A stretch of DNA of 64,000 nucleotides from Paludibacteraceae bacterium. GTDB lineage: Bacteria; Bacteroidota; Bacteroidia; Bacteroidales; Paludibacteraceae. The notes beneath the pieces are model-generated. The model saw only the letters and a program-made list of their open reading frames with translations, searched no databases and was not told where the DNA came from. This document shows positions 1 to 64,000 of the stretch, one piece after another. The DNA lies in contig JAZNBO010000038.1 in assembly GCA_045587145.1 (NCBI GenBank), positions 4,275 through 68,274 of the forward strand. The letters are read 5' to 3'. The number at the start of each line of letters is the position of its first letter. Position 1 is the first letter of the stretch. Both the position numbers and the translations under genes were made by a program.

Positions 1-1
1 A

Positions 2-706
2 GATGCGATCAAGCACATGAGCGCGTTGGCAAGCAAAGTGCTCGGCATCGAGGTAAAAGCGTTGAAACTCAAATACCCACAAGGTGGTGAGAAGCAACTC
101 ATCGACGCTTGTATCCGTCGTCAAGTACCAAGTGGTGCACTACCAATCGAGGTAGGCGCTGTGGTGGATAACGTGGCAACTATATATGCCGTATATGAGG
201 CCGTACAAAAGAACAAACCACTCATCTCTCGCGTAATGACTGTCACAGGTAAGAGTCTTGCTAAACCAGGTAACTACGACGTGCGTTTTGGTACGCCATT
301 GACCGACGTTGTGGCTCTTGCAGGCGGTGTGCCTGAGGATACTGGTAAGGTAATCGGTGGTGGCCCAATGATGGGTCGCGCCATGAGCAACATCGATATG
401 CCAACCAACAAACGTGTGAGCGGATTGCTCTTCTTGCCAGAGGCAGAGAGTATGCGCGAGGAACTCACCAACTGCGTACGCTGTGGTAAGTGCGTGAACG
501 CTTGTCCTATGGGATTGGAACCATGGCTCTTGTCAAAACAAGCATGGCACAGCATGTGGGACGAGATGGAAGATCACAACATCATGGACTGCATCGAGTG
601 CGGTTGCTGCCAATTCACCTGTCCAAGTCACTTGCCATTGCTCGACTATGTACGCATGGGTAAAGCGAAAGTAGGAGGAATCATCCGCAGCAGAGCTGCT
701 AAGTAA
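2..706 (+). CDS. rnfC: Rnf complex subunit C, C-terminal part (5' end outside window)
   Basis: ORF open to window start; two 4Fe-4S motifs CVRCGKCVNACP and CIECGCCQFTCP; followed by rnfD-G-E-A. Confidence 0.85.
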   Translation, partial: DAIKHMSALASKVLGIEVKALKLKYPQGGEKQLIDACIRRQVPSGALPIEVGAVVDNVATIYAVYEAVQKNKPLISRVMTVTGKSLAKPGNYDVRFGTPLTDVVALAGGVPEDTGKVIGGGPMMGRAMSNIDMPTNKRVSGLLFLPEAESMREELTNCVRCGKCVNACPMGLEPWLLSKQAWHSMWDEMEDHNIMDCIECGCCQFTCPSHLPLLDYVRMGKAKVGGIIRSRAAK

Positions 707-803
707 AGTGTAGAGTGGTGTAGAATAGTTTAGAATGGTGTAGAATTGTACTATGCTACACAATACTACACAACGCTACACAATGCTAAACAAAATTGAA
801 AAA
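707..803. repeat. rnf intercistronic element copy A (4x GTGTAG-type hexamers, GTAC centre, 4-5x CTACAC-type hexamers, CAAAATTGAAAAA tail)
   Basis: Near-identical to 1810-1915 and 3151-3258; hexamers phased every 10 bp. Confidence 0.9.
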
Positions 804-813
804 TTTTTATATT

Positions 814-1809
814 ATGAAACCATTTATAGTATCTCCTGCACCTCACTTTCATAGCGGTGATAGCGTGCGGAAAAATATGTTGTTGGTGATCATCGCCCTG
901 CTGCCAGCTTACGTAGTGAGTGTGTTGGCATTCGGTTGGGGTGCACTCATCACCACAGCAATCAGCATCGCAGCATGTGTGCTGTTTGAGTGGCTGATTG
1001 CGAAATTTATCTTGAAACAAAAATCTACCATCTGCGACCTCTCTGCCGTACTGACTGGTTTGCTCCTCGCGTTCAACTTGCCAAGCAATTTGCCTTGGTG
1101 GATCGTAGTGATCGGCGCGTTGGTGGCTATCGGTGTGGCGAAGATGAGCTTCGGTGGATTAGGACAAAACCTCTTCAACCCAGCGTTGGTAGGTCGTGTA
1201 TTCTTGCTCATCTCTTTCCCTGCACAAATGACCACATGGCCAGTGCCACAAGGTTTTGCTACTTCTTATGTGGATGCAACCACTGGTGCTACTCCATTGG
1301 CAGCGTTGAAAGTGGCATTGCAAGGCAGTGATAGTATGCTTAACATTATCCCTAAGACTTGGGACGTACTCATCGGTTGGATGGGTGGTAGCTTGGGCGA
1401 GGTGAGTGCATTGCTCCTTCTTGCTGGTGGTATCTTCCTCATTATCACTCGCGTGATCACATGGCATATTCCAGTAAGTATCTTGGCTACTGTGGCATTG
1501 TTTGCTGCTGTGACAGGTTGGGCAGGCATGTTGCCAGAGGGCCTCTGCACATGCCAATACACTATGTTGAGTCTCTGCACTGGTGGTATGATGCTCGGTG
1601 CTTGGTTCATGGCGACAGACTATGTGACCTCTCCAATGAGCAACTGGGGTAAGATCATCTTCGGTATCGGCATCGGTCTGATCGTGATGGTGATTCGTAC
1701 ATGGGGCGCATACCCAGAAGGTATGTCGTTTGCTATCCTGATTATGAACGCTTGCGTTCCATTGTTGAACTTGATTCGTCCAAAACGCTTTGGCGAGAAG
1801 AAGAAATAA
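814..1809 (+). CDS. rnfD: Rnf complex subunit D (RnfD/NqrB family)
   Basis: Polytopic membrane ORF; APHFHSG N-terminus and TGATPL motif; ATG 814 preferred over TTG 796, which lies inside the repeat element. Confidence 0.9.
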   Translation: MKPFIVSPAPHFHSGDSVRKNMLLVIIALLPAYVVSVLAFGWGALITTAISIAACVLFEWLIAKFILKQKSTICDLSAVLTGLLLAFNLPSNLPWWIVVIGALVAIGVAKMSFGGLGQNLFNPALVGRVFLLISFPAQMTTWPVPQGFATSYVDATTGATPLAALKVALQGSDSMLNIIPKTWDVLIGWMGGSLGEVSALLLLAGGIFLIITRVITWHIPVSILATVALFAAVTGWAGMLPEGLCTCQYTMLSLCTGGMMLGAWFMATDYVTSPMSNWGKIIFGIGIGLIVMVIRTWGAYPEGMSFAILIMNACVPLLNLIRPKRFGEKKK

Positions 1810-1915
1810 AGCGCAAAGCGCCGTGTAGAGTGGTGTAGGATCGTTTAGAATAGTGTAGAATTGTACAACGCTACACAATACTACACAACGCTACACAATG
1901 CTAAACAAAATTAAA
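1810..1915. repeat. rnf intercistronic element copy B (with GCGCAAAGCGC mini-hairpin after the stop codon)
   Basis: Direct alignment by eye to copies A and C; only a few substitutions. Confidence 0.9.
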
Positions 1916-1921
1916 AAGATT

Positions 1922-2563
1922 ATGGCAAAATTAGTAAGTTCATTCAAGAATATGGCGCTCTCGCTAACCTGCATTGCACTAGTAGCAGCAGGAGCATTGG
2001 CGGGAGTGTATATGCTGACCATGGCGCCCATTGAGGCAGCTATGAAGGCAAAACAAGAAGCTGCTATCATGCAAGTATTGCCTCAGGTAGAAGGCTTGCA
2101 AGTAGCAGAAGCAGAAGATGCAAACGGCATCACTCTCTACAAAGCGTATGTAGGCGAAGAGTGGGTAGGTACAGCCGTTGAGGCAAGCACAGAGGGCAAC
2201 GCAAACATGCCTTTTGGTGGTACATTCCGCTTGATGGTTGGTTTTGATAACGTAGGCAACGTAGTAAACTATGTAGTACTTGAGCAAGCAGAGACCCCAG
2301 GTCTTGGTGCGCTGATGGTATCATGGTTCTGCAATGCGGATAAACCAGGACAAAACATCATTGGTAAGAATCCTGCTACCACCAACTTCACCGTAAGCAA
2401 AGATGGTGGCGATGTAGACGCAATCACTGCTTCTACTATCACATCGCGTGCGTTCCTTGAGGTAGTAGTGAAGGCTTACAACGCTATCGCTCAACAACCT
2501 ATGCCTATCGAGGCAACTAGCGGTGCAACACAATTAACAACTGAGGAAGGAGGCCAACAATGA
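1922..2563 (+). CDS. rnfG: Rnf complex subunit G (FMN-binding)
   Basis: N-terminal TM helix; FMN-attachment-like motif DAITASTITSRA; operon context; ATG 1922 preferred over ATG 1898 inside the repeat. Confidence 0.8.
   Translation: MAKLVSSFKNMALSLTCIALVAAGALAGVYMLTMAPIEAAMKAKQEAAIMQVLPQVEGLQVAEAEDANGITLYKAYVGEEWVGTAVEASTEGNANMPFGGTFRLMVGFDNVGNVVNYVVLEQAETPGLGALMVSWFCNADKPGQNIIGKNPATTNFTVSKDGGDVDAITASTITSRAFLEVVVKAYNAIAQQPMPIEATSGATQLTTEEGGQQ
2547..2553 (+). promoter_or_regulatory. Shine-Dalgarno-like AAGGAGG 6 nt upstream of the rnfE ATG
   Basis: AAGGAGG read directly; this is the only rnf junction without the repeat element and it has an ATGA stop/start overlap. Confidence 0.5.
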
Positions 2564-3150
2564 AAAATAAAGCATTAAGTACAGTATTAAACGGTATCTT
2601 GCGCGAGAACCCTGTGTTTGCGTTGGTACTCGGTATGTGTCCTACCTTGGCGACTACCACTTCAGCTATCAATGGTATGTCCATGGGACTTGCAACCACT
2701 TTTGTGCTCGTGTGCTCAAATGTGGTGATCTCACTTTTGAAAAACTTGATTCCAGATAAGGTACGTATCCCTGCATTCATCGTGGTGATTGCTACCTTCG
2801 TAACCATGGTACAATTGCTCATGCAAGCCTACTTGCCTTCTATTTATGATGTGCTCGGTTTGTTCATTCCGCTGATCGTAGTGAACTGTATCGTACTTGG
2901 TCGTGCAGAGGCTTTTGCAGCTAAGAACACCGTAGGATTGTCTGCTTTGGATGGCCTTGGCATGGGCTTGGGCTTTACCTTGGCATTGACTTTGATTGGT
3001 GCAGTACGTGAGTTGCTCGGTACAGGTTGCGTATTTGGCTTGAACCTCTATAGCGAGACTTATGGCATGCTCATCTTCGTATTGGCTCCTGGTGCGTTTA
3101 TCGTATTGGGCTACTTGATGGCATTGGTGCAGAAACTTTTGAAAAAGTAA
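2560..3150 (+). CDS. rnfE: Rnf complex subunit E
   Basis: 196-aa membrane protein; LGMCPTLATT motif typical of RnfE/NqrD. Confidence 0.9.
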   Translation: MKNKALSTVLNGILRENPVFALVLGMCPTLATTTSAINGMSMGLATTFVLVCSNVVISLLKNLIPDKVRIPAFIVVIATFVTMVQLLMQAYLPSIYDVLGLFIPLIVVNCIVLGRAEAFAAKNTVGLSALDGLGMGLGFTLALTLIGAVRELLGTGCVFGLNLYSETYGMLIFVLAPGAFIVLGYLMALVQKLLKK

Positions 3151-3258
3151 GGCGCATAGCGCCGTGTAGAGTGGTGTAGAATCGTTTAGAATAGTGTAGA
3201 ATTGTACAACGCTACACAATACTACACAACACTACACAATGCTACACAAAATTGAAAA
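3151..3258. repeat. rnf intercistronic element copy C (with GGCGCATAGCGCC mini-hairpin)
   Basis: Near-identical to copies A and B. Confidence 0.9.
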
Positions 3259-3268
3259 TTTTGATATT

Positions 3269-3862
3269 ATGGTATATTTCTTGATATTTATCTCTGCGAT
3301 ATTCGTTAATAATATCGTATTGAGCCAATTCTTGGGTATTTGCCCATTTTTGGGAGTAAGTAAGAAAATTAGCACAGCATTGGGTATGGGTGCAGCTGTA
3401 ACCTTCGTTATGGCATTGGCTACTTTGGTTACCTATTTGTTGCAACAGTTGCTCAACGCATGGGGACTTGGTTTCTTGCAAACTATATTGTTCATCTTGG
3501 TGATTGCCGCTTTGGTGCAAATGATTGAGATCGTATTGAAGAAGATCTCTCCTGCTTTGTATCAAGCATTGGGTGTGTTCTTGCCATTGATTACCACCAA
3601 CTGCTGCTTGCTTGGTGTGGCTATCATGGTAGCAACAGGTACTTATAAATTGCCTATGGGCGCTGAGCCAAGCATGTTGACTGGTTTGCTCTTCGCTATC
3701 GCAACCGCTTTGGGCTTTGCCGTAGCATTGGTATTGTTCGCAGGTATGCGCGAGCAATTGGCAATGGCTAAAGTGCCAAAAGCAATGCAAGGAACTCCTA
3801 TCGCCCTTTTGACTGCTGGTCTTTTGGCGATGGCATTCATGGGCTTTAGCGGTGTAGTATAA
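3269..3862 (+). CDS. rnfA: Rnf complex subunit A
   Basis: LGICPFLGVS motif; 6-TM-like profile; ATG 3269 preferred over ATG 3239 inside the repeat. Confidence 0.9.
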   Translation: MVYFLIFISAIFVNNIVLSQFLGICPFLGVSKKISTALGMGAAVTFVMALATLVTYLLQQLLNAWGLGFLQTILFILVIAALVQMIEIVLKKISPALYQALGVFLPLITTNCCLLGVAIMVATGTYKLPMGAEPSMLTGLLFAIATALGFAVALVLFAGMREQLAMAKVPKAMQGTPIALLTAGLLAMAFMGFSGVV

Positions 3863-3882
3863 GACTGTTTGTATATATAGCA

Positions 3883-3920
3883 ACAAAAACCACTTCATTA
3901 ATGAGGTGGTTTTTGTTTTG
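3883..3920. terminator. Bidirectional intrinsic terminator between rnfA and the MerR-family gene
   Basis: AAAAACCACTTCATTAATGAGGTGGTTTTT hairpin flanked by A and T tracts. Confidence 0.75.
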
Positions 3921-3933
3921 AAGATATGATATT

Positions 3934-4764
3934 TTACTTTATGTCTATCGGCACCTGTATTATTGACAACCATTTTTCAGGATCTTCTTGATTCCAGATA
4001 CCATCTATGTAGCATGTGCGTGGATGCCCAATCATTTGATAACCTTTTTCTTCCATATATTTGAACGCTTCCGCAAACGATTCATAAAATCGTTCGTATG
4101 GACCGATATGTTTCACACATAGTGCTTTCTCAACGGCAGGAAGACGTTTGAATTGTATGATGTGACTATCTTGCCCCATTTCAGCGACTTGTTCGCAATA
4201 CTCAATATCTATACTATCTGGAGAAAACTCTGTGCTATGTTCAATAGTAAAGCAATAACCTGGCATAGGGCATTGACATCCTAATCGTTGCATCTCTGGA
4301 CCGATTTTCTCTACGCACAACATTCCGAGCGCGCTATAATCAGGAATGACTTCTCGATGACTTGCTACGATGACTTCGGGCAATGATTCAATGTTATATT
4401 TCTCCATATGGTTATATTTTTCAGAAGTTTCTATCCAGTTTTTCAGTTGGTCTCGTCTATTTATTAGTTGTTTTAATTGTTCTTCTGTTTTGTTAATCTT
4501 TTCTGTTAGTTGTTTTATGCTTGGCATGTGTGAATCTTCTTCGAATACTTCTTTTATTTCTTCCAGCGAAAAGCCCAAGCGTTGAAGCTGACGAATAGCG
4601 TTCAACTTTTGCATTTGACAAATGGTATAATAGCGATAACCTGTCCATTCGTCCACTTCATCGGGTAAAAGCAAGCCCTTTTTTTCGTAGTGACGAAGTG
4701 TTTTTACGGTCACTTGCATCATTTGTGAAAACTCTCCGATTTTCAATTTCGTTTTTTGTTTCAT
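3934..4764 (-). CDS. MerR-family transcriptional regulator with C-terminal GyrI-like effector-binding domain (BmrR-like architecture)
   Basis: N-terminal HTH KIGEFSQMMQVTVKTLRHYEKKGLL plus coiled-coil, then a ~150-aa C-terminal domain. Confidence 0.8.
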   Translation of the reverse strand: MKQKTKLKIGEFSQMMQVTVKTLRHYEKKGLLLPDEVDEWTGYRYYTICQMQKLNAIRQLQRLGFSLEEIKEVFEEDSHMPSIKQLTEKINKTEEQLKQLINRRDQLKNWIETSEKYNHMEKYNIESLPEVIVASHREVIPDYSALGMLCVEKIGPEMQRLGCQCPMPGYCFTIEHSTEFSPDSIDIEYCEQVAEMGQDSHIIQFKRLPAVEKALCVKHIGPYERFYESFAEAFKYMEEKGYQMIGHPRTCYIDGIWNQEDPEKWLSIIQVPIDIK

Positions 4765-4846
4765 AATTTATTATTTTTAGAGTTATTATCTCTTGTTTTT
4801 GTAGTTATCGTTTGCGTATTTGTAATACGAAATAAGAAATTTTCTG

Positions 4847-4880
4847 CAAAGATAATACATGACCCTGGGTACGAGTCAAG
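4847..4880 (-). promoter_or_regulatory. Putative promoter of the MerR-family gene with palindrome ACCCAGGGT in the spacer
   Basis: Minus-sense TTGAC, then 20 nt, then TATCTTTG; palindrome at 4862-4870. Confidence 0.4.
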
Positions 4881-5115
4881 AAAATTTTCGTTTTTTTTCA
4901 TTTTTTTGCTAAAAATCCTCATTTTTTTCTTATTATTTTGTTTTTACCCACTTACTGCATATTTTTAAGATGCGTCAATTGTGTTGATGGAAAGACTCTA
5001 GTGTGATGCGATTTTTTACTCAACATTTGCGTATGTCAAAAAAAATAGTAATTTCGAGGGCACCTACCTCGAAGTTACAGTAAAAAATGTAGCCTATGGC
5101 AAAAAAGCGAGCTTT

Positions 5116-5150
5116 TTTTGCACATATACATTTTTTTTTGTACCTTTGCA
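5116..5150 (+). promoter_or_regulatory. Bacteroidota promoter (-33 TTTG / -7 TACCTTTG) for the yfhO-like gene
   Basis: TTTGCACATAT, 20-nt spacer, then TACCTTTG at 5141-5148. Confidence 0.7.
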
Positions 5151-5176
5151 CGCAAAATTGCTAAAACGAAAACAAT

Positions 5177-7750
5177 ATGAACATGAAAATAGATTGGAAG
5201 AAGATTCTGCCATACGCCGTGGCAATTGTGGCATTCGTGGCAGTGGCGATGATTTATTGCGCTCCTGTATTGGAGGGCAAAGTGCTAGTACAAGGTGATG
5301 TGAACAACTGGAAAGGTGCTGCACAAGAGGCACGTACTTTCTACGACGAGCATGGTACACGTACATGGTGGACCAACTCTATGTTTGGCGGTATGCCTAC
5401 CTACCAGATTACAGGTAGCTTGCCATCTGGTGAAGTGCGCAATGGTATGGCAAAGATCGCTCACCTCGGCATGGAAGGCGGATGGGAAGCCATCGGTATC
5501 ATCTTTGCCTACTTCTTCGGATTCTTCCTCTTGCTTCGTTGTTTTAAGGTCAATCCATGGCTGAGTATCATTGGTGGTTTTGCGATAGGATTCTCGACTT
5601 ATTTCTTTTTGATTATTCCTGCGGGACATATCACCAAGGCTATGGCACTTGGTTTCCTGGCACCCGTTATAGGTGGATTCTATGCTATCTTCCGCAAACA
5701 ATATTGGTTGGGCGCTCCACTCATGGTGCTATACGGTATTCTGAGTATCACTCTCCACCCACAGATGACCTATTATATCTTCATGCTTATTGGTATTATG
5801 GCATGTGCAGAATTGTACATCCATATCAAGGAGAAAGCGTGGAAAGACTTGGGTATATCTGTTGGCGTAGTAGCACTCAGTTTGTTGCTCATCGTGGGTA
5901 CCAAACTCAGTTGGCTCGAAATGAACCAAAACTACCTCAAAGAAACCATGCGTGGTGGACACTCGGAACTGAGAGGCGATGAGGCGAAAGGCGAAAAGGC
6001 GAAAGGCGGAGGTTTAGACTTGGACTACGCTACCGCATGGAGTTATGGTGTGGATGAAACAATGACTTTCCTTATCCCTAACTGGGAAGGTGGTGCGAGC
6101 GGATATAATGTGGGCGAGAAGTCGCAACTTTGCGAGACGATGAAACAGAATGGCGTACCCAAACGTTCTGCCGAACAGTTCTGTGGGCAAGTGCCTACCT
6201 ATCGTGGAGAGAAAGCCTTTACGAGTGGTCCTGTATATATGGGTGCTATTATTTGTTTCCTCTTTGTACTCGGATTGCTGATTGTGAGCGGTCCATACAA
6301 ATGGGCACTGCTTGTAGCTACACTATTCTCCGTTGCATTGGCATGGGGTAGAAATATGATGTGGCTCACAGAACTCTTCTTCAACTACTTCCCAATGTAC
6401 AACAAGTTCCGCGCCGTGGAGAGTATCCTTGTAGTGGCAGAGATCACAATGCCATTGCTCGGTATCATGGCATTGCAACAAGTAGTAGAGAAGAAAATAG
6501 CATGGGATAAGCTAAGAATAAGCATCCTTACCGCTGCTGGTATCACAGGTGGTTTATGCCTCATATTTGCTTTGTTTGGTGCTGCGGTAGATGTAACCAG
6601 TAGTTACGACGGCCAATGGGTAAGCCAAGTGCCTGCATGGCTCAAAGATGCTATCTACGATGAGCGTGTAGCCATGATCAAAGCTGATGCTTGGCGCTCA
6701 CTGATATTTATCGTACTTGGTGCAGGATTGGTATATTGGTATAGTTGGCAGGCTATGAGGCGAGAAGGCGATAAGGCAATGAGGAAATGGACTATTGGTT
6801 TTTATGCACTCCTCGCTGCGCTCGTGCTCGCCGATATGATTCCAGTGAATAAGCGTTTCTTTGGAAATAATAACTTTGTAAAAGCCAAAGATGCTGAACG
6901 ATATTTTGCTATTCAGCCATACGAGGAGCAGATTTTAGAGGATGAGTCGTATTACCGTGTATTGAACTTGGCGACAAATACTTTTAATGATGCACGCACA
7001 AGTTATCGATTGAAATCTATCGGTGGTTATTCGGCTGCAAAATTGCGTCGTTACCAAGATTTGATAGATGAGCATATTTCTAAAGAAATGAATCCGCTGA
7101 TGCAAACGGTGATGCGTACGCAGGGCTTTATGATACCAGATGAGAATGCTGGCAAGGATTTCCCTGTACTGAATATGCTCAATATGAAGTACGCAGTCAT
7201 GCCATTGCAAGGAGGACAGCAAGTACCCGTTATGAACCCGTATGCGATGGGCAATTGTTGGTTTGTGGACGAGGTAATATTGGTAGATACGCCTGATGAG
7301 GAGTGCGCTGCGTTGAGAACGTTGGATTTGCACAAACAGGCGGTGGCTGATAAGAAGTTTGCGGAGGTATTGGATATTACTAAACCCGAGGTGACACCAT
7401 TGATGGCATTTGATGAGAATGTGATCGAGTTGACCTCTTATGCGCCAAACTGCTTGGAGTATGCGGCTATGACCGAGCAAAACAAGGTGGCAGTATTCTC
7501 TGAGATTTACTATCCATATGATTGGCACTTGTATTTGGTAAATGCGAATGGCGAGCAAGTAGAAATTCCTCTTGCACGAGTGAATTATACTTTACGTGCA
7601 GCCGTTATCCCTGCGGGCGCACATCAATTGCGTATGGTCTTTGAACCACATGCTTTGAAGACCGATAAAGCATGCATGGCTATTCTTATTCTTGCATTGC
7701 TTCTGAGCGTAGGTGCTTTAACCTCTCCTTTGTGGAGAAAACAGAAATAA
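5177..7750 (+). CDS. YfhO-family polytopic membrane protein (GT-C-like glycosyltransferase candidate)
   Basis: 857 aa; many TM helices in the N-terminal two thirds, soluble C-terminal domain, final TM; N-terminus typical of Bacteroidota YfhO proteins. Confidence 0.7.
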   Translation: MNMKIDWKKILPYAVAIVAFVAVAMIYCAPVLEGKVLVQGDVNNWKGAAQEARTFYDEHGTRTWWTNSMFGGMPTYQITGSLPSGEVRNGMAKIAHLGMEGGWEAIGIIFAYFFGFFLLLRCFKVNPWLSIIGGFAIGFSTYFFLIIPAGHITKAMALGFLAPVIGGFYAIFRKQYWLGAPLMVLYGILSITLHPQMTYYIFMLIGIMACAELYIHIKEKAWKDLGISVGVVALSLLLIVGTKLSWLEMNQNYLKETMRGGHSELRGDEAKGEKAKGGGLDLDYATAWSYGVDETMTFLIPNWEGGASGYNVGEKSQLCETMKQNGVPKRSAEQFCGQVPTYRGEKAFTSGPVYMGAIICFLFVLGLLIVSGPYKWALLVATLFSVALAWGRNMMWLTELFFNYFPMYNKFRAVESILVVAEITMPLLGIMALQQVVEKKIAWDKLRISILTAAGITGGLCLIFALFGAAVDVTSSYDGQWVSQVPAWLKDAIYDERVAMIKADAWRSLIFIVLGAGLVYWYSWQAMRREGDKAMRKWTIGFYALLAALVLADMIPVNKRFFGNNNFVKAKDAERYFAIQPYEEQILEDESYYRVLNLATNTFNDARTSYRLKSIGGYSAAKLRRYQDLIDEHISKEMNPLMQTVMRTQGFMIPDENAGKDFPVLNMLNMKYAVMPLQGGQQVPVMNPYAMGNCWFVDEVILVDTPDEECAALRTLDLHKQAVADKKFAEVLDITKPEVTPLMAFDENVIELTSYAPNCLEYAAMTEQNKVAVFSEIYYPYDWHLYLVNANGEQVEIPLARVNYTLRAAVIPAGAHQLRMVFEPHALKTDKACMAILILALLLSVGALTSPLWRKQK
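5971..6012. repeat. GGCGAAAGG-type 7-8-bp array in frame inside yfhO (encodes GDEAKGEKAKGGG)
   Basis: GAGAGGCGATGAGGCGAAAGGCGAAAAGGCGAAAGGCGGAGG read directly. Confidence 0.85.
6751..6790. repeat. Degenerate GGCGAnAAGG-type array in frame inside yfhO (encodes AMRREGDKAMRKW)
   Basis: GGCTATGAGGCGAGAAGGCGATAAGGCAATGAGGAAATGG. Confidence 0.6.
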
Positions 7751-7772
7751 CCTAGCCTCTACACTGTACACC

Positions 7773-8675
7773 ATGATTACCCTAATCATTTGCACATATA
7801 ACCGCGAGAAGTATATTGGTCCGTTGTTGGAAAGCATCGCTAAGAACGACTATCCAACTTCGGATTATGAGATTGTATTGGTGGATAACAACTGCACCGA
7901 TAATACGCGAGGCGTATGTGAGCAGTTTGCCACAACTCATCCAGAGATTACGTTGCGCTATGTAGTGGAAACAGAACAAGGACTATCCGCTGCTCGTAAC
8001 AAGGGAATAAAAGAGGCAAAGGGTGATATTATCATCTATGTAGATGATGATGCACTGGTGGATACGGATTACATCCGCATCTATGCAGAGCATTTTGCGG
8101 CTTACCCAGAAACGATGGCCGCAGGTGGTCCTATAGAGCCATTGTATGAGACCGAAGAACCCAAGTGGATGTCGCCTTATACCAAAGCCCTACTGACTGC
8201 ATGGATGAACTATGGCGATAAAGTGCGCGAGTACCCTAATGGTCGTTATCCTGGTGGTGGAAATGCTGCGTACAGGAAAGTGGTGTTTGACCATGTGGGA
8301 TTGTTCAATACGGAACTGGGGCGTAAAGGTAGTGCACTTCTAGCGTCGGAAGAGAAGGATATCTTTGATAAAATGAAGGCACTAGGCATGCTGGTGCTCT
8401 ATTTGCCTACGCCAATGTTGCATCATATTATCCCACAAGCGAAATTAGAAGAAGACTATTTCAACCGCTTAACCTTACAGATTGGTCGTAGCGAGCGTAT
8501 GCGCACGTGCGCTATATCAAAAGGAAAATACCTTAAACGACTACTATCTGAAGGCATCAAATGGGGAGGTACACTTGCCCTACTATGTATATACACACTA
8601 CAAGGACACCCTATGAAAGGATGGAAATTGGTGCTCTTCCGTAGAAATGTAACAAAGGGATTATTGGGCGGTTAG
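7773..8675 (+). CDS. Family-2 glycosyltransferase
   Basis: ICTYNRE...VDNNCTDNT...YVDDDA (GT-A fold with DxD motif); 22 nt after yfhO. Confidence 0.85.
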   Translation: MITLIICTYNREKYIGPLLESIAKNDYPTSDYEIVLVDNNCTDNTRGVCEQFATTHPEITLRYVVETEQGLSAARNKGIKEAKGDIIIYVDDDALVDTDYIRIYAEHFAAYPETMAAGGPIEPLYETEEPKWMSPYTKALLTAWMNYGDKVREYPNGRYPGGGNAAYRKVVFDHVGLFNTELGRKGSALLASEEKDIFDKMKALGMLVLYLPTPMLHHIIPQAKLEEDYFNRLTLQIGRSERMRTCAISKGKYLKRLLSEGIKWGGTLALLCIYTLQGHPMKGWKLVLFRRNVTKGLLGG

Positions 8676-9868
8676 TCCAATAATTGAAGTTTCTTAAAAA
8701 CTAATTCACAACTATTCTTACCACTTGTCTCGCCCCAGAACTTATCCAATATCTTCTGGCGAGCAGTTGCGTCCATAGTGTAATCATTGGTAGAGATTAC
8801 TTGGATAAGTTCGTCGAAGGTATATACTTTTCTTCCGACAATATTATCTTGAATATCAAAGATAAACTCACGACTATTCACATACTCCTCGTAGTCATAA
8901 TGGAAAAGGATAATATGCTTTTTAGGCATAAGAACATAGTCATATAGGATTGACGAATAGTCGGTAATAAGCACATGGGTGTATGGTAAAATGCAATACA
9001 TATCCACATTACCATCAAGGAAAATAAGGTTGCTATATTCTACCGATTTGTCGATGATGGTATTGGCATGTGGTTTCATCAGTACGCACGCATTCTGCGC
9101 GGCTGCACATGCGTTCAAGGCATTGAGATCGAAGCCATTGGCAAAACACTCACGTTGTGAATCACGCCAAGTAGGCATATATACCAACACTGTATCGTAC
9201 TTTTGAATATGTGCTACCAACTGCTTGGTGCCCTGAGATTCGTATTTCTGGATGAACTGATTAACCTCTTCTAATGGTTTATTCAAGAGCATATTACGCG
9301 GACAACCCGTTTGAATACATTGCTCTTTGTTTATACGGAAAGACTGAGAGAATACTCCATCAAAGAAGTCAGTAGTAGATACCATGTAGTCTGGACGTCG
9401 GAATGGTGCAGGGTGATAGAAGGTATCGCGGATATCGCGCTCAACATAGCGTTTAGCCAAGTCACCTTTAGTGATACCAAACTCAATAGCTTTCATCGGT
9501 ACTCCGTGCCAAAGATTGACAATCTTAGCACTACCTGCAAGGCAGAATGCAATATCGGATGAATAGGAATTGACAAACCAGTATTTAGCTCGAAGCGCAT
9601 ACCATAGTCCTTTAATCGAAGCCACATAGTAAGCAGAATAGCCAAGGCTACGGATATGCTTCACGGTAGACTTTTTTGTGGAAACCCAAACGAGTTTGCG
9701 GTTTTTGATATGCTCGTTGGCGTATATAAACTGGTATTTGGAGTTGTCATTGAATCCTCCTCTATACGAACCAAAAACCAATATCTTACTCGTTCGGGGA
9801 ACGAGGTAAGATAATGGATAAACCATGTAACACAAGAGGTATGCTATGAACTTGGCAAACTGTTTCAT
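8672..9868 (-). CDS. CDP-glycerol/polyol-phosphate glycerophosphotransferase (TagB/TagF family)
   Basis: Hallmark motifs NLWHGVPMK, YMPTWRD and ITDYSSILYDY; the stop overlaps the GT2 stop by 4 nt (convergent genes). Confidence 0.8.
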   Translation of the reverse strand: MKQFAKFIAYLLCYMVYPLSYLVPRTSKILVFGSYRGGFNDNSKYQFIYANEHIKNRKLVWVSTKKSTVKHIRSLGYSAYYVASIKGLWYALRAKYWFVNSYSSDIAFCLAGSAKIVNLWHGVPMKAIEFGITKGDLAKRYVERDIRDTFYHPAPFRRPDYMVSTTDFFDGVFSQSFRINKEQCIQTGCPRNMLLNKPLEEVNQFIQKYESQGTKQLVAHIQKYDTVLVYMPTWRDSQRECFANGFDLNALNACAAAQNACVLMKPHANTIIDKSVEYSNLIFLDGNVDMYCILPYTHVLITDYSSILYDYVLMPKKHIILFHYDYEEYVNSREFIFDIQDNIVGRKVYTFDELIQVISTNDYTMDATARQKILDKFWGETSGKNSCELVFKKLQLLD

Positions 9869-11319
9869 TATTCTCCGCGCAGTTTGTGTAATGTCTCGTT
9901 GATAAGTGTACTGGATGTACCTTTGGTGTAAGGGAAATAGACAACTTGTGCACCTACAGCATTGAGGTCGGCCTCAATCTTGTTCCATTTGTCAGTACCC
10001 TTCCAATCATCGCCTACGAACATGACATCAAAATGGTATTTCTCCCAAGCTTCCATCTTGTTCATATTCTCTTGGGTTACTACTTCGTCCACATATTTGA
10101 TGGCAGCTACAATCTCTTTGCGCTCTACAAAAGGAATAACAGCTTGCTTGTGTTTGTAACTTACTAACTCGTCGGTTGATACACCTACGATAAGATAGTC
10201 ACATTGCGCTTTGGCTTTGCGGAGCAGGTTTAAATGCCCAATATGGAATAGGTCATACACACCTGTGGTATAACCTACCTTGATAGGCTCGAACATGTTG
10301 AGGAACTGTTCGAGGCAGTATAGTTGCCATTTCTGATTGCCAGTGAGTTGGTTCATGTCAATATCACGGCGGAACTCTGGGCGCTTAGGGCCACACCAAT
10401 CTTTGAAGTATGCATCTACAGGGCGAGGCATAGGCACCTTGTTTGGTACAGGAATCTCTGGATACTTAATCTGCATCAATTCACGCACGAGGTACTTGGA
10501 TTCGCCATTGCGCACACGATTCAAATCCAACTCATCTGCCATACGGAGCAAAGCGTATGGGTCGGTATATGGCATGCCAGCTGTCTTGAAAGCATTGTAG
10601 TAGGAACTCGATGACTCACGGCTGAATACATCGTCCATGAATTGAAGGAAGTTGATCTTCTCCCCTTGGCGATAACGTTCATAGAGATAGGACATGTCTT
10701 CTGGCTGCTTGAGTACTAATGCAGGATCAAGGAAGGTATAGCGTTTAGCAAAGTCCTCTACTGTCCAATCTTTGGATAATAATTGGTCCATACCGCCAAA
10801 GATAAGGTCACTACTTTCGCCAACGATTAATCGCGTTACACCATCCGCTTTCGCTTGAAGTGCTGCTTGATATAGTTGTGGTTCAATAGAGTGAACGGGA
10901 GCATGCTTGGAGCGCATAACAGGCCCAAGACAGTTTTGCACCGTGTTCCAATCGATATCCACATAATGCAGATTCAGACCATAATATTTGGCATAATATT
11001 CTGCACGGGCCAATTCCTCTTTTTGGTATTCGCCACCCAAGAAACGGAAGGTATAGGCATCACAACCAGGCATATAAGATGCCAAAATAGCAGAGTCCAT
11101 ACCGCCAGAAAGGCAGATACCTAATTTCTCACCTTTGAGGGAATCGAAAACCTTTTGGATAGCCTCATCTATTTCGGCAGCCGTGCGAACGTACGTAAAA
11201 TTCTTGCCATCAGGCAATGGTATATTCTCGTGATGAAGTCCTGGATAAAAATCCATGCCTTCACGCTCAATATAGCGGAAAGCAAGATAGGAACTCATAC
11301 AGAAGTTTTTGTTGTTCAT
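9868..11319 (-). CDS. Fusion: asparagine-synthetase-like PP-loop adenylating domain (no glutaminase domain) plus TagD-like cytidylyltransferase
   Basis: SGGMDS PP-loop at ~aa 70; C-terminal ~130 aa with GVYDLFHIGH (HxGH) nucleotidyltransferase motif. Confidence 0.75.
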   Translation of the reverse strand: MNNKNFCMSSYLAFRYIEREGMDFYPGLHHENIPLPDGKNFTYVRTAAEIDEAIQKVFDSLKGEKLGICLSGGMDSAILASYMPGCDAYTFRFLGGEYQKEELARAEYYAKYYGLNLHYVDIDWNTVQNCLGPVMRSKHAPVHSIEPQLYQAALQAKADGVTRLIVGESSDLIFGGMDQLLSKDWTVEDFAKRYTFLDPALVLKQPEDMSYLYERYRQGEKINFLQFMDDVFSRESSSSYYNAFKTAGMPYTDPYALLRMADELDLNRVRNGESKYLVRELMQIKYPEIPVPNKVPMPRPVDAYFKDWCGPKRPEFRRDIDMNQLTGNQKWQLYCLEQFLNMFEPIKVGYTTGVYDLFHIGHLNLLRKAKAQCDYLIVGVSTDELVSYKHKQAVIPFVERKEIVAAIKYVDEVVTQENMNKMEAWEKYHFDVMFVGDDWKGTDKWNKIEADLNAVGAQVVYFPYTKGTSSTLINETLHKLRGE

Positions 11320-12042
11320 TTATATATCTTCTTTGAATGTTATTTTCTTGTTTTGTTCTTCGCCGAGGACGATGTGGATAGGTATCTCTGGCAGATGGTT
11401 GAATATCACGCCACAGTCGTCGGTGGCGGGTAGATGAGCCTCTGCGCATGCTTCTGCACTTAGACTATCTACACCCAACGCTTTGGTATATGCTTCGGCG
11501 ATTATCTCTATACGGAAGGCCTGGGGCGTTTGAGCACGCATAATAGTAGAGCGTTGTGGGATACGGGCAACCTTGCCGTCTGCCATCTCATAGACCGTGT
11601 CAGTGCTTGGGATAGCTACCGTCACTGCCTCATGCTCCTTAAGCGCCTCGCATACACGAGCAATAATGTCTTGACTGACAAAGGGACGCGCAGCGTCGTG
11701 CAATAAAATGCCTACCCCCATCCCCTCCCTAAAGGGAAGGGAGTTGTCTTGGTTCATAATGGCACGAATAGCATTCACACTCGATTCCCAACGCTCTTTG
11801 CCGCCGGGGATAATGTGGCGGACTTTCTGCCATGCATTAGCCAAAAGCATTTGCTCGGCATAGGCAATATAATCGGGATGCATGACAATACAAACCTCAT
11901 CAATATGAGGTGATTGCTCAAAGGCACTCACAGCATGCTCCAGAACAGAACGACCATCAGCGAGGGGAAGCAGTTGTTTGGGGGTATTGCCCCCAACACG
12001 TGCTCCTATGCCTCCTGCTAATATGACGGCGATGTTATACAT
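11320..12042 (-). CDS. IspD/TarI-family cytidylyltransferase
   Basis: ILAGGIGARVGGNTPKQLLPL, HDAARPF and QTPQAF motifs; AGGIG form resembles TarI. Confidence 0.8.
   Translation of the reverse strand: MYNIAVILAGGIGARVGGNTPKQLLPLADGRSVLEHAVSAFEQSPHIDEVCIVMHPDYIAYAEQMLLANAWQKVRHIIPGGKERWESSVNAIRAIMNQDNSLPFREGMGVGILLHDAARPFVSQDIIARVCEALKEHEAVTVAIPSTDTVYEMADGKVARIPQRSTIMRAQTPQAFRIEIIAEAYTKALGVDSLSAEACAEAHLPATDDCGVIFNHLPEIPIHIVLGEEQNKKITFKEDI
11711..11746. repeat. C/G-rich palindromic insert in frame in the ispD-like gene (encodes SLPFREGMGVG)
   Basis: CCTACCCCCATCCCCTCCCTAAAGGGAAGGGAGTTG; placed just before the conserved HDAARP motif. Confidence 0.6.
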
Positions 12043-12091
12043 GTAGTGTGGTATAAGGTTGTGTAGTGTTGTTTAGAGTGGGGTAGAGTCG
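12043..12091. repeat. 10-bp-phased TAG-word array between the ispD-like start and the kdsC-like 3' end
   Basis: GTAGTGTGGTATAAGGTTGTGTAGTGTTGTTTAGAGTGGGGTAGAGTCG; supplies the kdsC-like C-terminus NDSTPL and its stop. Confidence 0.8.
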
Positions 12092-12585
12092 TTTTTTGCG
12101 GCGAGTATCATTTCGCAGAGTTCGCGGATAGCGCCGTCGCCGCCGTTTTTGGTGAGGTGGATAATGCCAGGGACGGCTTTGACTACGGCTACGGCGTTGG
12201 CTGGGCATGCGGCTACGCCTGCGTGCTGCAAGAGATCGAGGTCGTTGACATCATCGCCCACAAAGCATACATTCTCCAACGAAATGCCCAATTCGTTGCA
12301 AATCTCGTTCGCAGCATCGAGTTTGGTCATCTTCACGCCGTCCACTACGCGACCGACACCTGTGTATATATATTCCAAACCGAGTTTCTGACCGCGTTTC
12401 AAGCCAATGGCAGTGTTCTCGCTGGTGAGGATACCGCAAGGGATACCCGCTTTGCGCAAGAGTACAATACCCATGCCGTCATATACGCAGAAACGTTTGA
12501 ACTCGTCACCGCTCTCGGTGTAGTACATACCGCCGTCGGTCATGCAACCGTCCACGTCGGTGAGAAATAGTTTCACTTCGTTCAT
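12073..12585 (-). CDS. KdsC-family HAD phosphatase (sugar-acid phosphate phosphatase type)
   Basis: DVDGCMTDG nucleophile motif; GDDVNDLDLL motif IV; ~170 aa capless HAD. Confidence 0.75.
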   Translation of the reverse strand: MNEVKLFLTDVDGCMTDGGMYYTESGDEFKRFCVYDGMGIVLLRKAGIPCGILTSENTAIGLKRGQKLGLEYIYTGVGRVVDGVKMTKLDAANEICNELGISLENVCFVGDDVNDLDLLQHAGVAACPANAVAVVKAVPGIIHLTKNGGDGAIRELCEMILAAKNDSTPL

Positions 12586-12587
12586 TA

Positions 12588-12637
12588 TGTTTAGAGTTGT
12601 TTAGAATCGTTTAGAGTTGTTTAGAATTGTGTAAAAA
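12588..12637. repeat. Perfectly 10-bp-phased GTTTAGA(G/A)T array x4-5
   Basis: TGTTTAGAGT TGTTTAGAAT CGTTTAGAGT TGTTTAGAAT TGTGTAAAAA; encodes the GT4 C-terminus YTILNNSKRF and its stop. Confidence 0.9.
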
Positions 12638-13743
12638 GTATTTGCCATGCCAGACCAGGAGTAGCGGTCTTTCTGCTGAATCAGGTACTGGGTGTAGTCG
12701 GCTTGTCGATTGTTAGTGTAGTAGTCGGTGATGGCCTCGGCGATAGCATCTGCATTAGGTTTGACTGCATATCCCATCTTATGGTCGTGAACTATCTCGC
12801 CTAAGCCTCCTACATTGGTCACTAGCATTGGTTTCTCGAAATGGAACGCCACTTGTGTTACGCCACTCTGTGTGGCCGATTTATAAGGTTGCACAATCAA
12901 ATCAGCAGCACCAAAATACTTGCACAAGTCGGCATCTGCGATAAAGTCGTTTTTGATAATCACTCTATCAGCTAAATTGTTGTTAGCTATTTGTGCGCGG
13001 TATTTCTCCTCGTCCTCGTAGAACTCGCCTGCCACTATCAGTCGCAAGTCTGGTAGTAGGTCTTTTACTTTGCCAAAAGCATCAAGCAGAAGATCAAGCC
13101 CTTTGTATGCTCTAACCAAACCAAAGAAAAGCATATACTGCTTCTTAGGGTCAAGGTTGAGCGCTTGGCATGCCTCGTTTTTCTCCATCTGTGCACCATA
13201 GTGGTCATAGATAGGGTGGGGATATGATGTTTTTGGTTTGACGTGTTTGTCAAGCGAATCAATATCTCTCACCACACTCTCGGACAATGCCACAAAACCG
13301 TCGGTATTGCGCACATAGAATGGGGCAAGCAGTTTGTCGAGAATGTTTGGTTCGTGCGGTATCATATTGTGTACCAAAGCGATACAACGTGTTTTGCCAT
13401 TGCGTTTAGCGATGCGCTGGATGATGCCGTAGCATGGTGCGAAGAACGCCATCCAGTAGCAAGAGATGAGCAGGTCGGGCTGCATGCGGCGAATCTTATT
13501 GCCAACTTTCCACCAATTGAGAGGGTTGCAGGAATGGACTTGCTGCGTGATATGTAGGTCGGCAGGCTGTTGTTCGTTGGAGTATTGCGTTTTGCCAGGA
13601 AAGAGGAAGGACGGATATTGCAGGGTGAAAGTAATGACTTCCACCTCGTGTCCTTCTGCTTGCAGTTGGCGAGCAAGGCGTTCGTTGAACGCTGCTAATC
13701 CTCCGCGGAAAGGGTATGCTGTGCCGAGTAGGACGATATGCAT
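12601..13743 (-). CDS. Family-4 (GT-B) glycosyltransferase
   Basis: 380 aa; N-terminus HIVLLGTAYPFRGGLAAFNERLA; C-terminal EX7E-like region (GEIVHDHKMGY). Confidence 0.8.
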   Translation of the reverse strand: MHIVLLGTAYPFRGGLAAFNERLARQLQAEGHEVEVITFTLQYPSFLFPGKTQYSNEQQPADLHITQQVHSCNPLNWWKVGNKIRRMQPDLLISCYWMAFFAPCYGIIQRIAKRNGKTRCIALVHNMIPHEPNILDKLLAPFYVRNTDGFVALSESVVRDIDSLDKHVKPKTSYPHPIYDHYGAQMEKNEACQALNLDPKKQYMLFFGLVRAYKGLDLLLDAFGKVKDLLPDLRLIVAGEFYEDEEKYRAQIANNNLADRVIIKNDFIADADLCKYFGAADLIVQPYKSATQSGVTQVAFHFEKPMLVTNVGGLGEIVHDHKMGYAVKPNADAIAEAITDYYTNNRQADYTQYLIQQKDRYSWSGMANTFYTILNNSKRF

Positions 13744-13882
13744 AGTGTATGTTAATTAAAGACAACTTAGACAACTTCTGCGCGGCGCCAACATTGCGCC
13801 TTGCCAAGGATATAATTTTTTTATAATTCGTGCCGCTGAGCAGTGTTGGCGAAGCGGAATTGTTGTTTGTGTTGTCTTCTTA

Positions 13883-14911
13883 TTATTTATTAAAAGCGTT
13901 CCAACCTTGGGCTTTGAGGGCGATTTCTTCACCATTTCTACCGATAAGGTTGATACCATGCTCGGGTTTGGTGATATGCCCAACGAGATATACGTCCTCC
14001 AATGGAATAAGTTTCTCGTAGTCGTCCAATGAACAGGTGAACAGTAGTTCGTAGTCTTCACCACCATTGAGGGCGCAAGTCACGATATTGAGGTTCATCT
14101 CCTCAGCGAGGGCTGCGGCTTGATAATCAATAGGCAGTTTATCTTCGTATACGGAACAACCAACATTAGACTGTGTACAGATGTGCATGAGTTCGCTACT
14201 GAGTCCGTCGGAGATATCCATCATAGCAGTTGGCTTGATACCTGCCTCGTGCAACTGTTTAATGATGTCGCGACGCGCTTCTGGTTTGAGTTGGCGTTCG
14301 AGCAGATACTCGCGACCTTCAAAAGCAGGGGTAGCGTTCTCATTGGCGTTCATGACGATGCGCTCGCGTTCGAGAAGTTGCAGACCCATATACGCTGAGC
14401 CAAGATTGCCAGTGACACAGATAAGATCATTCACTTTTGCGCCATTGCGATAGACGATGTCGGATTCGTATGCTGTACCGAGGCCGGTAATGGAGATTGT
14501 CAAACCTGTCATAGAAGCAGAAGTGTCGCCACCTACGAGATCCACACCGTAGCGTTCGCAAGCAAGACGGATACCGCTATACAGTTCTTCGAGATCTTCT
14601 ACGGAGAATCGTTTGCTAATGCCAAGAGACACGGTTATTTGTGTAGGGGTGGCGTTCATAGCGTAAATATCGGAGAAGTTGACCACGGCTGCTTTGTAAC
14701 CGAGATGTTTGAGGGGCACATATTCGAGGTTGAAGTGTATACCTTCGAGTAGAAGGTCGGTAGTGACGAGTGTACGTTTGCTGTTAAAATTGAGGACAGC
14801 GGCATCGTCTCCGATGCCCTTTTGGGTGGATTCCTGTACGTGTTGAATGTCTTTGGTCAGGTGCTTGATTAGTCCAAACTCGCCTAATGTGGAAATATCT
14901 GTTTTAGCCAT
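13883..14911 (-). CDS. thiL: Thiamine-monophosphate kinase
   Basis: GEFGLI...GIGDDAAV and GGDT motifs; PurM-like fold; 342 aa. Confidence 0.85.
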   Translation of the reverse strand: MAKTDISTLGEFGLIKHLTKDIQHVQESTQKGIGDDAAVLNFNSKRTLVTTDLLLEGIHFNLEYVPLKHLGYKAAVVNFSDIYAMNATPTQITVSLGISKRFSVEDLEELYSGIRLACERYGVDLVGGDTSASMTGLTISITGLGTAYESDIVYRNGAKVNDLICVTGNLGSAYMGLQLLERERIVMNANENATPAFEGREYLLERQLKPEARRDIIKQLHEAGIKPTAMMDISDGLSSELMHICTQSNVGCSVYEDKLPIDYQAAALAEEMNLNIVTCALNGGEDYELLFTCSLDDYEKLIPLEDVYLVGHITKPEHGINLIGRNGEEIALKAQGWNAFNK

Positions 14912-14949
14912 AATTATAATCGTTAAACCCTACTAGGGCAATTAAACGT

Positions 14950-14984
14950 GCAAAGGTACGTTTTTTTTGGCATATATGCAAGAA
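14950..14984 (-). promoter_or_regulatory. Bacteroidota promoter for thiL
   Basis: Minus-sense CTTGCATATATG, spacer, then TACCTTTG (plus-strand CAAAGGTA at 14951-14958). Confidence 0.65.
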
Positions 14985-15126
14985 AAATCGGAGATTTTTA
15001 AGAAATGAGGCTCAACTATTCGATTTTAGCTGTGCAATGACAGATCCGCGCAGTGTAGCGTAATGCATTGTTTTTTAATGAAAAATAGTCTTTCTATACG
15101 TATAAAATCGCCTTTTGAGGCAATTT

Positions 15127-15160
15127 TCTTGCATATCTCACAAAAAATCACTACCTTTGC
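15127..15160 (+). promoter_or_regulatory. Bacteroidota promoter for the 101-aa lipoprotein gene
   Basis: CTTGCATATC, 20 nt, then TACCTTTG at 15152-15159. Confidence 0.65.
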
Positions 15161-15229
15161 CGCCGATTTGCTAAAGTGAGCAACTATATAAAATAAACAA
15201 TACAATACCAATCTATTAAAATTTAACAA

Positions 15230-15535
15230 ATGAAAAAGATTTCATTTGCAATCTTTGCAGTGGCTGCTCTTGCATTGACAAGTTGCGAGAAAAAAGGTGC
15301 TGACATCATGAGTCTTGATGCTACCAAATTAGACAACACCGAGTACACATGCTGGAAGTTTACAGTAGAAAACGCAGGTGTGTTGAATGGTACGATGTAT
15401 TCTTGGGACACCGAAGCGAATCTTGTCCTCGTGCTGCAAGAACTGTATAAAACAAGTGGTAATAAGGCCGTCATTACTTATGATCGCACTCCTGCTGATG
15501 ATAAAGAGGGTTGCGAAGCTAAGAACGATTTTTAA
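15230..15535 (+). CDS. Small lipoprotein of unknown function
   Basis: Lipobox-type signal peptide MKKISFAIFAVAALALTSC; own promoter and terminator. Confidence 0.6.
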   Translation: MKKISFAIFAVAALALTSCEKKGADIMSLDATKLDNTEYTCWKFTVENAGVLNGTMYSWDTEANLVLVLQELYKTSGNKAVITYDRTPADDKEGCEAKNDF

Positions 15536-15570
15536 AGATACTGAAAAATACGTTCACTCAATGATCAAAC

Positions 15571-15600
15571 AGAAAAATCGCCTCAATTGGCGATTTTTCT
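15571..15600. terminator. Intrinsic terminator after the lipoprotein gene
   Basis: AGAAAAATCGCC-TCAATT-GGCGATTTTTCT. Confidence 0.8.
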
Positions 15601-15631
15601 TGCGTATATAAGAATTTTTTAGTACCTTTGC
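15598..15631 (+). promoter_or_regulatory. Bacteroidota promoter for ruvA
   Basis: CTTGCGTATAT, 20 nt, then TACCTTTG at 15623-15630. Confidence 0.7.
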
Positions 15632-15713
15632 ACGCTTTTTCCATGCGTGCGCGGTCGCGTATGTGTGTAAGGAAATGAAAAACGATATCGCAAGAATGGC
15701 TTAAAACTCTATT

Positions 15714-16352
15714 ATGATTGAATATATAAAAGGAAATTTAGCGGATTTGACACCTACATACGCAGTGATTGAGGCTGCCGGAGTGGGGTACGCTATCAAC
15801 ATCGCTTTGCCAAGTTACTCGGCACTCGTAGGCAAAGAAAATACCGAAACAAAACTATTCGTGACAGAAATTATTCGTGAAGATACACATGACCTGTTCG
15901 GCTTTTTCACACGCGGTGAGCGTGAACTCTTTCTCATGCTGATGACCGTCAGCGGTATCGGTGCAAACACTGCACGTATGATCATGTCAGCTTACACCGC
16001 AGCAGAGATACGACAAATAATAGCCACAGGCAATGCACGCGCCCTCTCACAAGTGAAAGGACTTGGACCAAAAACCGCACAGCGCATTATCGTAGATTTG
16101 AAAGATAAAGTGTTGAAGGTTGATTTGGGCACAGACGCCCAAAACGGTTCAGGCTCGTTCGGCGCAGCAGATTCTGCTGCTGTGCAAAGTGGTGTAGAGT
16201 TGTGTGGCGAAGTGAAACAAGAGGCCGTCAGCGCACTGACGATGCTGGGCTTTGCTGCTGCGGCAAGCGGAAAGGTGGTGGACAAAATCCTCGGCGCAGA
16301 ACCTGATGCAAGCGTAGAAAAAGTGATCAAGCAAGCGTTGAAGATGTTATGA
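15714..16352 (+). CDS. ruvA: Holliday junction branch migration complex subunit RuvA
   Basis: MIEYIKG...GVGY N-terminus; HhH motifs (VSGIGANTA, VKGLGPKTAQRI). Confidence 0.9.
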   Translation: MIEYIKGNLADLTPTYAVIEAAGVGYAINIALPSYSALVGKENTETKLFVTEIIREDTHDLFGFFTRGERELFLMLMTVSGIGANTARMIMSAYTAAEIRQIIATGNARALSQVKGLGPKTAQRIIVDLKDKVLKVDLGTDAQNGSGSFGAADSAAVQSGVELCGEVKQEAVSALTMLGFAAAASGKVVDKILGAEPDASVEKVIKQALKML

Positions 16353-16395
16353 TTGGTGTAGGGTTGTTTAGAATTGTTTAGAGTAGTTTAAAGAG
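16353..16395. repeat. 10-bp-phased GTGTAG/GTTTAG array after the ruvA stop
   Basis: TTGGTGTAGGGTTGTTTAGAATTGTTTAGAGTAGTTTAAAGAG. Confidence 0.8.
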
Positions 16396-16410
16396 AAAAG
16401 GAAAGGTATA

Positions 16411-19400
16411 GTGAAAAAACTGATAATCATATTACTGGCGATTGGCAATGGACTATTGGCAATTGCGCAAGAAGATTCGTTGGCAATGGTAGTAGATACT
16501 GCCATCATGGCACCTATGCAAGTAAAAGGAGTAGGAGTGAACAACTACGACGACTTGAATAGAGTGCATAGTAGTTTGGATCTGCAAGACCCGGAGAATG
16601 TCAATACAACGATCGAGTATGACCCCCTAACCGGTGGTTACGTCGTGCGCACGCGCATGGGCGATGTGGAGATTGCTACTCCCTACATGATGACTGCAGA
16701 GGAGTATCGTACCTACTCCGAAAAACAAGAGATGGGGAAATTCTGGCAAGGGAAAATCAGCGAAGTAGAACACGATAACGAGAGCAAATTTGATATTACC
16801 GATATGAAATTCAATATCGGACCTGCCGATAAAGTTTTTGGTCCTGGCGGCGTACAAGTGAAACTGCAAGGATCGGCTGAACTGCTCTTTGGTTTTAAAC
16901 ACCAATTCATAGACAACCCCGCGCTGACACAACGTTCGCGAAACAACAATATCTTTGACTTTGACGAGAAAATCCAATTGAGCGTGAACGGAAAAGTAGG
17001 TGAGAAACTGAACTTCAACATGAGTTACAACACCGAAGCATCGTTCAGCTTTGACCAACAGAACCTAAAACTGAACTTCAAGGGTCAAGAAGATGATATT
17101 ATCCAATCCTTAGAGGCGGGTAATGTATCCATGACCCTAAACAACAGTTTGATACGCGGTAGTAGCGCACTATTCGGCGTGAAAGCAGATATGAAATTCG
17201 GCAAACTGCGTGTGCAAGCATTGGTGTCGCAGCAGAACTCAGAAAGCCAAACTGTCAGCAGTAAAGGCGGTGCACAGACAACGAACTTTGAGGTGCCAAT
17301 TGACAGTTACGATGAGAATCGACATTTCTTCCTGAGTTACTATTTCCGTGATAACTATGAGCAAGCAATGAAAGCATTGCCATACATCGCGAGCGGCGTG
17401 ACTATCAATCGCATTGAGGTGTGGGTGACAAATAAGCGAGCAAACTACGACGAGGCACGCAATATCGTAGCATTGACCGACTTGGGAGAGTACGACCCAG
17501 TGCATATCCAAAACATACAGTGGAACACTGTATCAGGTGCGCGCACTCCATATAACAAAGCCAATACTCTCTACGAGGTATTGACACAAAGCAATCCTGC
17601 GGTACGTGACATTCAGCAGGTGAGCAGCGTGATGCAATCCATAGGAATGGACGTGAGCGAAGACTATGAGAAAATAGAATCAGCACGCCTATTAAGCAGT
17701 AGTGAATATACACTGAATGCAGCATTAGGTTACATCTCTCTGAAAGCAGCGTTGAACCAAGATGAGGTCTTGGCAGTAGCATACGAATATACCTACGCTG
17801 GACAAGTATATCAAGTGGGTGAGTTCTCAACCGATGCCGGAGAATCGCTGAAAGCACCCAACGCCCTGCTGCTGAAAATGCTGAAAAGTAGCAACAATGC
17901 ACCTATCGCAAAAAACAAAGGCACATGGGACCTCATGATGAAAAACATCTATTCCATCGGAGCAAGTCAGATGAGTAGCGATAAGTTTGAGTTATACGTG
18001 CAATACCGCAACGACTCTGTGGGTACGGATATGCAGTACCTCATGGAAGGTGCTATCAAAGGCAAACAGTTGATTCGCGTAATGGGCATGGATAGATTGG
18101 ATTCGCGCAACAATGCCTCACCCGATGGACGATTTGACTATGTGGAAGGATACACAGCATTGTCGTCTTCGGGACGAATCATTTTCCCCGTATTGGAGCC
18201 TTTTGGTAGTCACTTGAAACGCGAGATCGGTGATCCGAAGGTGGCAGAAAAATATGTCTTCCAAGAGTTGTATGACTCCACCCTAGTGAGCGCGCAAGAA
18301 TATACCGAGAAGAATAAGTTTGCCTTGGTCGGTAAATACAAAGGCTCATCGGGTAACGAGATTCGCCTAAACGCAATGAACGTTCCCCGCGGAAGTGTGG
18401 TGGTAACAGCCGGTGGCGCGACTCTGATAGAGAACGTGGATTACACCGTGGACTATACCATGGGAACCGTGACGATATTGAATCAGTCCATCTTGGAGTC
18501 TGGAACGAATGTCGATGTAAAATTGGAGAATCAAGCCCTATTCTCTATGCAACGTAAATCACTATTCGGTGCGAACTTGCAATATGAGTTTAATAAGGAC
18601 TTTACGATTGGCGGTACCATTATGCACTTGAACGAACGTCCAATCACGACCAAAGTTAATACAGGTAGCGAGCCGTTGGCAAATACTGTGTGGGGCGTGA
18701 ATGCGAATTGGAAGACGGAAATGCAATGGCTGACCCTGCTCATTGACAAAGTGCCATGGATCAATGCTACCGCACCTTCTACCTTCCAAATCAATGCGGA
18801 GTTTGCTCACCTGATACCAGGTCACACCAAAGAAGTGGGACAAGTAGGTACAGCATACATTGACGACTTTGAAGCAACTAAGACCAACATCGATATTCAT
18901 TATCCAAGTTATTGGCGATTGGCTTCTACACCGCGTTCGGATAATTTCCCTGAGTATGCATTGAGCGATTCCGTAGCCTACAACAAGAATCGTGCGCTTT
19001 TGGCGTGGTACACAGTGGACCCTATCTTTGGTAAACCAAGTAGCAACACGCCTAAACACATTAAGGATAACATAGAACTCATGTGCGACCATCGCACACG
19101 TACTGTGTATGAGCAAGAGGTGTACCCTAACAAACAAGTGATGGCAAATGCCGATACACGATTGCCCGTACTGAACCTGAGTTACTACCCCGATGAGCGT
19201 GGTCCGTACAATATCTCTGCTGATGAGATAGGTCGTGACGGTAAATTGACAAATCCACAAGATCGTTGGGGTGGTATCATGCGAAAGTTGGATAACACCG
19301 ATTTTGAGAAAGCCAATATAGAGTATATCGAATTTTGGTTAATGGACCCATTCTTGACCAATCCAGATGCGGCATATACAGGTGGTGACTTATACATAGA

Positions 19401-22400
19401 CTTAGGTGATATAAGCGAAGATATTCTGCGCGATGGCAAGAAGAGCTTTGAGCATGGATTACCATTGAATGAGGCAGATGAAAAACAGACAGAGAGTACC
19501 GTTTGGGGACGTATGTCACGCACTACAAGCACTGTGGTGGCGTTTGCCAATGAGGCAGGAGCGAGAAGCAAACAAGACGTCGGCATAGATGGATTGACCA
19601 CCATACAAGAGATGGATCCGATGTATCTCTATTACAATGGTCGCAACCCGTATGTGGAATATCTCAAAGCCTTGGAAGCGAAAGTGGATCCTGCGGTATG
19701 GGAGATGTGGGATACAGATGAGTTTTCTCCAAGAAGAGACCCCGCAGGTGATAACTACCACTACTACCGTGGTGATGACTACGACGAGCAAGAAACACCA
19801 ATCCTATTGCGCTATAAACGCTATAATGGTACAGAGGGTAACTCGCCAGAAGCGCAGGAGAATGAACGCTATGGTAGTGCATCAACCCTGTATCCTGATA
19901 TAGAGGATATTAACAATGATAATACACTCAACGATGGCGAGCGTTTCTATCGTTATCGTATCTCGTTGCGTCCACAAGATATGCAACGCGTAGGACAACA
20001 ACACATTGCTAGCATCATGGAAACGACAGTGAAACTGCGCAACGATGAGATGGCAACGGTGAAGTGGTATCAATTTAAGATTCCATTGAAAGGCGATAGT
20101 GCAACTGTACAGAAAGTGGGTAATATCCGCAATTTCAAGTCAATTCGTTTTGCGCGAATCTTTATGACCAATTTCAGACAAGAGACACACATACGTTTTG
20201 CATCGTTCGACTTGGTGCGTGGCGAGTGGCGTAACTATACCAAAGGTTTGTATCAAGATGTGGCCAATAATCAATACAATATAGCCAATCCTTATACTTC
20301 GGTGGGTACATTGGACGTACAGGCAGTGAATATAGAAGAGAACTCTAACCGTACACCTGTAAACTATGTGTTACCCCCTGGTATATCGCGTCAGACAGAC
20401 CCAGGACAAGCACAATTGATTGCACAAAATGAGCAAGCAATGGTGCTAAAACTGAACTATTTGCCAGTGAAAGACGCACGCGCTGTGTACAAGAATGTGA
20501 CATACGATATGCGACAATACAAACGCTTGCAGATGTTTGTACACGCAGAGTGTATGCCAGACTTTGAACCAATACAAGATAATGAACTCACATGCTTTAT
20601 CCGTTTGGGTTCGGATTTGAAGAACAACTACTACGAGTATGAAATACCATTGTCACTCACACCAGAAGGATTCTATAACGACAATAGTGCGGAAGATAGA
20701 TTGAAAGTGTGGTTGGAGAAGAATACCTTTGATTTCCCATTGAGCGTCTTCACCGATGCAAAGATGGCTCGCAACAAATCGAAACGTGCTGGCAATACCA
20801 ATGTGGGTAATACCATACCGTATGTAGTATACGACCCTGAGAAGTTGGATAATAAGATTACAGTCTTAGGTAATCCAACCTTAGAAGATGTGCAAGCCAT
20901 CATGATTGGTGTGCGCAACAACAGTAATCGCGAGGTGAGCGGTGAAGTATGGGTCAATGAGCTGCGTCTCAGTCAGTTTAATGAGCAGGGCGGTGTGGCT
21001 GCTATGGCAAATGCGGCACTAAGCGTGAGCGATATTGCACAAGTGAACGTGGCAGGACGTTTGGAGACCGCAGGATATGGTTCGATAGAATCAAACGTGT
21101 TGGACCGCAACATGGAGAATATGTATCAACTATCCGTGAGTGCTGCATTAGAGGCCGGACGTCTCTTCCCTGAGAAAGCAAAACTGCAAATACCGCTGTA
21201 TGTATCATATACCAATGAGACATTGTCGCCTAACTACGATCCATTGGATACGGATATAAAACTCTCGGAGAGTTTGGAGAATTATGAGACAAAAGCAGAA
21301 CGCGATTCTATCAAAGAAATGGCGAACACGGTACAAGAGGCTACTAGTTTCTCGGTGACAAATATGAAACTAGATATCCATTCTAAAAAGCAGAATATGT
21401 TCTATGACCCAGCTAACTTCTCTGTATCGGCAAGCTATAACAAGCAAAATCAACATACTCCTGAGATAGAGCAAGATATTGTGACCGATCAAAAGGGTTC
21501 GTTCAACTATTCATTTAACTTCAACCCAAAGCCTTGGGAACCATTTAAGAATGTGAAAGGGGTGGACAAAGTGAAGTTCTTGAAGGAGATGAACTTCTAC
21601 TATCTACCCCAATCCTGGGCGTTCAATACCACTATGCACCGTACTTACACCCATTTGAAGATGCGTGATTTCAGCGTGGAAGCGACCGGTGCAGCGGATA
21701 TGGATCTGACATTCTCCAAAGACTTTACATGGGATCGCAATTTCGACTTTAAGTACGACTTGACGAAGAACATGAAGTTCACATTCCAAACCGCAATGAA
21801 CTCAACCGTAGATGAAGGATACTACACGCCAGAGATAATTCGTGATTATGCCTTCACCAATGATTATTACGAGGCATGGAAAGATACTATCCAACGCAGT
21901 TTGGCAACATGGGGAAATCCATATACGTATCAACAACTTTTTTCCGCTTCGTGGAATATACCATTCAATCGTATCCCTTACTTAGAGGCTCTGACAGCCA
22001 ACGGCTCGTACAATGCAACCTACAATTGGAATAGGACAATGCAATCTTCTTCTGCAGCAGAAACAACCAACTTGGGTAATGTTGTAAGCAGCACACGAGC
22101 TTGGCAAGTGGACGGAGGCTTGAATTTTGAAACATTGTACGGCAAGTCTAAATACTGGAAGCAGATGACACAACGCTTCAATCAACGTGCACGTCGTCGT
22201 CCATTCCGTTCAAAGAGTTACGATGAGGTTGTTACACTGGTGGCAGGCGAACCTAAGGAAATTAATCACCGTTTGGGCAGTGAGACAGTAGAGGTGATGG
22301 CTACAACAGAGAGTGGTAAACCGGTGAAAGTAAAAGTGCAGTCCACCACATCTACGCAAGTAACGATTGTGTCAAAGAGCAATGTAGAAAATGTGAAACT

Positions 22401-23874
22401 GACTGTTAAAACTACGGATCAAAATCAGCGTAGTGCAGCAGAAAAAGCGATGGATATGGCAGCATACTTTGGTACGATGTTGCGTAAAGTACAGGTGACT
22501 TATCGCAATACCAATTCGCTCACCTTGCCTGGCTTCGCTCCACAGGCGGGATTTATGGGACAGAATAAGTATAATGACTTGTACGCCCCTGGATTTGACT
22601 TCGCGTTCGGATTCTTCGATGATGGTTTTGTGGAGAAAGCTAAGAATAATGGTTGGCTCTCTGGCGATACGACCGTGGTGCAACCTGCCACACGCACAAT
22701 GACCAACGACTTTGATGTGAAAGTGACAGTCGAACCATTCCCTGGTTTCAAGATTCAAGTGAATGGTAAGCGCTATGCGGCAGAGTCATCATCTATTATT
22801 TACTCGTTCGACCAATTGCAGGAGAATATGACAGGATCGTTCAATATCACGCAAGTGGCTATCGGTACTGCCTTCCAAAAGATTGGTTCGGTGGACGAAA
22901 ACTTTGCATCGGAGGTGTTTGACCAATTCTTGAATAACCGCGATATTATGACCAATCGTGTGCAACAACAGTATGAGGGTATGAACTATCCAAATGCAGG
23001 CTTTATACCAACCGAGTTGCGCGGTAAGAAATATGATCGCAAGTATGGTACAGTGGGAAATAATACAGCCGATGTGTTGGTACCTGCGTTCTTAGCGGCA
23101 TACACAGGACGCGACCCATATAGTGTGAAACTGAATCCGTTTATGAGTTTGCTACAAGTATTACCTAACTGGTCTGTGACATTCGATGGTTTGGGCAAAC
23201 TGCCATGGATGCGTGATAATTTCAAGTCGGTGAATATCACTCATGCTTATACCTGTAAGTACGCTATTGGTAGTTATTCAAGTTATTCTACTTGGACACC
23301 TGCTGGCGAATTGAGCAACAAGCATGTCGGCTTCGTGCGCGATGTGGAGACTGAGAACCCAATCCCTTCTTCAGCATACGACATTTCGTCGGTGACACTG
23401 TCGGAGAGTTTCTCCCCATTGATTGGTTTGAACATGACAATGAAGAACTCGCTCTCTGCAAAGGTGGAATATCGCAAGCAACGCAATGTGTCGCTGAATA
23501 TCAACTCTGTACAAATCAGCGAGGGACATACCAATGAGTTTGTGATTGGTGCAGGATATACGATAAAGGATTTGAGTTTCATTGCTAAGTCAGGCGATAG
23601 CCAAAAGAAAGTTAGCAACGACTTGAAACTGAACGTAGATGTTAGTTATAAGGATATCAAGACCCTATTGCGTAAGGTAGAAGAAGGTATTACACAGGCA
23701 AGTTCAGGTAATAAAGTGTTTGGTATAAAGATTAGTGCAGATTACGTGCTATCTCAGAAGATAAATCTGCAACTCTTCTATGATCACCAAGGTACTACAC
23801 CGCTTATCTCGTCGTCTTACCCAACTAAGGCAGACAATTTTGGTATCAATATCAAATTGATGCTGACGAGATAA
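16411..23874 (+). CDS. sprA: T9SS translocon SprA/Sov
   Basis: 2487-aa signal-peptide protein, size and beta-rich composition as SprA; ruvA-sprA neighbourhood; GTG start. Confidence 0.8.
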   Translation: MKKLIIILLAIGNGLLAIAQEDSLAMVVDTAIMAPMQVKGVGVNNYDDLNRVHSSLDLQDPENVNTTIEYDPLTGGYVVRTRMGDVEIATPYMMTAEEYRTYSEKQEMGKFWQGKISEVEHDNESKFDITDMKFNIGPADKVFGPGGVQVKLQGSAELLFGFKHQFIDNPALTQRSRNNNIFDFDEKIQLSVNGKVGEKLNFNMSYNTEASFSFDQQNLKLNFKGQEDDIIQSLEAGNVSMTLNNSLIRGSSALFGVKADMKFGKLRVQALVSQQNSESQTVSSKGGAQTTNFEVPIDSYDENRHFFLSYYFRDNYEQAMKALPYIASGVTINRIEVWVTNKRANYDEARNIVALTDLGEYDPVHIQNIQWNTVSGARTPYNKANTLYEVLTQSNPAVRDIQQVSSVMQSIGMDVSEDYEKIESARLLSSSEYTLNAALGYISLKAALNQDEVLAVAYEYTYAGQVYQVGEFSTDAGESLKAPNALLLKMLKSSNNAPIAKNKGTWDLMMKNIYSIGASQMSSDKFELYVQYRNDSVGTDMQYLMEGAIKGKQLIRVMGMDRLDSRNNASPDGRFDYVEGYTALSSSGRIIFPVLEPFGSHLKREIGDPKVAEKYVFQELYDSTLVSAQEYTEKNKFALVGKYKGSSGNEIRLNAMNVPRGSVVVTAGGATLIENVDYTVDYTMGTVTILNQSILESGTNVDVKLENQALFSMQRKSLFGANLQYEFNKDFTIGGTIMHLNERPITTKVNTGSEPLANTVWGVNANWKTEMQWLTLLIDKVPWINATAPSTFQINAEFAHLIPGHTKEVGQVGTAYIDDFEATKTNIDIHYPSYWRLASTPRSDNFPEYALSDSVAYNKNRALLAWYTVDPIFGKPSSNTPKHIKDNIELMCDHRTRTVYEQEVYPNKQVMANADTRLPVLNLSYYPDERGPYNISADEIGRDGKLTNPQDRWGGIMRKLDNTDFEKANIEYIEFWLMDPFLTNPDAAYTGGDLYIDLGDISEDILRDGKKSFEHGLPLNEADEKQTESTVWGRMSRTTSTVVAFANEAGARSKQDVGIDGLTTIQEMDPMYLYYNGRNPYVEYLKALEAKVDPAVWEMWDTDEFSPRRDPAGDNYHYYRGDDYDEQETPILLRYKRYNGTEGNSPEAQENERYGSASTLYPDIEDINNDNTLNDGERFYRYRISLRPQDMQRVGQQHIASIMETTVKLRNDEMATVKWYQFKIPLKGDSATVQKVGNIRNFKSIRFARIFMTNFRQETHIRFASFDLVRGEWRNYTKGLYQDVANNQYNIANPYTSVGTLDVQAVNIEENSNRTPVNYVLPPGISRQTDPGQAQLIAQNEQAMVLKLNYLPVKDARAVYKNVTYDMRQYKRLQMFVHAECMPDFEPIQDNELTCFIRLGSDLKNNYYEYEIPLSLTPEGFYNDNSAEDRLKVWLEKNTFDFPLSVFTDAKMARNKSKRAGNTNVGNTIPYVVYDPEKLDNKITVLGNPTLEDVQAIMIGVRNNSNREVSGEVWVNELRLSQFNEQGGVAAMANAALSVSDIAQVNVAGRLETAGYGSIESNVLDRNMENMYQLSVSAALEAGRLFPEKAKLQIPLYVSYTNETLSPNYDPLDTDIKLSESLENYETKAERDSIKEMANTVQEATSFSVTNMKLDIHSKKQNMFYDPANFSVSASYNKQNQHTPEIEQDIVTDQKGSFNYSFNFNPKPWEPFKNVKGVDKVKFLKEMNFYYLPQSWAFNTTMHRTYTHLKMRDFSVEATGAADMDLTFSKDFTWDRNFDFKYDLTKNMKFTFQTAMNSTVDEGYYTPEIIRDYAFTNDYYEAWKDTIQRSLATWGNPYTYQQLFSASWNIPFNRIPYLEALTANGSYNATYNWNRTMQSSSAAETTNLGNVVSSTRAWQVDGGLNFETLYGKSKYWKQMTQRFNQRARRRPFRSKSYDEVVTLVAGEPKEINHRLGSETVEVMATTESGKPVKVKVQSTTSTQVTIVSKSNVENVKLTVKTTDQNQRSAAEKAMDMAAYFGTMLRKVQVTYRNTNSLTLPGFAPQAGFMGQNKYNDLYAPGFDFAFGFFDDGFVEKAKNNGWLSGDTTVVQPATRTMTNDFDVKVTVEPFPGFKIQVNGKRYAAESSSIIYSFDQLQENMTGSFNITQVAIGTAFQKIGSVDENFASEVFDQFLNNRDIMTNRVQQQYEGMNYPNAGFIPTELRGKKYDRKYGTVGNNTADVLVPAFLAAYTGRDPYSVKLNPFMSLLQVLPNWSVTFDGLGKLPWMRDNFKSVNITHAYTCKYAIGSYSSYSTWTPAGELSNKHVGFVRDVETENPIPSSAYDISSVTLSESFSPLIGLNMTMKNSLSAKVEYRKQRNVSLNINSVQISEGHTNEFVIGAGYTIKDLSFIAKSGDSQKKVSNDLKLNVDVSYKDIKTLLRKVEEGITQASSGNKVFGIKISADYVLSQKINLQLFYDHQGTTPLISSSYPTKADNFGINIKLMLTR
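16437..16468. repeat. GGCnATTGG-type array encoding the sprA signal-peptide h-region (LLAIGNGLLAIAQ)
   Basis: GGCGATTGGCAATGGACTATTGGCAATTGCGC; same word family as 51309-51345. Confidence 0.6.
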
Positions 23875-23877
23875 CAT

Positions 23878-23912
23878 CGTGCCTTTACACCTTACACTAT
23901 TCACTATAAACT
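23878..23912. repeat. C/A-strand word array (CCTTTACAC CTTACAC TATTCAC TATAAAC) just upstream of the ATPase start
   Basis: Reverse complement matches GTGTAAGGTGTAAAGGCACG at 28364-28386. Confidence 0.65.
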
Positions 23913-23915
23913 AAA

Positions 23916-24398
23916 ATGTTTAAGGTTGGTATTATCGGCCCTGAGTCCACAGGCAAGAGTACGCTTGCACAGTATTTGGCCACTCAACATGGTGGATTGT
24001 TCGTTTCCGAGCATGCGCGCGTATATTTAGAGGAGCGAGCGCGCGAGCACGGGAGCGCATACGCGTACACGCGCGAAGATGTGTTGCGCATAGCAGAATA
24101 TCAGGTAGAACAACTTCGTGAACTGTCTCAGCAAGAGGGAGTGGCGTTTTTTGATACAGAACTGATAATCACAAAAGTGTGGTTTGAGCACAAATATGGT
24201 GAGTGTCCTTCGTTTGTAGAAGATGCCTTGCACCAATATCCGATGGACGTGTACTTGTTGTGTTATCCCGATTTGGAGTGGGAACCTGACCCCGTGCGCG
24301 AGAACCCTAATATACGCGAGTACCTATTTGATTGGTATGAGCGTGAGATTCAAGCATTAGACATACCGTATTATATTGTTCGGCATAGTGTAGGGTAG
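23916..24398 (+). CDS. P-loop ATPase/kinase (NadR C-terminal-domain-like)
   Basis: Walker A GPESTGKST; 160 aa. Confidence 0.55.
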   Translation: MFKVGIIGPESTGKSTLAQYLATQHGGLFVSEHARVYLEERAREHGSAYAYTREDVLRIAEYQVEQLRELSQQEGVAFFDTELIITKVWFEHKYGECPSFVEDALHQYPMDVYLLCYPDLEWEPDPVRENPNIREYLFDWYEREIQALDIPYYIVRHSVG

Positions 24399-24452
24399 GG
24401 TTGTATAGGGTAGTGTAGGATGGTGTAGAGTTGTATAAGGTAGTGCAAGATG
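24387..24452. repeat. 10-bp-phased GTGTAGG/GTATAGG array; supplies the last codons (HSVG) and stop of the ATPase gene
   Basis: AGTGTAGGGTAGGGTTGTATAGGGTAGTGTAGGATGGTGTAGAGTTGTATAAGGTAGTGCAAGATGG. Confidence 0.8.
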
Positions 24453-24470
24453 GAAATAGTATAAATAACA

Positions 24471-24497
24471 AAGAAGACCGCTATTAGCGGTCTTCTT
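24471..24497. terminator. Bidirectional terminator hairpin (ATPase gene and tRNA-Arg)
   Basis: AAGAAGACCGC-TATTA-GCGGTCTTCTT. Confidence 0.8.
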
Positions 24498-24500
24498 CTG

Positions 24501-24574
24501 TGATCCGTGCAGGATTCAAACCTGCAACCCCCACATCCGTAGTGTGGTACTCTATTCAGTTGAGCTAACGGACC
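24501..24574 (-). tRNA. tRNA-Arg (anticodon ACG), no encoded CCA
   Basis: Hand-folded cloverleaf: acceptor GGTCCGT/ACGGATC, anticodon stem CCACA/TGTGG, loop CTACGGA, T arm GCAGG-TTTGAAT-CCTGC; 74 nt. Confidence 0.85.
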
Positions 24575-24579
24575 ATTGC

Positions 24580-24632
24580 TTTTCAAAAGCGAGTGCAAAG
24601 GTACTGCTTTTTTTTGATATGACCAAATATTT
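24580..24632 (-). promoter_or_regulatory. tRNA-Arg promoter plus conserved leader
   Basis: Minus-sense AAAATATTTGGTCATAT, spacer, then GTACCTTTGCACTCGCTTTTGAAAA; the 25-nt string is identical to 58809-58833. Confidence 0.75.
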
Positions 24633-24698
24633 TGGCAAAAAAATGCAAAATAACCTCAAATTACTCCTTTTTTGTAGTTCTCAATGAGCAAAAAGGGA

Positions 24699-25238
24699 CT
24701 ATTTTCTCAAAGTGTAGAGAGATGGAAGGTTACGCCCTTTCTCGTCGAAGTCCAATCCATAACCTAAAACAAATTTGGTAGGGATAGATTTGCCAATGTA
24801 TTTAGGTGTAGCGTCTGGGAATTGCAGCGAGTCAGGTTTGAAGAGGAAGGAAGTCAGTTCGACTGAGGCTGCACCTTCTTCTTTGAGTTGTTGGATAAAA
24901 CCATGCATAGTAAGACCCGTGTCCACAATATCTTCGATGACAATCACGTCGCGACCTTTGACAGTGGTTTGCAGCGGAATCAACATATTTACTTTGCCTG
25001 TTGTGGCTGTACCTTCGTAGGATTTGAGACGAACGAAAGTGATTTCAGCAGGTAGGGTAATGTGTTTAAACAGATCGGAAGCATACACAAATGCACCATT
25101 CAGGACACAGATGAAAAGTGGTTCGCGACCTGCATAGTCTGTGTTGATACGTTCTGCCACTTCGGATACGATTGTGGCAATCTCTTGTTGGGATAAATAC
25201 TCATCAAAGATGAGATTATTGACAGTAACACTCTGCAT
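24699..25238 (-). CDS. hpt: Hypoxanthine phosphoribosyltransferase
   Basis: PRPP-binding motif VIVIEDIVDTGLT; 179 aa. Confidence 0.9.
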   Translation of the reverse strand: MQSVTVNNLIFDEYLSQQEIATIVSEVAERINTDYAGREPLFICVLNGAFVYASDLFKHITLPAEITFVRLKSYEGTATTGKVNMLIPLQTTVKGRDVIVIEDIVDTGLTMHGFIQQLKEEGAASVELTSFLFKPDSLQFPDATPKYIGKSIPTKFVLGYGLDFDEKGRNLPSLYTLRK

Positions 25239-25264
25239 GGTTGAAGAATAATTTCAAATTAAAG

Positions 25265-25300
25265 CACAAAAGTACTGCTTTTTCGGGATATTTGCAAGTG
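25265..25300 (-). promoter_or_regulatory. Bacteroidota promoter for hpt
   Basis: Minus-sense CTTGCAAATATC, spacer, then TACTTTTG. Confidence 0.6.
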
Positions 25301-25344
25301 AAAATATATTTTACAAAGAAAAATATATCATAAAATGTATTTCT

Positions 25345-25378
25345 TTTTGCGTAATTGAAAAAAAAGTAGTACCTTTGT
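25345..25378 (+). promoter_or_regulatory. Bacteroidota promoter for the phosphoglucomutase gene
   Basis: TTTTGCGTAATT, spacer, then TACCTTTG at 25370-25377. Confidence 0.65.
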
Positions 25379-25390
25379 AGGCGATAAAGT

Positions 25391-25442
25391 AGGCAATAGG
25401 TGATGGGCAATAGGTGATGGGCTATTGGTTATTGGCTATGGT
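25391..25442. repeat. GGCAATAGG/GGCTATTGG 8-bp-type array in the pgm 5' UTR
   Basis: AGGCAATAGGTGATGGGCAATAGGTGATGGGCTATTGGTTATTGGCTATGG. Confidence 0.85.
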
Positions 25443-25475
25443 AGATAAGAGATAATAATTTAAAGAAATACAACA

Positions 25476-27251
25476 ATGAAAAACGAAGAATTGGAAAAAG
25501 TATTGGCAGTTGCTGAGCAATGGACCAAAGCGCCTTATGATGTGGAGACACAAGAGGCAGTGAAAGCAATGATTGAGGCGGAGGATAAGACCGAACTTAT
25601 TGATAGCTTCTATCGTACCTTGGAGTTTGGTACAGGTGGATTGCGTGGCATCATGGGTCCTGGTACCAACCGTATGAATCAATATGTGGTGGCACAAGCT
25701 ACACAAGGTTATGCCAACTATATGTTAAAAGTGCAAAAAGAAGGTGGATTCGAGACTCTGAAAGGTGACACCGTGAGCGTTGTAGTAGGTCATGACTGCC
25801 GAAACAATGGTCGTTTGTTTGCAGAAACAGTAGCAAAAGTGTTTGCTGCAAATGGTATCAAAGTGTATCTCTTCGAGAGCTTGCGCCCAACACCAGAGGT
25901 AAGTTTCGCTATTCGCCACTTGTCAGCACAAGGTGGTGTGAACGTAACAGCAAGTCACAACCCAAAAGAGTATAATGGCTACAAAGCATATTGGGAGGAC
26001 GGAAGTCAAGTACTTCAACCACACGATCAAGGTATCATTGATGAGGTGAATAAAGTAACTATGGCAGATGTGAAGATGTCTGGCAATGAGCACCTTATTG
26101 AGATTATCGGTGGCGAGATGGACTACGATTATATGCAAGCGGTTAAGACCGTTATGATTGATCAAGAGAGTATCTTACGCCAAAAAGACCTCAATATCGT
26201 TTATACCCCTCTCCATGGCGCAGGTCGTCAAATTATCCCAATGTGCTTGCGCTCTTGGGGTTTCGAGAATATTCACGTAGTACCTGAGCAAATGGTTATC
26301 GATGGCAATTTCTCTACCGTGCAAAGTCCTAATCCAGAGAATGTGGAGGCTATGACTATGGGTATGAATCTCGGTACTGAACTCAATGCTGATTTGGTGA
26401 TCGCTTCTGACCCAGATGCTGACCGTTTGGCTATTGTATGTCGCAACGATAAGGGTGAGTGGACCATTATCAATGGTAATCAAACCTGTATGATGTACTG
26501 CTATTACATCATTAACAATATGAAGAAACTCGGCAAACTTCGCCCAGAGCACTACCTCGTTAAAACAATCGTTACTAGCGAGTTAATCCGCAAAATGGCA
26601 GATGCTCAAGGTGTAACTTTGACCGACGAATACACTGGCTTCAAGTGGATTGCTAACCGTATCCGCGAGTGGGAAGGCACACGCAAATATATTGGTGGTG
26701 GCGAAGAGAGTTTCGGTTTCTTGCCTTACGATGCAGTACGCGATAAATGTTCGCCTTCTGCTATCTGCCTCATTTGCGAGATTGCTGCATACGCAAAGGA
26801 CAACGGCATGACTCTCTATGACTATCTTTTGAATATCTATATGGAGTATGGTTTCCAACGTGAGACTACTATTAACGTGGTTCGTCCTGGAAAATCAGGT
26901 GCGGAGGAGATTCAAGCTATGATGGTGAACTTCCGTCAAAATCCTCCTATGGAGATTGCAGGTGATAAGGTAGTGAAGATTAAAGACTTTGGTACCCTCG
27001 TTCAAAAAGAGGTTGTGAATGGCGAGTGGGTGGAGACACCTATCGTGATGGCACTTGGCGCAAAGAGCAATGTACTGCAATACTTCACCGAAGGTGGCAT
27101 GAAGATTTCTGTTCGCCCAAGTGGTACAGAGCCAAAGATTAAGTTCTACTTCGAGATTCCTGCTGTGATGGAGACCCCTGCGGATTACGACAAAGCAACC
27201 GCAGAAGCAGAGGCAAAAGTGCCTGCCATTAAAGCAAGCATGGGAATTTGA
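25476..27251 (+). CDS. Phosphoglucomutase/phosphomannomutase-family phospho-sugar mutase
   Basis: Active-site TASHNPKEYNGYK; metal loop ASDPDADR; 591 aa. Confidence 0.9.
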   Translation: MKNEELEKVLAVAEQWTKAPYDVETQEAVKAMIEAEDKTELIDSFYRTLEFGTGGLRGIMGPGTNRMNQYVVAQATQGYANYMLKVQKEGGFETLKGDTVSVVVGHDCRNNGRLFAETVAKVFAANGIKVYLFESLRPTPEVSFAIRHLSAQGGVNVTASHNPKEYNGYKAYWEDGSQVLQPHDQGIIDEVNKVTMADVKMSGNEHLIEIIGGEMDYDYMQAVKTVMIDQESILRQKDLNIVYTPLHGAGRQIIPMCLRSWGFENIHVVPEQMVIDGNFSTVQSPNPENVEAMTMGMNLGTELNADLVIASDPDADRLAIVCRNDKGEWTIINGNQTCMMYCYYIINNMKKLGKLRPEHYLVKTIVTSELIRKMADAQGVTLTDEYTGFKWIANRIREWEGTRKYIGGGEESFGFLPYDAVRDKCSPSAICLICEIAAYAKDNGMTLYDYLLNIYMEYGFQRETTINVVRPGKSGAEEIQAMMVNFRQNPPMEIAGDKVVKIKDFGTLVQKEVVNGEWVETPIVMALGAKSNVLQYFTEGGMKISVRPSGTEPKIKFYFEIPAVMETPADYDKATAEAEAKVPAIKASMGI

Positions 27252-27269
27252 TAATAACTCTCTAAACTA

Positions 27270-27299
27270 AAAAAATGCACTCGGAAGGGTGCATTTTTT
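27270..27299. terminator. Intrinsic terminator after the mutase gene
   Basis: AAAAAATGCACTC-GGAA-GGGTGCATTTTTT. Confidence 0.8.
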
Positions 27300-27373
27300 G
27301 TTGTGGGGGGAGGTTGTTGAAAGGTGTTGAAAGTCTGTGAGATGTGAGGAGGAAGTCATGGTGATTATTCGGT

Positions 27374-27421
27374 GAAGTTCCTATGAAGTTCCTATGAAGA
27401 TCCTATGAAGTTCCTATGAAA
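27374..27421. repeat. Tandem 11-bp repeat GAAGTTCCTAT x4 (third copy GAAGATCCTAT)
   Basis: Read directly. Confidence 0.95.
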
Positions 27422-27459
27422 GCAAGGGGCAGATAAGAGGCAAAATGAGAGAATAGGAA

Positions 27460-27496
27460 ATTAAGAATTATGAATTTTGTATTAAGAATTATGAAT
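27460..27496. repeat. Direct repeat ATTAAGAATTATGAAT x2 (21-bp period)
   Basis: Read directly. Confidence 0.9.
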
Positions 27497-27506
27497 AAGG
27501 ATGAGG

Positions 27507-28349
27507 CTATAACTCAATATGGTGAGCGGTGATAGGTTCGGAGAGGAAGATGGATGCCGACTCGGAGAATTTTGTGGCAGACTCAGTGGTGAGGTAGGTG
27601 ACAGCTTGTTTTTCTCCCTTTTGAGCGTGCTCAGCGATGTCGGGATGGCGTAGAAGGTAGTCTTGCAGGCTGTTGGCTACGATTGCCCCTTGTGCAATAA
27701 CAGATATGTGGCTATTGGCGATTGGCGATTGGCTATGGGAAATGGAAGAAAGAAAGGCTTCAATCTTGGGTTGGAGTAGGGGGTAGTGGGTGCAGCCGAG
27801 AATGATAGTGTCAATCAGTGGATCGCGAGTGAGGAGCTCGGTGAGGTATTTCTCAACGAAATAATCAGCACCAGAATGCAGATGTTCACCTGATTCAATC
27901 AGAGGTACCCACATCGGACACGCTTGTTGGGTGATGGTTAGGGTGGGGTCCTGTTTAAGCAACTCGATGATATAACTCTCGGAGGCTACCGTGCCAGGGG
28001 TAGCAAGAACGCCAATATGCTTGGTGCGAGTGCGCTGCGGTACAACTTCTACCGTAGGGCGGATAACACCTAAGACACGAAGCTCATCAGGATTGATATT
28101 GCGCTGTTGGATAGTGCGAAGTGCCTTAGCACTAGCCGTATTACAAGCGAGAATGATAAGATTGCAGCCTTGTTGGTGGAGATAATTAACAGCTTGAAGG
28201 GTATATTCGTAAATGACATCAAATGAGCGTGTTCCGTATGGCGCACGAGCATTATCGCCCAGGTAGAGATAATCGTACTGGGGGAGATGTTGGCGAATGT
28301 GATTGAGAATCGTTAGTCCGCCGTAACCACTGTCAAATATACCTATCAT
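27507..28349 (-). CDS. murI: Glutamate racemase
   Basis: IGIFDSGYGGLT, LACNTAS and LGCTHYP motifs; ATG 28349 preferred, since the tracked ORF's 41-aa N-terminal extension runs through the promoter. Confidence 0.9.
   Translation of the reverse strand: MIGIFDSGYGGLTILNHIRQHLPQYDYLYLGDNARAPYGTRSFDVIYEYTLQAVNYLHQQGCNLIILACNTASAKALRTIQQRNINPDELRVLGVIRPTVEVVPQRTRTKHIGVLATPGTVASESYIIELLKQDPTLTITQQACPMWVPLIESGEHLHSGADYFVEKYLTELLTRDPLIDTIILGCTHYPLLQPKIEAFLSSISHSQSPIANSHISVIAQGAIVANSLQDYLLRHPDIAEHAQKGEKQAVTYLTTESATKFSESASIFLSEPITAHHIEL
27709..27739. repeat. GGCTATTG/GGCGATTG 8-bp array in frame inside murI (encodes HSQSPIANSHIS)
   Basis: TGGCTATTGGCGATTGGCGATTGGCTATGGG. Confidence 0.85.
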
Positions 28350-28352
28350 TTG

Positions 28353-28386
28353 ATGTAAAGTGTAAGGTGTAAAGTGTAAAGGCACG
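28353..28386. repeat. 7-bp TGTAAAG/TGTAAGG array in the murI 5' leader
   Basis: ATGTAAAGTGTAAGGTGTAAAGTGTAAAGGCACGG. Confidence 0.85.
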
Positions 28387-28397
28387 GATTTTTCGCC

Positions 28398-28435
28398 GCA
28401 AAGGTACAAAAAATAAATAAAATGCGCAAATAATT
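28398..28435 (-). promoter_or_regulatory. Bacteroidota promoter for murI
   Basis: Plus-strand CAAAGGTA at 28399-28406; the -33 region overlaps the dnaN -33. Confidence 0.65.
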
Positions 28436-28466
28436 TGCATAAATGGTATTTTTTTTGTAACTTTGC
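28432..28466 (+). promoter_or_regulatory. Bacteroidota promoter for dnaN
   Basis: ATTTGCATAAATGG, spacer, then TAACTTTG at 28458-28465. Confidence 0.7.
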
Positions 28467-28505
28467 AGGCAAAATTAAAAAGTATATAATTAAAACTAGA
28501 AGAAT

Positions 28506-29627
28506 ATGAAATTTAATGTATCAAGCTCGAAATTGTTTGCTCAATTGCAAGCAGTGAGTCGTGTGATTGCTGCAAAAAATAGTTTGCAGATTTTGGAAGC
28601 CGTGTTGTTTGATCTCGAAGGCGATGTACTGACCTTAACCGCGTCTGATAGCGAGACAACTATCCGTACTTCTTTGACCGTGGAAGACGCACAAGGTGCA
28701 GGAAAAGTGGCTGTGGGTGGCAAATTGCTATTGGAAACATTGAAAGAGTTCTCTGAGCAACCGCTGACATTCCAAATAAATGAACAAAACTTTGGTTTGA
28801 ATATTACTAGCGCAAATGGTACATATAGTTTCGTAGGTGCCAATGGCTTGGAGTATCCAGAAATGCCTGTGGAAGATGGAGATAATACATTCTCAATGCC
28901 TTCTAACGTGCTGCTTGATGCTATCAATAAAACGATATTCTGCACCGCAGAAGATCCATTGCGCCCAGTGATGAATGGTATCTATTTTGATCTCAATGAG
29001 GAGAAGATAGCATTGGTAGCGACAGATGCACATCGTTTGGTTCGTTATACCAATGAAAGCGTAAAGGGTTCGCAAGCAGTAAGTTTTATTTTGCCAAAAA
29101 AACCTGCACAATTGCTCAAACAAGTGCTGCAAAAAGAGGCTGAGGAAGTGAAAGTGACCTTTGGTCAAAAAAACGCCAAGTTTGAGTTTGGCTCAACGGT
29201 GATGATTTGCCGCCAAATTGAGGGCCGTTTCCCTAATTACAATGCAGTAATCCCACAAAACAATACAAACAAGGTGTTGGTAGATCGTCAAACAATCGTC
29301 AATGCTTGCAAACGTGTAGCCGTATTTGCACACACGGGTACTAGTTTGTTGAAATTGGCGTTGAGCGAGAACCAAATCAAGATTTCAGCACAAGATATTG
29401 ACTTCTCTACTTCGGCAGAGGAAACAATTAGTTGTGATTACAACGGAATGCCAATGGCAATCGGTTTTAAGGCTCCTTTCTTGATTGAGATCTTGTCGAA
29501 TGTGGCTTCACAAGAAGTGGTGCTTCAATTGGCTGACCCTGCTCGTGCTGGTTTGATCTTGCCAGCTGAGAATGAAGAGGGACAAGATTTGTTGATCCTA
29601 TTAATGCCAATGCTTTTGAACGATTGA
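28506..29627 (+). CDS. dnaN: DNA polymerase III beta sliding clamp
   Basis: 373 aa; MKFNVSSSKLFAQLQAVSRVI N-terminus; three-domain length; LMPMLLN C-terminus. Confidence 0.9.
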   Translation: MKFNVSSSKLFAQLQAVSRVIAAKNSLQILEAVLFDLEGDVLTLTASDSETTIRTSLTVEDAQGAGKVAVGGKLLLETLKEFSEQPLTFQINEQNFGLNITSANGTYSFVGANGLEYPEMPVEDGDNTFSMPSNVLLDAINKTIFCTAEDPLRPVMNGIYFDLNEEKIALVATDAHRLVRYTNESVKGSQAVSFILPKKPAQLLKQVLQKEAEEVKVTFGQKNAKFEFGSTVMICRQIEGRFPNYNAVIPQNNTNKVLVDRQTIVNACKRVAVFAHTGTSLLKLALSENQIKISAQDIDFSTSAEETISCDYNGMPMAIGFKAPFLIEILSNVASQEVVLQLADPARAGLILPAENEEGQDLLILLMPMLLND

Positions 29628-30418
29628 TGAAATTGCAATTAACTCGCCCGTTGGTATTCTTTGATTTGGAAACGACGGGACTAAATATCGCATCTGACAG
29701 GATTGTCGAACTGAGTTATTATAAGGTCTTTCCTAACGGCACATCGGAGGGAAAGACCTTCCGTGTCAAACCTGTGCAAATGATGTTAGGACAAGAAGTG
29801 CAGTTGCATATCTCGGAAGAGGCGAGTGCAGTGCATGGTATTTATGATGAGGATTTAGTGAATTGCCCTACGTTCAAGGAAATTGCTCCGGAGTTAGTAA
29901 GAGTGCTAGAAGATGCTGATTTGGCGGGATATAACTCCAATCACTTTGACTTGCCTTTGCTGGCGGAAGAGATGATGCGAGCAGGTGTGGACATTGATTT
30001 GAAGAAGAAAAAGATGGTAGACGTGTTTACCATTTTCCAACGTCAAGAACCACGCAACTTGGTGGCAGCATACAAGTTCTACTGCGGAAAGGATTTGACC
30101 AACGCACACTCAGCCGATGCTGATACAATGGCTACATACGAGGTGTTGATGGCGCAGTTGGAGAAGTATGATATACCTATGGATGTAGATGGACTGGCGG
30201 AGTTTACTGCTGGAAATGCCCGTTTGGCGGACTTTGCAGGACGTATTGCGTATGATGCGCAAGGTGTGGAGATATTCAACTTTGGAAAATATAAGGGCCA
30301 ACGTGTAGTAGATGTGTTCCGTCGTGATATAGGCTATTACGGTTGGATTCAGCAGGGAGACTTCCCTCAATATACAAAGAATGTCTTTACGCGTATCTAT
30401 CTTAGTATGCGCAAATAA
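29624..30418 (+). CDS. DnaQ-like 3'-5' exonuclease (Pol III epsilon family)
   Basis: Exo motifs FFDLETTGL, GYNSNHFDLPLL and HSADADTMATYEV; ATGA overlap with dnaN. Confidence 0.8.
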   Translation: MMKLQLTRPLVFFDLETTGLNIASDRIVELSYYKVFPNGTSEGKTFRVKPVQMMLGQEVQLHISEEASAVHGIYDEDLVNCPTFKEIAPELVRVLEDADLAGYNSNHFDLPLLAEEMMRAGVDIDLKKKKMVDVFTIFQRQEPRNLVAAYKFYCGKDLTNAHSADADTMATYEVLMAQLEKYDIPMDVDGLAEFTAGNARLADFAGRIAYDAQGVEIFNFGKYKGQRVVDVFRRDIGYYGWIQQGDFPQYTKNVFTRIYLSMRK

Positions 30419-30453
30419 CCATTCTATACAACCCTATATTACCCTATATAACA
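30419..30453. repeat. 10-bp-phased CTATACA/CTATATA array (C/A strand) just upstream of the rnz start
   Basis: CCATTCTATACAACCCTATATTACCCTATATAACA. Confidence 0.75.
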
Positions 30454-31236
30454 TTGAATAATACTCTCACCATATTAGGTTGCGGTAGCGCGATGCCGAC
30501 GTTTCAGAACTCGCCCTCTGGGCAGATTGTTGAATTGTGCGACAAGTCGTTTTTGGTGGACTGTGGAGAAGGTACACAGTTAAAAATGCGACAATTAGGA
30601 GTGAAGACAGCACGGTTGTACACAGTGTTGATTTCGCATCTGCATGGCGATCACTGCTTCGGATTGATAGGGTTGATTTCTACATTGGGTATGATGGGTA
30701 GGACGCAGCCATTGCATATTTATGCGCATGGCGATTTGGAAAAACTATTGCGCCCCTGGTTGGACTATCATTGTCAAGATATGTCGTATGAGATTGTCTT
30801 TCACACCATTAACCCACGTAAGCGTGAGGTGATTTTTGAAGATAGAACACTGACGATTGAGACGATTCCGTTGAAACATAAGGTGCCGACTTGTGGGTTC
30901 TTGTTTACGGAACATCACCGAGATAGCGAACCTCGCAAACGCTATGCTTATTGTTCGGATACGGCATATAGAGAGCAGATTGTGGAGCAGATTGCAGGAG
31001 TCGAGGTGCTATATCATGAGGCAACCTATACAGAAAAAGATGCGGATAAATGCAAGAAATATACCCATTCGACAGCTAAGCATGCAGCGCAAATAGCTAA
31101 ATTGGCGGAGGTAAGAAAGTTGATTATAGGGCATTTTAGTGCTCGCGAAGATGACCATACAGTATATTTGAACGAGGCGCAAGAGGTTTTTGCCAATACC
31201 ATATTGGCAGAAGAATGTAAGATAATAGAAATATAA
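30454..31236 (+). CDS. rnz: RNase Z-like MBL-fold hydrolase, short form lacking the flexible-arm segment
   Basis: LGCGSAMPT, SHLHGDH and GHFSARE motifs; 260 aa; TTG start. Confidence 0.7.
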   Translation: MNNTLTILGCGSAMPTFQNSPSGQIVELCDKSFLVDCGEGTQLKMRQLGVKTARLYTVLISHLHGDHCFGLIGLISTLGMMGRTQPLHIYAHGDLEKLLRPWLDYHCQDMSYEIVFHTINPRKREVIFEDRTLTIETIPLKHKVPTCGFLFTEHHRDSEPRKRYAYCSDTAYREQIVEQIAGVEVLYHEATYTEKDADKCKKYTHSTAKHAAQIAKLAEVRKLIIGHFSAREDDHTVYLNEAQEVFANTILAEECKIIEI

Positions 31237-32595
31237 ATGGCAAAAGTTTCAACGCAATATATCTGTTCCAACTGCGGAGCTAAAGCTCCTCAGATGATTG
31301 GTCGTTGCCCTGTGTGTGGCGAGTGGGGGACATACGAAGAGGAGGTGAGCACAACTGTTTCCACAAAGAAGGGCGGCGTGGGCCTGCGACGAGGCGCGAC
31401 TGCACAGCGTTTGCATGAATTGGATGCGAAAGAGGAAATGCGAATAGATATGCATTCTTCGGAGTTGAATCGCGTGTTGGGTGGTGGATTGGTTCCTGGC
31501 AGCTTGGTGTTGTTGGGCGGAGAACCAGGAATAGGAAAGTCCACGTTGGCATTACAAGTGTTGCTGAAGATGGGGGAGAAAAAGACGCTTTATGCCAGTG
31601 GCGAGGAGAGCGCTAAGCAACTGAAACTGAGAGCAGAACGCTTGTCGGGAGATGCATCGAATTTGTATATTCTAGCAGAGACTTCGTTGGAGCGCATATT
31701 GGATAGCGTGACGGATATTCAGCCCGAGATAGTGGTGGTGGATAGTATTCAGACAATTGGCACAGAGGCTATTGAGGCAAGCATTGGAAGTTTGAGCCAA
31801 GTGCGTGAGTGCGCTGCTCGTATCCTGCAATATGCCAAAGAGAAGAATGTGCCTTTCATCATTGTTGGACATATTAACAAAGAAGGTTCGTTAGCTGGTC
31901 CCAAAGTGTTGGAACATATTGTGGATACAGTTTTGCAGTTTGAAGGCGACCAGCATTATGTGTATCGCATTCTACGGGCACAGAAAAACCGTTTCGGTAG
32001 TACGAGCGAGTTAGGTATCTTCCAAATGCAGCAAGATGGTTTGCGCGAAGTGGTTAATCCGAGCGAGTTGCTTTTGTCGAATAATCGTGAAGGTCTTTCG
32101 GGAATTGCTATTGCAGCGGCCGTAGAGGGAGTACGTCCGTTGTTGATTGAGGTTCAGGCATTGGTGGCAAGTGCAGCGTATGGAACACCACAACGCAGTA
32201 GTACCGGTTTTGATGGAAAGCGACTGAATATGTTGTTGGCAGTATTGGAGAAGCGTGTGGGATTCAAATTGATGCAGAAAGATGTGTTTGTGAATATCGC
32301 AGGTGGATTACGAGTGAATGATCCTGCAATAGATTTAGCAGTATTGGCGGCGGTGCTTTCATCGAATATGGATATAGCGTTAGACGAAGAAGTTTGCGTG
32401 ACGGGTGAGGTGGGATTGGCCGGTGAGATACGTCCGGTTAATCGTATTGATCAACGAATTAGAGAGGCGGAAAAGCTTGGTTTTCAGCAGATTATTGTTC
32501 CTGCAGGGCAGAAGTATAATGCGCACGACTTGAAGATAAAAGTAGTGGAAGTAAGTCGCGTGGCAGAGGCCCTCAAAATTTTATTCAAAAAATAA
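31237..32595 (+). CDS. radA: DNA repair protein RadA
   Basis: N-terminal Zn finger CSNCG...CPVCG; Walker A GGEPGIGKST; KNRFG motif; Lon-like C-terminus. Confidence 0.95.
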   Translation: MAKVSTQYICSNCGAKAPQMIGRCPVCGEWGTYEEEVSTTVSTKKGGVGLRRGATAQRLHELDAKEEMRIDMHSSELNRVLGGGLVPGSLVLLGGEPGIGKSTLALQVLLKMGEKKTLYASGEESAKQLKLRAERLSGDASNLYILAETSLERILDSVTDIQPEIVVVDSIQTIGTEAIEASIGSLSQVRECAARILQYAKEKNVPFIIVGHINKEGSLAGPKVLEHIVDTVLQFEGDQHYVYRILRAQKNRFGSTSELGIFQMQQDGLREVVNPSELLLSNNREGLSGIAIAAAVEGVRPLLIEVQALVASAAYGTPQRSSTGFDGKRLNMLLAVLEKRVGFKLMQKDVFVNIAGGLRVNDPAIDLAVLAAVLSSNMDIALDEEVCVTGEVGLAGEIRPVNRIDQRIREAEKLGFQQIIVPAGQKYNAHDLKIKVVEVSRVAEALKILFKK

Positions 32596-32638
32596 TTTGC
32601 ATATATCAAAAAAAAGTAGTACCTTTGCAGGTCAAATC
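32596..32638 (+). promoter_or_regulatory. Bacteroidota promoter for the beta-barrel/uppS/bamA gene string
   Basis: TTTGCATATAT, spacer, then TACCTTTG at 32630-32637. Confidence 0.7.
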
Positions 32639-32670
32639 TGTATAAATATTAAAAACAATTAATAGTCGTT

Positions 32671-33468
32671 ATGAAAAAGAGTACATTTATTCTTGTGTTG
32701 CTGATGGCATTCGCTCCATTGTTGGTGAATGCGCAAACGCAAAACGTAGAGTTAGGATTGCAAGTTGGTGCAGGTTTCTTTTTAGGAAATACGAATCCTG
32801 CTGATGGTTATACACGTAGCAATGAGTTTGCTTGGATGCGTGATTCGGAAACTATGCCTGCGTTTGAAACATTTGGCGGAATAGTACGTTATCGTTTTGA
32901 TTATCGTTGGGCATTGCAAGCACAAGCTATGCGTCAACGTATGCGTTTTAAAGAGAGTACGGAAAACAAAGACTTGTATTTCTACAATGGAATGTGGAAT
33001 GTGGACTTGATGGCAGAGTTTAATTTCTTGAAATATGGCTTTGTGGAGAATCGCAATGCGAAAATTTATACGATAACTCCGTATGCAGCAGTGGGTATTG
33101 GTACTACTCTCTATAACAAAACGGCTACTTATCGTTGGGGATTGAATGACGGAAAGCGTAATACACCTTTCCCTGCGGTTAAAGCTAAGGACTTGGCGGG
33201 TGCATTGTATATTCCATTTGCTGCTGGTTTGAAATTGCGTATGGCGGCTAATTGGCAATTAAAGTTGGCTTGCCAATATAATTTGTATGTGTTGAATGGT
33301 AATCTTGATGGCAATACCGCGGGTACAGAAGCATATCCAAAGGGCGCTGGTGTGTCGTTTGATGGTACTCAATACAAAGCAGCAAGTACGCATAACATAG
33401 CTGTTACATTAGGAGTAATCTATAACCTCCCATCTAATGGTAAAGGTGGTGCAATGGTTAATTATTAA
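32671..33468 (+). CDS. Outer-membrane beta-barrel protein (DUF6089-like), paralog 1
   Basis: Signal peptide; alternating aromatic/hydrophobic beta-strand pattern; position upstream of uppS-bamA. Confidence 0.55.
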   Translation: MKKSTFILVLLMAFAPLLVNAQTQNVELGLQVGAGFFLGNTNPADGYTRSNEFAWMRDSETMPAFETFGGIVRYRFDYRWALQAQAMRQRMRFKESTENKDLYFYNGMWNVDLMAEFNFLKYGFVENRNAKIYTITPYAAVGIGTTLYNKTATYRWGLNDGKRNTPFPAVKAKDLAGALYIPFAAGLKLRMAANWQLKLACQYNLYVLNGNLDGNTAGTEAYPKGAGVSFDGTQYKAASTHNIAVTLGVIYNLPSNGKGGAMVNY

Positions 33469-33500
33469 TAGCGATTATTAATCCTCGTGGTAAATTAATA

Positions 33501-34289
33501 TTGTTGGTGCTGTGGTGGGGCGTTATGAGTCCTGCCATTGCGCGTGCTTCTATCACTGAGTTTCCTTGCGAAATAGGTGTGCAAGTAGGTTGCGGATATT
33601 ATGTGGGTGATGCTACGAAGATGATTTTCGCTACTCCTCGTGAGGTGTATGGTGTGCAAGCTCGATACAATTTCGATTCGCGTTGGGCAATGCAAATCAA
33701 AGCGCAACGCCATCGAATCGTGTATTCTTACACGCCCGAACCAACAACGGAAGTGCCTGCACCATTGAGTACGAAGTTTCAAAATCCAATGTGGAATTTT
33801 GATGTGACTGCTGAGTACAACTTCTTCCGTTTTGGACTTCATCCTTACGACTCTCGTGTTAAGCATGTTACCCCATTTATTGCTTTGGGAATTGGATTGA
33901 CAATGGTGAATAAGGAGGCAACAATCTATTCGTTGAAAGATTTAGTTTATCCACGTGTACAACTTAAAAAAGATGAGGGCGAGAAGGGAATTGATTTTGG
34001 AGGTTTCTATATCCCTATTTCCATTGGTGTGAAGTGGAGATTTGCTCCTCGTTGGCAACTGCAGGCGTGTTGGCAACACCAAATATATTTAAAAGATAAT
34101 ATTGAAGGATATATGCCTGGTTTGGATAAGATAAATGAAAAAGATCCATATCCGCATGCTATTTTGAACAATGCTGACGGTCTTAATGGTGTGAATATCC
34201 TTAATAACGACTTGACGTCCACGTTGACTGTAGGTGTTGTTTTTGAGTTCGGTCGTCGAGAAAAGCAGTGTTATTTTTGTGAAGATTAA
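33501..34289 (+). CDS. Outer-membrane beta-barrel protein (DUF6089-like), paralog 2
   Basis: Shares motifs with paralog 1 (RYxFDxRWA(L/M)Q, MWNxD..AE(F/Y)NF, PxxxGxKxRxAxxWQL); TTG start. Confidence 0.5.
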
Positions 34290-34302
34290 TGTTTCAAAAG
34301 AT

Positions 34303-35043
34303 ATGAGTTATAAAACCCAAATACAACCCAATCGTATTCCGCGGCATATTGCTATTATTATGGATGGCAATGGTCGTTGGGCGAAGCGCCAAGGTTTGGC
34401 TCGTATGTTTGGCCATCGCCAGGGCGTAGAGACGGTCCATCGTATTACAGAGGTGGCGGCTGAATTGGGGATAGAGTACCTCACATTGTATGCTTTTTCC
34501 ACTGAGAATTGGAACAGGCCTAAGGAGGAGGTTGATGCTCTAATGTCTTTATTAGTAGATACGATTGCTAAGGAGACTCCCACCTTGATGAAGAACAATA
34601 TCCGTCTTTCAACCATAGGTGATTTGGCTCGTCTGCCTGAAAATGCGCAACAAAAGTTCCGTGATTGTATGGAAGAAACTAGCAAGAATACGGGACTGAA
34701 TCTAGTGATTGCACTTAGTTATAGTGCGCGTTGGGAGATAATTCAAGCAACTCGCAATATCGCTTTGGCATTGCAACAAGGTACAATACTATTGGAGGAT
34801 ATCAATGAGGAACTCATTACTTCATCTTTGACTACCAAGCAAATGCCTGACCCCGATTTGCTGATTCGTACTAGTGGAGAGTTGCGCATCAGTAACTTCC
34901 TATTATGGCAGTTAGCGTACGCTGAATTGTATTTTACCGATTGCTTATGGCCTGAATTTACGGAAGAAGAATTTTATCGTGCCATCGTCGATTATCAACA
35001 TCGAGAAAGAAGATTTGGAAAGACCAGTGAACAAGTTCGTTAG
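34303..35043 (+). CDS. uppS: Di-trans,poly-cis-undecaprenyl-diphosphate synthase
   Basis: [22 protein letters not shown] and [15 protein letters not shown] motifs; ATG 34303. Confidence 0.9.
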
Positions 35044-37654
35044 TATATTAATCTGTATGAGTTTTTTGTTGCCAATGGCAGCACAAAACGATAGTGTATC
35101 AGTAGCGACTGATACTGTTTCTGTTGTAGAAGAGTTGCCCGTTATCGAATATACCATGCAGCGCAAGACATACGAGATTGCAGGTATTACTGTATCGGGA
35201 GCCGAGAGTTACGAAGATTTTGTGCTGATTGGTTTCTCGGGTTTGGCGGTAGGCGATAAAATTGAAGTGCCTGGCGATCAGATTACAAAGTCACTCCAAC
35301 GTTTTTGGAAACAGGGTTTATTCTCTGATGTCAAATTCAAAGCGCAAAAAATAGAGGGTGATAAGATTTGGTTGGAGATTGCGCTCAAACAACGTCCTCG
35401 TATTTCTGCTGTGTCGTATAATGGTTTGAAGAAGAGTGAAATAGAGGATGTGGAAGTGAAAATTGGTATTCAGAAGAATGGACAAATGACCCCTAACCTT
35501 GAGGATAGAGCAAATAAGGTTATTGTCAAGTATTTGGAGGAAAAGGGTTTCCATGATGCTACGGTCAAAGTACTTCAATTTGATGATAAAGACAATCCTG
35601 GGTATGTCAAGGTGGCAGTGAATGTAGATAAAAAGGCTAAGACACGTGTAGGAAAAATCTATATCATAGGCAATGAAGCTCTTACTGATAATCAGGTTAA
35701 CTTTGCGATGAAGAAGACCAATGATAATAACATTATTAACTTCTTCCGTCCAAAGAAATTTGTGGCTTCTGAGTTTGAGAACGATAAAAAAACAGTCATT
35801 GAGAAATATAACGAAATAGGTTATCGTGATGCTATTATTCTGTCGGATAGTGTCGTTCGCTCGCTAGAAGACTCTACACGTGTAGATGTTTATCTTACTG
35901 TGAATGAGGGTAAAAAATACTTCTTTGGTGACATTAAGTGGGTGGGTAATACCGTTTATCCATACGATTATTTGAATGCGGTGTTAGGCATCAAACAAGG
36001 TGACGTATATAACTTGAAGGAACTCAATAAACGTTTGAACGAAGATGATGATGCGGTGTCTAAGTTGTATACTGATCAAGGTTATCTCTTTTTTAGTGTA
36101 GATCCTGTGGAGGTGCGTATCAATGAGGACTCCATAGATTTTGAGATGCGCATGTACGAAGGACAGCCAGCTACCATCAACACGATTAAAATAGAAGGTA
36201 ACACGCGCGTGTACGAGCACGTGGTACGCCGTGAACTTTATACGAAACCTGGACAACTTTATAGTCAATCCGATATTATGCGTTCGCTCCGTGAGTTGGC
36301 GCAAATGGGTCACTTTGATCAAGAGAACCTGGTACCAGATATTCAGCCAAATCCAGAGAATGGAACAGTTGATGTTACCTACAAATTGGAAACAAAATCT
36401 AGCGACCAAATTGAGTTCTCACTCGGTTGGGGTGCTACGGGTCTTATTGGTACATTGGGATTGAAATTTAGTAACTTTGCTATTCAAAATCTTTTCAATC
36501 CTAAGAGTTATCGCATCGTGCCACAGGGTGAGGGACAAACCTTTAGTATCAATGCTCGCACCAATGGTGTGTACTATACTTCTGCATCGGTGAGTTTCTT
36601 GGAACCTTGGTTGGGAGGAAAACGACCTAATTCGTTGAGTACAAGTATTTTCTTTGCTTCGCAAACGGGTTATTCGGACCGCTATTATCAAGCGTACCAA
36701 AATCTCTATAACACTTATTATAGTTATTATTCTTATTCGGGCAACTCTAACTATTTGCAGCAATTGCAGGAGTCTGAAGCGGACCCTAATAAGTATCTCC
36801 GTACTTTGGGTGTGAGTGTGGGTTATGGTAAACGATTGAGTTGGCCTGATGATTATTTCTCTTTCTACGGAGAATTGAATTATCAATTATATATGATGAA
36901 GGATTGGCCATACATGATTCTCACAGACGGAAACAGCCATAACTTAGCACTTAATCTGCAACTTTCGCGTTCAAGTATTGACAATCCTATTTACACACGT
37001 CGAGGTTCGCAATTCACTATTGGTTTGAAGATTACGCCTCCATACTCGCTTATTAGAGGAACAACTGATGCTCAGTTTGAGCAAATGACTACTAGTGAGA
37101 AGTATAACTTGCTAGAATATCACAAGTGGCGTTTCTCGGGTAAGGTATTTACTCCGCTCACTCCTGACTCTAAGTTAGTATTGATGGCACGTGCTGATTT
37201 CGGATACTTAGGTCACTACAATAAGAATGTGAAATCGCCTTTCGAGAGTTTCTACATGGGTGGTGATGGTATGTCTAGTTATTCTAGTTATTCTACGGAA
37301 TATATCTCCATGCGTGGTTATCAATCTGGTTCACTCACACCTTATGATCCTGCCACGGGACGAAACATGGGATATGTATATAATAAGTTCACGATGGAGC
37401 TTCGTTACCCAATTGCTTTGGAGCAGAATGCTACCATTTGGGCGTTGGCCTTCGTAGAAGCGGGTAACTGTTTTGCAGACATCAAGGATTATAATCCATT
37501 CAATCTTAAACGTTCTGCTGGTGTAGGTGTGCGCCTCTTCCTGCCAATGTTTGGACTGATGGGTATAGACTGGGGTTGGGGATTCGACCCAATCAATGGG
37601 TCTAATCAGTATGGTGGTTCGCAATTCCACTTTGTACTTGGACAAGAATTATAA
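35027..37654 (+). CDS. bamA: Outer membrane protein assembly factor BamA
   Basis: Signal peptide, POTRA-repeat region and C-terminal barrel ending in aromatic-rich strands; GTG 35027 (or ATG 35057) rather than the tracked 34979. Confidence 0.9.
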
Positions 37655-37668
37655 TATCATTATAAACA

Positions 37669-38190
37669 ATGAAACGACTTTTATTTAGTGCGATATTGCT
37701 TCTCGGTTTCTGTTCGCCTGTTCTAATGGCGCAGAAGTTCGCGGCTGCATATTTAGATATGCAATATATCTTGAAAAATTTACCTCAGTACGAAACCGCT
37801 AACGAACAATTGGCGATGATTTCCAAGCGTTGGCAAAAGGAGATTGATAATGCTCAACAGGAGGTACAGATTCTTGTTTCGAACTATCAGACGGAGCAAA
37901 TCTTTCTTTCTGCTGATATGAAGAAAAAACGCGAAGATGAAATTTTGGAGAAGGAACAACAGGTTCTTGAACTCAAGCGTAAGTATTTTGGTGAGAATGG
38001 TGAGTGGTACAAGAAGCGTGAGTCCTTGCTCAAACCTATCCAAGAGGAAATCTATAATGCTGTTCAGGAGATTGCTACTGAGAAGAAATACGATATTGTC
38101 AAAGATCGTTCAGCTGATCCTAGTTTGATTTATATGTCTAGTAGATTGGATATTTCCGACCAGGTATTGGAAAAATTGGGAGCAAAATAA
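37669..38190 (+). CDS. OmpH/Skp-family periplasmic chaperone 1
   Basis: Signal peptide plus coiled-coil-rich ~170 aa directly after bamA. Confidence 0.8.
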   Translation: MKRLLFSAILLLGFCSPVLMAQKFAAAYLDMQYILKNLPQYETANEQLAMISKRWQKEIDNAQQEVQILVSNYQTEQIFLSADMKKKREDEILEKEQQVLELKRKYFGENGEWYKKRESLLKPIQEEIYNAVQEIATEKKYDIVKDRSADPSLIYMSSRLDISDQVLEKLGAK

Positions 38191-38222
38191 CTGTATAATA
38201 TTAACAAAAAAAAGATACTACA

Positions 38223-38714
38223 ATGAAAAAAATCATTCTTATGCTTGCTTTGGTTTTGCCAATGCTTGCAAGCGCACAAAAACTCGGACACATCAATTCA
38301 CAAGAACTTTTGGCTTCTATGCCTGAATTGAAAACAGTACAATCTAAGTTAGACACATTGGCTGGTCAGTATGAGACTCAGTTTGCTAATATGCAAGAGG
38401 AGTTCAATAAGAAGGTTGCTGATTTTCAAAGAGATCAAGCTACTATGACAGCGGGTGTACGTGATTTCCGTCAACAAGAGATTGCAGAGATGGAGCAACG
38501 TATCTATCTCTTCCGTCAAACTGCACAAGAGGATATCCAAAAGAAACAACAAGAGTTCCTCTTGCCTATCCAACAAAAGATGATGGATGCTATCAAGAAG
38601 GTAGGTGCAGAGCAAGGTTGTGCTTACGTTTTGGAAGCAATGACTTTGCACTATATTGCTCCTGATGCTCTTGATCTTATGCCACTCGTTAAGAAGGAGT
38701 TGGGTATCCAATAA
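38223..38714 (+). CDS. OmpH/Skp-family periplasmic chaperone 2
   Basis: Signal peptide plus KLGHINSQELL motif; coiled coil. Confidence 0.8.
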   Translation: MKKIILMLALVLPMLASAQKLGHINSQELLASMPELKTVQSKLDTLAGQYETQFANMQEEFNKKVADFQRDQATMTAGVRDFRQQEIAEMEQRIYLFRQTAQEDIQKKQQEFLLPIQQKMMDAIKKVGAEQGCAYVLEAMTLHYIAPDALDLMPLVKKELGIQ

Positions 38715-38839
38715 TGGCAGACGGCTATTTGGAATCTCACTATGCTGACTACGAAAAACGTAAGGCAGCATGGCTCAAAAAAAAGAATAAAAACAAGCCT
38801 CGTCCCTTGGTTGAAAAACCAGAGGACGAAGCGTTGTAA
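38714..38839 (+). CDS. Candidate 41-aa basic small protein (MADGYLESHYADYEKRKAAWLKKKNKNKPRPLVEKPEDEAL), below the ORF-track cutoff
   Basis: ATG overlaps the skp-2 stop (TAATG); uninterrupted 41 codons. Confidence 0.35.
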   Translation: MADGYLESHYADYEKRKAAWLKKKNKNKPRPLVEKPEDEAL

Positions 38840-38878
38840 ATACAACTCTATACAATTCTATACAACTATGGTACAACA
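38839..38878. repeat. 10-bp-phased CTATACAA array spanning the MFS start codon
   Basis: AATACAACTCTATACAATTCTATACAACTATGGTACAACA. Confidence 0.75.
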
Positions 38879-40241
38879 ATTAAAACAAACTCTTCGCGAT
38901 TCAGCTATTGCACGTTGGACAGTTCTTGTCCTTGTGGCATCGATGATGTTCTTTGCATATATGTTTGTGGACATTCTCTCTCCGTTGGCTTCTGTTCTCA
39001 ATGACACACTCGGTTGGGATCAAGGTGTCTTCGGAACGTATGCCTCTGCGGAGTATATTCTTTGTGTCTTCGGTTTCCTCATTTTTGCAGGAATCATTCT
39101 GGATAAGATGGGCGTTCGCTTCACGGGCTTGCTTTCTGCGGGCTTGATGGTGCTTGGCGCATCAATCAAGTATATTGGTATCTCCGACTGGTTTGATGCT
39201 AACAATATCGTTTGGCTCAACTCTTGGTGGACGGCTATGCCAGGTTCTGCTAAGATGGCTGCATTCGGCTTTATGATTTTCGGTTGTGGTTGCGAGATGG
39301 CTGGTACAACTGTAAGTAAGATTCTTGCTAAGTGGTTCAAAGGCAAAGAGATGGCGCTTGCTATGGGACTTGAAATGGCTATCGCACGTATTGGTGTGTT
39401 TGCTGCCATGGCGTTTTCTCCTGCTATCAGCGAGCATTTTGCTGTGAATGGCAATCCATCAGTAGTTGCTTCGCTGTTGTTTGCGGCTCTTCTGCTCGTA
39501 GTTGGCTTGCTCAACTTCTTCGTATTTACTATTATGGATACCAAGTTTGACAAGCAACTTGTGGCTATTGGTGAGGCAACTGAGATGAAAGATCCAGAGG
39601 ATGAGTTCCATGTGTCTGATCTTGGTAAGATTTTCAGCAGCAAGATGTTCTGGATTATTGCACTCTTGTGCGTGTTGTACTATTCTGCTATTTTCCCATT
39701 CCAACGCTTTGCTACCAACTTCCTTGAGGAGACTTTGGCGATTAGTAATGCTGAGGCATCTGGTCTATTTAAGTGGTTCCCTATCTTGGCAATGGTACTT
39801 ACTCCATTCCTCGGTATGTTCATTGATTATAAGGGAAAAGGTGCTTCTATGATGATGATTGGTGCGATTATTATGGTTATTTGCCATAGTATTTTCGCAT
39901 TTGTATTGCCTGCATTCCCAAGTAAAGGACTTGCTCTCTGTACTATTTTGGTGTTGGGCGTGAGCTTCTCGTTGGTGCCTGCGTCAATGTGGCCATCTGT
40001 TCCAAAGATTATCGATGAGAAGATTTTAGGTTCTGCATATTGCCTCATTTTCTGGGTGCAAAACATTGGTTTGTGTCTTGTACCTATGCTGATTGGTAAA
40101 CTCCGTGTTTCTACCGATGGTTATGTAGTGCCTATGATTGTCTTTGCATCATTTGGTGTGATCGCTTTTGTATTGAGCCTTGCATTGAAGGTGGAGGATA
40201 AGAAGAAAGGCTATGGATTGGAGCTTCCTAATAAGAAATAA
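38868..40241 (+). CDS. MFS-type transporter
   Basis: ~12 predicted TM segments; ATG 38868 preferred, since the tracked 42-aa N-terminal extension is basic and non-membrane and overlaps the small ORF. Confidence 0.7.
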   Translation: MVQQLKQTLRDSAIARWTVLVLVASMMFFAYMFVDILSPLASVLNDTLGWDQGVFGTYASAEYILCVFGFLIFAGIILDKMGVRFTGLLSAGLMVLGASIKYIGISDWFDANNIVWLNSWWTAMPGSAKMAAFGFMIFGCGCEMAGTTVSKILAKWFKGKEMALAMGLEMAIARIGVFAAMAFSPAISEHFAVNGNPSVVASLLFAALLLVVGLLNFFVFTIMDTKFDKQLVAIGEATEMKDPEDEFHVSDLGKIFSSKMFWIIALLCVLYYSAIFPFQRFATNFLEETLAISNAEASGLFKWFPILAMVLTPFLGMFIDYKGKGASMMMIGAIIMVICHSIFAFVLPAFPSKGLALCTILVLGVSFSLVPASMWPSVPKIIDEKILGSAYCLIFWVQNIGLCLVPMLIGKLRVSTDGYVVPMIVFASFGVIAFVLSLALKVEDKKKGYGLELPNKK

Positions 40242-41514
40242 GGAGTCCATCCTTGTGAGTACGGATACACGCAATCTGCCTGCAGGTTGCGTGTTCTTTG
40301 CGCTTCATGGGGCGAATTTTGATGGCAATAAGTTTGCTAAGCAGGCACTCGAAAGCGGTGCTACATTGGCAGTGATTGATAATCCTGAATATGCATTGGC
40401 AGAAGGAACTCTATTGGTACCCAATACGTTGCTGGCTTTGCAAGATTTGGCACGCGCATGGCGTCGTGAATTAGGACTACCTATCATCGGTATTACTGGT
40501 ACCAACGGCAAGACAACCACCAAAGAGCTCTTGGCAGCAGTTCTTTCCACGAAATATAATATCCACTATACGCAGGGAAACCTCAATAATCAAATAGGTG
40601 TACCCCTTACCTTATTACAAATCTCGCGTGCGCACGAGATGGCTATCGTGGAGATGGGTGCTTCACATCCGGGTGATATTAAAGAACTCGTGGATATAGC
40701 AGAGCCTAACTATGGGTTGATTACTAATGTCGGTCGCGCTCATTTAGAAGGATTTGGCTCGTTTGAAGGCGTGCAACGCACCAAGCAAGAACTCTACGAC
40801 TACCTCGTTGCTCATAATGGTACTATCTTCCGCAATGTCGACAACACTTACCTCATGCGCATGCATGAGAATGCTCTTGCCTCTCGCCTTAGCGGGGTCC
40901 CCGAAAACGCTTGTGGCGTTTTGGGGTGCTCTTCGCCTCTCGCCAGCGGGGTCCCCGAAAAATCTGCTGATTTTTGGGGTGCTCTATCGCCTATTACCTA
41001 CACCACAGGCACAATGCCATCTGGCACAAATCTTGTTGGAGGATATAATGCGGAGAATGTGTCTGCTGCTTTGTGTGTAGGTGCGTATTTTGGGGTTTCG
41101 AAGGAGCAAGCGTTGGAGGCTGTTCGCCGTTATGTGCCAACAAATAATCGTTCACAAGCCATGCAAACGGCTAACAACCAGTTGATAGTAGATGCTTATA
41201 ATGCGAATCCGACATCTATGCAGGCGGCTATCAACGCATTCAAAGGCGATACATACATTCTTGGTGCGATGCGTGAGTTGGGAGAATACTCGCACTTGGA
41301 ACACCAGAATGTGGTGAATATGTTGGCTGAGCGCAAGGCTGATTGGGTCTTTCTCGTAGGAGAAGAGTACTTGCAGACGACATCGCCATATCCTGTGTAT
41401 GAGAATGTAGAGCAATTACATGAATACTTGGAGGCGAATCCGCTGAAAGGTAAAAATATCCTTCTCAAAGGCTCTCGCTCTACTAAAATGGAAAAATTGT
41501 TAGATATACTATAA
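40213..41514 (+). CDS. murF: UDP-N-acetylmuramoyl-tripeptide--D-alanyl-D-alanine ligase
   Basis: VSTDTR, GITGTNGKTTTKE, DAYNANP and LKGSR motifs. Confidence 0.85.
   Translation: MDWSFLIRNKESILVSTDTRNLPAGCVFFALHGANFDGNKFAKQALESGATLAVIDNPEYALAEGTLLVPNTLLALQDLARAWRRELGLPIIGITGTNGKTTTKELLAAVLSTKYNIHYTQGNLNNQIGVPLTLLQISRAHEMAIVEMGASHPGDIKELVDIAEPNYGLITNVGRAHLEGFGSFEGVQRTKQELYDYLVAHNGTIFRNVDNTYLMRMHENALASRLSGVPENACGVLGCSSPLASGVPEKSADFWGALSPITYTTGTMPSGTNLVGGYNAENVSAALCVGAYFGVSKEQALEAVRRYVPTNNRSQAMQTANNQLIVDAYNANPTSMQAAINAFKGDTYILGAMRELGEYSHLEHQNVVNMLAERKADWVFLVGEEYLQTTSPYPVYENVEQLHEYLEANPLKGKNILLKGSRSTKMEKLLDIL
40873..40991. repeat. In-frame tandem 54-bp module (2 full units plus a partial third), each unit containing a terminator-like hairpin
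   Basis: GCTCTTGCCTCTCGCC..GCGGGGTCCCCGAAAACGC-TTGT-GGCGTTTTGGGGT and GCTCTTCGCCTCTCGCC..GCGGGGTCCCCGAAAAATC-TGCT-GATTTTTGGGGT, then GCTCTATCGCC. Confidence 0.9.
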
Positions 41515-41518
41515 GACT

Positions 41519-42421
41519 ATGACTGAAAACACAACGAACAAAAATACTACAAAGATAGTGCTGATTTCTCTTGTGGCAGCGTTGGCTGTTGTTTCTATCT
41601 TGCTTGTTTTGATGAATGTACAACAAAAGACGGAGATTAAGGAGATTGTGGAGCAGATGGAGTTTGAAAAAGAGCAGTTAGAAGACGAGTATGAAGAGTT
41701 GGCTGTTCAGTTTGATGGTTATCAAACGCAGGATATCCACAACGATTCGTTGGTGGAACTTCTTTCGCAAGAGCAACAGCGTGTACAAGACCTGTTGGAA
41801 GAGTTGCGTATTACTAAGGTGACTAATGCCCGTCGTATAGCTGAACTCAAAAAGGAGTTAGCGACTGTTCGTCAGGTCATGGTTGGTTATGTGCACCAGA
41901 TAGATTCACTTGATCGAACGAATAAGAAATTGGTGGCAGAAAATCAGCAAGTGAAGAAGCAGTACCAGGAGGTGGCTCGTCAGGCGCAACAACTCGAAGA
42001 GGAGCGCACTCAGTTGGCGGAGGTAGTTTCTCGTGCTTCGATGTTGGAGATTACGCATTTTGAGATGGTTCCGCTTAACAAACGCGATCGTAAAACAACG
42101 ATATACAATCAGATACAGAAACTACAATTTGACTATACCGTAGGTCGCAATATCACCAATAAACCCGGTGTGAAAACACTCTATATGCGTCTCACTCGCC
42201 CTGATGGTGAGATCATGCAGAAGAGTGTCAGCGATGTTTTCCGCTTTGAGAATAGCGAGATTGCCTATTCGGTCTCAAAGGATTTTGAGTATGCAGGTGA
42301 GGAGATTTCGGGTTCGCTTTATTGGTTGGTTGAGGAGATCCTGCAAATAGGTTGGTACAATGCTGATTTCTTTGTAGACGGCGAATTAATTGGGTCATTC
42401 CCTTTCCAGATAAAGCAATAA
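41519..42421 (+). CDS. Membrane-anchored coiled-coil protein of unknown function
   Basis: N-terminal TM (IVLISLVAALAVVSILLVL), long E/Q/K-rich coiled coil, ~110-aa C-terminal globular domain. Confidence 0.5.
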   Translation: MTENTTNKNTTKIVLISLVAALAVVSILLVLMNVQQKTEIKEIVEQMEFEKEQLEDEYEELAVQFDGYQTQDIHNDSLVELLSQEQQRVQDLLEELRITKVTNARRIAELKKELATVRQVMVGYVHQIDSLDRTNKKLVAENQQVKKQYQEVARQAQQLEEERTQLAEVVSRASMLEITHFEMVPLNKRDRKTTIYNQIQKLQFDYTVGRNITNKPGVKTLYMRLTRPDGEIMQKSVSDVFRFENSEIAYSVSKDFEYAGEEISGSLYWLVEEILQIGWYNADFFVDGELIGSFPFQIKQ

Positions 42422-42451
42422 ATAGAATAAAATCGTAAGTTTTTATTAAAA

Positions 42452-42486
42452 AATTTGCGTATATCAGAAAAAAGCAGTAATTTTGC
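42452..42486 (+). promoter_or_regulatory. Bacteroidota promoter for rpsO
   Basis: ATTTGCGTATAT, spacer, then TAATTTTG at 42478-42485. Confidence 0.7.
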
Positions 42487-42580
42487 ACGCTTTTTTAAGA
42501 AAGCATATAGATGTGACATCGTTTGGATTATAACATCATGCGAGGTCATTATTGTTTAACTAATTAAATATCAATTACAA

Positions 42581-42850
42581 ATGTATTTGACATCTGAGAA
42601 AAAAGCAGAACTCTTTGCTAAGTATGGCAATGACGCTAAGAACACTGGTTCTGCAGAGAGCCAAATCGCTCTGTTCACTTTCCGTATTAACCACTTGACC
42701 GAGCACCTCAAGAAGAACCACAAGGACTTCGGTACTGAGCGCGCTTTGACAATGTTGGTAGGTAAGCGTCGTCGTTTGTTGGATTACTTGAAGGCAAAAG
42801 ACATCGAGCGTTATCGTGCTATCATCAAAGAGTTGGGTATCCGTAAGTAA
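42581..42850 (+). CDS. rpsO: 30S ribosomal protein S15
   Basis: 89 aa; GSAESQIALFT...HLKKNHKD...LVGKRRRLLDYL. Confidence 0.95.
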   Translation: MYLTSEKKAELFAKYGNDAKNTGSAESQIALFTFRINHLTEHLKKNHKDFGTERALTMLVGKRRRLLDYLKAKDIERYRAIIKELGIRK

Positions 42851-42869
42851 TTACCTGCTCAACAAAGTA

Positions 42870-42902
42870 AGACAGTCAATCATACGATTGGCTGTTTTTT
42901 TA
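42870..42902 (+). terminator. rpsO intrinsic terminator
   Basis: ACAGTCAATC-ATAC-GATTGGCTGT followed by a T tract. Confidence 0.8.
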
Positions 42903-42930
42903 TTTGGTATAACTCTACAAAAAAGCAAGG

Positions 42931-42962
42931 CTATCCACCGCTTATCCACCGCTTATCCACCC
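42931..42962. repeat. 11-bp tandem repeat (C/T)TATCCACCGC x3
   Basis: Read directly. Confidence 0.9.
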
Positions 42963-43012
42963 GATAGAGGGGAGGAGATTATAAAGGCATGGCTACTTGG
43001 TTCTTCGAGAAT

Positions 43013-43050
43013 AAAACAAAAACTGCCAAACTTTCGTTGACAGTTTTTTT
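43013..43050. terminator. Bidirectional terminator-like hairpin (candidate distal glyQS terminator)
   Basis: AAAAACTGCCAA-ACTTTCG-TTGACAGTTTTTTT. Confidence 0.6.
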
Positions 43051-43058
43051 GTTATATA

Positions 43059-43108
43059 TAGCCTATCGCCTATCGCCAATAGCTAATAGCCAATAGCCTA
43101 TCGCCAAT
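43059..43108. repeat. GCCTATCGCC/AATAGCC 8-bp-type array (complement orientation of the GGCnATnGG family)
   Basis: TAGCCTATCGCCTATCGCCAATAGCTAATAGCCAATAGCCTATCGCCAAT. Confidence 0.85.
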
Positions 43109-43113
43109 AATCC

Positions 43114-43150
43114 AACCTCCTCCCCCAGGGGGGGGGAGGTCGGGAGGGGT
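43114..43150. other. C-run/G-run palindrome just 3' of the glyQS stop
   Basis: CCTCCTCCCCC-AGG-GGGGGGGAGG, then TCGGGAGGGGTC. Confidence 0.6.
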
Positions 43151-43151
43151 C

Positions 43152-44696
43152 TTATTTCAGTTTCTTAAATGTCTCACGCATATTGCATGCCTTGCTGAGG
43201 ATAGCGTGGAGGTCCTCAATCTTCACGCGCTCTTGCGCCATCGTATCGCGGTGGCGGATAGTTACGCAGTTGTCATTCAAAGTGTCGTGATCCACAGTGA
43301 TACAGAATGGTGTACCTACCGCATCTTGACGGCGATAACGCTTACCGATAGAGTCCTTCTCATCGTAGTTGGTGTGGAAGTCATACTTCAACATATCCAC
43401 GATCTCACGCGCTTTCTCTGGCAGACCATCTTTCTTCACCAATGGCATAACACAAGCTTTAACAGGAGCCAAAACAGCAGGCAAGTTCAACACTACGCGA
43501 GTGTCACCACCCTCAAGTACCTCTTCCTTATACGCACCGCACATCACACTCAGGAACATACGATCCACACCAATACTGGTCTCAATCACGTATGGGGTGT
43601 AGCTCTTGTTGAGTTCTGGATCGAAGTACTCGATCTTTTTGCCACTATATTGTGCGTGTTGGCTGAGGTCGAAGTCGGTACGGCTGTGGATACCCTCTAC
43701 CTCCTTGAATCCGAATGGCATTTGGAACTCGATATCGGTAGCTGCGTTAGCGTAGTGAGCGAGTTTATCGTGGTCGTGGTAGCGGTAGTTCTCATCACCC
43801 ATACCGAGAGCCTTATGCCATTTGAGGCGGAACTCCTTCCAGTACTCAAACCACTTCATCTCCTCGCCTGGACGAACGAAGAACTGCATCTCCATTTGCT
43901 CGAACTCGCGCATACGGAAGACGAATTGGCGAGCCACAATCTCATTACGGAAAGCCTTACCAATCTGTGCAATACCGAAAGGAATCTTCATACGACCCGT
44001 CTTTTGTACATTGAGGTAGTTCACGAAGATACCTTGTGCAGTTTCAGGACGGAGATAAATCTTCATCGCACCATCGGCAGTAGAACCCATCTCGGTAGAG
44101 AACATGAGGTTGAACTGACGAACATCGGTCCAGTTGCGTGTACCTGAAATAGGGCAAACGATTTCCTCATCAAGGATGATTTGTTTGAGTTCCTCGAGGT
44201 TGCTGTCGTTGAGCGCAGTAGCAAAACGCTCGTGGAGGGCGTTGCGTTTCTCTACATTAGCTTTTACACGTTCGTTGGTTTGCTTGAACATCTCCTCATC
44301 AAAGCTCTCGCCGAAGCGTTTGCGCGCCTTAGCTACCTCTTTCTCAATCTTCTCGTCGTACTTAGCGAGTTGATCCTCGATGAGTACGTCTGCGCGGTAG
44401 CGTTTCTTGCTATCCTTATTGTCAATGAGTGGATCATTGAATGCGTCCACGTGACCAGATGCTTTCCAAGTAGTAGGGTGCATAAAGATACTTGCATCAA
44501 TACCTACGATATTCTCGTGGAGCATGGTCATTGCATCCCACCAGTATTTCTTGATGTTGTTCTTGAGTTCTACACCGTTTTGACCGTAATCATACACGGC
44601 GCCAAGTCCGTCGTAAATCTCGCTGCTTGGAAAAACAAATCCGTACTCCTTGCAGTGTGCGACTAATTTTTTGAAGGTTTCTTCTTGTGTTGCCAT
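43152..44696 (-). CDS. glyQS: Glycine--tRNA ligase (dimeric class II GlyQS type)
   Basis: 514 aa; FRNEI(V/S)xR motif 2 (AFRNEIVARQF); C-terminal anticodon-binding domain. Confidence 0.95.
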   Translation of the reverse strand: MATQEETFKKLVAHCKEYGFVFPSSEIYDGLGAVYDYGQNGVELKNNIKKYWWDAMTMLHENIVGIDASIFMHPTTWKASGHVDAFNDPLIDNKDSKKRYRADVLIEDQLAKYDEKIEKEVAKARKRFGESFDEEMFKQTNERVKANVEKRNALHERFATALNDSNLEELKQIILDEEIVCPISGTRNWTDVRQFNLMFSTEMGSTADGAMKIYLRPETAQGIFVNYLNVQKTGRMKIPFGIAQIGKAFRNEIVARQFVFRMREFEQMEMQFFVRPGEEMKWFEYWKEFRLKWHKALGMGDENYRYHDHDKLAHYANAATDIEFQMPFGFKEVEGIHSRTDFDLSQHAQYSGKKIEYFDPELNKSYTPYVIETSIGVDRMFLSVMCGAYKEEVLEGGDTRVVLNLPAVLAPVKACVMPLVKKDGLPEKAREIVDMLKYDFHTNYDEKDSIGKRYRRQDAVGTPFCITVDHDTLNDNCVTIRHRDTMAQERVKIEDLHAILSKACNMRETFKKLK

Positions 44697-44705
44697 AATT
44701 GCGTG

Positions 44706-44761
44706 GTTCAGTGCGCCTTCGGCGCGTTCAGTATTGTTTAATATAGTTCAGCTTTGTTCAG
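44706..44761. repeat. GTTCAG hexamers at 44706, 44726, 44746 and 44756 (10/20-bp phasing) in the glyQS leader, enclosing GCGCC-TTCG-GGCGC at 44713-44725
   Basis: Coordinates counted directly. Confidence 0.8.
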
Positions 44762-44788
44762 TAATTGGCATAAAACACCAATTTGGGT

Positions 44789-44823
44789 GCAAAGGTAGTG
44801 TTTTTTTTGCAGATATGCAAGAA
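44789..44823 (-). promoter_or_regulatory. Bacteroidota promoter for glyQS
   Basis: Plus-strand CAAAGGTA at 44790-44797; minus-sense CTTGCATATCTGC upstream. Confidence 0.7.
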
Positions 44824-44855
44824 AAGAAGAATTTTCTTTGAAAATCTTACGAATT

Positions 44856-44889
44856 ACTTGTGCATATACGTTTTTTTTTGTAACTTTGC
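44856..44889 (+). promoter_or_regulatory. Bacteroidota promoter for murC-ftsQAZ
   Basis: CTTGTGCATATAC, spacer, then TAACTTTG at 44881-44888. Confidence 0.7.
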
Positions 44890-44923
44890 AGGCTGCTAAA
44901 AATGTGCAGTAAAAAAGAGATAG

Positions 44924-46306
44924 ATGCAATCGGTAGATACATATTACTTCTTGGGTATTGGTGGCATAGGCATGAGTGCTCTGGCTCGCTATTTTGCGGC
45001 TAAGGGTTTTCGTGTTTTGGGCTATGACCGCACTCCTTCGCCTCTGACACAGATGCTCGAAGCAGAGGGGATAGAGGTACAGTACGACGATAGTCTAGAT
45101 AGGGTAAAGCAACTCTCTGGCAACAAGACTATTGTAGTACGCACGCCTGCTGTGCCCGAGGATATGCCGGTATATGTATGGTTACGCGCTAATGGTTTTA
45201 CTATCCTCAAACGGGCTGAAGTATTGGGCTCAATTACCCGTCAGCAGAAAGCCCTCTGTGTGGCTGGTACGCATGGCAAGACGACCACTAGCACCATATT
45301 GGCGCATATACTATATCCATCGCATATCGGCACAAGTGCTTTTCTCGGAGGTATTGCCAATAACTATGACACTAACCTTTTGCTCAGTGCAAAGAGTGAC
45401 TACGTAGTAGTTGAAGCAGATGAGTTTGACCGCTCCTTCCATCACCTTACACCTCATATATCCGTCATCACAAGCATGGACCCTGACCATTTGGATATCT
45501 ACGGCACCGAAGATGCCTATCGTGAGAGTTTTGCGCATTATGCATCGTTGGTGGAAAGTGCATTGGTGGTAAAAAGTAGTGTGAAGTGTAAAGTTGAGAG
45601 TTTAAAGGCAAAGGTTTACACCTACGCGGTGAATGAACAAACTGATTTCTACGCGGACAATGTGCGTATGGAGGACGGGCAGATATATTTTGACTTCCAT
45701 ACCCCTGAGAGTGTCATCAAAGACTTGCAGTTGGGCGTACCTATATGGGTAAATATTGAGAATAGCGTGGCTGCTATGGCTGTAGCATGGCTTGTGGGGG
45801 CTACTGAGGAGGAGTTGCGAGAGGGTGTAAGCAGTTTCGCAGGTGTCTATCGTCGATTCAATATACATCTGAATACACCGCAAGTCACCTATATAGATGA
45901 TTACGCCCATCACCCACAAGAATTGGCTGCTACCATTGAATCGGTTAGGCGATTATATCCCGACCGCTATGTGATAGGCGTTTTTCAACCACACCTATAT
46001 TCTCGCACACAGGACTTTGGAGATGATTTTGCACAAGTATTAGACCGTTTGGATGAGGTGGCGTTGCTGCCCATCTATCCTGCACGTGAACTGCCTATCC
46101 CAGGTGTCACGAGCGAATGGTTATTAGAAAAAATGCAAGTGAAAAGAGCATTGGTATTGCCTTCTATATTGCCCAAATACCTGCGCGAGCGATTGAAGAA
46201 CTGCCTCATAGCGGATAAAAAAGTGGTAGTAATCACCATGGGCGCAGGAGATATAGAACGCCAAGTAAATGAGATAACCCATAAACTAACATATAAAATA
46301 CTTTAA
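44924..46306 (+). CDS. murC: UDP-N-acetylmuramate--L-alanine ligase
   Basis: FLGIGGIGMSALA and AGTHGKTTT motifs. Confidence 0.95.
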   Translation: MQSVDTYYFLGIGGIGMSALARYFAAKGFRVLGYDRTPSPLTQMLEAEGIEVQYDDSLDRVKQLSGNKTIVVRTPAVPEDMPVYVWLRANGFTILKRAEVLGSITRQQKALCVAGTHGKTTTSTILAHILYPSHIGTSAFLGGIANNYDTNLLLSAKSDYVVVEADEFDRSFHHLTPHISVITSMDPDHLDIYGTEDAYRESFAHYASLVESALVVKSSVKCKVESLKAKVYTYAVNEQTDFYADNVRMEDGQIYFDFHTPESVIKDLQLGVPIWVNIENSVAAMAVAWLVGATEEELREGVSSFAGVYRRFNIHLNTPQVTYIDDYAHHPQELAATIESVRRLYPDRYVIGVFQPHLYSRTQDFGDDFAQVLDRLDEVALLPIYPARELPIPGVTSEWLLEKMQVKRALVLPSILPKYLRERLKNCLIADKKVVVITMGAGDIERQVNEITHKLTYKIL

Positions 46307-46308
46307 TT

Positions 46309-47040
46309 ATGAAAATCAGAACTATTATTTCGGTCGTGAGTGCCGTATTGCTGGTAGCAACGCTATCCGTTGTTGCCTGTTGGGCCGCTCAGCGACCTGT
46401 GCAATCACCCTATGCATGGCTCAGGGTGGAGGTTACCGACAGTTTGGACCGTCGGTTTGTAGAGAGTGATGAACTGCGCCGAATGTTGCAGCGCGAAGGA
46501 CTTGTGCCAAAGGGACTATCTATGGAAGAGATTTCTTGTCAAGCCATAGAAGATTGTCTCATGAAACATGATATGGTTCGAACAGCTGAGTGCTTTAAGT
46601 TGGTCAATGGAGGTGTTTGTGTGCGCGTGACTCAGCGTGTGCCTGCTTTGTATGTGATGAGCAACGAGGGCGCGTATTATGTGGATACCGACCGAGAGAT
46701 TATGCCTGTTCGCAGAACGATTGACGTGGAAGTGCCTCGCTTCAAAGGGGCAGTAGGCAAACGTGCTGCTACTGAGGAGTATTTTGATTTTGCTTTGTGG
46801 CTAACCAATGACCGCTATTGGAAATCACGTATCCAAGATGTGCAAGTGGTGAATCCCAAGCATTTGGTACTGATGCAGAAAGACAATAAAGGGAAGATAA
46901 TCTTAGGCGACTTGTCGGAATACGAGAAGAAGATGGCCAAATTGCAAAAGGTATATACCAAGTGTCTTGATGAGATAGGTTACAAAGATTACCGCGAATA
47001 TGACTTGCGTTATAAGGGACAAGTAATTGGAAGGAAGTAA
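46309..47040 (+). CDS. ftsQ: Cell division protein FtsQ
   Basis: Single N-terminal TM plus POTRA-like domain; position between murC and ftsA. Confidence 0.8.
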   Translation: MKIRTIISVVSAVLLVATLSVVACWAAQRPVQSPYAWLRVEVTDSLDRRFVESDELRRMLQREGLVPKGLSMEEISCQAIEDCLMKHDMVRTAECFKLVNGGVCVRVTQRVPALYVMSNEGAYYVDTDREIMPVRRTIDVEVPRFKGAVGKRAATEEYFDFALWLTNDRYWKSRIQDVQVVNPKHLVLMQKDNKGKIILGDLSEYEKKMAKLQKVYTKCLDEIGYKDYREYDLRYKGQVIGRK

Positions 47041-47063
47041 TTTAGAGTTGAAAGGAAAGGATT

Positions 47064-48347
47064 ATGGCAAAAACGAAAATAGAATCAACCGTACCCCACC
47101 CATTGGTGGCTATCGAATTGGGTAGCTACGGAGTGCGCTCAATGGCGGTGGAACGCACTGCCGAAGGTTGGCTACGTGTGTTGGGCGTGGAGGCTTCTAA
47201 TAGGAACACTAGCGTGGAGCGTGGTGTGATAACCAACACAAGCAATGCTAGTTATGGTATCAGCGAGAGCTTGAAATTGCTCGCTAATCGTATTCAGCAC
47301 CCACAACTTACCAAGGCGTTTGTGGCATTAGGAGGGCGCTCAATGAAGGTAGTGGAAGTGGTATCACGCAGAAACCAAGTGCATAAAAAGGAGATACAAC
47401 AGTATCTTCTTGATGAAATGGATGCTGAGTGCAAACAGAAAATAGAAAAGCACAACCCTCAGGTGGCAGTATTAGCATTGATCCCATACGCCTACGTGTT
47501 GGACGGTGTAGCGCAAGATGAAGTGCCAACTCCTACACAAAGGGTTGCGGAAATAGAGGTGAAATATGTGGCATTCGTGGGTGTCAAAGAGTTAGAGCAG
47601 AAGGTACTTGACAGCTTTGTGCGTGTCCCAAAACACATTGAGCATACATACGCCCGTCCCGATGCACTGCTTTGTGCTTTAGCTACCGATGAGGACTTGA
47701 AGAATGGTTGCGCCATTTTAGATATGGGTGCACAGACTACCACCCTCACAGTCTTCAAAGATAATAAGTATGTGTACAATAAAGTTGTTTCGCAAGGCGG
47801 CTATGATGTCACACGCGATATAGAACTTTTAGGTATCAGTTTCGCGTATGCAGAACGCCTGAAATGCAATTATGGTAGTACATTCGTGGAGGAAGGTTCG
47901 GCGAATAGGTGTGTTCGTGTACCCGACCCCAATGCACCCGAGGGGATAGTGGTGTTGCGTTATAGTGATGTGGTGAATGCCATAGTAGGACGTCTCCACC
48001 AAACCTTAGCTCCGCTGATGAGCGATTTGCAGGCATACGAGAATAGTATCGGCGTTCTCTATATCACAGGTGGTGCATCAATGCTTAGCGGTATGCCTGA
48101 GTTTGTACAAGAACAGACTGCTGTTCCTGTCGTGTATGGCTCGCACGCTGCTTGGCTGACCAGTGATACGCCAGACGAGTTTTGTGCGCCTAACTACTCT
48201 TCGCTGATTGGTACGCTTATTTTGGGTGCGCTCTATCGCGACACACACCCTATGGCAGAGCCAGTAGATGACTTGCGCAAACGAATAGAAAAAATCACCA
48301 AGAATGCCCAAACAAGCATCTTGGATATGTTTACAGAACAATACTAA
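47064..48347 (+). CDS. ftsA: Cell division protein FtsA
   Basis: Actin-fold ATPase motifs (IELGSYGVR, DMGAQTTT, ITGGASML). Confidence 0.9.
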   Translation: MAKTKIESTVPHPLVAIELGSYGVRSMAVERTAEGWLRVLGVEASNRNTSVERGVITNTSNASYGISESLKLLANRIQHPQLTKAFVALGGRSMKVVEVVSRRNQVHKKEIQQYLLDEMDAECKQKIEKHNPQVAVLALIPYAYVLDGVAQDEVPTPTQRVAEIEVKYVAFVGVKELEQKVLDSFVRVPKHIEHTYARPDALLCALATDEDLKNGCAILDMGAQTTTLTVFKDNKYVYNKVVSQGGYDVTRDIELLGISFAYAERLKCNYGSTFVEEGSANRCVRVPDPNAPEGIVVLRYSDVVNAIVGRLHQTLAPLMSDLQAYENSIGVLYITGGASMLSGMPEFVQEQTAVPVVYGSHAAWLTSDTPDEFCAPNYSSLIGTLILGALYRDTHPMAEPVDDLRKRIEKITKNAQTSILDMFTEQY

Positions 48348-48368
48348 ATCAACTATAAATCAATAACT

Positions 48369-49622
48369 ATGTACGATGTGATTAACGATTTGGGTTTGGA
48401 GATTACCCAAGATACTATTATCAAAGTGATGGGCGTTGGTGGTGGCGGCTGCAATGCGGTTAACTACTTGTATTCTCAGGGGATAACAGATGTATCTTTT
48501 TTGGTATGCAATACCGATAAACAGTGCTTGAACGGCAGCAGTGTACCTGCTAAATTACAGTTAGGTCCTGGCTGGGGAGCAGGTGGCAAACCCGAAGTAG
48601 CACAGCAGTATGCGGAAGAGAGTCGTGATCGTATCCGCGAAGCGCTCAACGATGGCACACAGATGCTTTTCATTACTGCTGGTATGGGTGGAGGAACAGG
48701 AACTGGTGCCTCATCTATTGTAGCAGAAGTAGCACGTGAGATGAATATCCTCACGGTAGGTATCGTGACTATACCATTCTCTTTTGAGGGACCTGTGAAG
48801 ATTAAAAAGGCTATGACCGGTGTGGCTAAATTGGCAGAACATGTAGATGCTATATTGGTCATCAATAATCAAAAACTCTTGCATATCTACCCTGACTTTT
48901 CGATGCTCAATGCCTTCAAGAAGTCGGATGATGTCGTGGCGAATGCCGCTCGTTCAATAGCGGAGATTATCACTATTCCTGGTTATATCAATACTGACTT
49001 TGCTGATGTCTATAATACGCTCAAAAATGGCAATGTGGCAATTATGAGCGTAGGTAGTGCCAATGGAGAGGAGCGTATCACACAGGCTATTCATGAGGCA
49101 CTACACTCACCGCTAGTCAATAATGATGTGCATGGCGCTAAGCGTATGCTGCTTCAATTGTATTGTTCAGAGGAGCATTTTATCGTGGCTTCGGAGATGG
49201 ATCAAGTACACGCCTTTGTTCATGAGATGGGCGAAGAAGTAGAAGTGCAATGGGGTATCTCGATTGATAATAAACTGGAGGACAAGGTGCGTGTTACAGT
49301 GATAGCTACTGGTTATGAGGTTTCTGATATTCCTGGATTAGACGATGCTGTTGGTAAGAAGACGGTAGAAGAGGCTATTGATAGTTTCTACAAAACTACC
49401 GCTCCTAAAGCGGAAGCACAGGAGGAACCACAACCTGCTGCGCCAGAACCTGTGGTGCTACAAGAAGGGGATATCGTCATTGATTTGACCGAGGATTTAG
49501 AGACCCCTGCGCCTACCGTAGAACAACCACGTTCTGTCTTTACGCCTCCTGCTACGCCAAAAGTTGAACCTAAGAATACAGGTTTATCAGGTATCGCGAG
49601 TTGGATGCGTGGTCGCAGATAG
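48369..49622 (+). CDS. ftsZ: Cell division protein FtsZ
   Basis: GVGGGGCNAVN and tubulin signature GGGTGTG; disordered P/E-rich linker and C-terminal peptide. Confidence 0.95.
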   Translation: MYDVINDLGLEITQDTIIKVMGVGGGGCNAVNYLYSQGITDVSFLVCNTDKQCLNGSSVPAKLQLGPGWGAGGKPEVAQQYAEESRDRIREALNDGTQMLFITAGMGGGTGTGASSIVAEVAREMNILTVGIVTIPFSFEGPVKIKKAMTGVAKLAEHVDAILVINNQKLLHIYPDFSMLNAFKKSDDVVANAARSIAEIITIPGYINTDFADVYNTLKNGNVAIMSVGSANGEERITQAIHEALHSPLVNNDVHGAKRMLLQLYCSEEHFIVASEMDQVHAFVHEMGEEVEVQWGISIDNKLEDKVRVTVIATGYEVSDIPGLDDAVGKKTVEEAIDSFYKTTAPKAEAQEEPQPAAPEPVVLQEGDIVIDLTEDLETPAPTVEQPRSVFTPPATPKVEPKNTGLSGIASWMRGRR

Positions 49623-49641
49623 TGACTGAATAGTTGTCGTT

Positions 49642-50382
49642 ATGTCGCTCCGTTTATTCTCATCTCTTGGGCAGGCGGTATTGGAAGTCCTTTTTCCTAA
49701 TTGTTGTCCTGTTTGCGGAAATAAATTAGTTGATGATGAGCGTGTTGTTTGTAGCGACTGTTTGGCATCAATCCCTCGTACCGAGCATGCTCTATTAGAG
49801 CAAAATGGTATAGACTTACTCTTTTTAGAGTTGATAAATAAAGAAAGACGTACTGTGCGTTATGAGCGCGGTGCGTCTTTTGCATATTATAACCGTGACA
49901 GAGGAATGACTTTGCGCACGCTCATTGAGCGCGGAAAGTATGGTCTTCATCCTAATCCACAAATTTTCTATTTGTTAGGTCGATTAGCAGCGCAGGAGTA
50001 TATTGATGCAGATCTTTTTGATAACGTGGACTATATAGTACCAGTGCCGCTACATACACGCCGTTTGCGTGAACGTGGATTCAATCAGGCGGAGTGGATT
50101 TGCCGTGGTATGAGTGAAGTGCTACATATTCCGATGGATACGGAGCATTTGATTCGCACGCGCAACAATCCCCACCAATCGAAGTCGCAGTTCAGTCAAC
50201 GCAACGAAAATGTGAAGGATATTTTCTCAGTACGTTATCCTGAGGAGTGGAAGGATAAGCATATCCTTCTCGTGGATGACGTCATTACTTCGGGTTCAAC
50301 GGTATTTTCATGTATGCAAAAAATGACGCCTATCCGAGGTTGTCGGATAAGCGTCTTTGCGCTCGGCTGGGCACATAAATAA
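49642..50382 (+). CDS. ComF-family phosphoribosyltransferase-domain protein
   Basis: N-terminal CPVCG...CSDC zinc ribbon; PRT motif ILLVDDVITSGST. Confidence 0.8.
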   Translation: MSLRLFSSLGQAVLEVLFPNCCPVCGNKLVDDERVVCSDCLASIPRTEHALLEQNGIDLLFLELINKERRTVRYERGASFAYYNRDRGMTLRTLIERGKYGLHPNPQIFYLLGRLAAQEYIDADLFDNVDYIVPVPLHTRRLRERGFNQAEWICRGMSEVLHIPMDTEHLIRTRNNPHQSKSQFSQRNENVKDIFSVRYPEEWKDKHILLVDDVITSGSTVFSCMQKMTPIRGCRISVFALGWAHK

Positions 50383-50423
50383 CCTTGCCTTTCGCCTTTA
50401 GCCTTTCGCCTTTAATCTCTTTA
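50383..50423. repeat. CCTTTCGCC array (complement of GGCGAAAGG); supplies the DedA C-terminus KRLKAKG and its stop
   Basis: CCTTGCCTTTCGCCTTTAGCCTTTCGCCTTTAATCTCTTTA. Confidence 0.85.
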
Positions 50424-51153
50424 CCACTGTTTTTACCACGAAGTACACAATGACTATGCCCAGCAGTGCCATAACGGCGATGCTCAGCTCATGACTGTAC
50501 TCATGAATTAGATCCATTTGTCCGTGTGCAATATAACCGAGCAATGCCAAAACAATATTCCAAATACTTGCTCCCAAGAAGGTATAAAAGATAAACTGAC
50601 CAAAGTTCATCTTACTCAGTCCCGCAGGGATACTTATTAGTTGGCGAATACCTGGTATTAGACGTCCTACAAAAGTGGAAATCTTGCCATGATCGTTGAA
50701 ATAGTCCTCTGCTTTCTTCACTTTCTCCGAAGACAACAAACAGAGATGTCCGATCTTGCTATCTGCAAACGCGTAGATGATAGGACGACCGAGCCATAAA
50801 GCTAAAAAGTAGTTGATAATAGCACCGAGCAAAGCACCTATCGTACCGAAGAGTACAATGAGTAGCACATTGAGAGGATAGCTGTTGGTTGCATGCAAAC
50901 TGCTATCTTCTTTCCCTGCTACGTATGCTGCGGGAGGAATAACAATCTCGCTTGGGAAAGGAATAAATGATGATTCTACCGTCATCAATAGCGTGATGCT
51001 CAAATAGTTCATGTTGTTAGCATACCAATTCTCTACTTGCATCACAAGGCTTTCGTCTCGTGGGATTGTAGTAGTGCTGTCATTAACTATTTGCGCATTT
51101 ACGCTAAGGATGGTGGTTGCAAATAATACAAATAAAATAATTACTTTCTTCAT
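50398..51153 (-). CDS. DedA/VTT-domain membrane protein
   Basis: FIPFPSE...PPAAY...GRLIPGIRQLISIPAG motifs. Confidence 0.8.
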   Translation of the reverse strand: MKKVIILFVLFATTILSVNAQIVNDSTTTIPRDESLVMQVENWYANNMNYLSITLLMTVESSFIPFPSEIVIPPAAYVAGKEDSSLHATNSYPLNVLLIVLFGTIGALLGAIINYFLALWLGRPIIYAFADSKIGHLCLLSSEKVKKAEDYFNDHGKISTFVGRLIPGIRQLISIPAGLSKMNFGQFIFYTFLGASIWNIVLALLGYIAHGQMDLIHEYSHELSIAVMALLGIVIVYFVVKTVVKRLKAKG

Positions 51154-51173
51154 GTATAATTTGGATCGTTAAT

Positions 51174-52193
51174 CTATATTTCCCATTGTTCGAGGGTAGT
51201 GGTGAGTTGGTCGAATGTCTTTACCTTACTCTTTTCACGAACTTCATTAATCTGCTGATTGACAGCAGCGTCGTATGCCTCCGTTTCTACGCGGCGAATG
51301 ACACCGAGGGCGATTGGCAATTGGCAATTGGCAATTGGCGATGGGTCTTCTTGTCCCATCATAGCAAGCATGCGATGGAGGGTAGGGTCTTGCAGTGTGG
51401 CATCGTGGGTGAGTACGCGTGGGTCTTCGGCTGGCACTACGATGAGTTGAGGAATCAATCCCTGTGAGTAGTCTAATGCTAAGCCTTTGTCTTTCGCTTT
51501 GCCGAAAATCATTTTTTCTCCATGGCGCAGAATGATACTGCGTTCAGCACGCTCTTCGCGGTCTGCAATCCATGAGTGGGTACCATTGTTGAAAATCACG
51601 CAGTTTACCAAACACTCAATCACACTAGCACCTTTGTGTTGAGACGCCTGTACCATGCAGTCCACTGTGGTAGGCATATCTACGTCCAATGTGCGAGCGA
51701 AGAACGTACCGCGTGCGCCAAATACCAATTCGGCAGGAATAAAGGGACGCTCTACGGTACCAAATGGACTGGACTTGCTGACAAATCCCTTGGGTGAAGT
51801 AGGTGAGTATTGACCTTTGGTCAAACCATAAATGCGGTTGTTGAAGAGGCAGATGTTCAAATCTACATTGCGGCGGATCTCATGGATAAAGTGATTACCA
51901 CCAATAGCGAGGCAGTCGCCATCGCCTGTCATTTGCCAAACGCTGAGTTCTGGGTGGCTGGTTTTTACGCCAGTAGCAATAGCTCCACCGCGACCATGAA
52001 TGGTATTAAAGCCGTAGGTGTTGAGGTAGTGAGGCATACGAGATGAACAACCGATACCTGATATCACGGCTACTTGGTGTGTTGGTACGCCTACTTGTGC
52101 CATGGCTTTTTGTAACGCCATGCAGATAGCATGATCACCACAACCAGGGCAGAACTTTACATATTGATTACTCTTAAATTGACTTGCTTCCAT
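51174..52193 (-). CDS. korB: 2-oxoglutarate/2-oxoacid:ferredoxin oxidoreductase beta (TPP-binding) subunit
   Basis: CPGCGDH and TGDGDCLAIGGNH motifs; ATG 52193 lies 2 nt after the korA stop, so the tracked longer ORF overlaps korA. Confidence 0.85.
   Translation of the reverse strand: MEASQFKSNQYVKFCPGCGDHAICMALQKAMAQVGVPTHQVAVISGIGCSSRMPHYLNTYGFNTIHGRGGAIATGVKTSHPELSVWQMTGDGDCLAIGGNHFIHEIRRNVDLNICLFNNRIYGLTKGQYSPTSPKGFVSKSSPFGTVERPFIPAELVFGARGTFFARTLDVDMPTTVDCMVQASQHKGASVIECLVNCVIFNNGTHSWIADREERAERSIILRHGEKMIFGKAKDKGLALDYSQGLIPQLIVVPAEDPRVLTHDATLQDPTLHRMLAMMGQEDPSPIANCQLPIALGVIRRVETEAYDAAVNQQINEVREKSKVKTFDQLTTTLEQWEI
51309..51345. repeat. GGCAATTG 8-bp array in frame inside korB (encodes SPIANCQLPIA)
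   Basis: GGCGATTGGCAATTGGCAATTGGCAATTGGCGATGGG. Confidence 0.9.
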
Positions 52194-52195
52194 AA

Positions 52196-54049
52196 TTATC
52201 GATTTTGTATAAAGTTGATAATTCTTTTTATGACAAAAGGTTGAGCGGTAATTTCGTTGTATTGCTCCAGATGTAGTCCTTCGAACTTCGAGCGCAAGTA
52301 GGCTGCAAATTGTCCTTGATTGAGCTCGCACACAATCACACGCTTATATTTGCGCAATACCTCTTCTGTGTTAGCAGGTAGTGGGTTGATATAATTGAAC
52401 TGTGCCAATGCGCAACCCGTAGCTTCTGCAGCAGCGTGCAAGTGGCCTTCGGTGCTTCCCCAACCCACGAGCAGTGTGTCGCTATCAGCGTTGCCTTGTA
52501 CTTGTAGCAGAGGTATCTGCTGACCGATCTGTTGTATTTTAGCTTGGCGAATCTTCACCATTCGCTCGTGGTTCTCTGGGTTGGTAGAGATAATACCCTT
52601 CTCTGCATCGCGCTCAAGACCTATATTGCGGTGCTCATACCCTTCCATGCCTGGATACGCCCAATAGCGCACACCGCGCTCATCACGCAATGCAGGGTTA
52701 TAGTTACCTTTGAGTTCCTCGGGTACTCCTTGTGGCTCAATGGTAGGCAGATCACTCAGCTGTGGTATGCGCCAGAGTCCAGTACCATTCGCCAGGAAGG
52801 TGTCAGTCAATAGTACTACAGGCGTCATGTTCTCTAGTGCAATCTTGCAAGCCTGATATGCATAGTCGAAGCAGTTTGCTGATGTGGAGGCAGCTATCAC
52901 CACGGCTGGGCATTCGCCATTGCGTCCGTAGATAGCTTGCATGAGGTCTGTTTGTTCGGTTTTGGTAGGCAGACCCGTAGAAGGTCCACCACGTTGAACA
53001 TCAATAACGACAAGTGGCAACTCTGCCATCACAGCCAATCCGATAGCTTCGCCTTTGAGACTCAGACCTGGACCAGATGTGCTAGTAGCAGCCAAATCGC
53101 CAGCGAAAGCAGCACCGATAGCGGTACATACGCCGGCAATCTCATCTTCAGCTTGTACTACCATTACACCCATATCCTTGCGAGCAGCAAGTTCGTGCAT
53201 AATATCTGTGGCAGGAGTAATAGGGTAGGAACCCAAGAATAGTCGCTTTCCGCATTTTTCTGCTGCGGCGATGAGTCCCCAAGCTGTAGCTTTGTTGCCT
53301 GCGATAGAGGTATATGTGCCTTTTGGGAGCTCGCGGGATTTCTCAACGTTCATGGTTTGGATATTGAGCGCGAGGTTGTTGCCATAGTTATAGCCATCGG
53401 TGAGCACCTTGACATTGGGGGCGATGAGTTGTGGTTTCTTGTGGAATTTGCTCTCCAAAAAAGCAATAGCTTTGTCCACAGGACGGTTGAAAAGCCAACA
53501 AACCAATCCCAATGCAAACATATTTCGCGATTTAAGGATAGACTTATTGTCTAATCCCATGTCCTTGAGGCTATCTTTGGTAAGTTGAGTGAGGGCTACA
53601 GGGATAATCTGTACCGATTCGGGTAATCCCAACTCTGTAAATGGATTGTCGGTTTGATAGAGTGCTTTCTCCAAATCTTTAGCAGAAAGAGAGTCGGTGT
53701 CCACGATAATGACAGCATCGCGTTTGAACATCGAATCGCTGGCTTCCCACTTTGCGCCTGCTTGGTTGAATTTGCTACCTAAGGCACATACTTTGAGGGC
53801 AGCAGCGTTCATGGCTACTAACACATCGGCTTGATCACCAGGGGTATAGACACCCGTACCTAATTGAACTTGGAAACCGCTGACACCACCCAAAGTGCCT
53901 TGAGGGGCGCGAATTTCGGCAGGAAAATCGGGCAGCGTACTAATCTCGTTGCCTAGTATTGCACTCAATGAGGAGAACATTGTACCGGTAAGTTGCATAC
54001 CGTCTCCTGAGTCACCGCAAAAGCGGATTACTATACGTTGTTTTTGCAT
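52196..54049 (-). CDS. korA: 2-oxoglutarate/2-oxoacid:ferredoxin oxidoreductase alpha subunit
   Basis: 617 aa; N-terminal gamma-like domain fused to the alpha (pyrimidine-binding) domain; GSYPITPAT motif. Confidence 0.85.
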   Translation of the reverse strand: MQKQRIVIRFCGDSGDGMQLTGTMFSSLSAILGNEISTLPDFPAEIRAPQGTLGGVSGFQVQLGTGVYTPGDQADVLVAMNAAALKVCALGSKFNQAGAKWEASDSMFKRDAVIIVDTDSLSAKDLEKALYQTDNPFTELGLPESVQIIPVALTQLTKDSLKDMGLDNKSILKSRNMFALGLVCWLFNRPVDKAIAFLESKFHKKPQLIAPNVKVLTDGYNYGNNLALNIQTMNVEKSRELPKGTYTSIAGNKATAWGLIAAAEKCGKRLFLGSYPITPATDIMHELAARKDMGVMVVQAEDEIAGVCTAIGAAFAGDLAATSTSGPGLSLKGEAIGLAVMAELPLVVIDVQRGGPSTGLPTKTEQTDLMQAIYGRNGECPAVVIAASTSANCFDYAYQACKIALENMTPVVLLTDTFLANGTGLWRIPQLSDLPTIEPQGVPEELKGNYNPALRDERGVRYWAYPGMEGYEHRNIGLERDAEKGIISTNPENHERMVKIRQAKIQQIGQQIPLLQVQGNADSDTLLVGWGSTEGHLHAAAEATGCALAQFNYINPLPANTEEVLRKYKRVIVCELNQGQFAAYLRSKFEGLHLEQYNEITAQPFVIKRIINFIQNR

Positions 54050-54076
54050 GGTTGTTGTTAATTTTAAAAAAACGCT

Positions 54077-54112
54077 GCAAAATTACTACTTTTTTTGCAA
54101 ATATGCAAATTT
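54077..54112 (-). promoter_or_regulatory. Bacteroidota promoter for korAB
   Basis: Plus-strand CAAAATTA at 54078-54085 (minus-sense TAATTTTG); -33 lies within the palindromic TTTGCAAATATGCAAA. Confidence 0.65.
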
Positions 54113-54126
54113 TTTATTACCTTTGC
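54094..54126 (+). promoter_or_regulatory. Bacteroidota promoter for lepA
   Basis: TTTGCAAATATGCAAAT, spacer, then TACCTTTG at 54118-54125. Confidence 0.7.
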
Positions 54127-54188
54127 ACCCGATTATAAATTAGGAGTAGAATGGGCTATAGCTTATTATGATTGTAAATTAGGATTTT

Positions 54189-55964
54189 ATGAAGAATATA
54201 CGTAACTTTTGTATTATTGCTCACATTGATCATGGCAAGTCAACTTTGGCGGATCGTTTGATAGAATACACTGCTACAGTGGATAAACGCTTGATGGAGA
54301 ATCAGGTGTTAGATGATATGGACTTGGAAAAAGAGCGTGGTATCACCATCAAGTCACATGCTATCCAAATGCAATACAAGGGCTATACCCTTAACCTCAT
54401 TGACACTCCCGGACACGTGGATTTCTCCTACGAGGTGAGTCGTAGTATTGCTGCATGCGAGGGCGCACTCTTGATTGTGGATGCTTCGCAGGGCGTTCAA
54501 GCACAGACAATTTCTAATCTCTATATGGCATTGGAACATGATTTGGAAATCATACCTGTGATGAACAAGTGCGACATGGATTCCGCAATGCCAGAGAAAG
54601 TGGAAGATGAAATCATTGATCTGTTGGGTTGCAAGCGAGAGGAGATATTGCGTTGTTCCGCTAAGACTGGTGATGGTGTGCCAGAAATCTTGGACGCAAT
54701 CATTGAGCGTATTGCTCCACCAGTAGGCGACCCAGAGGCTCCACTACAATGCTTGGTGTTTGACTCTGTATTCAATCCATTCCGCGGAATCATTGCTTAT
54801 TTCAAGGTAGTAAATGGTACGATGCGTACAGATGACCGTGTGCGTTTCTTCAATACAGGTAAGGAGTACGATGCTGACGAAATAGGTGTGCTGAAGTTGA
54901 ATATGCAACCTACGAAGGAGATTTCAGCAGGTAATGTAGGATATATCATTTCGGGTATCAAAACTTCTACTGAGGTAAAAGTGGGTGATACTATCACGCA
55001 CGTAGCTCGTCCTTGTGCTGAGGCAATTGAAGGCTTTGAGGAAGCGAAACCAATGGTGTTTGCCGGTGTGTACCCTATTGAGGCTGAAGATTATGAGGAT
55101 TTGCGCGCTTCCTTGGAAAAATTGCAACTTAATGACGCTGCGCTCACCTTCACTCCCGAATCATCAGTAGCCTTGGGATTTGGTTTCCGCTGCGGATTCT
55201 TGGGATTGTTGCACATGGAGATTGTGCAAGAGCGTTTGGACCGCGAGTTTGATATGGACGTTATCACCACAGTGCCTAACGTAAGTTACAATGTATATAC
55301 AAAGGACGGCGAGAAAGTGGAGGTGCATAACCCTGCAGGTATGCCTGACATAACTGCTATAGACCATATAGAAGAACCTTATATCCGCGCTAGCGTTATT
55401 ACGACTAGTAACTTTATTGGTCCAATCATGACACTATGTCTTGGCAAACGCGGTGAGTTGGTGAAACAAGAGTATATCTCGGGTGACCGAATGGAAATCC
55501 TTTACGATATGCCACTTGGTGAAATCGTGATAGACTTCTACGATAAGTTGAAATCCATCTCCAAAGGCTATGCTTCGTTTGACTGGCATCACAATGGTTT
55601 CCGCCCAAGTAACTTGGTGAAATTGGATATTCTGCTCAATGGTGAACAGGTGGATGCACTTTCTACATTGACTCACCGTGACAATGCGGAAAGTTTTGGT
55701 CGTCGTATGTGCGAGAAACTGAAAGAATTGCTTCCTCGTCAACAGTTTGATATTGCTATTCAAGCTGCTATTGGAGCAAAGATTATTGCTCGTGAGACGG
55801 TTAAGCAAGTGCGCAAGGACGTGTTGGCTAAATGTTATGGTGGTGACGTGAGTCGTAAGCGCAAACTCTTGGAGAAACAGAAGAAAGGTAAAAAGCGCAT
55901 GAAGCAAATCGGTAATGTGGAAGTGCCACAAAAGGCTTTCTTGGCTGTGTTGAAGTTGGATTAA
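54189..55964 (+). CDS. lepA: Elongation factor 4
   Basis: [19 protein letters not shown] and NKCD GTPase motifs; LepA C-terminal domain. Confidence 0.95.
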
Positions 55965-55967
55965 GAG

Positions 55968-56015
55968 GATTGGGGCTATTGGCTATTGGTTATTGGCTAT
56001 GGGCGAGGGGATAGG
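55968..56015. repeat. GGCTATTGG 8-bp array after the lepA stop
   Basis: GATTGGGGCTATTGGCTATTGGTTATTGGCTATGGGCGAGGGGATAGG. Confidence 0.85.
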
Positions 56016-56087
56016 CACGATTTTTGTATAAGCCAGCGGTGAAAAAGATAAAATAGTGAATTATTAATGATTAACTGATAATAAATC

Positions 56088-57407
56088 ATGGAGCAGATTG
56101 TACATAGTGCATGGAGCATGATTCCTTTTGGAATGATGCTGTTGATTATCGCCATTGCACCACTGATCGTGGCAGAGTGGTGGGACAAAAACAAACACAA
56201 GTTGGCGGTATCGCTATTGTTGGCTATCCCGACTGCCGTGTGTCTGGTCATGGGTGGTATGGCAAAAGAGCTGGAACACCAACTCTTGTCTGACTACATA
56301 CCGTTCATTGTATTGCTATTGGCTTTGTATGTTATTACTGGTGGAATCCACCTGTCTGGTGACATATTGGCTAAGCCATGGGTGAATACATCATTCTTGG
56401 CAATAGGATGGGTGTTGGCCAGTATCATGGGTACAACGGGTGCTGCCATGCTGCTGATTCGTCCGTTGTTGACCACCAATCAACAACGTGAACACAAGGT
56501 GCATACCGTATTGTTCTTCATCGCCTTGGTAGCTAACTGTGGTGGTTTGTTGACCCCACTGGGTGACCCACCATTGTTTATGCTCTTCTTGCGTGGTGCC
56601 GAGTTTACGTGGTTCTTGTCGCTCTTCCCACAATGGCTATTTACGGGTGCTGTATTGCTGTTGCTGTACTATTTGGTTGACTCCTTCTATTATAAGAAAG
56701 AGCATCATACTGCGTTGGAAGCCGATGCGCGCGAGCATAAACCATTGAATATTCAAGGTAAGACCAATCTGGTGTATCTGGTAGGTGTGATATTGTCTGT
56801 GGCATTTATTCACTCGGGAACTATTCCACAAATGGCTAATGCAAACTCTCCCTTGTGGATACGTTATATGCGCGAGTTGGTGCTGCTACTCTTGATGGCT
56901 ATGAGTCTACACACCACCAAACGTCATGTTCGTTATAGACTGAATAAGTACTCTTGGGCGCCTATTAATGAGGTGGCGGTGTTGTTCTTTGGTATCTTTG
57001 TGACGATGACACCTGCATTGGCGTATCTGAATGAAAACGCAGCATCATTAGGCTTGGCTCATACATGGCAGTTCTATTATGCAACAGGTGGATTGTCCAG
57101 TTTCTTGGACAACACGCCTACGGCGGTGGCTTTTCATAGTGTAGCTACGGGATTGACACCAGATCAAATGGCGGTATTTGGCGGTGGTATGGTGGCTGGT
57201 ATACCTGAAGTATTGTTGAAAGCGATATGTTTAGCTTCTGTGTTCTTCGGTGCTATGACCTATATTGGTAATGGACCAAACTTCATGGTAAAAGCTATCG
57301 CAGAGGAGAATGGTATTAAGATGCCATCGTTCTTTGGTTACATGTGGCGATTCTCTTTGATAGTGCTGTTGCCTGTGTATATTTTGGTGCAGTTGATATT
57401 CTTGTAA
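56088..57407 (+). CDS. Ion transporter of the ArsB/NhaD/CitMHS permease superfamily (sodium:proton antiporter-like)
   Basis: 439 aa; ~11-12 TM; the call rests on family-level resemblance only. Confidence 0.6.
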   Translation: MEQIVHSAWSMIPFGMMLLIIAIAPLIVAEWWDKNKHKLAVSLLLAIPTAVCLVMGGMAKELEHQLLSDYIPFIVLLLALYVITGGIHLSGDILAKPWVNTSFLAIGWVLASIMGTTGAAMLLIRPLLTTNQQREHKVHTVLFFIALVANCGGLLTPLGDPPLFMLFLRGAEFTWFLSLFPQWLFTGAVLLLLYYLVDSFYYKKEHHTALEADAREHKPLNIQGKTNLVYLVGVILSVAFIHSGTIPQMANANSPLWIRYMRELVLLLLMAMSLHTTKRHVRYRLNKYSWAPINEVAVLFFGIFVTMTPALAYLNENAASLGLAHTWQFYYATGGLSSFLDNTPTAVAFHSVATGLTPDQMAVFGGGMVAGIPEVLLKAICLASVFFGAMTYIGNGPNFMVKAIAEENGIKMPSFFGYMWRFSLIVLLPVYILVQLIFL

Positions 57408-57408
57408 T

Positions 57409-57445
57409 TAGGCGACGAGGCGAAAGGCTATTAGGCGAGAAGCAA
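57409..57445. repeat. GGCGAnGAGGCGAAAGGC array after the permease stop
   Basis: TAGGCGACGAGGCGAAAGGCTATTAGGCGAGAAGCAA. Confidence 0.8.
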
Positions 57446-57471
57446 GAAATAGCGGCTTTGCCGCATGCCCC

Positions 57472-57503
57472 AGCCTTTTACCTCTAACCTTTAATCTTTA
57501 AAC
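57472..57503. repeat. 7-bp CCTTTAA-type array upstream of the yqeY start
   Basis: CAGCCTTTTACCTCTAACCTTTAATCTTTAAA. Confidence 0.75.
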
Positions 57504-57513
57504 AGATAATAAT

Positions 57514-57966
57514 ATGAATCTTTTCGAACAAATCAGCGAGGACATCAAGAAAGCGATGCTCGCAAAGGATAAAGTGGCGTTGGACGCGCTGCGTGGTATA
57601 AAGAAAGAGTTCTTGGAGGCCAAGACCGCCAAAGGCGGCGATGGCGAGTTGCACGATGACCGTGCCTTGCAGATTCTGCAAAAGATGGTGAAGCAACGCA
57701 AAGAGGCAGCCGAGATGTTCCGTGCTGCCAATCGCCCAGAACTGGCAGAGGATGAGATGGCGCAATGTGCTGTCATTGAGCGCTATCTGCCTGCTATGAT
57801 GAGCGAAGAGGAATTGAAGACTGTTTTGGCAGAGATTATTGCGCAAGTAGGTGCTACTGGTCCACAGGATATGGGTAAGGTGATGGGCGTTGCAACAAAG
57901 CAGTTGGCAGGCAAAGCAGAAGGCAAAACCATTAATATGGTAGTACGTCAATTGCTAACAAAGTAA
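57514..57966 (+). CDS. GatB/YqeY-domain protein
   Basis: 150 aa; MNLFEQISEDIKKAMLAKDK...LRGIKKEF typical of the YqeY family. Confidence 0.85.
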   Translation: MNLFEQISEDIKKAMLAKDKVALDALRGIKKEFLEAKTAKGGDGELHDDRALQILQKMVKQRKEAAEMFRAANRPELAEDEMAQCAVIERYLPAMMSEEELKTVLAEIIAQVGATGPQDMGKVMGVATKQLAGKAEGKTINMVVRQLLTK

Positions 57967-57968
57967 TT

Positions 57969-58583
57969 GTGTTTAAGATTTTTCAGAAAGCAATATTTGC
58001 CGGTATATGCATTGGTATTGCTGGCTGGGGTTTCCTAGTGGATAAAACACTGGGAATGTTCCTTTTTATTTTTGGACTGGCAACGGTGGTGTCGTATGAG
58101 GCTAAACTCTATACGGGAGTGTCGGGCTTCTGTCAGAACTTGAGCGATATAAAGCAATTGGTCGCAATTATTCTGCCAGGAAACATTATAGGTTGCTTGT
58201 TAGTGGCACTGATGAGTATGTTTACCACCTTACCTGTACATGAAGCGGCATGCGGTGTGTTAACCTCCCGATTGGCGAGTGGACCGCTGGCATGCGGCGT
58301 GTTGGGCATAGGTTGTGGTATATTAATGACAAGTGCCGTGGCTTTTGCTAAAAAAGGTAAGGAGTTTGGTTATTGGGTGCCTTTGCTTTTCGCTGTACCA
58401 TTGTTCATTCATTGCGGTTTTCCGCACTGTATAGCGGATGCATTCTACTATTTGACTGCTGCGGACTACATCATAGAGCAACCTCAAGTGTTGTGGTGCT
58501 ATCTGATGACGGTAATCGGTAACTTTGTAGGGTGTAATGTGCCAAGAATGAATTATTTTGCAGAAAAATGCACTAAAAAGTAG
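57969..58583 (+). CDS. Small polytopic membrane protein, formate/nitrite-transporter-like
   Basis: GFPHCIADAFYY resembles the FNT GFEHS(I/V)ANM motif; only 204 aa; GTG start. Confidence 0.4.
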   Translation: MFKIFQKAIFAGICIGIAGWGFLVDKTLGMFLFIFGLATVVSYEAKLYTGVSGFCQNLSDIKQLVAIILPGNIIGCLLVALMSMFTTLPVHEAACGVLTSRLASGPLACGVLGIGCGILMTSAVAFAKKGKEFGYWVPLLFAVPLFIHCGFPHCIADAFYYLTAADYIIEQPQVLWCYLMTVIGNFVGCNVPRMNYFAEKCTKK

Positions 58584-58784
58584 TTTTTTTTGTAAAATAT
58601 TTGGTCATATATGCGGGTTGAAACCCTCCATTTATCGAACAGTAGTACCTTCGGACGCCGCCTTGCGATTTGTTCGATTTTTACAAGAAAATCTCACAAA
58701 TGGAGCAATTCCCCCGAAGTTACGTTTGCTAAATGCTGCAAATATGCACTTTTTTACTATAAAAATGCATTTTTTCATAAAAAA

Positions 58785-58833
58785 ATTTGCATATTTGCAT
58801 TTTTTGTAGTACCTTTGCACTCGCTTTTGAAAA
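58785..58833 (+). promoter_or_regulatory. tRNA-Leu promoter plus conserved leader
   Basis: TTTGCATATTTGCA, spacer, then GTACCTTTGCACTCGCTTTTGAAAA (25 nt identical to the tRNA-Arg leader). Confidence 0.75.
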
Positions 58834-58840
58834 AGAGCAT

Positions 58841-58924
58841 GCCCAGATGGCGGAATCGGTAGACGCGCTGGTCTCAAACACCAGTAGGTTCACCCCTGTG
58901 CCGGTTCGACCCCGGCTCTGGGTA
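58841..58924 (+). tRNA. tRNA-Leu (anticodon CAA), long variable arm, no encoded CCA
   Basis: Acceptor GCCCAGA/TCTGGGT; anticodon stem CTGGT/ACCAG with loop CTCAAAC; T arm CCGG-TTCGACC-CCGG. Confidence 0.9.
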
Positions 58925-58926
58925 CA

Positions 58927-58958
58927 AAGGCCGCCTAACAAAAGTTAGGTGGCCTTTT
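58927..58958 (+). terminator. Terminator-like hairpin after tRNA-Leu
   Basis: AAGGCCGCCTAAC-AAAA-GTTAGGTGGCCTTTT. Confidence 0.7.
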
Positions 58959-59056
58959 AAATTGAGAATTATTTATTAACCCATAAAAAGGTCAGGCGGG
59001 AGACTTAAACATCCGCTATCACTCGGAACGGGCTAACTGCCTGGAGAGACAAAGAG

Positions 59057-59063
59057 AAGGAGG
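59057..59063 (+). promoter_or_regulatory. Strong Shine-Dalgarno AAGGAGG 8 nt upstream of the rpsU ATG
   Basis: Read directly; matches the known SD-dependent autoregulation of bS21 in Bacteroidia. Confidence 0.75.
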
Positions 59064-59071
59064 TGTATGCA

Positions 59072-59266
59072 ATGATCATTGTACCAGTAAAGGAAGGCGA
59101 GAACATCGAGCGCGCGATTAAGAAATTCAAACGCAAATTTGACAAGACCGGTGTAGTGAAAGAGCTTCGTCGTCGTCAACAATTCTCAAAACCATCAGAG
59201 ATCAAGCGTGAGAAAATGATGCACGCAATCTATGTGCAATCTTTGCATGCGCATGATGGCGAGTAA
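59072..59266 (+). CDS. rpsU: 30S ribosomal protein S21
   Basis: MIIVPVKEGENIERAIKKFKRKFDKTGV; ATG 59072 preferred over GTG 59063. Confidence 0.95.
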   Translation: MIIVPVKEGENIERAIKKFKRKFDKTGVVKELRRRQQFSKPSEIKREKMMHAIYVQSLHAHDGE

Positions 59267-59287
59267 TTCGTAAGAAAGCGAAGATAA

Positions 59288-59320
59288 TAAAAAAGCATAC
59301 CGATGGGTGTGCTTTTTTTT
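59288..59320 (+). terminator. rpsU intrinsic terminator
   Basis: AAAAAAGCATACC-GAT-GGGTGTGCTTTTTTTT. Confidence 0.8.
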
Positions 59321-59370
59321 GTTGTGTAGAATGGTATAGTATGGTGTATGGTTGTGTGGGGTAGTGCAAA
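59321..59370. repeat. 10-bp-phased GTGTAG/GTATAG array after the rpsU terminator
   Basis: GTTGTGTAGAATGGTATAGTATGGTGTATGGTTGTGTGGGGTAGTGCAAA. Confidence 0.8.
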
Positions 59371-59420
59371 AATTGTGAATAATATAGCAATTATTAATAA
59401 TTGAGCGATAAATGGATACA

Positions 59421-59456
59421 AAATTTGCTTAATCAATAGAAATGTATTAACTTTGC
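59421..59456 (+). promoter_or_regulatory. Bacteroidota promoter for the 205-aa secreted protein gene
   Basis: AAATTTGCTTAATC, spacer, then TAACTTTG at 59448-59455. Confidence 0.6.
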
Positions 59457-59483
59457 ACCAAAATTAAGAATATAGTATTAGGT

Positions 59484-60101
59484 ATGAAAAAGAATTTTAC
59501 ACGTTTTTTTGCACTCGTGACGAGTGTGGTACTGCCAAGTATGGCAATGGCTGAATTAGCCTATAATGTTCCTTTCACAGAGACAGATTGGAATGATGAG
59601 ACAACAATTGTAGCAGATGAAGGCGATAATGAGTGGTCGAGTAAGCATGGTATATGTTTGGGCAATAATGTACTCGGAGGATTTGACTATGACGATAAAT
59701 ACGTGGTAATAGCATTGGCGAACAATGCTACTCCTACTCGTGTTACTGCCACTACAAAAACACGCGATACTGCTGGATTGAATACAGGTGCTACTCGTGT
59801 GTACTTCTCGGTATCTGTGAGTGCAGATAATGAGAATTTTGCAGAAGTATGGACATCAGAGAGCAAGAAGAATGATATAGATGTCACTTTGCCTGCGGAT
59901 ACACGCTATCTGAAAGTATTGTATAGCGGTAATTTTGCTGGTTGTGTGGAAGGACTGATTGTATATGGCGAAGTGGTGGAAACTGGAGTAGAAGACTTGA
60001 TTGCACCCCAAAGCACTGCTGTGAAAGTGATGATGAACGGACAGATTTACATTGTAAAAGATAATCAAATGTATGACTGCTTGGGCAGAATGGTAAAGTA
60101 A
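59484..60101 (+). CDS. Secreted protein with jelly-roll/CBM-like domain and short C-terminal beta-hairpin tail
   Basis: Signal peptide MKKNFTRFFALVTSVVLPSMAMA; C-terminus KVMMNGQIYIVKDNQMYDCLGRMVK. Confidence 0.5.
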   Translation: MKKNFTRFFALVTSVVLPSMAMAELAYNVPFTETDWNDETTIVADEGDNEWSSKHGICLGNNVLGGFDYDDKYVVIALANNATPTRVTATTKTRDTAGLNTGATRVYFSVSVSADNENFAEVWTSESKKNDIDVTLPADTRYLKVLYSGNFAGCVEGLIVYGEVVETGVEDLIAPQSTAVKVMMNGQIYIVKDNQMYDCLGRMVK

Positions 60102-60120
60102 TCTCAACTACTGAAATAGA

Positions 60121-60160
60121 AAGAAATAGGGCGTATCATAATAGATGCGCCCTATTTCTT
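60121..60160. terminator. Bidirectional terminator between convergent genes
   Basis: AGAAATAGGGCGTATC-ATAATA-GATGCGCCCTATTTCT. Confidence 0.8.
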
Positions 60161-60187
60161 TACCCAAATCTAATGACCGATTTGGGT

Positions 60188-60655
60188 TTATGCTTGTGTG
60201 CGGCTTGTCCTCCGCTTCAATATAGGATAAAGGATTGCGAGCATTAGGATAAAGAGCAGTGCGTCCCAATCAAGGTGGAGAGGAGCAAACTGAGGCGGAG
60301 CGATAGTGCCATTGTTATTGGTTGTGGTACTATTGTTTTGCGGAGTAGTGGGAATAAACCCTGTCTCGTCGGACAAGACGCCACCGCCCAATGTAGATGC
60401 TACCGTTTTGATAGAACCATTGGCAATGCATATAGGAGCAGTGGAATAAGCATGGTCTGAGGACGATGTGGCGTATTGGCTATTTGAGCGCATAAATGAA
60501 TTGCTTCCCGAAGAATAGGGGGTAGCAATGCTTATGTCGCCACCACCTCCATACGAACGGTAGGTACTTGACGAAGTAGTGAAGATTTGCGCCCTAGCCG
60601 ATGAGAAATGTATCATCGGACATAGCACTAGCAATATGATATAAATTCTTTTCAA
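60188..60655 (-). CDS. S/T/G/N-rich secreted protein with C-terminal TM helix and basic tail
   Basis: Signal peptide; low-complexity body; C-terminus LLFILMLAILYPILKRRTSRTQA; 40 nt downstream of the adhesin gene. Confidence 0.45.
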   Translation of the reverse strand: MKRIYIILLVLCPMIHFSSARAQIFTTSSSTYRSYGGGGDISIATPYSSGSNSFMRSNSQYATSSSDHAYSTAPICIANGSIKTVASTLGGGVLSDETGFIPTTPQNNSTTTNNNGTIAPPQFAPLHLDWDALLFILMLAILYPILKRRTSRTQA

Positions 60656-60695
60656 ATCAAACAGTCTAATATATTTTTTGTCTTATTGGTGGTTA

Positions 60696-63600
60696 TTATT
60701 TCTTTATCACCTTGTATGTGTAATTATTGATGCGTATTAAATATACGCCTGCGGATAGGTGGGATAAGTTGTAAGTATATGGAGTGTCGGATATAGCTTG
60801 TGTGAGAATGTGCGCACCACTAACATTGTAAATCTGCAATGTACTGTTGGCTGGTGTGCCTGTGATATGCAAAACATTGTTATCCATCCAAATGCTGACA
60901 TTGTTAATATCTTCGGTGTCAGTAGGCGAGTTGTTACCACCCTTAGGAGAGAGGAGTAGGCGGAAACGGTGATCGTTGATAGATAGAGCAGTCGCCGTGA
61001 AGGTATATGGCATGTCCTGTTGCATAGCTACGATAGTGTCCTGCTCAAGGTCTTCGAGATAGAGCATATCTCCAATGAGTGAACTGAAAGATAGAGTGTA
61101 TTGCGTGTCGGAACCTGCTTGGAAACCGATATACATACTATCAATATAATTAGAGCAAGACACTTCCATCTTACCAAATGATTCGGTTGTGTAGATATTG
61201 GTTAGTCCCGTCACTGTTTGGTTAGGAGCATCGTAACCATTGTCGTAATCAGGGGTGGTCTCATCGGATTGGATAATGTATAGTCGGTCCGCACCGCTAT
61301 TAGCACTATTGAGTTGGAGACGTATGCGGCGGAAAGAGCTACGCTGCATTTGCTCTTGTGCCTGAATGCGTTGTGGCTTGCGCATTGGCTCGTGCATGTC
61401 AGTAGTGATGTTGGTGTTGGTTCCTGCTTTCCAAACGTGCTTGTCGTAGTTAAGGCGAATCTTCGCTCCGTCGGCATTGGCGATGACATATATACCTTGC
61501 ATAGGAGGTAAGGTGGTAATCTCTGCACCGTCCATATATGATGATGAGAATGCTGGCACAGCGCAATACTGACCTGGGGTATTGTTGCCGTTAGAGCCCT
61601 TGCTCTGTTCCGTATCGTATTTGTTCCAATCGTTCCATGAACCTGAATTGAAGATATAGAAGGTCTTTTCTAGATCACCTTCAAAGTCTTCTGGTGTGAA
61701 GTTCTTGGCGTCAATAGGTGCCATGAAGCTATTGGCAAAGAGGTTGTTGCCGTTCATTCCACTTGAAGTCTTGGTGAGCGTGATGGTTTGGTTTTGATTG
61801 ATAGGCTCTGCGATAAGCTCGTAAGTAGGCTTCCCGTATTGGGTAATAGCATAACCAGCGAATGGTTCGAGGGTGAGGGTTCCAGTTTTGTTGATCCAGT
61901 TTTGTGGTTCACTCCATTGGTAGAGCCATGTGATATAGTCCACAGTGAATTGGCAATTAGCACCTGGTGCACCAATGTACTGCCAAGTAGCATCTTTATT
62001 CGCTCCATCATCAAGGGTAGATTTGGTTTGGTAGCGGACGGTAGTCTTAGGCATCGTACCTGTGTACTCTGGTGATATGCGCAGGAAGCCAGCACCTGTT
62101 TTGAGGTTATCGATGATGAGGCTGCTACCATCGGTAGCGGCACCTGTGACACCCTGTGCTCCTACGGAGAGTCCGCCTGTGGAAGTGATGTGAATACTAC
62201 CTAAATTACCATTCTCGCCCATAGCAAATGTGATACCTGCGATAGAAATGGTTTCCGTAAGTACAGTAGAAGCTTGAATGGTGACTGCCTCGTGTTCGTA
62301 TGGCAGGCGACAGATATTCCAGTTGTTAGTATTATTCCAATCTTCATCTTCTGTTCCCATGAAAATAGGGTTAATAGCGATTTGGAAAGTGTAGATTATC
62401 TCAAATGGTTCGTAGTTGTTGCTACCGTCGTTGCTTCCTTTGAGTTGGATTGTACCATTTTGGAATAGTGTGAGCGTACCATCCACGAAGTCAGCATATT
62501 GGTTACCTTCAATTACTTCCCATGTGATAGAAAGGTCGGCAGTCGTCTTTTCTGGGAAATGAATGTGTCCGCAATGCTCAATAATTTCTGGTGCGTCCCA
62601 ATTGAGTTGTTGCAATCCTTTTTGAATATTTTGCGCACGAAGGATAACCACCTTTTCCATTCCTGAATTAAAATCAGTAAAGGTTACGGTTTCTTGCATG
62701 TTTTCACCTAATTGTGAAGGTGTCCAGAATACTTGAATGTTTTGTGTGCCGAACTCACCGCATTCACCAAAACTGCTTGGGGTTGCTACCACATCGGTGG
62801 AAGATACAACAGGTGAGAGTGTGGACTTGATATTGGAATACGCAATTGTAAACGTTTGCTCTTCGCGGCTACCCACGTGTATCTGTCCGAAGTCAATAAC
62901 ATCTGGACCTTCAATAAATTGTGCAGGGTGTACTTTTATGTTTTGTAAGAATTGGTAGCCCTGTCCACCTGAGTTACGCGCAAAGCGAATGTGTGTAGCG
63001 GTGCGTGAGAGTGGAATACTATCTATATTTACTTTGTCCTCAGCAGGGTAAATAGTGGTGATTGTATTCCAACTATTGCCTCCATCGGTGGATTCTTCTA
63101 CTCGAATTTCTGCTGCGTAGTATTGAATAGCCAAATCCCAAGACTCACCATAATGTTCTACCAATACATAGCCTGGAATGCCTTTATTGAGGTCGAGTGG
63201 CATAGCTTCTTTAATGATTTCATTTAGACTGTATTGGAAGAATTGTATTGGTCCATTCTCATCAAGCAACAGCACATCTTCGCAACCTGCTGTTTCTGGG
63301 CGAACAATGACAGGTACTGTAAGTGTAGCAGCAGCAAAGTCATCGGTATCAGGCACATGCGCTGTGAGGGTAGTTTTACCTACAGAGTGAATAGTCAAAA
63401 GACTACCACTCACGGACACGATACTGGTGTTCGCGCTTTGGTATGTCAGTTTGGCTGTTTGCTCAGGGCTATAAACGATTTGTCCGTTTTCGGTTTGCAC
63501 ATAGACTTGCGCTGTTAGCGTAATGGTCTGATTGTTATCGCTTTTTACCAAATCGCTCAATGGGTCGTTCCAAATGATATATTGTAATCGTTTGTCTGTA

Positions 63601-64000
63601 ACAATAAAGGTTTTGGTTATGGATTCAGCAGGATTCCATAGTTCGTTACCAGTTTGCGTTGCAGTAATAGTGGCTTCGCCTTCTCCCATAGGAATGAGTG
63701 TTGTACCATCGCTGCTAATGGCAATAACACTTGAGTTGTCAGATAGGTATTTAATGGTCAGTCCACTGGTAGAGTAGGCAGCATCGGAGATATCACCACC
63801 ATTCAATGGAATGAGAGGTTTTTCTACTGCTTCAAAATCAGCGCGCCAACGGAGTGTTTGTTTCAGCTTGTAGGCAGAAGCAATCAATTGCACAGTGTCT
63901 TTATGTCCATGTTCATCGCTGATGATAATCATCGCATCTTCGTTGGTGGCGTGCGGAACAGAAGAAGTATATGTGACATCAATCTGTCTTGCGCCATGAT
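60696..64000 (-). CDS. Giant T9SS cargo/adhesin with Ig-like repeats and type-A C-terminal sorting domain (5' end outside window)
   Basis: Frame stays open upstream of the tracked Met to position 64000; BIG2-like segments (GEATITATQTGNELW, GKTTLTAHVP); C-terminus LQIYNVSGAHIL...AGVYLIRINNYTYKVIKK. Confidence 0.75.
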   Translation of the reverse strand, partial: HGARQIDVTYTSSVPHATNEDAMIIISDEHGHKDTVQLIASAYKLKQTLRWRADFEAVEKPLIPLNGGDISDAAYSTSGLTIKYLSDNSSVIAISSDGTTLIPMGEGEATITATQTGNELWNPAESITKTFIVTDKRLQYIIWNDPLSDLVKSDNNQTITLTAQVYVQTENGQIVYSPEQTAKLTYQSANTSIVSVSGSLLTIHSVGKTTLTAHVPDTDDFAAATLTVPVIVRPETAGCEDVLLLDENGPIQFFQYSLNEIIKEAMPLDLNKGIPGYVLVEHYGESWDLAIQYYAAEIRVEESTDGGNSWNTITTIYPAEDKVNIDSIPLSRTATHIRFARNSGGQGYQFLQNIKVHPAQFIEGPDVIDFGQIHVGSREEQTFTIAYSNIKSTLSPVVSSTDVVATPSSFGECGEFGTQNIQVFWTPSQLGENMQETVTFTDFNSGMEKVVILRAQNIQKGLQQLNWDAPEIIEHCGHIHFPEKTTADLSITWEVIEGNQYADFVDGTLTLFQNGTIQLKGSNDGSNNYEPFEIIYTFQIAINPIFMGTEDEDWNNTNNWNICRLPYEHEAVTIQASTVLTETISIAGITFAMGENGNLGSIHITSTGGLSVGAQGVTGAATDGSSLIIDNLKTGAGFLRISPEYTGTMPKTTVRYQTKSTLDDGANKDATWQYIGAPGANCQFTVDYITWLYQWSEPQNWINKTGTLTLEPFAGYAITQYGKPTYELIAEPINQNQTITLTKTSSGMNGNNLFANSFMAPIDAKNFTPEDFEGDLEKTFYIFNSGSWNDWNKYDTEQSKGSNGNNTPGQYCAVPAFSSSYMDGAEITTLPPMQGIYVIANADGAKIRLNYDKHVWKAGTNTNITTDMHEPMRKPQRIQAQEQMQRSSFRRIRLQLNSANSGADRLYIIQSDETTPDYDNGYDAPNQTVTGLTNIYTTESFGKMEVSCSNYIDSMYIGFQAGSDTQYTLSFSSLIGDMLYLEDLEQDTIVAMQQDMPYTFTATALSINDHRFRLLLSPKGGNNSPTDTEDINNVSIWMDNNVLHITGTPANSTLQIYNVSGAHILTQAISDTPYTYNLSHLSAGVYLIRINNYTYKVIKK

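Follow-up and report, generated by a model that had tools for sequence, protein, structure and literature searches.

An in-frame, hypervariable segment of murF in a Paludibacteraceae bacterium probably holds two copies of a dispersed palindromic repeat

In this study, we analysed a repeat-built segment inside murF, an essential cell-wall gene, in a 64-kb stretch of Paludibacteraceae DNA (the window). In all likelihood the segment holds two copies, from subfamilies A and B, of a dispersed palindromic repeat of ~40 nt that lie within a slippage-prone TCGCCNN array at a site of the protein where almost any sequence is tolerated, and it is not a gene-specific regulatory structure. The evidence comes from the make-up of the segment, from murF alleles of close relatives, and from copies of the same module in other genes, genomes and metagenomes.

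Results

The murF gene and its repeat-built segment

The product of the host gene is a three-domain Mur ligase, with Mur_ligase, Mur_ligase_M and Mur_ligase_C all above the Pfam cut-off and a phmmer match to the MurF structure 1GG4 (E 8e-53). The gene and the parts of its variable segment are listed below.

40213..41514, + strand: murF (UDP-MurNAc-tripeptide--D-Ala-D-Ala ligase), 433 aa, intact ORF (ORF list, Pfam, phmmer, AlphaFold/Foldseek)
40873..40998, + strand: hypervariable repeat-built segment, residues A221-T262, heptamer repeats and two hairpin modules
40877..40890, + strand: heptamer stretch 1, TTGCCTC TCGCCTT (from the sequence; array without modules also in allele L007; heptamer family across the window)
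40891..40931, + strand: hairpin module A, 41 nt, AGC-GGGGTCCCC-GAAAACGC-TTGTG-GCGTTTT-GGGG-TGCTC, hairpin proper 40899-40926
40932..40944, + strand: heptamer stretch 2, TTCGCCTC TCGCC, the spacer between the modules (from the sequence; identical string TGCTCTTCGCCTCTCGCC at locus L057)
40945..40984, + strand: hairpin module B, 40 nt, AGC-GGGGTCCCC-GAAAAATC-TGCT-GATTTTT-GGGG-TGCTC, hairpin proper 40953-40979
40985..40998, + strand: heptamer stretch 3, TATCGCC TATTACC, continuing into conserved codons of the YTTG strand (common to alleles L001 and L007)

Short TCGCCNN heptamer repeats and two palindromic modules of ~40 nt together make up the segment. A reading made from the letters of the window (the sequence-only reading) had described it as two in-frame 54-bp units plus 11 bp, a description borne out by the sequence and by Tandem Repeats Finder, which reported a period of 54 across 40872-40992 (2.2 copies, 84% matches, 7% indels) with a score of 159, the highest of all tandem repeats in the window. 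The two units of 54 nt, or 18 codons, occupy 40873-40926 and 40927-40980, encode ALASRLSGVPENACGVLG and CSSPLASGVPEKSADFWG, and are followed by GCTCTATCGCC (ALSPI...). Alignment of the units at the DNA level requires several small indels, which happen to offset one another so that the spacing comes to 54 nt. Heptamer arrays are numerous in the window, several of them inside other ORFs, and the string TGCTCTTCGCCTCTCGCC of stretch 2 also follows a module at the unrelated locus L057 (position 5029).

The general layout of the module, over ~40 nt, is AGC-GGGGTCCCC-GAAAA-stem/loop-TTTT-GGGG-TGCTC. In murF the hairpins run from CCCCGAAAACGC to GCGTTTTGGGG in unit 1 (40899-40926) and from CCCCGAAAAATC to GATTTTTGGGG in unit 2 (40953-40979), each with a stem of 4+7 pairs and a bulged G, and upper-stem pairs 5 and 6 are C:G/G:C in unit 1 and A:T/T:A in unit 2; both 11-bp bulged hairpins and their two compensated pairs are exactly as first reported. 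Folded singly, unit 1 gave -19.8 kcal/mol and unit 2 -16.5 kcal/mol (z of about -2.9 for both), whereas the entire 141-nt segment reached a z of only -1.9; the individual hairpins, and not the 141-nt whole, are the meaningful folding units. Beyond the hairpin the inverted ends consist of AGC...GCT only (3 bp), and direct GGGGT repeats flank the module stem, though not in every class. The window has two matches to the pattern CCCCGAAAA-N6-20-TTTTGGGG, against none in any of 100 shuffles, and no module copy besides those in murF was found in the 64 kb. Eleven of the 12 reading frames of modules A and B are devoid of stop codons.

As had been proposed, the insertion comes after the N.DN..YL..M helix and before the LVGGYN motif. 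What is left of that region outside the repeats is indeed short, this MurF lineage being without ~35-45 beta-rich residues that are present just downstream of the site in other Bacteroidota-type MurFs. An AlphaFold model of MurF from a 79-sequence alignment had an overall pLDDT of 92.4, replacing an earlier model from 35 sequences of 84-96% identity (pLDDT 45), and its best Foldseek matches were the MurF structures 4QF5 and 3ZL8 (TM 0.79). Its sole low-confidence, structure-less stretch comprises residues about 227-260 (pLDDT 45-60 at ~231-260). The ~40 residues encoded by the segment are thereby predicted to be a disordered excursion leading from helix 212-226 to strand 261-263, a position that fits the host fold as a surface loop in MurF, the one host modelled. 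Location in such a floppy surface loop would be the reason that the hairpin repeats are tolerated.

murF alleles in close relatives

Comparison of MurFs with >82% identity revealed that all of their length variation falls at segment 40873..40998, with 35 distinct variants in 120 clusters, and that the protein is otherwise >90% conserved around this single hypervariable site. The states of the site in close relatives include no repeats; heptamer, octamer or decamer arrays; one module; and two modules. Nine murF alleles were compared at the DNA level. The two-module form recurs in three more independent assemblies from other samples, which differ by SNPs (L002, L003 and L004), and the allele of a related lineage (L001/P0072) carries module B alone. 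At the same site L007 has a TCGCCNN heptamer array and no modules, and the repeats there are octamers in L005 and decamers in L008. The encoded protein measures 396 aa in an allele with no repeat and 406 aa in a heptamer allele, against 433 aa with two modules. The ORF is intact in all of the two-module and one-module alleles compared. Modules were present in four of the 120 protein clusters and the other 116 had no hairpin at the site; persistence in the four could be due to drift or to selection. Phase variation of murF by heptamer slippage was considered and set aside, since the gene is essential and every allele seen is in frame.

Concentration of 35 variants at one site, together with a second repeat-colonised site near residue 60 in some alleles, might be taken to indicate that variation of the MurF surface is itself selected, for example as an escape from a peptidoglycan-synthesis inhibitor of a phage or competitor, with the modules serving as one source of sequence. 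Enzymes of the Mur pathway are targets of some phage lysis proteins, which lends such selection some appeal. Nevertheless, we regard it as improbable: the variants simply translate 7-, 8- and 10-nt repeats in any frame in which these happen to lie, the region is predicted to be disordered, and the presence of the same repeats in many unrelated cytoplasmic enzymes and in intergenic DNA makes a pressure specific to MurF unnecessary.

A dispersed family of modules

Other copies of GCGGGGTCCCCGAAAA, a prospect raised by the sequence-only reading, were searched for and found in scans of both public genomes and metagenomes. The genome scan identified at least 137 module copies at 120 or more loci, against ~1 expected, and the metagenome scan a further 65, so that the two together hold >200 copies (~1 expected). 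Several copies can occur per MAG (e.g., JAZNPR, JAFYWK and CAAFXN), and tandem arrays were identified at L036 (3 copies, period 42), L037, L039, L017, L122 and L125. Among the 137 listed copies there are 99 distinct interiors, and the stem is extended by at least 3 bp in 52% of interiors versus 11% of shuffled ones; a variable yet self-complementary upper stem is a trait of the whole family. In Paludibacteraceae the modules are flanked by the same AGC and TGCTCT ends and by heptamers. The left flank of the module is constant (TCGCC(T)(T)AGC), and modules often sit in the loops of other hairpins. No filled/empty DNA pair with exact module junctions was identified among the compared loci outside murF.

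Database and literature searches did not match the module to a described family. At the Rfam gathering threshold no family overlapped the module at 18 module-bearing loci, and a permissive Rfam search of the class-d locus L113 found nothing. A permissive match of Guanidine-II to the murF segment (17 bits, where the gathering score is 32; E 0.42) was on the minus, and wrong, strand and was attributed to chance. A literature search yielded no match to the motif string and nothing relevant on repeats in Paludibacteraceae.

Unit 1 is identical to copies elsewhere at 41 of 42 positions and unit 2 at 41 of 41, compared with 35 of 42 between the two units; each thus has matches of 98–100% identity in other genes and genomes. 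Module A is 41/42 identical to copies in a chorismate synthase gene (L057) and at L018, shares its interior type with the copy in the GlnRS gene (L097), and carries the interior most common in the metagenome scan (11 of 65). The core of module B is identical to those of L061, L083 (GluRS) and L106, as well as to eight of the 65 metagenome copies. Interior CGCTCGTGGCG of unit 1 was found elsewhere at least 16 times and interior ATCTGCTGAT of unit 2 at least 11 times. By sequence identity, units 1 and 2 belong to two different, widely dispersed subfamilies, the two commonest. Since the units resemble distant copies more than each other, their stem differences are best read as differences between subfamilies and not as a product of selection within murF, and the lack of a hairpin in 116 of 120 close clusters argues strongly against a conserved murF regulatory structure. 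The earlier proposal that the stem had been kept by compensatory evolution within murF is therefore one that we do not uphold.

These comparisons make it quite improbable that a 54-bp unit was duplicated within murF and its stem pairs compensated under selection for an RNA or DNA hairpin, such as an attenuator or terminator within the gene. There is indeed a tandem structure of period 54, with two compensated pairs and a shared bulge, both hairpins are stable by their z values, and the order of A-tract, stem and T-tract is loosely terminator-like. Each unit, however, differs less from copies at unrelated loci, which it matches almost exactly, than from its neighbour, and elsewhere the two stem types represent the subfamilies found most often. 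Modules in ORFs occur in both orientations with a 21:3 bias and are antisense in most hosts, which leaves no consistent role on the mRNA strand, and the essential C-terminal domain of MurF is encoded downstream of the hairpins. The A-tract, stem and T-tract symmetry is shared with Rho-independent bidirectional terminators; unlike those, the T-run of the module is base-paired within the helix, clamped by CCCC/GGGG and followed by TGCTCT instead of a free U-run, and the module lies mid-ORF, in either orientation, and is missing from most orthologues. A terminator consensus scan flagged neither the murF hairpins nor the hairpin at 15571-15600 taken as reference, and the likeness of the murF hairpins to terminators is only generic. 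The two stable hairpins may still affect the murF mRNA through pausing, RNase cleavage or partial termination.

Modules in other host genes

Long open frames contain 24 of the 65 metagenome copies, and all module copies in ORFs are stop-free in the frame of the host. In GlnRS (L097) the module is a clean insertion of 14 aa (42 nt) relative to E. coli GlnRS 1O0B, adjoining native GEGE codons that read CTCGCCTTCGCC on the module strand, and chorismate synthase (AroC, L057) has two module insertions relative to 5Z9A. Additional hosts confirmed by Pfam are GluRS (L083), a histidine-kinase ATPase domain (HATPase) and an MBOAT protein, while a ValRS-like frame was recognised by sequence alone. In Paludibacteraceae the composite of heptamers and module recurs in frame, and in both orientations, inside unrelated housekeeping genes, among them those for GlnRS, chorismate synthase and GluRS and the ValRS-like frame.

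The same insertions bear on whether the modules are translated at all. Each murF hairpin is flanked by direct GGGGT repeats whose offsets of 29 and 28 nt add up to 57 nt, which is divisible by three, as would suit programmed hopping between the repeats that bypasses or removes the modules (compare T4 gene 60 and the mitochondrial byp elements). We consider this very improbable, since the one-module allele L001 and the 42-nt GlnRS insertion are in frame only by read-through, where skipping 28 or 29 nt would break the frame, the ORF copies are without stops in the host frame, and no stop codon follows a take-off site. Lastly, assembly of metagenomes from short reads can lose or gain tandem-repeat units, but a wrong repeat number, spurious insertion or chimera, and with it the suspicion that the duplication was an assembly error, has a negligible chance of being correct, given the identical two-module architecture in the window and in L002, L003 and L004 from different samples with SNPs, the one-module allele of a related lineage and ORFs intact throughout.

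Discussion

Comparison with known repeats

The closest analogue of the module is the Rickettsia palindromic elements (RPEs; Ogata et al. 2000, summarised in PMC10969869), which are elements of ~100-150 bp in obligate intracellular Rickettsia; the module would be an analogue of these and not a member. Both are dispersed palindromic families that lie in frame in many unrelated, often essential genes, and both are translated as an extra peptide where the host fold permits, which for the module is a prediction for MurF. Neither is known to be accompanied by a transposase. Unlike RPEs, the module is 40–42 nt long, belongs to free-living gut Paludibacteraceae, is accompanied by TCGCCNN arrays, and has a variable upper stem and a hairpin base common to other phyla. 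The comparison is one of size and behaviour, and size alone sets the module apart from the RPE families.

Similarities also exist to REP, BIME and REPIN sequences, which RAYT (Y1 HUH) transposases mobilise, and to palindrome-associated elements derived from IS200/IS605. All are high-copy, imperfect palindromes 20-40 nt in length that often lie in tandem or nested. As in REP/REPIN, the module adjoins a fixed short flank, shows no obvious target duplication, has an orientation bias and lacks coding capacity of its own. However, REPs are extragenic by definition and have a GTAG-type head, whereas many module copies are intragenic and their head is GGGGTCCCC. Intragenic MITEs (ERIC, BOX and cyanobacterial MITEs; PMC10969869) resemble the module as small non-autonomous hairpin repeats that can be read through by the host ORF; the module is much shorter than typical MITEs, and at the loci compared no terminal inverted repeats past AGC/GCT and no target-site duplication were seen.

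The accompanying heptamers have counterparts of their own. Heptanucleotide arrays figure among long simple sequence repeats (LSSRs; Mrazek 2007, cited in PMC4679880), as do the STRR and TAACTGA repeats of cyanobacteria, Beggiatoaceae and some Bacteroidetes. The TCGCCNN and TGGCNAT arrays beside the modules are classic 7-nt tandem repeats of this kind, with unit number and type varying between strains. Heptamer arrays are usually intergenic, because seven is not a multiple of three, but here they are in frame in several ORFs and, unlike LSSRs generally, flank a hairpin element or act as its landing pad.

Possible origin and spread

If the murF segment is made of two dispersed repeats in a slippage-prone array, modules A and B would have arrived through separate insertion or conversion events, B probably earlier than A because a relative carries B alone, and would have entered an array that was growing and shrinking by replication slippage. 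With murF being essential, only alleles whose overall length is divisible by three would survive. The ribosome would read directly through the modules to produce the peptides SGVPENACGVLG and SGVPEKSADFWG, and the module would behave as selfish or neutral DNA in the manner of RPEs. Mobility of the module is deduced purely from its distribution. Speculatively, spread may occur by sequence-guided insertion of ssDNA, similar to that of IS200/IS605 or REP/RAYT, or by template switching, an idea that stems from the constant left flank, the GEGE-adjacent site in GlnRS, the location in loops and the 21:3 orientation bias.

The hairpin base GGGGTCCCCGAAAA..TTTTGGGG also occurs in Clostridia, Bacillales and Nitrospirota, and many genomes have it as the 5' hairpin of an apparent conserved small RNA, a hint that a function or recognition factor is involved in addition to selfishness. 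Conceivably, the GGGGTCCCC-GAAAA-stem-TTTT-GGGG hairpin serves an undescribed insertion system that spans phyla, as its recognition or mobile module. The same hairpin base would then form the 5' stem-loop of a conserved, unannotated structured RNA of ~110 nt in gut Clostridia and Bacteroidales, and would also be copied as a ~40-nt unit beside TCGCC-type heptamers and into the loops of other hairpins, including in frame into essential genes. We consider this wider proposal doubtful. Were the small RNA or a protein that binds its hairpin to drive the copying, this would be a novel mechanism by which genomes acquire short palindromes and could serve as a tractable model for the spread of RPE-like elements, and the link to the possible unannotated small RNA deserves dedicated study.

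Significance

Covariation between adjacent hairpins can simply reflect the presence of different members of a repeat family. For annotation and strain typing, it is relevant that hypervariable in-frame segments of this type make proteins of otherwise >90% identical strains differ in length by as many as ~50 residues. Our findings indicate that selfish DNA within protein-coding genes, best known from the RPEs of intracellular Rickettsia, also occurs in abundant free-living gut Bacteroidota, as a much smaller element and in essential genes that include murF, glnS, gltX and aroC. Polymorphic sites with zero, one or two modules in public metagenomes could provide a route, through comparison of filled with empty sites, to the question of how RPE-like elements move.

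Composition of the murF repeat segment

Examination of the sequence of positions 40500-41400 revealed the in-frame tandem hairpin units of 54 bp that the sequence-only reading had described within murF; the stems of the units do differ by two compensated pairs, and each does carry the bulged G. That observation is confirmed, while the interpretation placed on it is supported in part only.

40213-41514, forward strand: murF, an open reading frame of 433 residues that matches all three Mur-ligase Pfam domains
From 40873, forward strand: two 18-codon units of 54 nt, encoding ALASRLSGVPENACGVLG and CSSPLASGVPEKSADFWG, and the beginning of a third

Tandem Repeats Finder gave this repeat (period 54, 2.2 copies, 84% matches) the highest score in the window, 159, and the pattern CCCCGAAAA-N-TTTTGGGG occurred twice versus not at all in 100 shuffles. 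Folded singly, each hairpin is stable (-19.8 and -16.5 kcal/mol, z about -2.9). Each unit thus combines heptamer repeats with a module of ~40 nt, AGC-GGGGTCCCC-GAAAA-[stem-loop]-TTTT-GGGG-TGCTC.

A variable site in MurF

MurF homologues at >82% identity are 396-449 residues long, and this variation lies at one site, from the N.DN..YL..M helix to the YTTGTMPSGT strand, plus a minor second site near residue 60. The main site has 35 distinct variants in 120 protein clusters, just four of which have the hairpin (two copies in three, a single copy in one). DNA was retrieved for nine murF alleles, whose main sites are as follows.

L009: no repeats (AGDLKTVA)
L007: heptamers alone (TTGCCTC TCGCCTT TCGCCTC TCGCCTC ATCGCCT ATTACCT)
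L005: octamer array ATCGCCTC, ~11 copies
L008 (P0004): decamer array CTACACAACT, of the family found in the window arrays 707-793, 1823-1908 and 3164-3249
L001: one module plus heptamers
Window, L002, L003 and L004: two modules plus heptamers

The two-module form is common to three independent assemblies with SNP differences, which rules out an assembly artefact. The second repeat-colonised site, in the N-terminal domain at residue about 60 (about 40390 in the window), has VYNTHRPTPIASSPLASSPNRL in allele P0072 and FAAYSQSPIAHSRI in P0003 versus YALAEGT in the window, the inserts being SPIAS/SPLAS heptamer read-outs as at the main site.

A first structural model of MurF, from a shallow alignment, was useless. 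A second, from an alignment of 79 sequences, had a pLDDT of 92.4 and a pTM of 0.89, and its top Foldseek matches were MurF structures (TM 0.79). Its sole low-confidence, structure-less stretch (residues about 227-260, pLDDT 45-60) is the repeat-encoded segment, flanked by a helix (212-226) and a strand (261-263). The impression that this region is short for a MurF was borne out, as alignment to more distant MurFs showed that this lineage has lost ~35-45 residues directly downstream of the repeat segment. The missing stretch (at residues about 263-270) is beta-rich, lies between the xYGx strand and TxLxGxYN, and is present in E. coli MurF and other Bacteroidota-type MurFs; on comparison with P0123-P0202, it is lacking in the window protein, P0016, P0021, P0121 and also P0155. 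Despite this loss, the model is confidently a MurF fold.

A dispersed module family

A scan for GGGGTCCCCGAAAA-N6-20-TTTTGGGG, with each species represented by a single genome, identified at least 120 loci with at least 137 copies, versus about one match expected by chance. Among the 137 copies listed there are 99 distinct interiors, 52% of which add 3 bp or more to the stem versus 11% of shuffled ones; the family as a whole is thus characterised by upper stems that vary yet are self-complementary. Copies in Paludibacteraceae MAGs share the murF arrangement (heptamers, AGC, module, TGCTCT, heptamers), and two MAGs, JAZNPR and JAZNRY, have modules elsewhere and a murF without one.

A metagenome scan with Paludibacteraceae-type module ends added 65 copies. 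The commonest interior among these, CGCTCGTGGCG (11 copies), is one loop base away from that of murF unit 1, and the second commonest, ATCTGCTGAT (8 copies), is identical to that of unit 2. Unit 1 matches copies elsewhere at 41/42 positions and unit 2 at 41/41, whereas the two units match each other at merely 35/42. Compensatory stem evolution within murF, as proposed from sequence only, was thus not upheld: the units belong to two subfamilies, and the "compensatory" difference is one between subfamilies.

No Rfam family covers the module, and its motif string does not occur in the searchable literature. In the Bacillales isolate Pullulanibacillus pueri (L036 2395-2512, L037, L039, L023, L084), modules form tandem arrays of up to 3 copies with a period of 42, set at many loci in a larger repeated element whose flanks are conserved; the family thus extends beyond MAGs and Bacteroidota. 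At another module-family locus, L087, stop-free G/C-rich repeats of the SLCREGRGGSSP type fuse RND-pump-like and outer-membrane-factor-like frames into a 1655-aa open frame. In L112 a module immediately precedes a partial tRNA 3' half, which is duplicated 155 bp apart.

Modules and repeats in other genes

Numerous copies lie within long open frames, on both strands. Glutaminyl-tRNA synthetase (GlnRS) has a clean insertion of 14 residues (42 nt), APQNATSVFGDPAA, between residues aligned to E. coli NYQ and GEGE, and chorismate synthase has two insertions. Pfam confirmed three more hosts: GluRS, a histidine-kinase ATPase domain and an MBOAT protein. A frame resembling ValRS was identified by sequence alone. 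At least 24 of the 65 metagenome copies are within frames of at least 150 residues, 21 of them antisense to the host gene. Stop codons are absent from 11 of the 12 frames of the two murF modules.

Heptamer arrays also occur within other window ORFs (5165-7747; a racemase-family gene, 27510-28520; a TPP-enzyme gene, 51177-52343); these are candidate insertions.

5974-6008, 6727-6777, 27709-27733, 51309-51339, 16436-16470: heptamer arrays (AGGCGAA, TGGCGAT, GGCAATT types) inside long open frames
43057-43150: TATAGCC/TATCGCC heptamer array, 7.6 copies, between rpsO and the glycyl-tRNA synthetase gene
707-793, 1823-1908, 3163-3249; also 12588-12630, 16364-16390, 24386-24453: paired inverted 10-nt repeat arrays

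Heptamer read-outs are RGDEAKGEKAKG and AMRREGDKA in an 861-aa ORF, SQSPIANSH in the Asp/Glu-racemase-family gene and SPIANCQLPIA in the TPP-enzyme gene; a 2495-aa ORF has its array in the signal-peptide region. The paired decamer arrays (GTGTAGAAT x4, then inverted CTACACAA x4) are located where divergently oriented open frames meet, and their family also occupies the murF variable site of L008. After the array at 43057-43150 comes a palindrome rich in G/C, CCTCCTCCCCCAGGGGGGGGGAGGTCGGGAGGGGTC, resembling the module-enclosing outer hairpin CCCTCCC..GGGAGGG..GGGGTGGGTC of other Bacteroidales genomes, here with no module inside.

Origin and spread

The murF modules are best read as copies of a palindromic repeat, selfish or neutral, at a permissive loop. 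Such a repeat would land in a slippage-prone heptamer array at this loop, in-frame outcomes alone would survive, and the ribosome would translate straight through the module. The left flank of the module is constant (TCGCC(T)(T)AGC), the GlnRS module adjoins the native GEGE codons (CTCGCCTTCGCC on the module strand), modules are frequently enclosed in the loop of another hairpin (CCCTCCC..GGGAGGG or GCGCGGCA..TGCCGCGC), and orientation within ORFs is biased 21:3. These clues fit spread by single-strand, sequence-guided insertion (IS200/IS605- or REP/RAYT-like) or by template switching.

The murF hairpins had also been likened to terminators. A consensus terminator scan flagged neither these hairpins nor the reference hairpin at 15571-15600. 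Where the module lies argues against such a function, as do the fact that it occurs in either orientation and its absence from most orthologues. Translational bypass is excluded by reading-frame arithmetic.

The murF module belongs with RPE/REP-like in-frame palindromic repeats. Its closest analogue is the Rickettsia palindromic elements (RPEs), in-frame insertions in many genes according to PMC10969869, although the module is far smaller, comes from another phylum and is tied to heptamer arrays. Such arrays are themselves a recognised type of simple sequence repeat (PMC4679880).

A candidate small RNA

The GGGGTCCCCGAAAA..TTTTGGGG hairpin also precedes a conserved unit of ~80 nt in numerous genomes of Clostridia and Bacteroidales.

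Clostridia: L113 5743-5850; L015, L020, L030, L032, L056, L076, L078, L085, L094, L100, L108; AGAGGAGGAGCA..GGAGYGA..hairpin..GUUUGUGMY-GACGAGG
Bacteroidales: L014, L021, L028, L053, L093, L102; AGAGCGGAGGCA..GUCGC..hairpin..GCGAC..UGCCGAACGCGA

The unit contains no ORF, has no Rfam match and often adjoins tRNA genes or RNase P RNA. Its long-range helix has 8 pairs with compensated changes, and the whole predicted structure has 11. Hairpin and unit together look like an unannotated small RNA, at present a candidate, that shares its hairpin base with the dispersed module copies.

Follow-up and report, generated by a model that had tools for sequence, protein, structure and literature searches.

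The gene studied here lies at 51174-52193 on the minus strand of the window (the whole stretch of DNA that was analyzed, 64 kb in length). It encodes a 339-aa protein starting with MEASQF and matching PF02775, which corresponds to KorB, the TPP-binding β subunit of 2-oxoglutarate/2-oxoacid:ferredoxin oxidoreductases. Directly upstream in the same operon is korA (52196-54049, minus strand), which encodes the α subunit, with matches to the POR and POR_N domains. Sequence matches to KorB among PDB entries are 6n2n_B and 5b46_B, in an alignment covering KorB residues 3-212 only, which leaves the linker discussed below outside the aligned range. As assessed by Foldseek, the best match of a KorB structural model is 6N2N_B, from the Magnetococcus 2-oxoglutarate enzyme (E = 5e-19). 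Cys15 and Cys18, which belong to an N-terminal CPGCG cysteine motif, are invariant. These features indicate that the host gene encodes the β subunit of a 2-oxoacid:ferredoxin oxidoreductase, the substrate of which is putative.

Toward the 3' end of korB, GGCGATTGGCAATTGGCAATTGGCAATTGGCGATGGG is found at 51309-51345 and is translated in frame from the minus strand. Read on the plus strand it consists of five head-to-tail units of the type GGCNATT (GGCGATT, three times GGCAATT, and GGCGATG) followed by GG, with a unit size within the 5-11-nt range of long simple sequence repeats (SSR). On the sense strand these become CCCATCG (51345-51339), three CCAATTG (51338-51318), CCAATCG (51317-51311), and a terminal CC (51310-51309), i.e. 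there are perfect copies of three units only. The sense codons GAC CCA TCG CCA ATT GCC AAT TGC CAA TTG CCA ATC GCC encode D-P-S-P-I-A-N-C-Q-L-P-I-A, in which the array accounts for P284-S-P-I-A-N-C-Q-L-P-I-A295 and abuts the conserved LGVIRR. The first-pass annotation had reported the in-frame peptide SPIANCQLPIA right before LGVIRR, and the sequence at 51309-51345 agrees with this. The 8-bp unit that it gave is a miscount of GGCAATTG: TRF finds a period of 7 (4.4 copies, 95% match) and the self-identity of the array is 29/43 at lag 7 vs 13/42 at lag 8. The unit is thus not divisible by three although it sits inside a coding sequence. Because it measures 7 bp, the frame-preserving step is 21 bp (7 aa) and not 24 bp. 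The rule that only three-unit steps keep the frame is itself borne out by MurI and by one class of KorB linkers (see below). The korB array, which uses CCAATTG, has no stop codon in any of the three sense frames.

Loci encoding KorB were found for 80 species, all of them uncultured Paludibacteraceae/Bacteroidales represented by MAGs from herbivore and human guts. The window therefore belongs to an uncultured gut/rumen Paludibacteraceae lineage rather than to Prevotella, as had first been supposed. A comparison of 120 close KorB homologues (88-91% identity) shows internal differences in length nowhere but in the segment between MMGQE and LPIALGVIR. Across the 80 species this linker has 8-35 aa and invariant flanks, and in the wider family it is non-periodic and ∼19 aa long (QERYMEV...ELPIA). 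When distant KorBs are aligned, the segment is seen to join an "HD..." helix to the P-x-G-[LV]-[IL]-[RY] strand, which is conserved, and the crystallized Magnetococcus homologue has only ∼4 residues at that place. Because shortening to 8-10 aa has occurred several times independently, this segment is dispensable and variable in length. The nearest relatives with a short loop read QEGDTTLPIA where KorB of the window has QEDPSPIANCQLPIA, in line with the original proposal that this is not an ancestral protein feature. In contrast, the clean gap of 7-8 aa in a conserved region that had been expected was not seen; compared with the closest short loops there is a net excess of 5 aa, in a linker that varies generally.

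Structural modeling places the repeat-derived residues in a loop. An AlphaFold input of 32 sequences that are ∼90% identical gave a mean pLDDT of 33, and distant KorBs (retrieved with the 6N2N_B fragment as a query) were then added. The resulting model of the β subunit alone is of moderate quality (pTM 0.69, mean pLDDT 63) and shows a helix (residues 271-280), a coil (281-290), a strand (291-301), and then two helices at pLDDT 70-85. Residues 265-291 have pLDDT values <50, and residues 284-291 are predicted to form a flexible linker, with the insert in the coil between helix and strand. Two parts can be distinguished within the array. The codons at 51309-51320 (TTG CCA ATC GCC, minus strand) encode L292-P293-I294-A295, which is conserved in all relatives and is native. 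Those at 51321-51345 (minus strand) encode P284-Q291, which is lineage-specific and array-derived and falls within the low-confidence coil of the model. The native P-I-A codons themselves amount to ∼1.3 units (CCAATCG CC), in register with the array.

The korB array belongs to a family whose members are dispersed. In a scan of periods 4-12, strong enrichment in the window was seen only for period 7, with eight arrays vs 0.15 in shuffled sequences (∼50-fold), and for period 10 (11 vs 0.1). The pattern GGCNATTGGCNATTGGC, allowing ≤2 mismatches, yields 19 overlapping matches at seven loci vs 0.12 expected, confirming that the korB DNA belongs to a dispersed repeat family present beyond chance in the same genome. 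The loci of the 80 related species contain 10-17 period-7 arrays per 100 kb, the units of which are lineage-specific. In this genome the family is mostly non-coding. One intergenic array (25392-25442, plus strand), composed of GGCAATA, two GGTGATG, and then GGCTATT, GGTTATT, and GGCTATG, lies 34-36 nt upstream of the phosphoglucomutase start. Another one, identified by TRF and by the pattern search (43057-43109), has ∼7 units, is G-rich on the minus strand, and follows a class II aminoacyl-tRNA synthetase gene (43152-44696, minus strand), 47 nt past its stop codon. A third one (55968-56015, plus strand; two GGCTATT, GGTTATT, GGCTATG, and GGC) begins 10 nt past the lepA stop codon. Coding copies include a four-unit array identified by the pattern search at 16436-16470 on the plus strand (GGCGATT, GGCAATG, GACTATT, and GGCAATT), which encodes LAIGNGLLAIAQ, the hydrophobic core of the signal peptide of SprA, a protein with a PF14349 match. 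These four sites and the murI array described below had all been listed by the first-pass annotation, and each was found at the place indicated.

A sub-family with AAAGGCG/AGGCGAA units is present at three places. At 50387-50414 (minus strand), an AAAGGCG-type array forms the end of a gene encoding a VTT-domain protein, where it provides the last five codons (LKAKG) and the stop codon. The two others are in frame in a gene encoding an 857-aa membrane protein, i.e. an AGGCGAA-type array at 5974-6008 (plus strand), which encodes RGDEAKGEKAKGG, and an array at 6750-6777, which encodes QAMRREGDKA. The peptides produced by these last two arrays resemble KorB loop classes of other species.

MurI, the glutamate racemase, shows how the family behaves within a coding sequence. 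The murI array (27709-27740, minus strand) reads TCCATTT, CCCATAG, two CCAATCG, CCAATAG, and CCAC in the sense direction and produces the peptide ...SHSQSPIANSH..., in the same frame as the SPIAN of KorB. Compared with solved MurI structures, the protein has ∼11 additional residues at this place. A separate array of four TGTAAAG units precedes murI by 4 nt. In 120 close homologues of MurI, the segment that contains the array-derived peptide is 32 aa long when there is no array and 40, 47, 54, or 61 aa long otherwise, i.e. array-bearing segments differ by steps of exactly 7 aa (21 bp). At the DNA level there are 0, 5, 8, or 14 heptamers, the 11-unit class being deduced from peptide length, and relatives with zero to four copies of the peptide coexist at 82-99% identity. 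Every third unit of the murI arrays, which is read CAA TNG, avoids TAG. Non-coding arrays of the family, on the other hand, consist mostly of CCAATAG and contain in-phase stop codons. This pattern is the signature of unit-wise mutation filtered by selection for an open frame.

The KorB linker is itself a recurrent site of heptamer arrays. The identity at lag 7 is higher in the linker than in every same-size window of the remaining korB sequence in 12 of 68 species, when ∼0.2 would be expected. The units in these period-7 species (CCAATNG, GAGGTTA/AAGGCGA, ACCAAGT, and AGTCGAA) are mutually unrelated. Apart from the CCAATNG arrays, the linker carries GAGGTTA/AAGGCGA, of opposite purine/pyrimidine orientation, at loci L008, L015, L018, and L019; GGCGATTA at L005; ACCAAGT at L034 and L058; AGTCGAA at L061; and ACGATGT at L071. 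ACCAAGT is also in tandem elsewhere in its own loci (three sites in L034 and one in L058). L019 and L015/L008/L018 are exactly one three-unit block of 21 bp apart, which gives EVKGERL.EVKGEKL. All species, including those with short loops, end the linker with a native CC[A/T]AT[C/T/A]G followed by C, corresponding to the P-I-A codons. In the window, L081-83, and L011, the CCAATNG arrays share the register of this native unit. Neighbor-joining trees of the near clade, whether based on protein or nucleotide sequences, are almost star-like, so that the CCAATNG array in these same loci may have one origin or several.

We next consider the stability of the korB array. The exact 339-aa KorB product is called by gene callers on 12 contigs assembled independently (NCBI, ENA, and Logan). 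Together with L064, which is the same species (98.6% nucleotide identity to the window), this makes 13 same-species contigs in which the array is identical, while the rest of the gene differs by 4-19 SNPs. No length variant was found in this set, but 12 of the 13 contigs were retrieved by exact protein identity, which excludes copy-number variants by construction and leaves L064 as the only unbiased one. Whole-unit change within the species was thus not seen for the korB copy itself. A scan of metagenomes with the conserved 5' flank for korB copy-number variants returned the known contig alone and no frameshifted allele. The presence of an identical array in 12 assemblies from different samples and assemblers rules out an assembly artefact. 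In the sister species L081 and L082/L083 (∼81-82% DNA identity), a homologous array has an equal number of units after CCCATCG and differs from that of the window by point substitutions only (CCAATTA, CCAATTG, and CCAATTT). Because sister species share the unit number and differ only by such substitutions, the array is old and its length has been preserved. The fragility to slippage that the first-pass annotation implied is not observed, since the array is identical in the 13 same-species assemblies and its unit number is kept in sisters that are ∼82% identical. The VTT-gene array, by contrast, is not the same in all of those strains; some have four units and others ∼6 diverged units, and this alters the C terminus of the protein from LKAKG-stop to LKGEGKS-stop.

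Taken together, these findings show that the arrays of the family are real and dispersed, and that their length changes by whole units between strains or species, as seen for MurI, the VTT-domain gene, and the EVKGE class of KorB linkers. They also show that coding copies are limited to stop-free variants and frame-preserving lengths, at permissive sites. The reading that we favor, with a probability of roughly 0.7, is that the korB feature is a fixed in-frame heptanucleotide SSR, one of the dispersed micro-arrays of 3-8 units that fill intergenic spacers in this lineage. Mechanistically, replication slippage or template switching seeded on a native sequence resembling the unit could have made the korB array, and the seed would be the P-I-A codons (CCAATCGCC), which amount to ∼1.3 family units. 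Comparable seeds may have existed elsewhere: the AAGGCGA class could have started from GAGGGCGAT, at the 5' edge of the short loop, and the L061 array of AGTCGAA units from CTCGAAGTCGAA. The array would then have been fixed because the extra linker residues were presumably neutral, and it would now diverge slowly like any ordinary coding sequence, without a separate function. Two observations count against this explanation. The first unit of the korB array, CCCATCG, resembles the CCCATAG that opens other arrays of the family, and simple slippage of the native CCAATCG does not predict it. Moreover, exact CCAATTG units are in tandem nowhere else in the window.

Alternatively, the units may have been put into korB by ectopic copying, i.e. 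template switching or gene conversion from an array elsewhere, guided by microhomology with the native P-I-A codons. The near-identical korB and murI arrays, which share one reading frame and both open with CCCAT[C/A]G, favor copying. So do the variant unit ATTGGCKATGG, common to four arrays (0.05 expected), the KorB loops that bear the intergenic unit of their own species (ACCAAGT in L034 and L058), and the occurrence of inserts in both orientations within the same KorB loop. However, the window has no donor array of CCAATTG units (there is no exact CCAATTG tandem elsewhere in its 64 kb), and every array examined adjoins a native sequence resembling its unit, which in-place seeding explains equally well. 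Target-site duplications and defined ends are absent as well. That a donor is missing from the window and that native proto-units lie next to the arrays favors in-place growth, and ectopic copying is the less likely reading. If it were true, the family would spread by self-copying, accounting for units that are a lineage's own.

It is more doubtful still that an active lineage-specific process drives the family, such as sequence-preferring template switching/inter-array copying or selection for a DNA- or RNA-binding factor that recognizes heptad-spaced sites. Were this the case, microhomology seeding would repeatedly rewrite permissive loops, signal peptides, and C termini of housekeeping proteins across Paludibacteraceae, and would continually supply proteins that vary in length by quanta of 7 aa.

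A likeness to Rickettsia palindromic elements (RPE) had been put forward by the first-pass annotation. RPE are palindromic, measure roughly 100-150 bp, and occur as discrete elements that share a conserved consensus. Like them, the family puts repeat DNA in frame in housekeeping genes, at sites that spare the fold, and repeat-derived peptides are thus found within housekeeping enzymes at permissive sites. In addition, the CAATTG palindrome gives the plus strand at korB some tendency to form a hairpin (-14.3 kcal/mol, z = -3.6). However, the korB sense strand and other members of the family do not fold significantly (z -1.0 to -2.9, with weak energies), and no inverted repeat of at least 10 nt was found within 500 nt (51100-51600). 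The korB feature is a 35-bp tandem array of 7-mers with a variable number of units. Across the family, arrays may have anything from 3 to 14 units, the unit sequence varies, the termini are not conserved, and the unit number changes in multiples of three, which is how SSR behave. What survives of the comparison with RPE, which PMC1779305 and PMC10969869 mention, is the in-frame tolerance of repeat DNA; there is no inverted repeat, fixed length, or defined end. A discrete, transposable, RPE-like or MITE-like palindromic element inserted in frame is therefore very improbable.

No better placed is a contingency tract, in which KorB would be turned off and on as the array slips by one or two units. 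The 7-bp unit would allow this, as gaining or losing one or two units would put the conserved C-terminal 45 residues out of frame, and arrays of the family do vary in length between strains. Against this, there are only three perfect units, the ∼82%-identical sisters keep the unit number, and no repeat-number polymorphism was found at korB in the 13 same-species contigs (12 of which were picked by exact protein identity). Phase-variable contingency loci are coding-region SSR of host-adapted pathogens (background in PMC2651432 and PMC4692102). The korB array resembles them in being a tandem repeat within a coding sequence with a unit that is not a multiple of three. It differs in that the gene belongs to central metabolism and has no surface or restriction-modification function, and in that the frame is kept in all variants seen among the coding arrays of the family. 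Least probable of all is a SPIAN-type peptide selected for a function in KorB, with the DNA periodicity being secondary, since, although the motif is common to KorB and MurI and kept across sister species, the nearest relatives have no peptide or an unrelated sequence at the site, the same DNA is non-coding elsewhere (in-phase stops included), the peptide is predicted to be disordered, and MurI relatives that are closely similar differ in their number of peptide copies.

Having weighed these possibilities, we return to a fixed in-frame heptanucleotide SSR, for which there are precedents. In bacterial genomes rich in 5-11-nt repeats, long SSR are most often heptanucleotides according to Mrazek et al. 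2007, as summarized in PMC4679880 and PMC4692102, and polymerase slippage has been proposed as the cause. Families of such heptamers include GGGAATC in Xanthomonas and GGGGAYT in Nostoc (Rehm et al. 2015, PMC4692102). Like those, the family described here has 7-bp units with a G-rich strand, is organized in short arrays (typically ∼4 units), is genome-wide but mostly within ∼50 bp of ORF ends, and varies extensively in length and sequence between close relatives. Two differences concern the units, which have GG runs only, and the host, which is an uncultured member of the Bacteroidales. A G-quadruplex, defined by at least four runs of at least three Gs, is unlikely for GGCNATT units on this basis. 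Moreover, the Xanthomonas and Nostoc families are under-represented in coding DNA, whereas here several copies are in frame within conserved enzymes.

TAACTGA direct repeats, reported in Beggiatoaceae, Cyanobacteria, and some Bacteroidetes including Paludibacter (MacGregor 2015, PMC4679880), offer another comparison. They too are intergenic heptamers in 2-6 or more copies, often only a few nucleotides from a start codon, to which the TGTAAAG array preceding murI may be compared. Occasional copies within ORFs produce 7-aa repeats at the periphery of proteins, and some overlap stop codons. The TAACTGA unit differs in sequence, however, and has stop codons in all forward frames. Its in-ORF cases are mostly in hypothetical proteins or at protein termini and not in internal linkers such as those of KorB and MurI, and a series of copy numbers spaced by three units is not documented in that report (PMC4679880). 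In summary, the arrays described here fit the known heptanucleotide-SSR kind and are not a new molecular system; as for the array in korB, it is an ordinary passenger that has become fixed and is presumably neutral.

The wider pattern, composed of KorB-linker arrays across species and quantized MurI lengths, is of moderate interest for genome evolution. The odd low-complexity loops in proteins of these gut Bacteroidales, such as SPIAN or EVKGE, are repeat-derived, which is a warning for annotators and protein modelers, and the array sites could serve as markers for strain typing. More generally, an SSR with a frame-incompatible 7-bp unit can enter essential genes, provided that it does so in dispensable linkers, as stop-free variants, and by three-unit steps only. 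The MurI series of 0, 5, 8, 11, and 14 units and the recurrent arrays in the KorB linker reveal selection acting as a filter on a genome-wide mutational habit.

Like korB, the gene murI carries an array of this same heptamer family in frame (27709-27740). Its unit number differs between MurI relatives, among them those at loci L095-L098 from related genomes, which have 0, 5, 8, 11 or 14 heptamer units (the value of 11 being inferred from peptide length), and this series yields a QSPIAN[SCRH] peptide repeat that grows in steps of 7 aa. The gene is also flanked by heptamer arrays of other units. Four TGTAAAG units (28354-28381) end 4 nt upstream of its likely start (MIGIFDSG), and an AATTAAG/AATTATG array (27459-27496) starts 11 nt past its stop codon. 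Arrays of the AATTAAG type lie directly after the korB stop codon in many related species, e.g. at loci L006, L039, L040, and L069. One related species (L078) has very long heptamer arrays on either side of korAB (L078 2485-2626, 4071-4177, and 5386-5527), with ∼20 units of AGTCGAA and ∼15 units of AATTGAG.

The 3' end of the VTT-domain gene lies within an AAAGGCG array (50387-50414) that varies in unit number and sequence between strains of the same species (L084-L090), which alters the C terminus and gives proteins of 251 versus 253 aa. At least two heptamer arrays are in frame in ORF 5177..7750, whose 857-aa product is a multi-pass membrane protein without a Pfam match: one encoding RGDEAKGEKAKGG at 5974-6008, and one encoding QAMRREGDKA at 6727-6777. 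The array peptides of this protein are similar to KorB loop classes of other species. ORF 40213..41514 contains a tandem repeat with a 54-bp unit (40872-40992; 2.2 copies, 84% match).

Period-10 arrays are as enriched in the window as period-7 arrays (11 versus 0.1 expected). Three nearly identical elements of ∼90 bp (707-793, 1823-1908, and 3163-3249), located between successive plus-strand genes, each consist of four decamers in tandem (GTGTAGAATN) and, after these, four more in inverted orientation (..CTACACAAN); such an element would form a stem of ∼40 bp. Related half-arrays are found at 12588-12630, 16364-16390, and 24386-24453.

The KorB of this family has an additional segment of ∼40 aa (HSWIADREERAERSIILRHGEKMIFGKAKDKGLALDY...) at residues 201-250 (about 51444-51593 in the window), modeled with pLDDT <50, whereas the crystallized Magnetococcus beta subunit (6N2N_B) is without it. 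In the loop preceding LGVIRR, the commonest class, a 29-aa STLPxSLQGRxTGTTSPIEGEIERG sequence present in L003, L004, and about half of 120 close homologues, has no heptamer structure; short hairpins rich in G/C (CCTCCCTTCAAGGGAGG and TCTCCCATAGAAGGGGAGA) occur in the DNA that encodes it, and this class therefore represents another kind of insert in the same KorB linker. Period-8 arrays are found in some KorB loops, namely those of L001/L002 (CCTCATCA CCTAATAG CCTTATAA CCTCATCA in L001) and of L045 (two copies of TCACCGAT), and the KorB linker therefore tolerates octamer repeats too.
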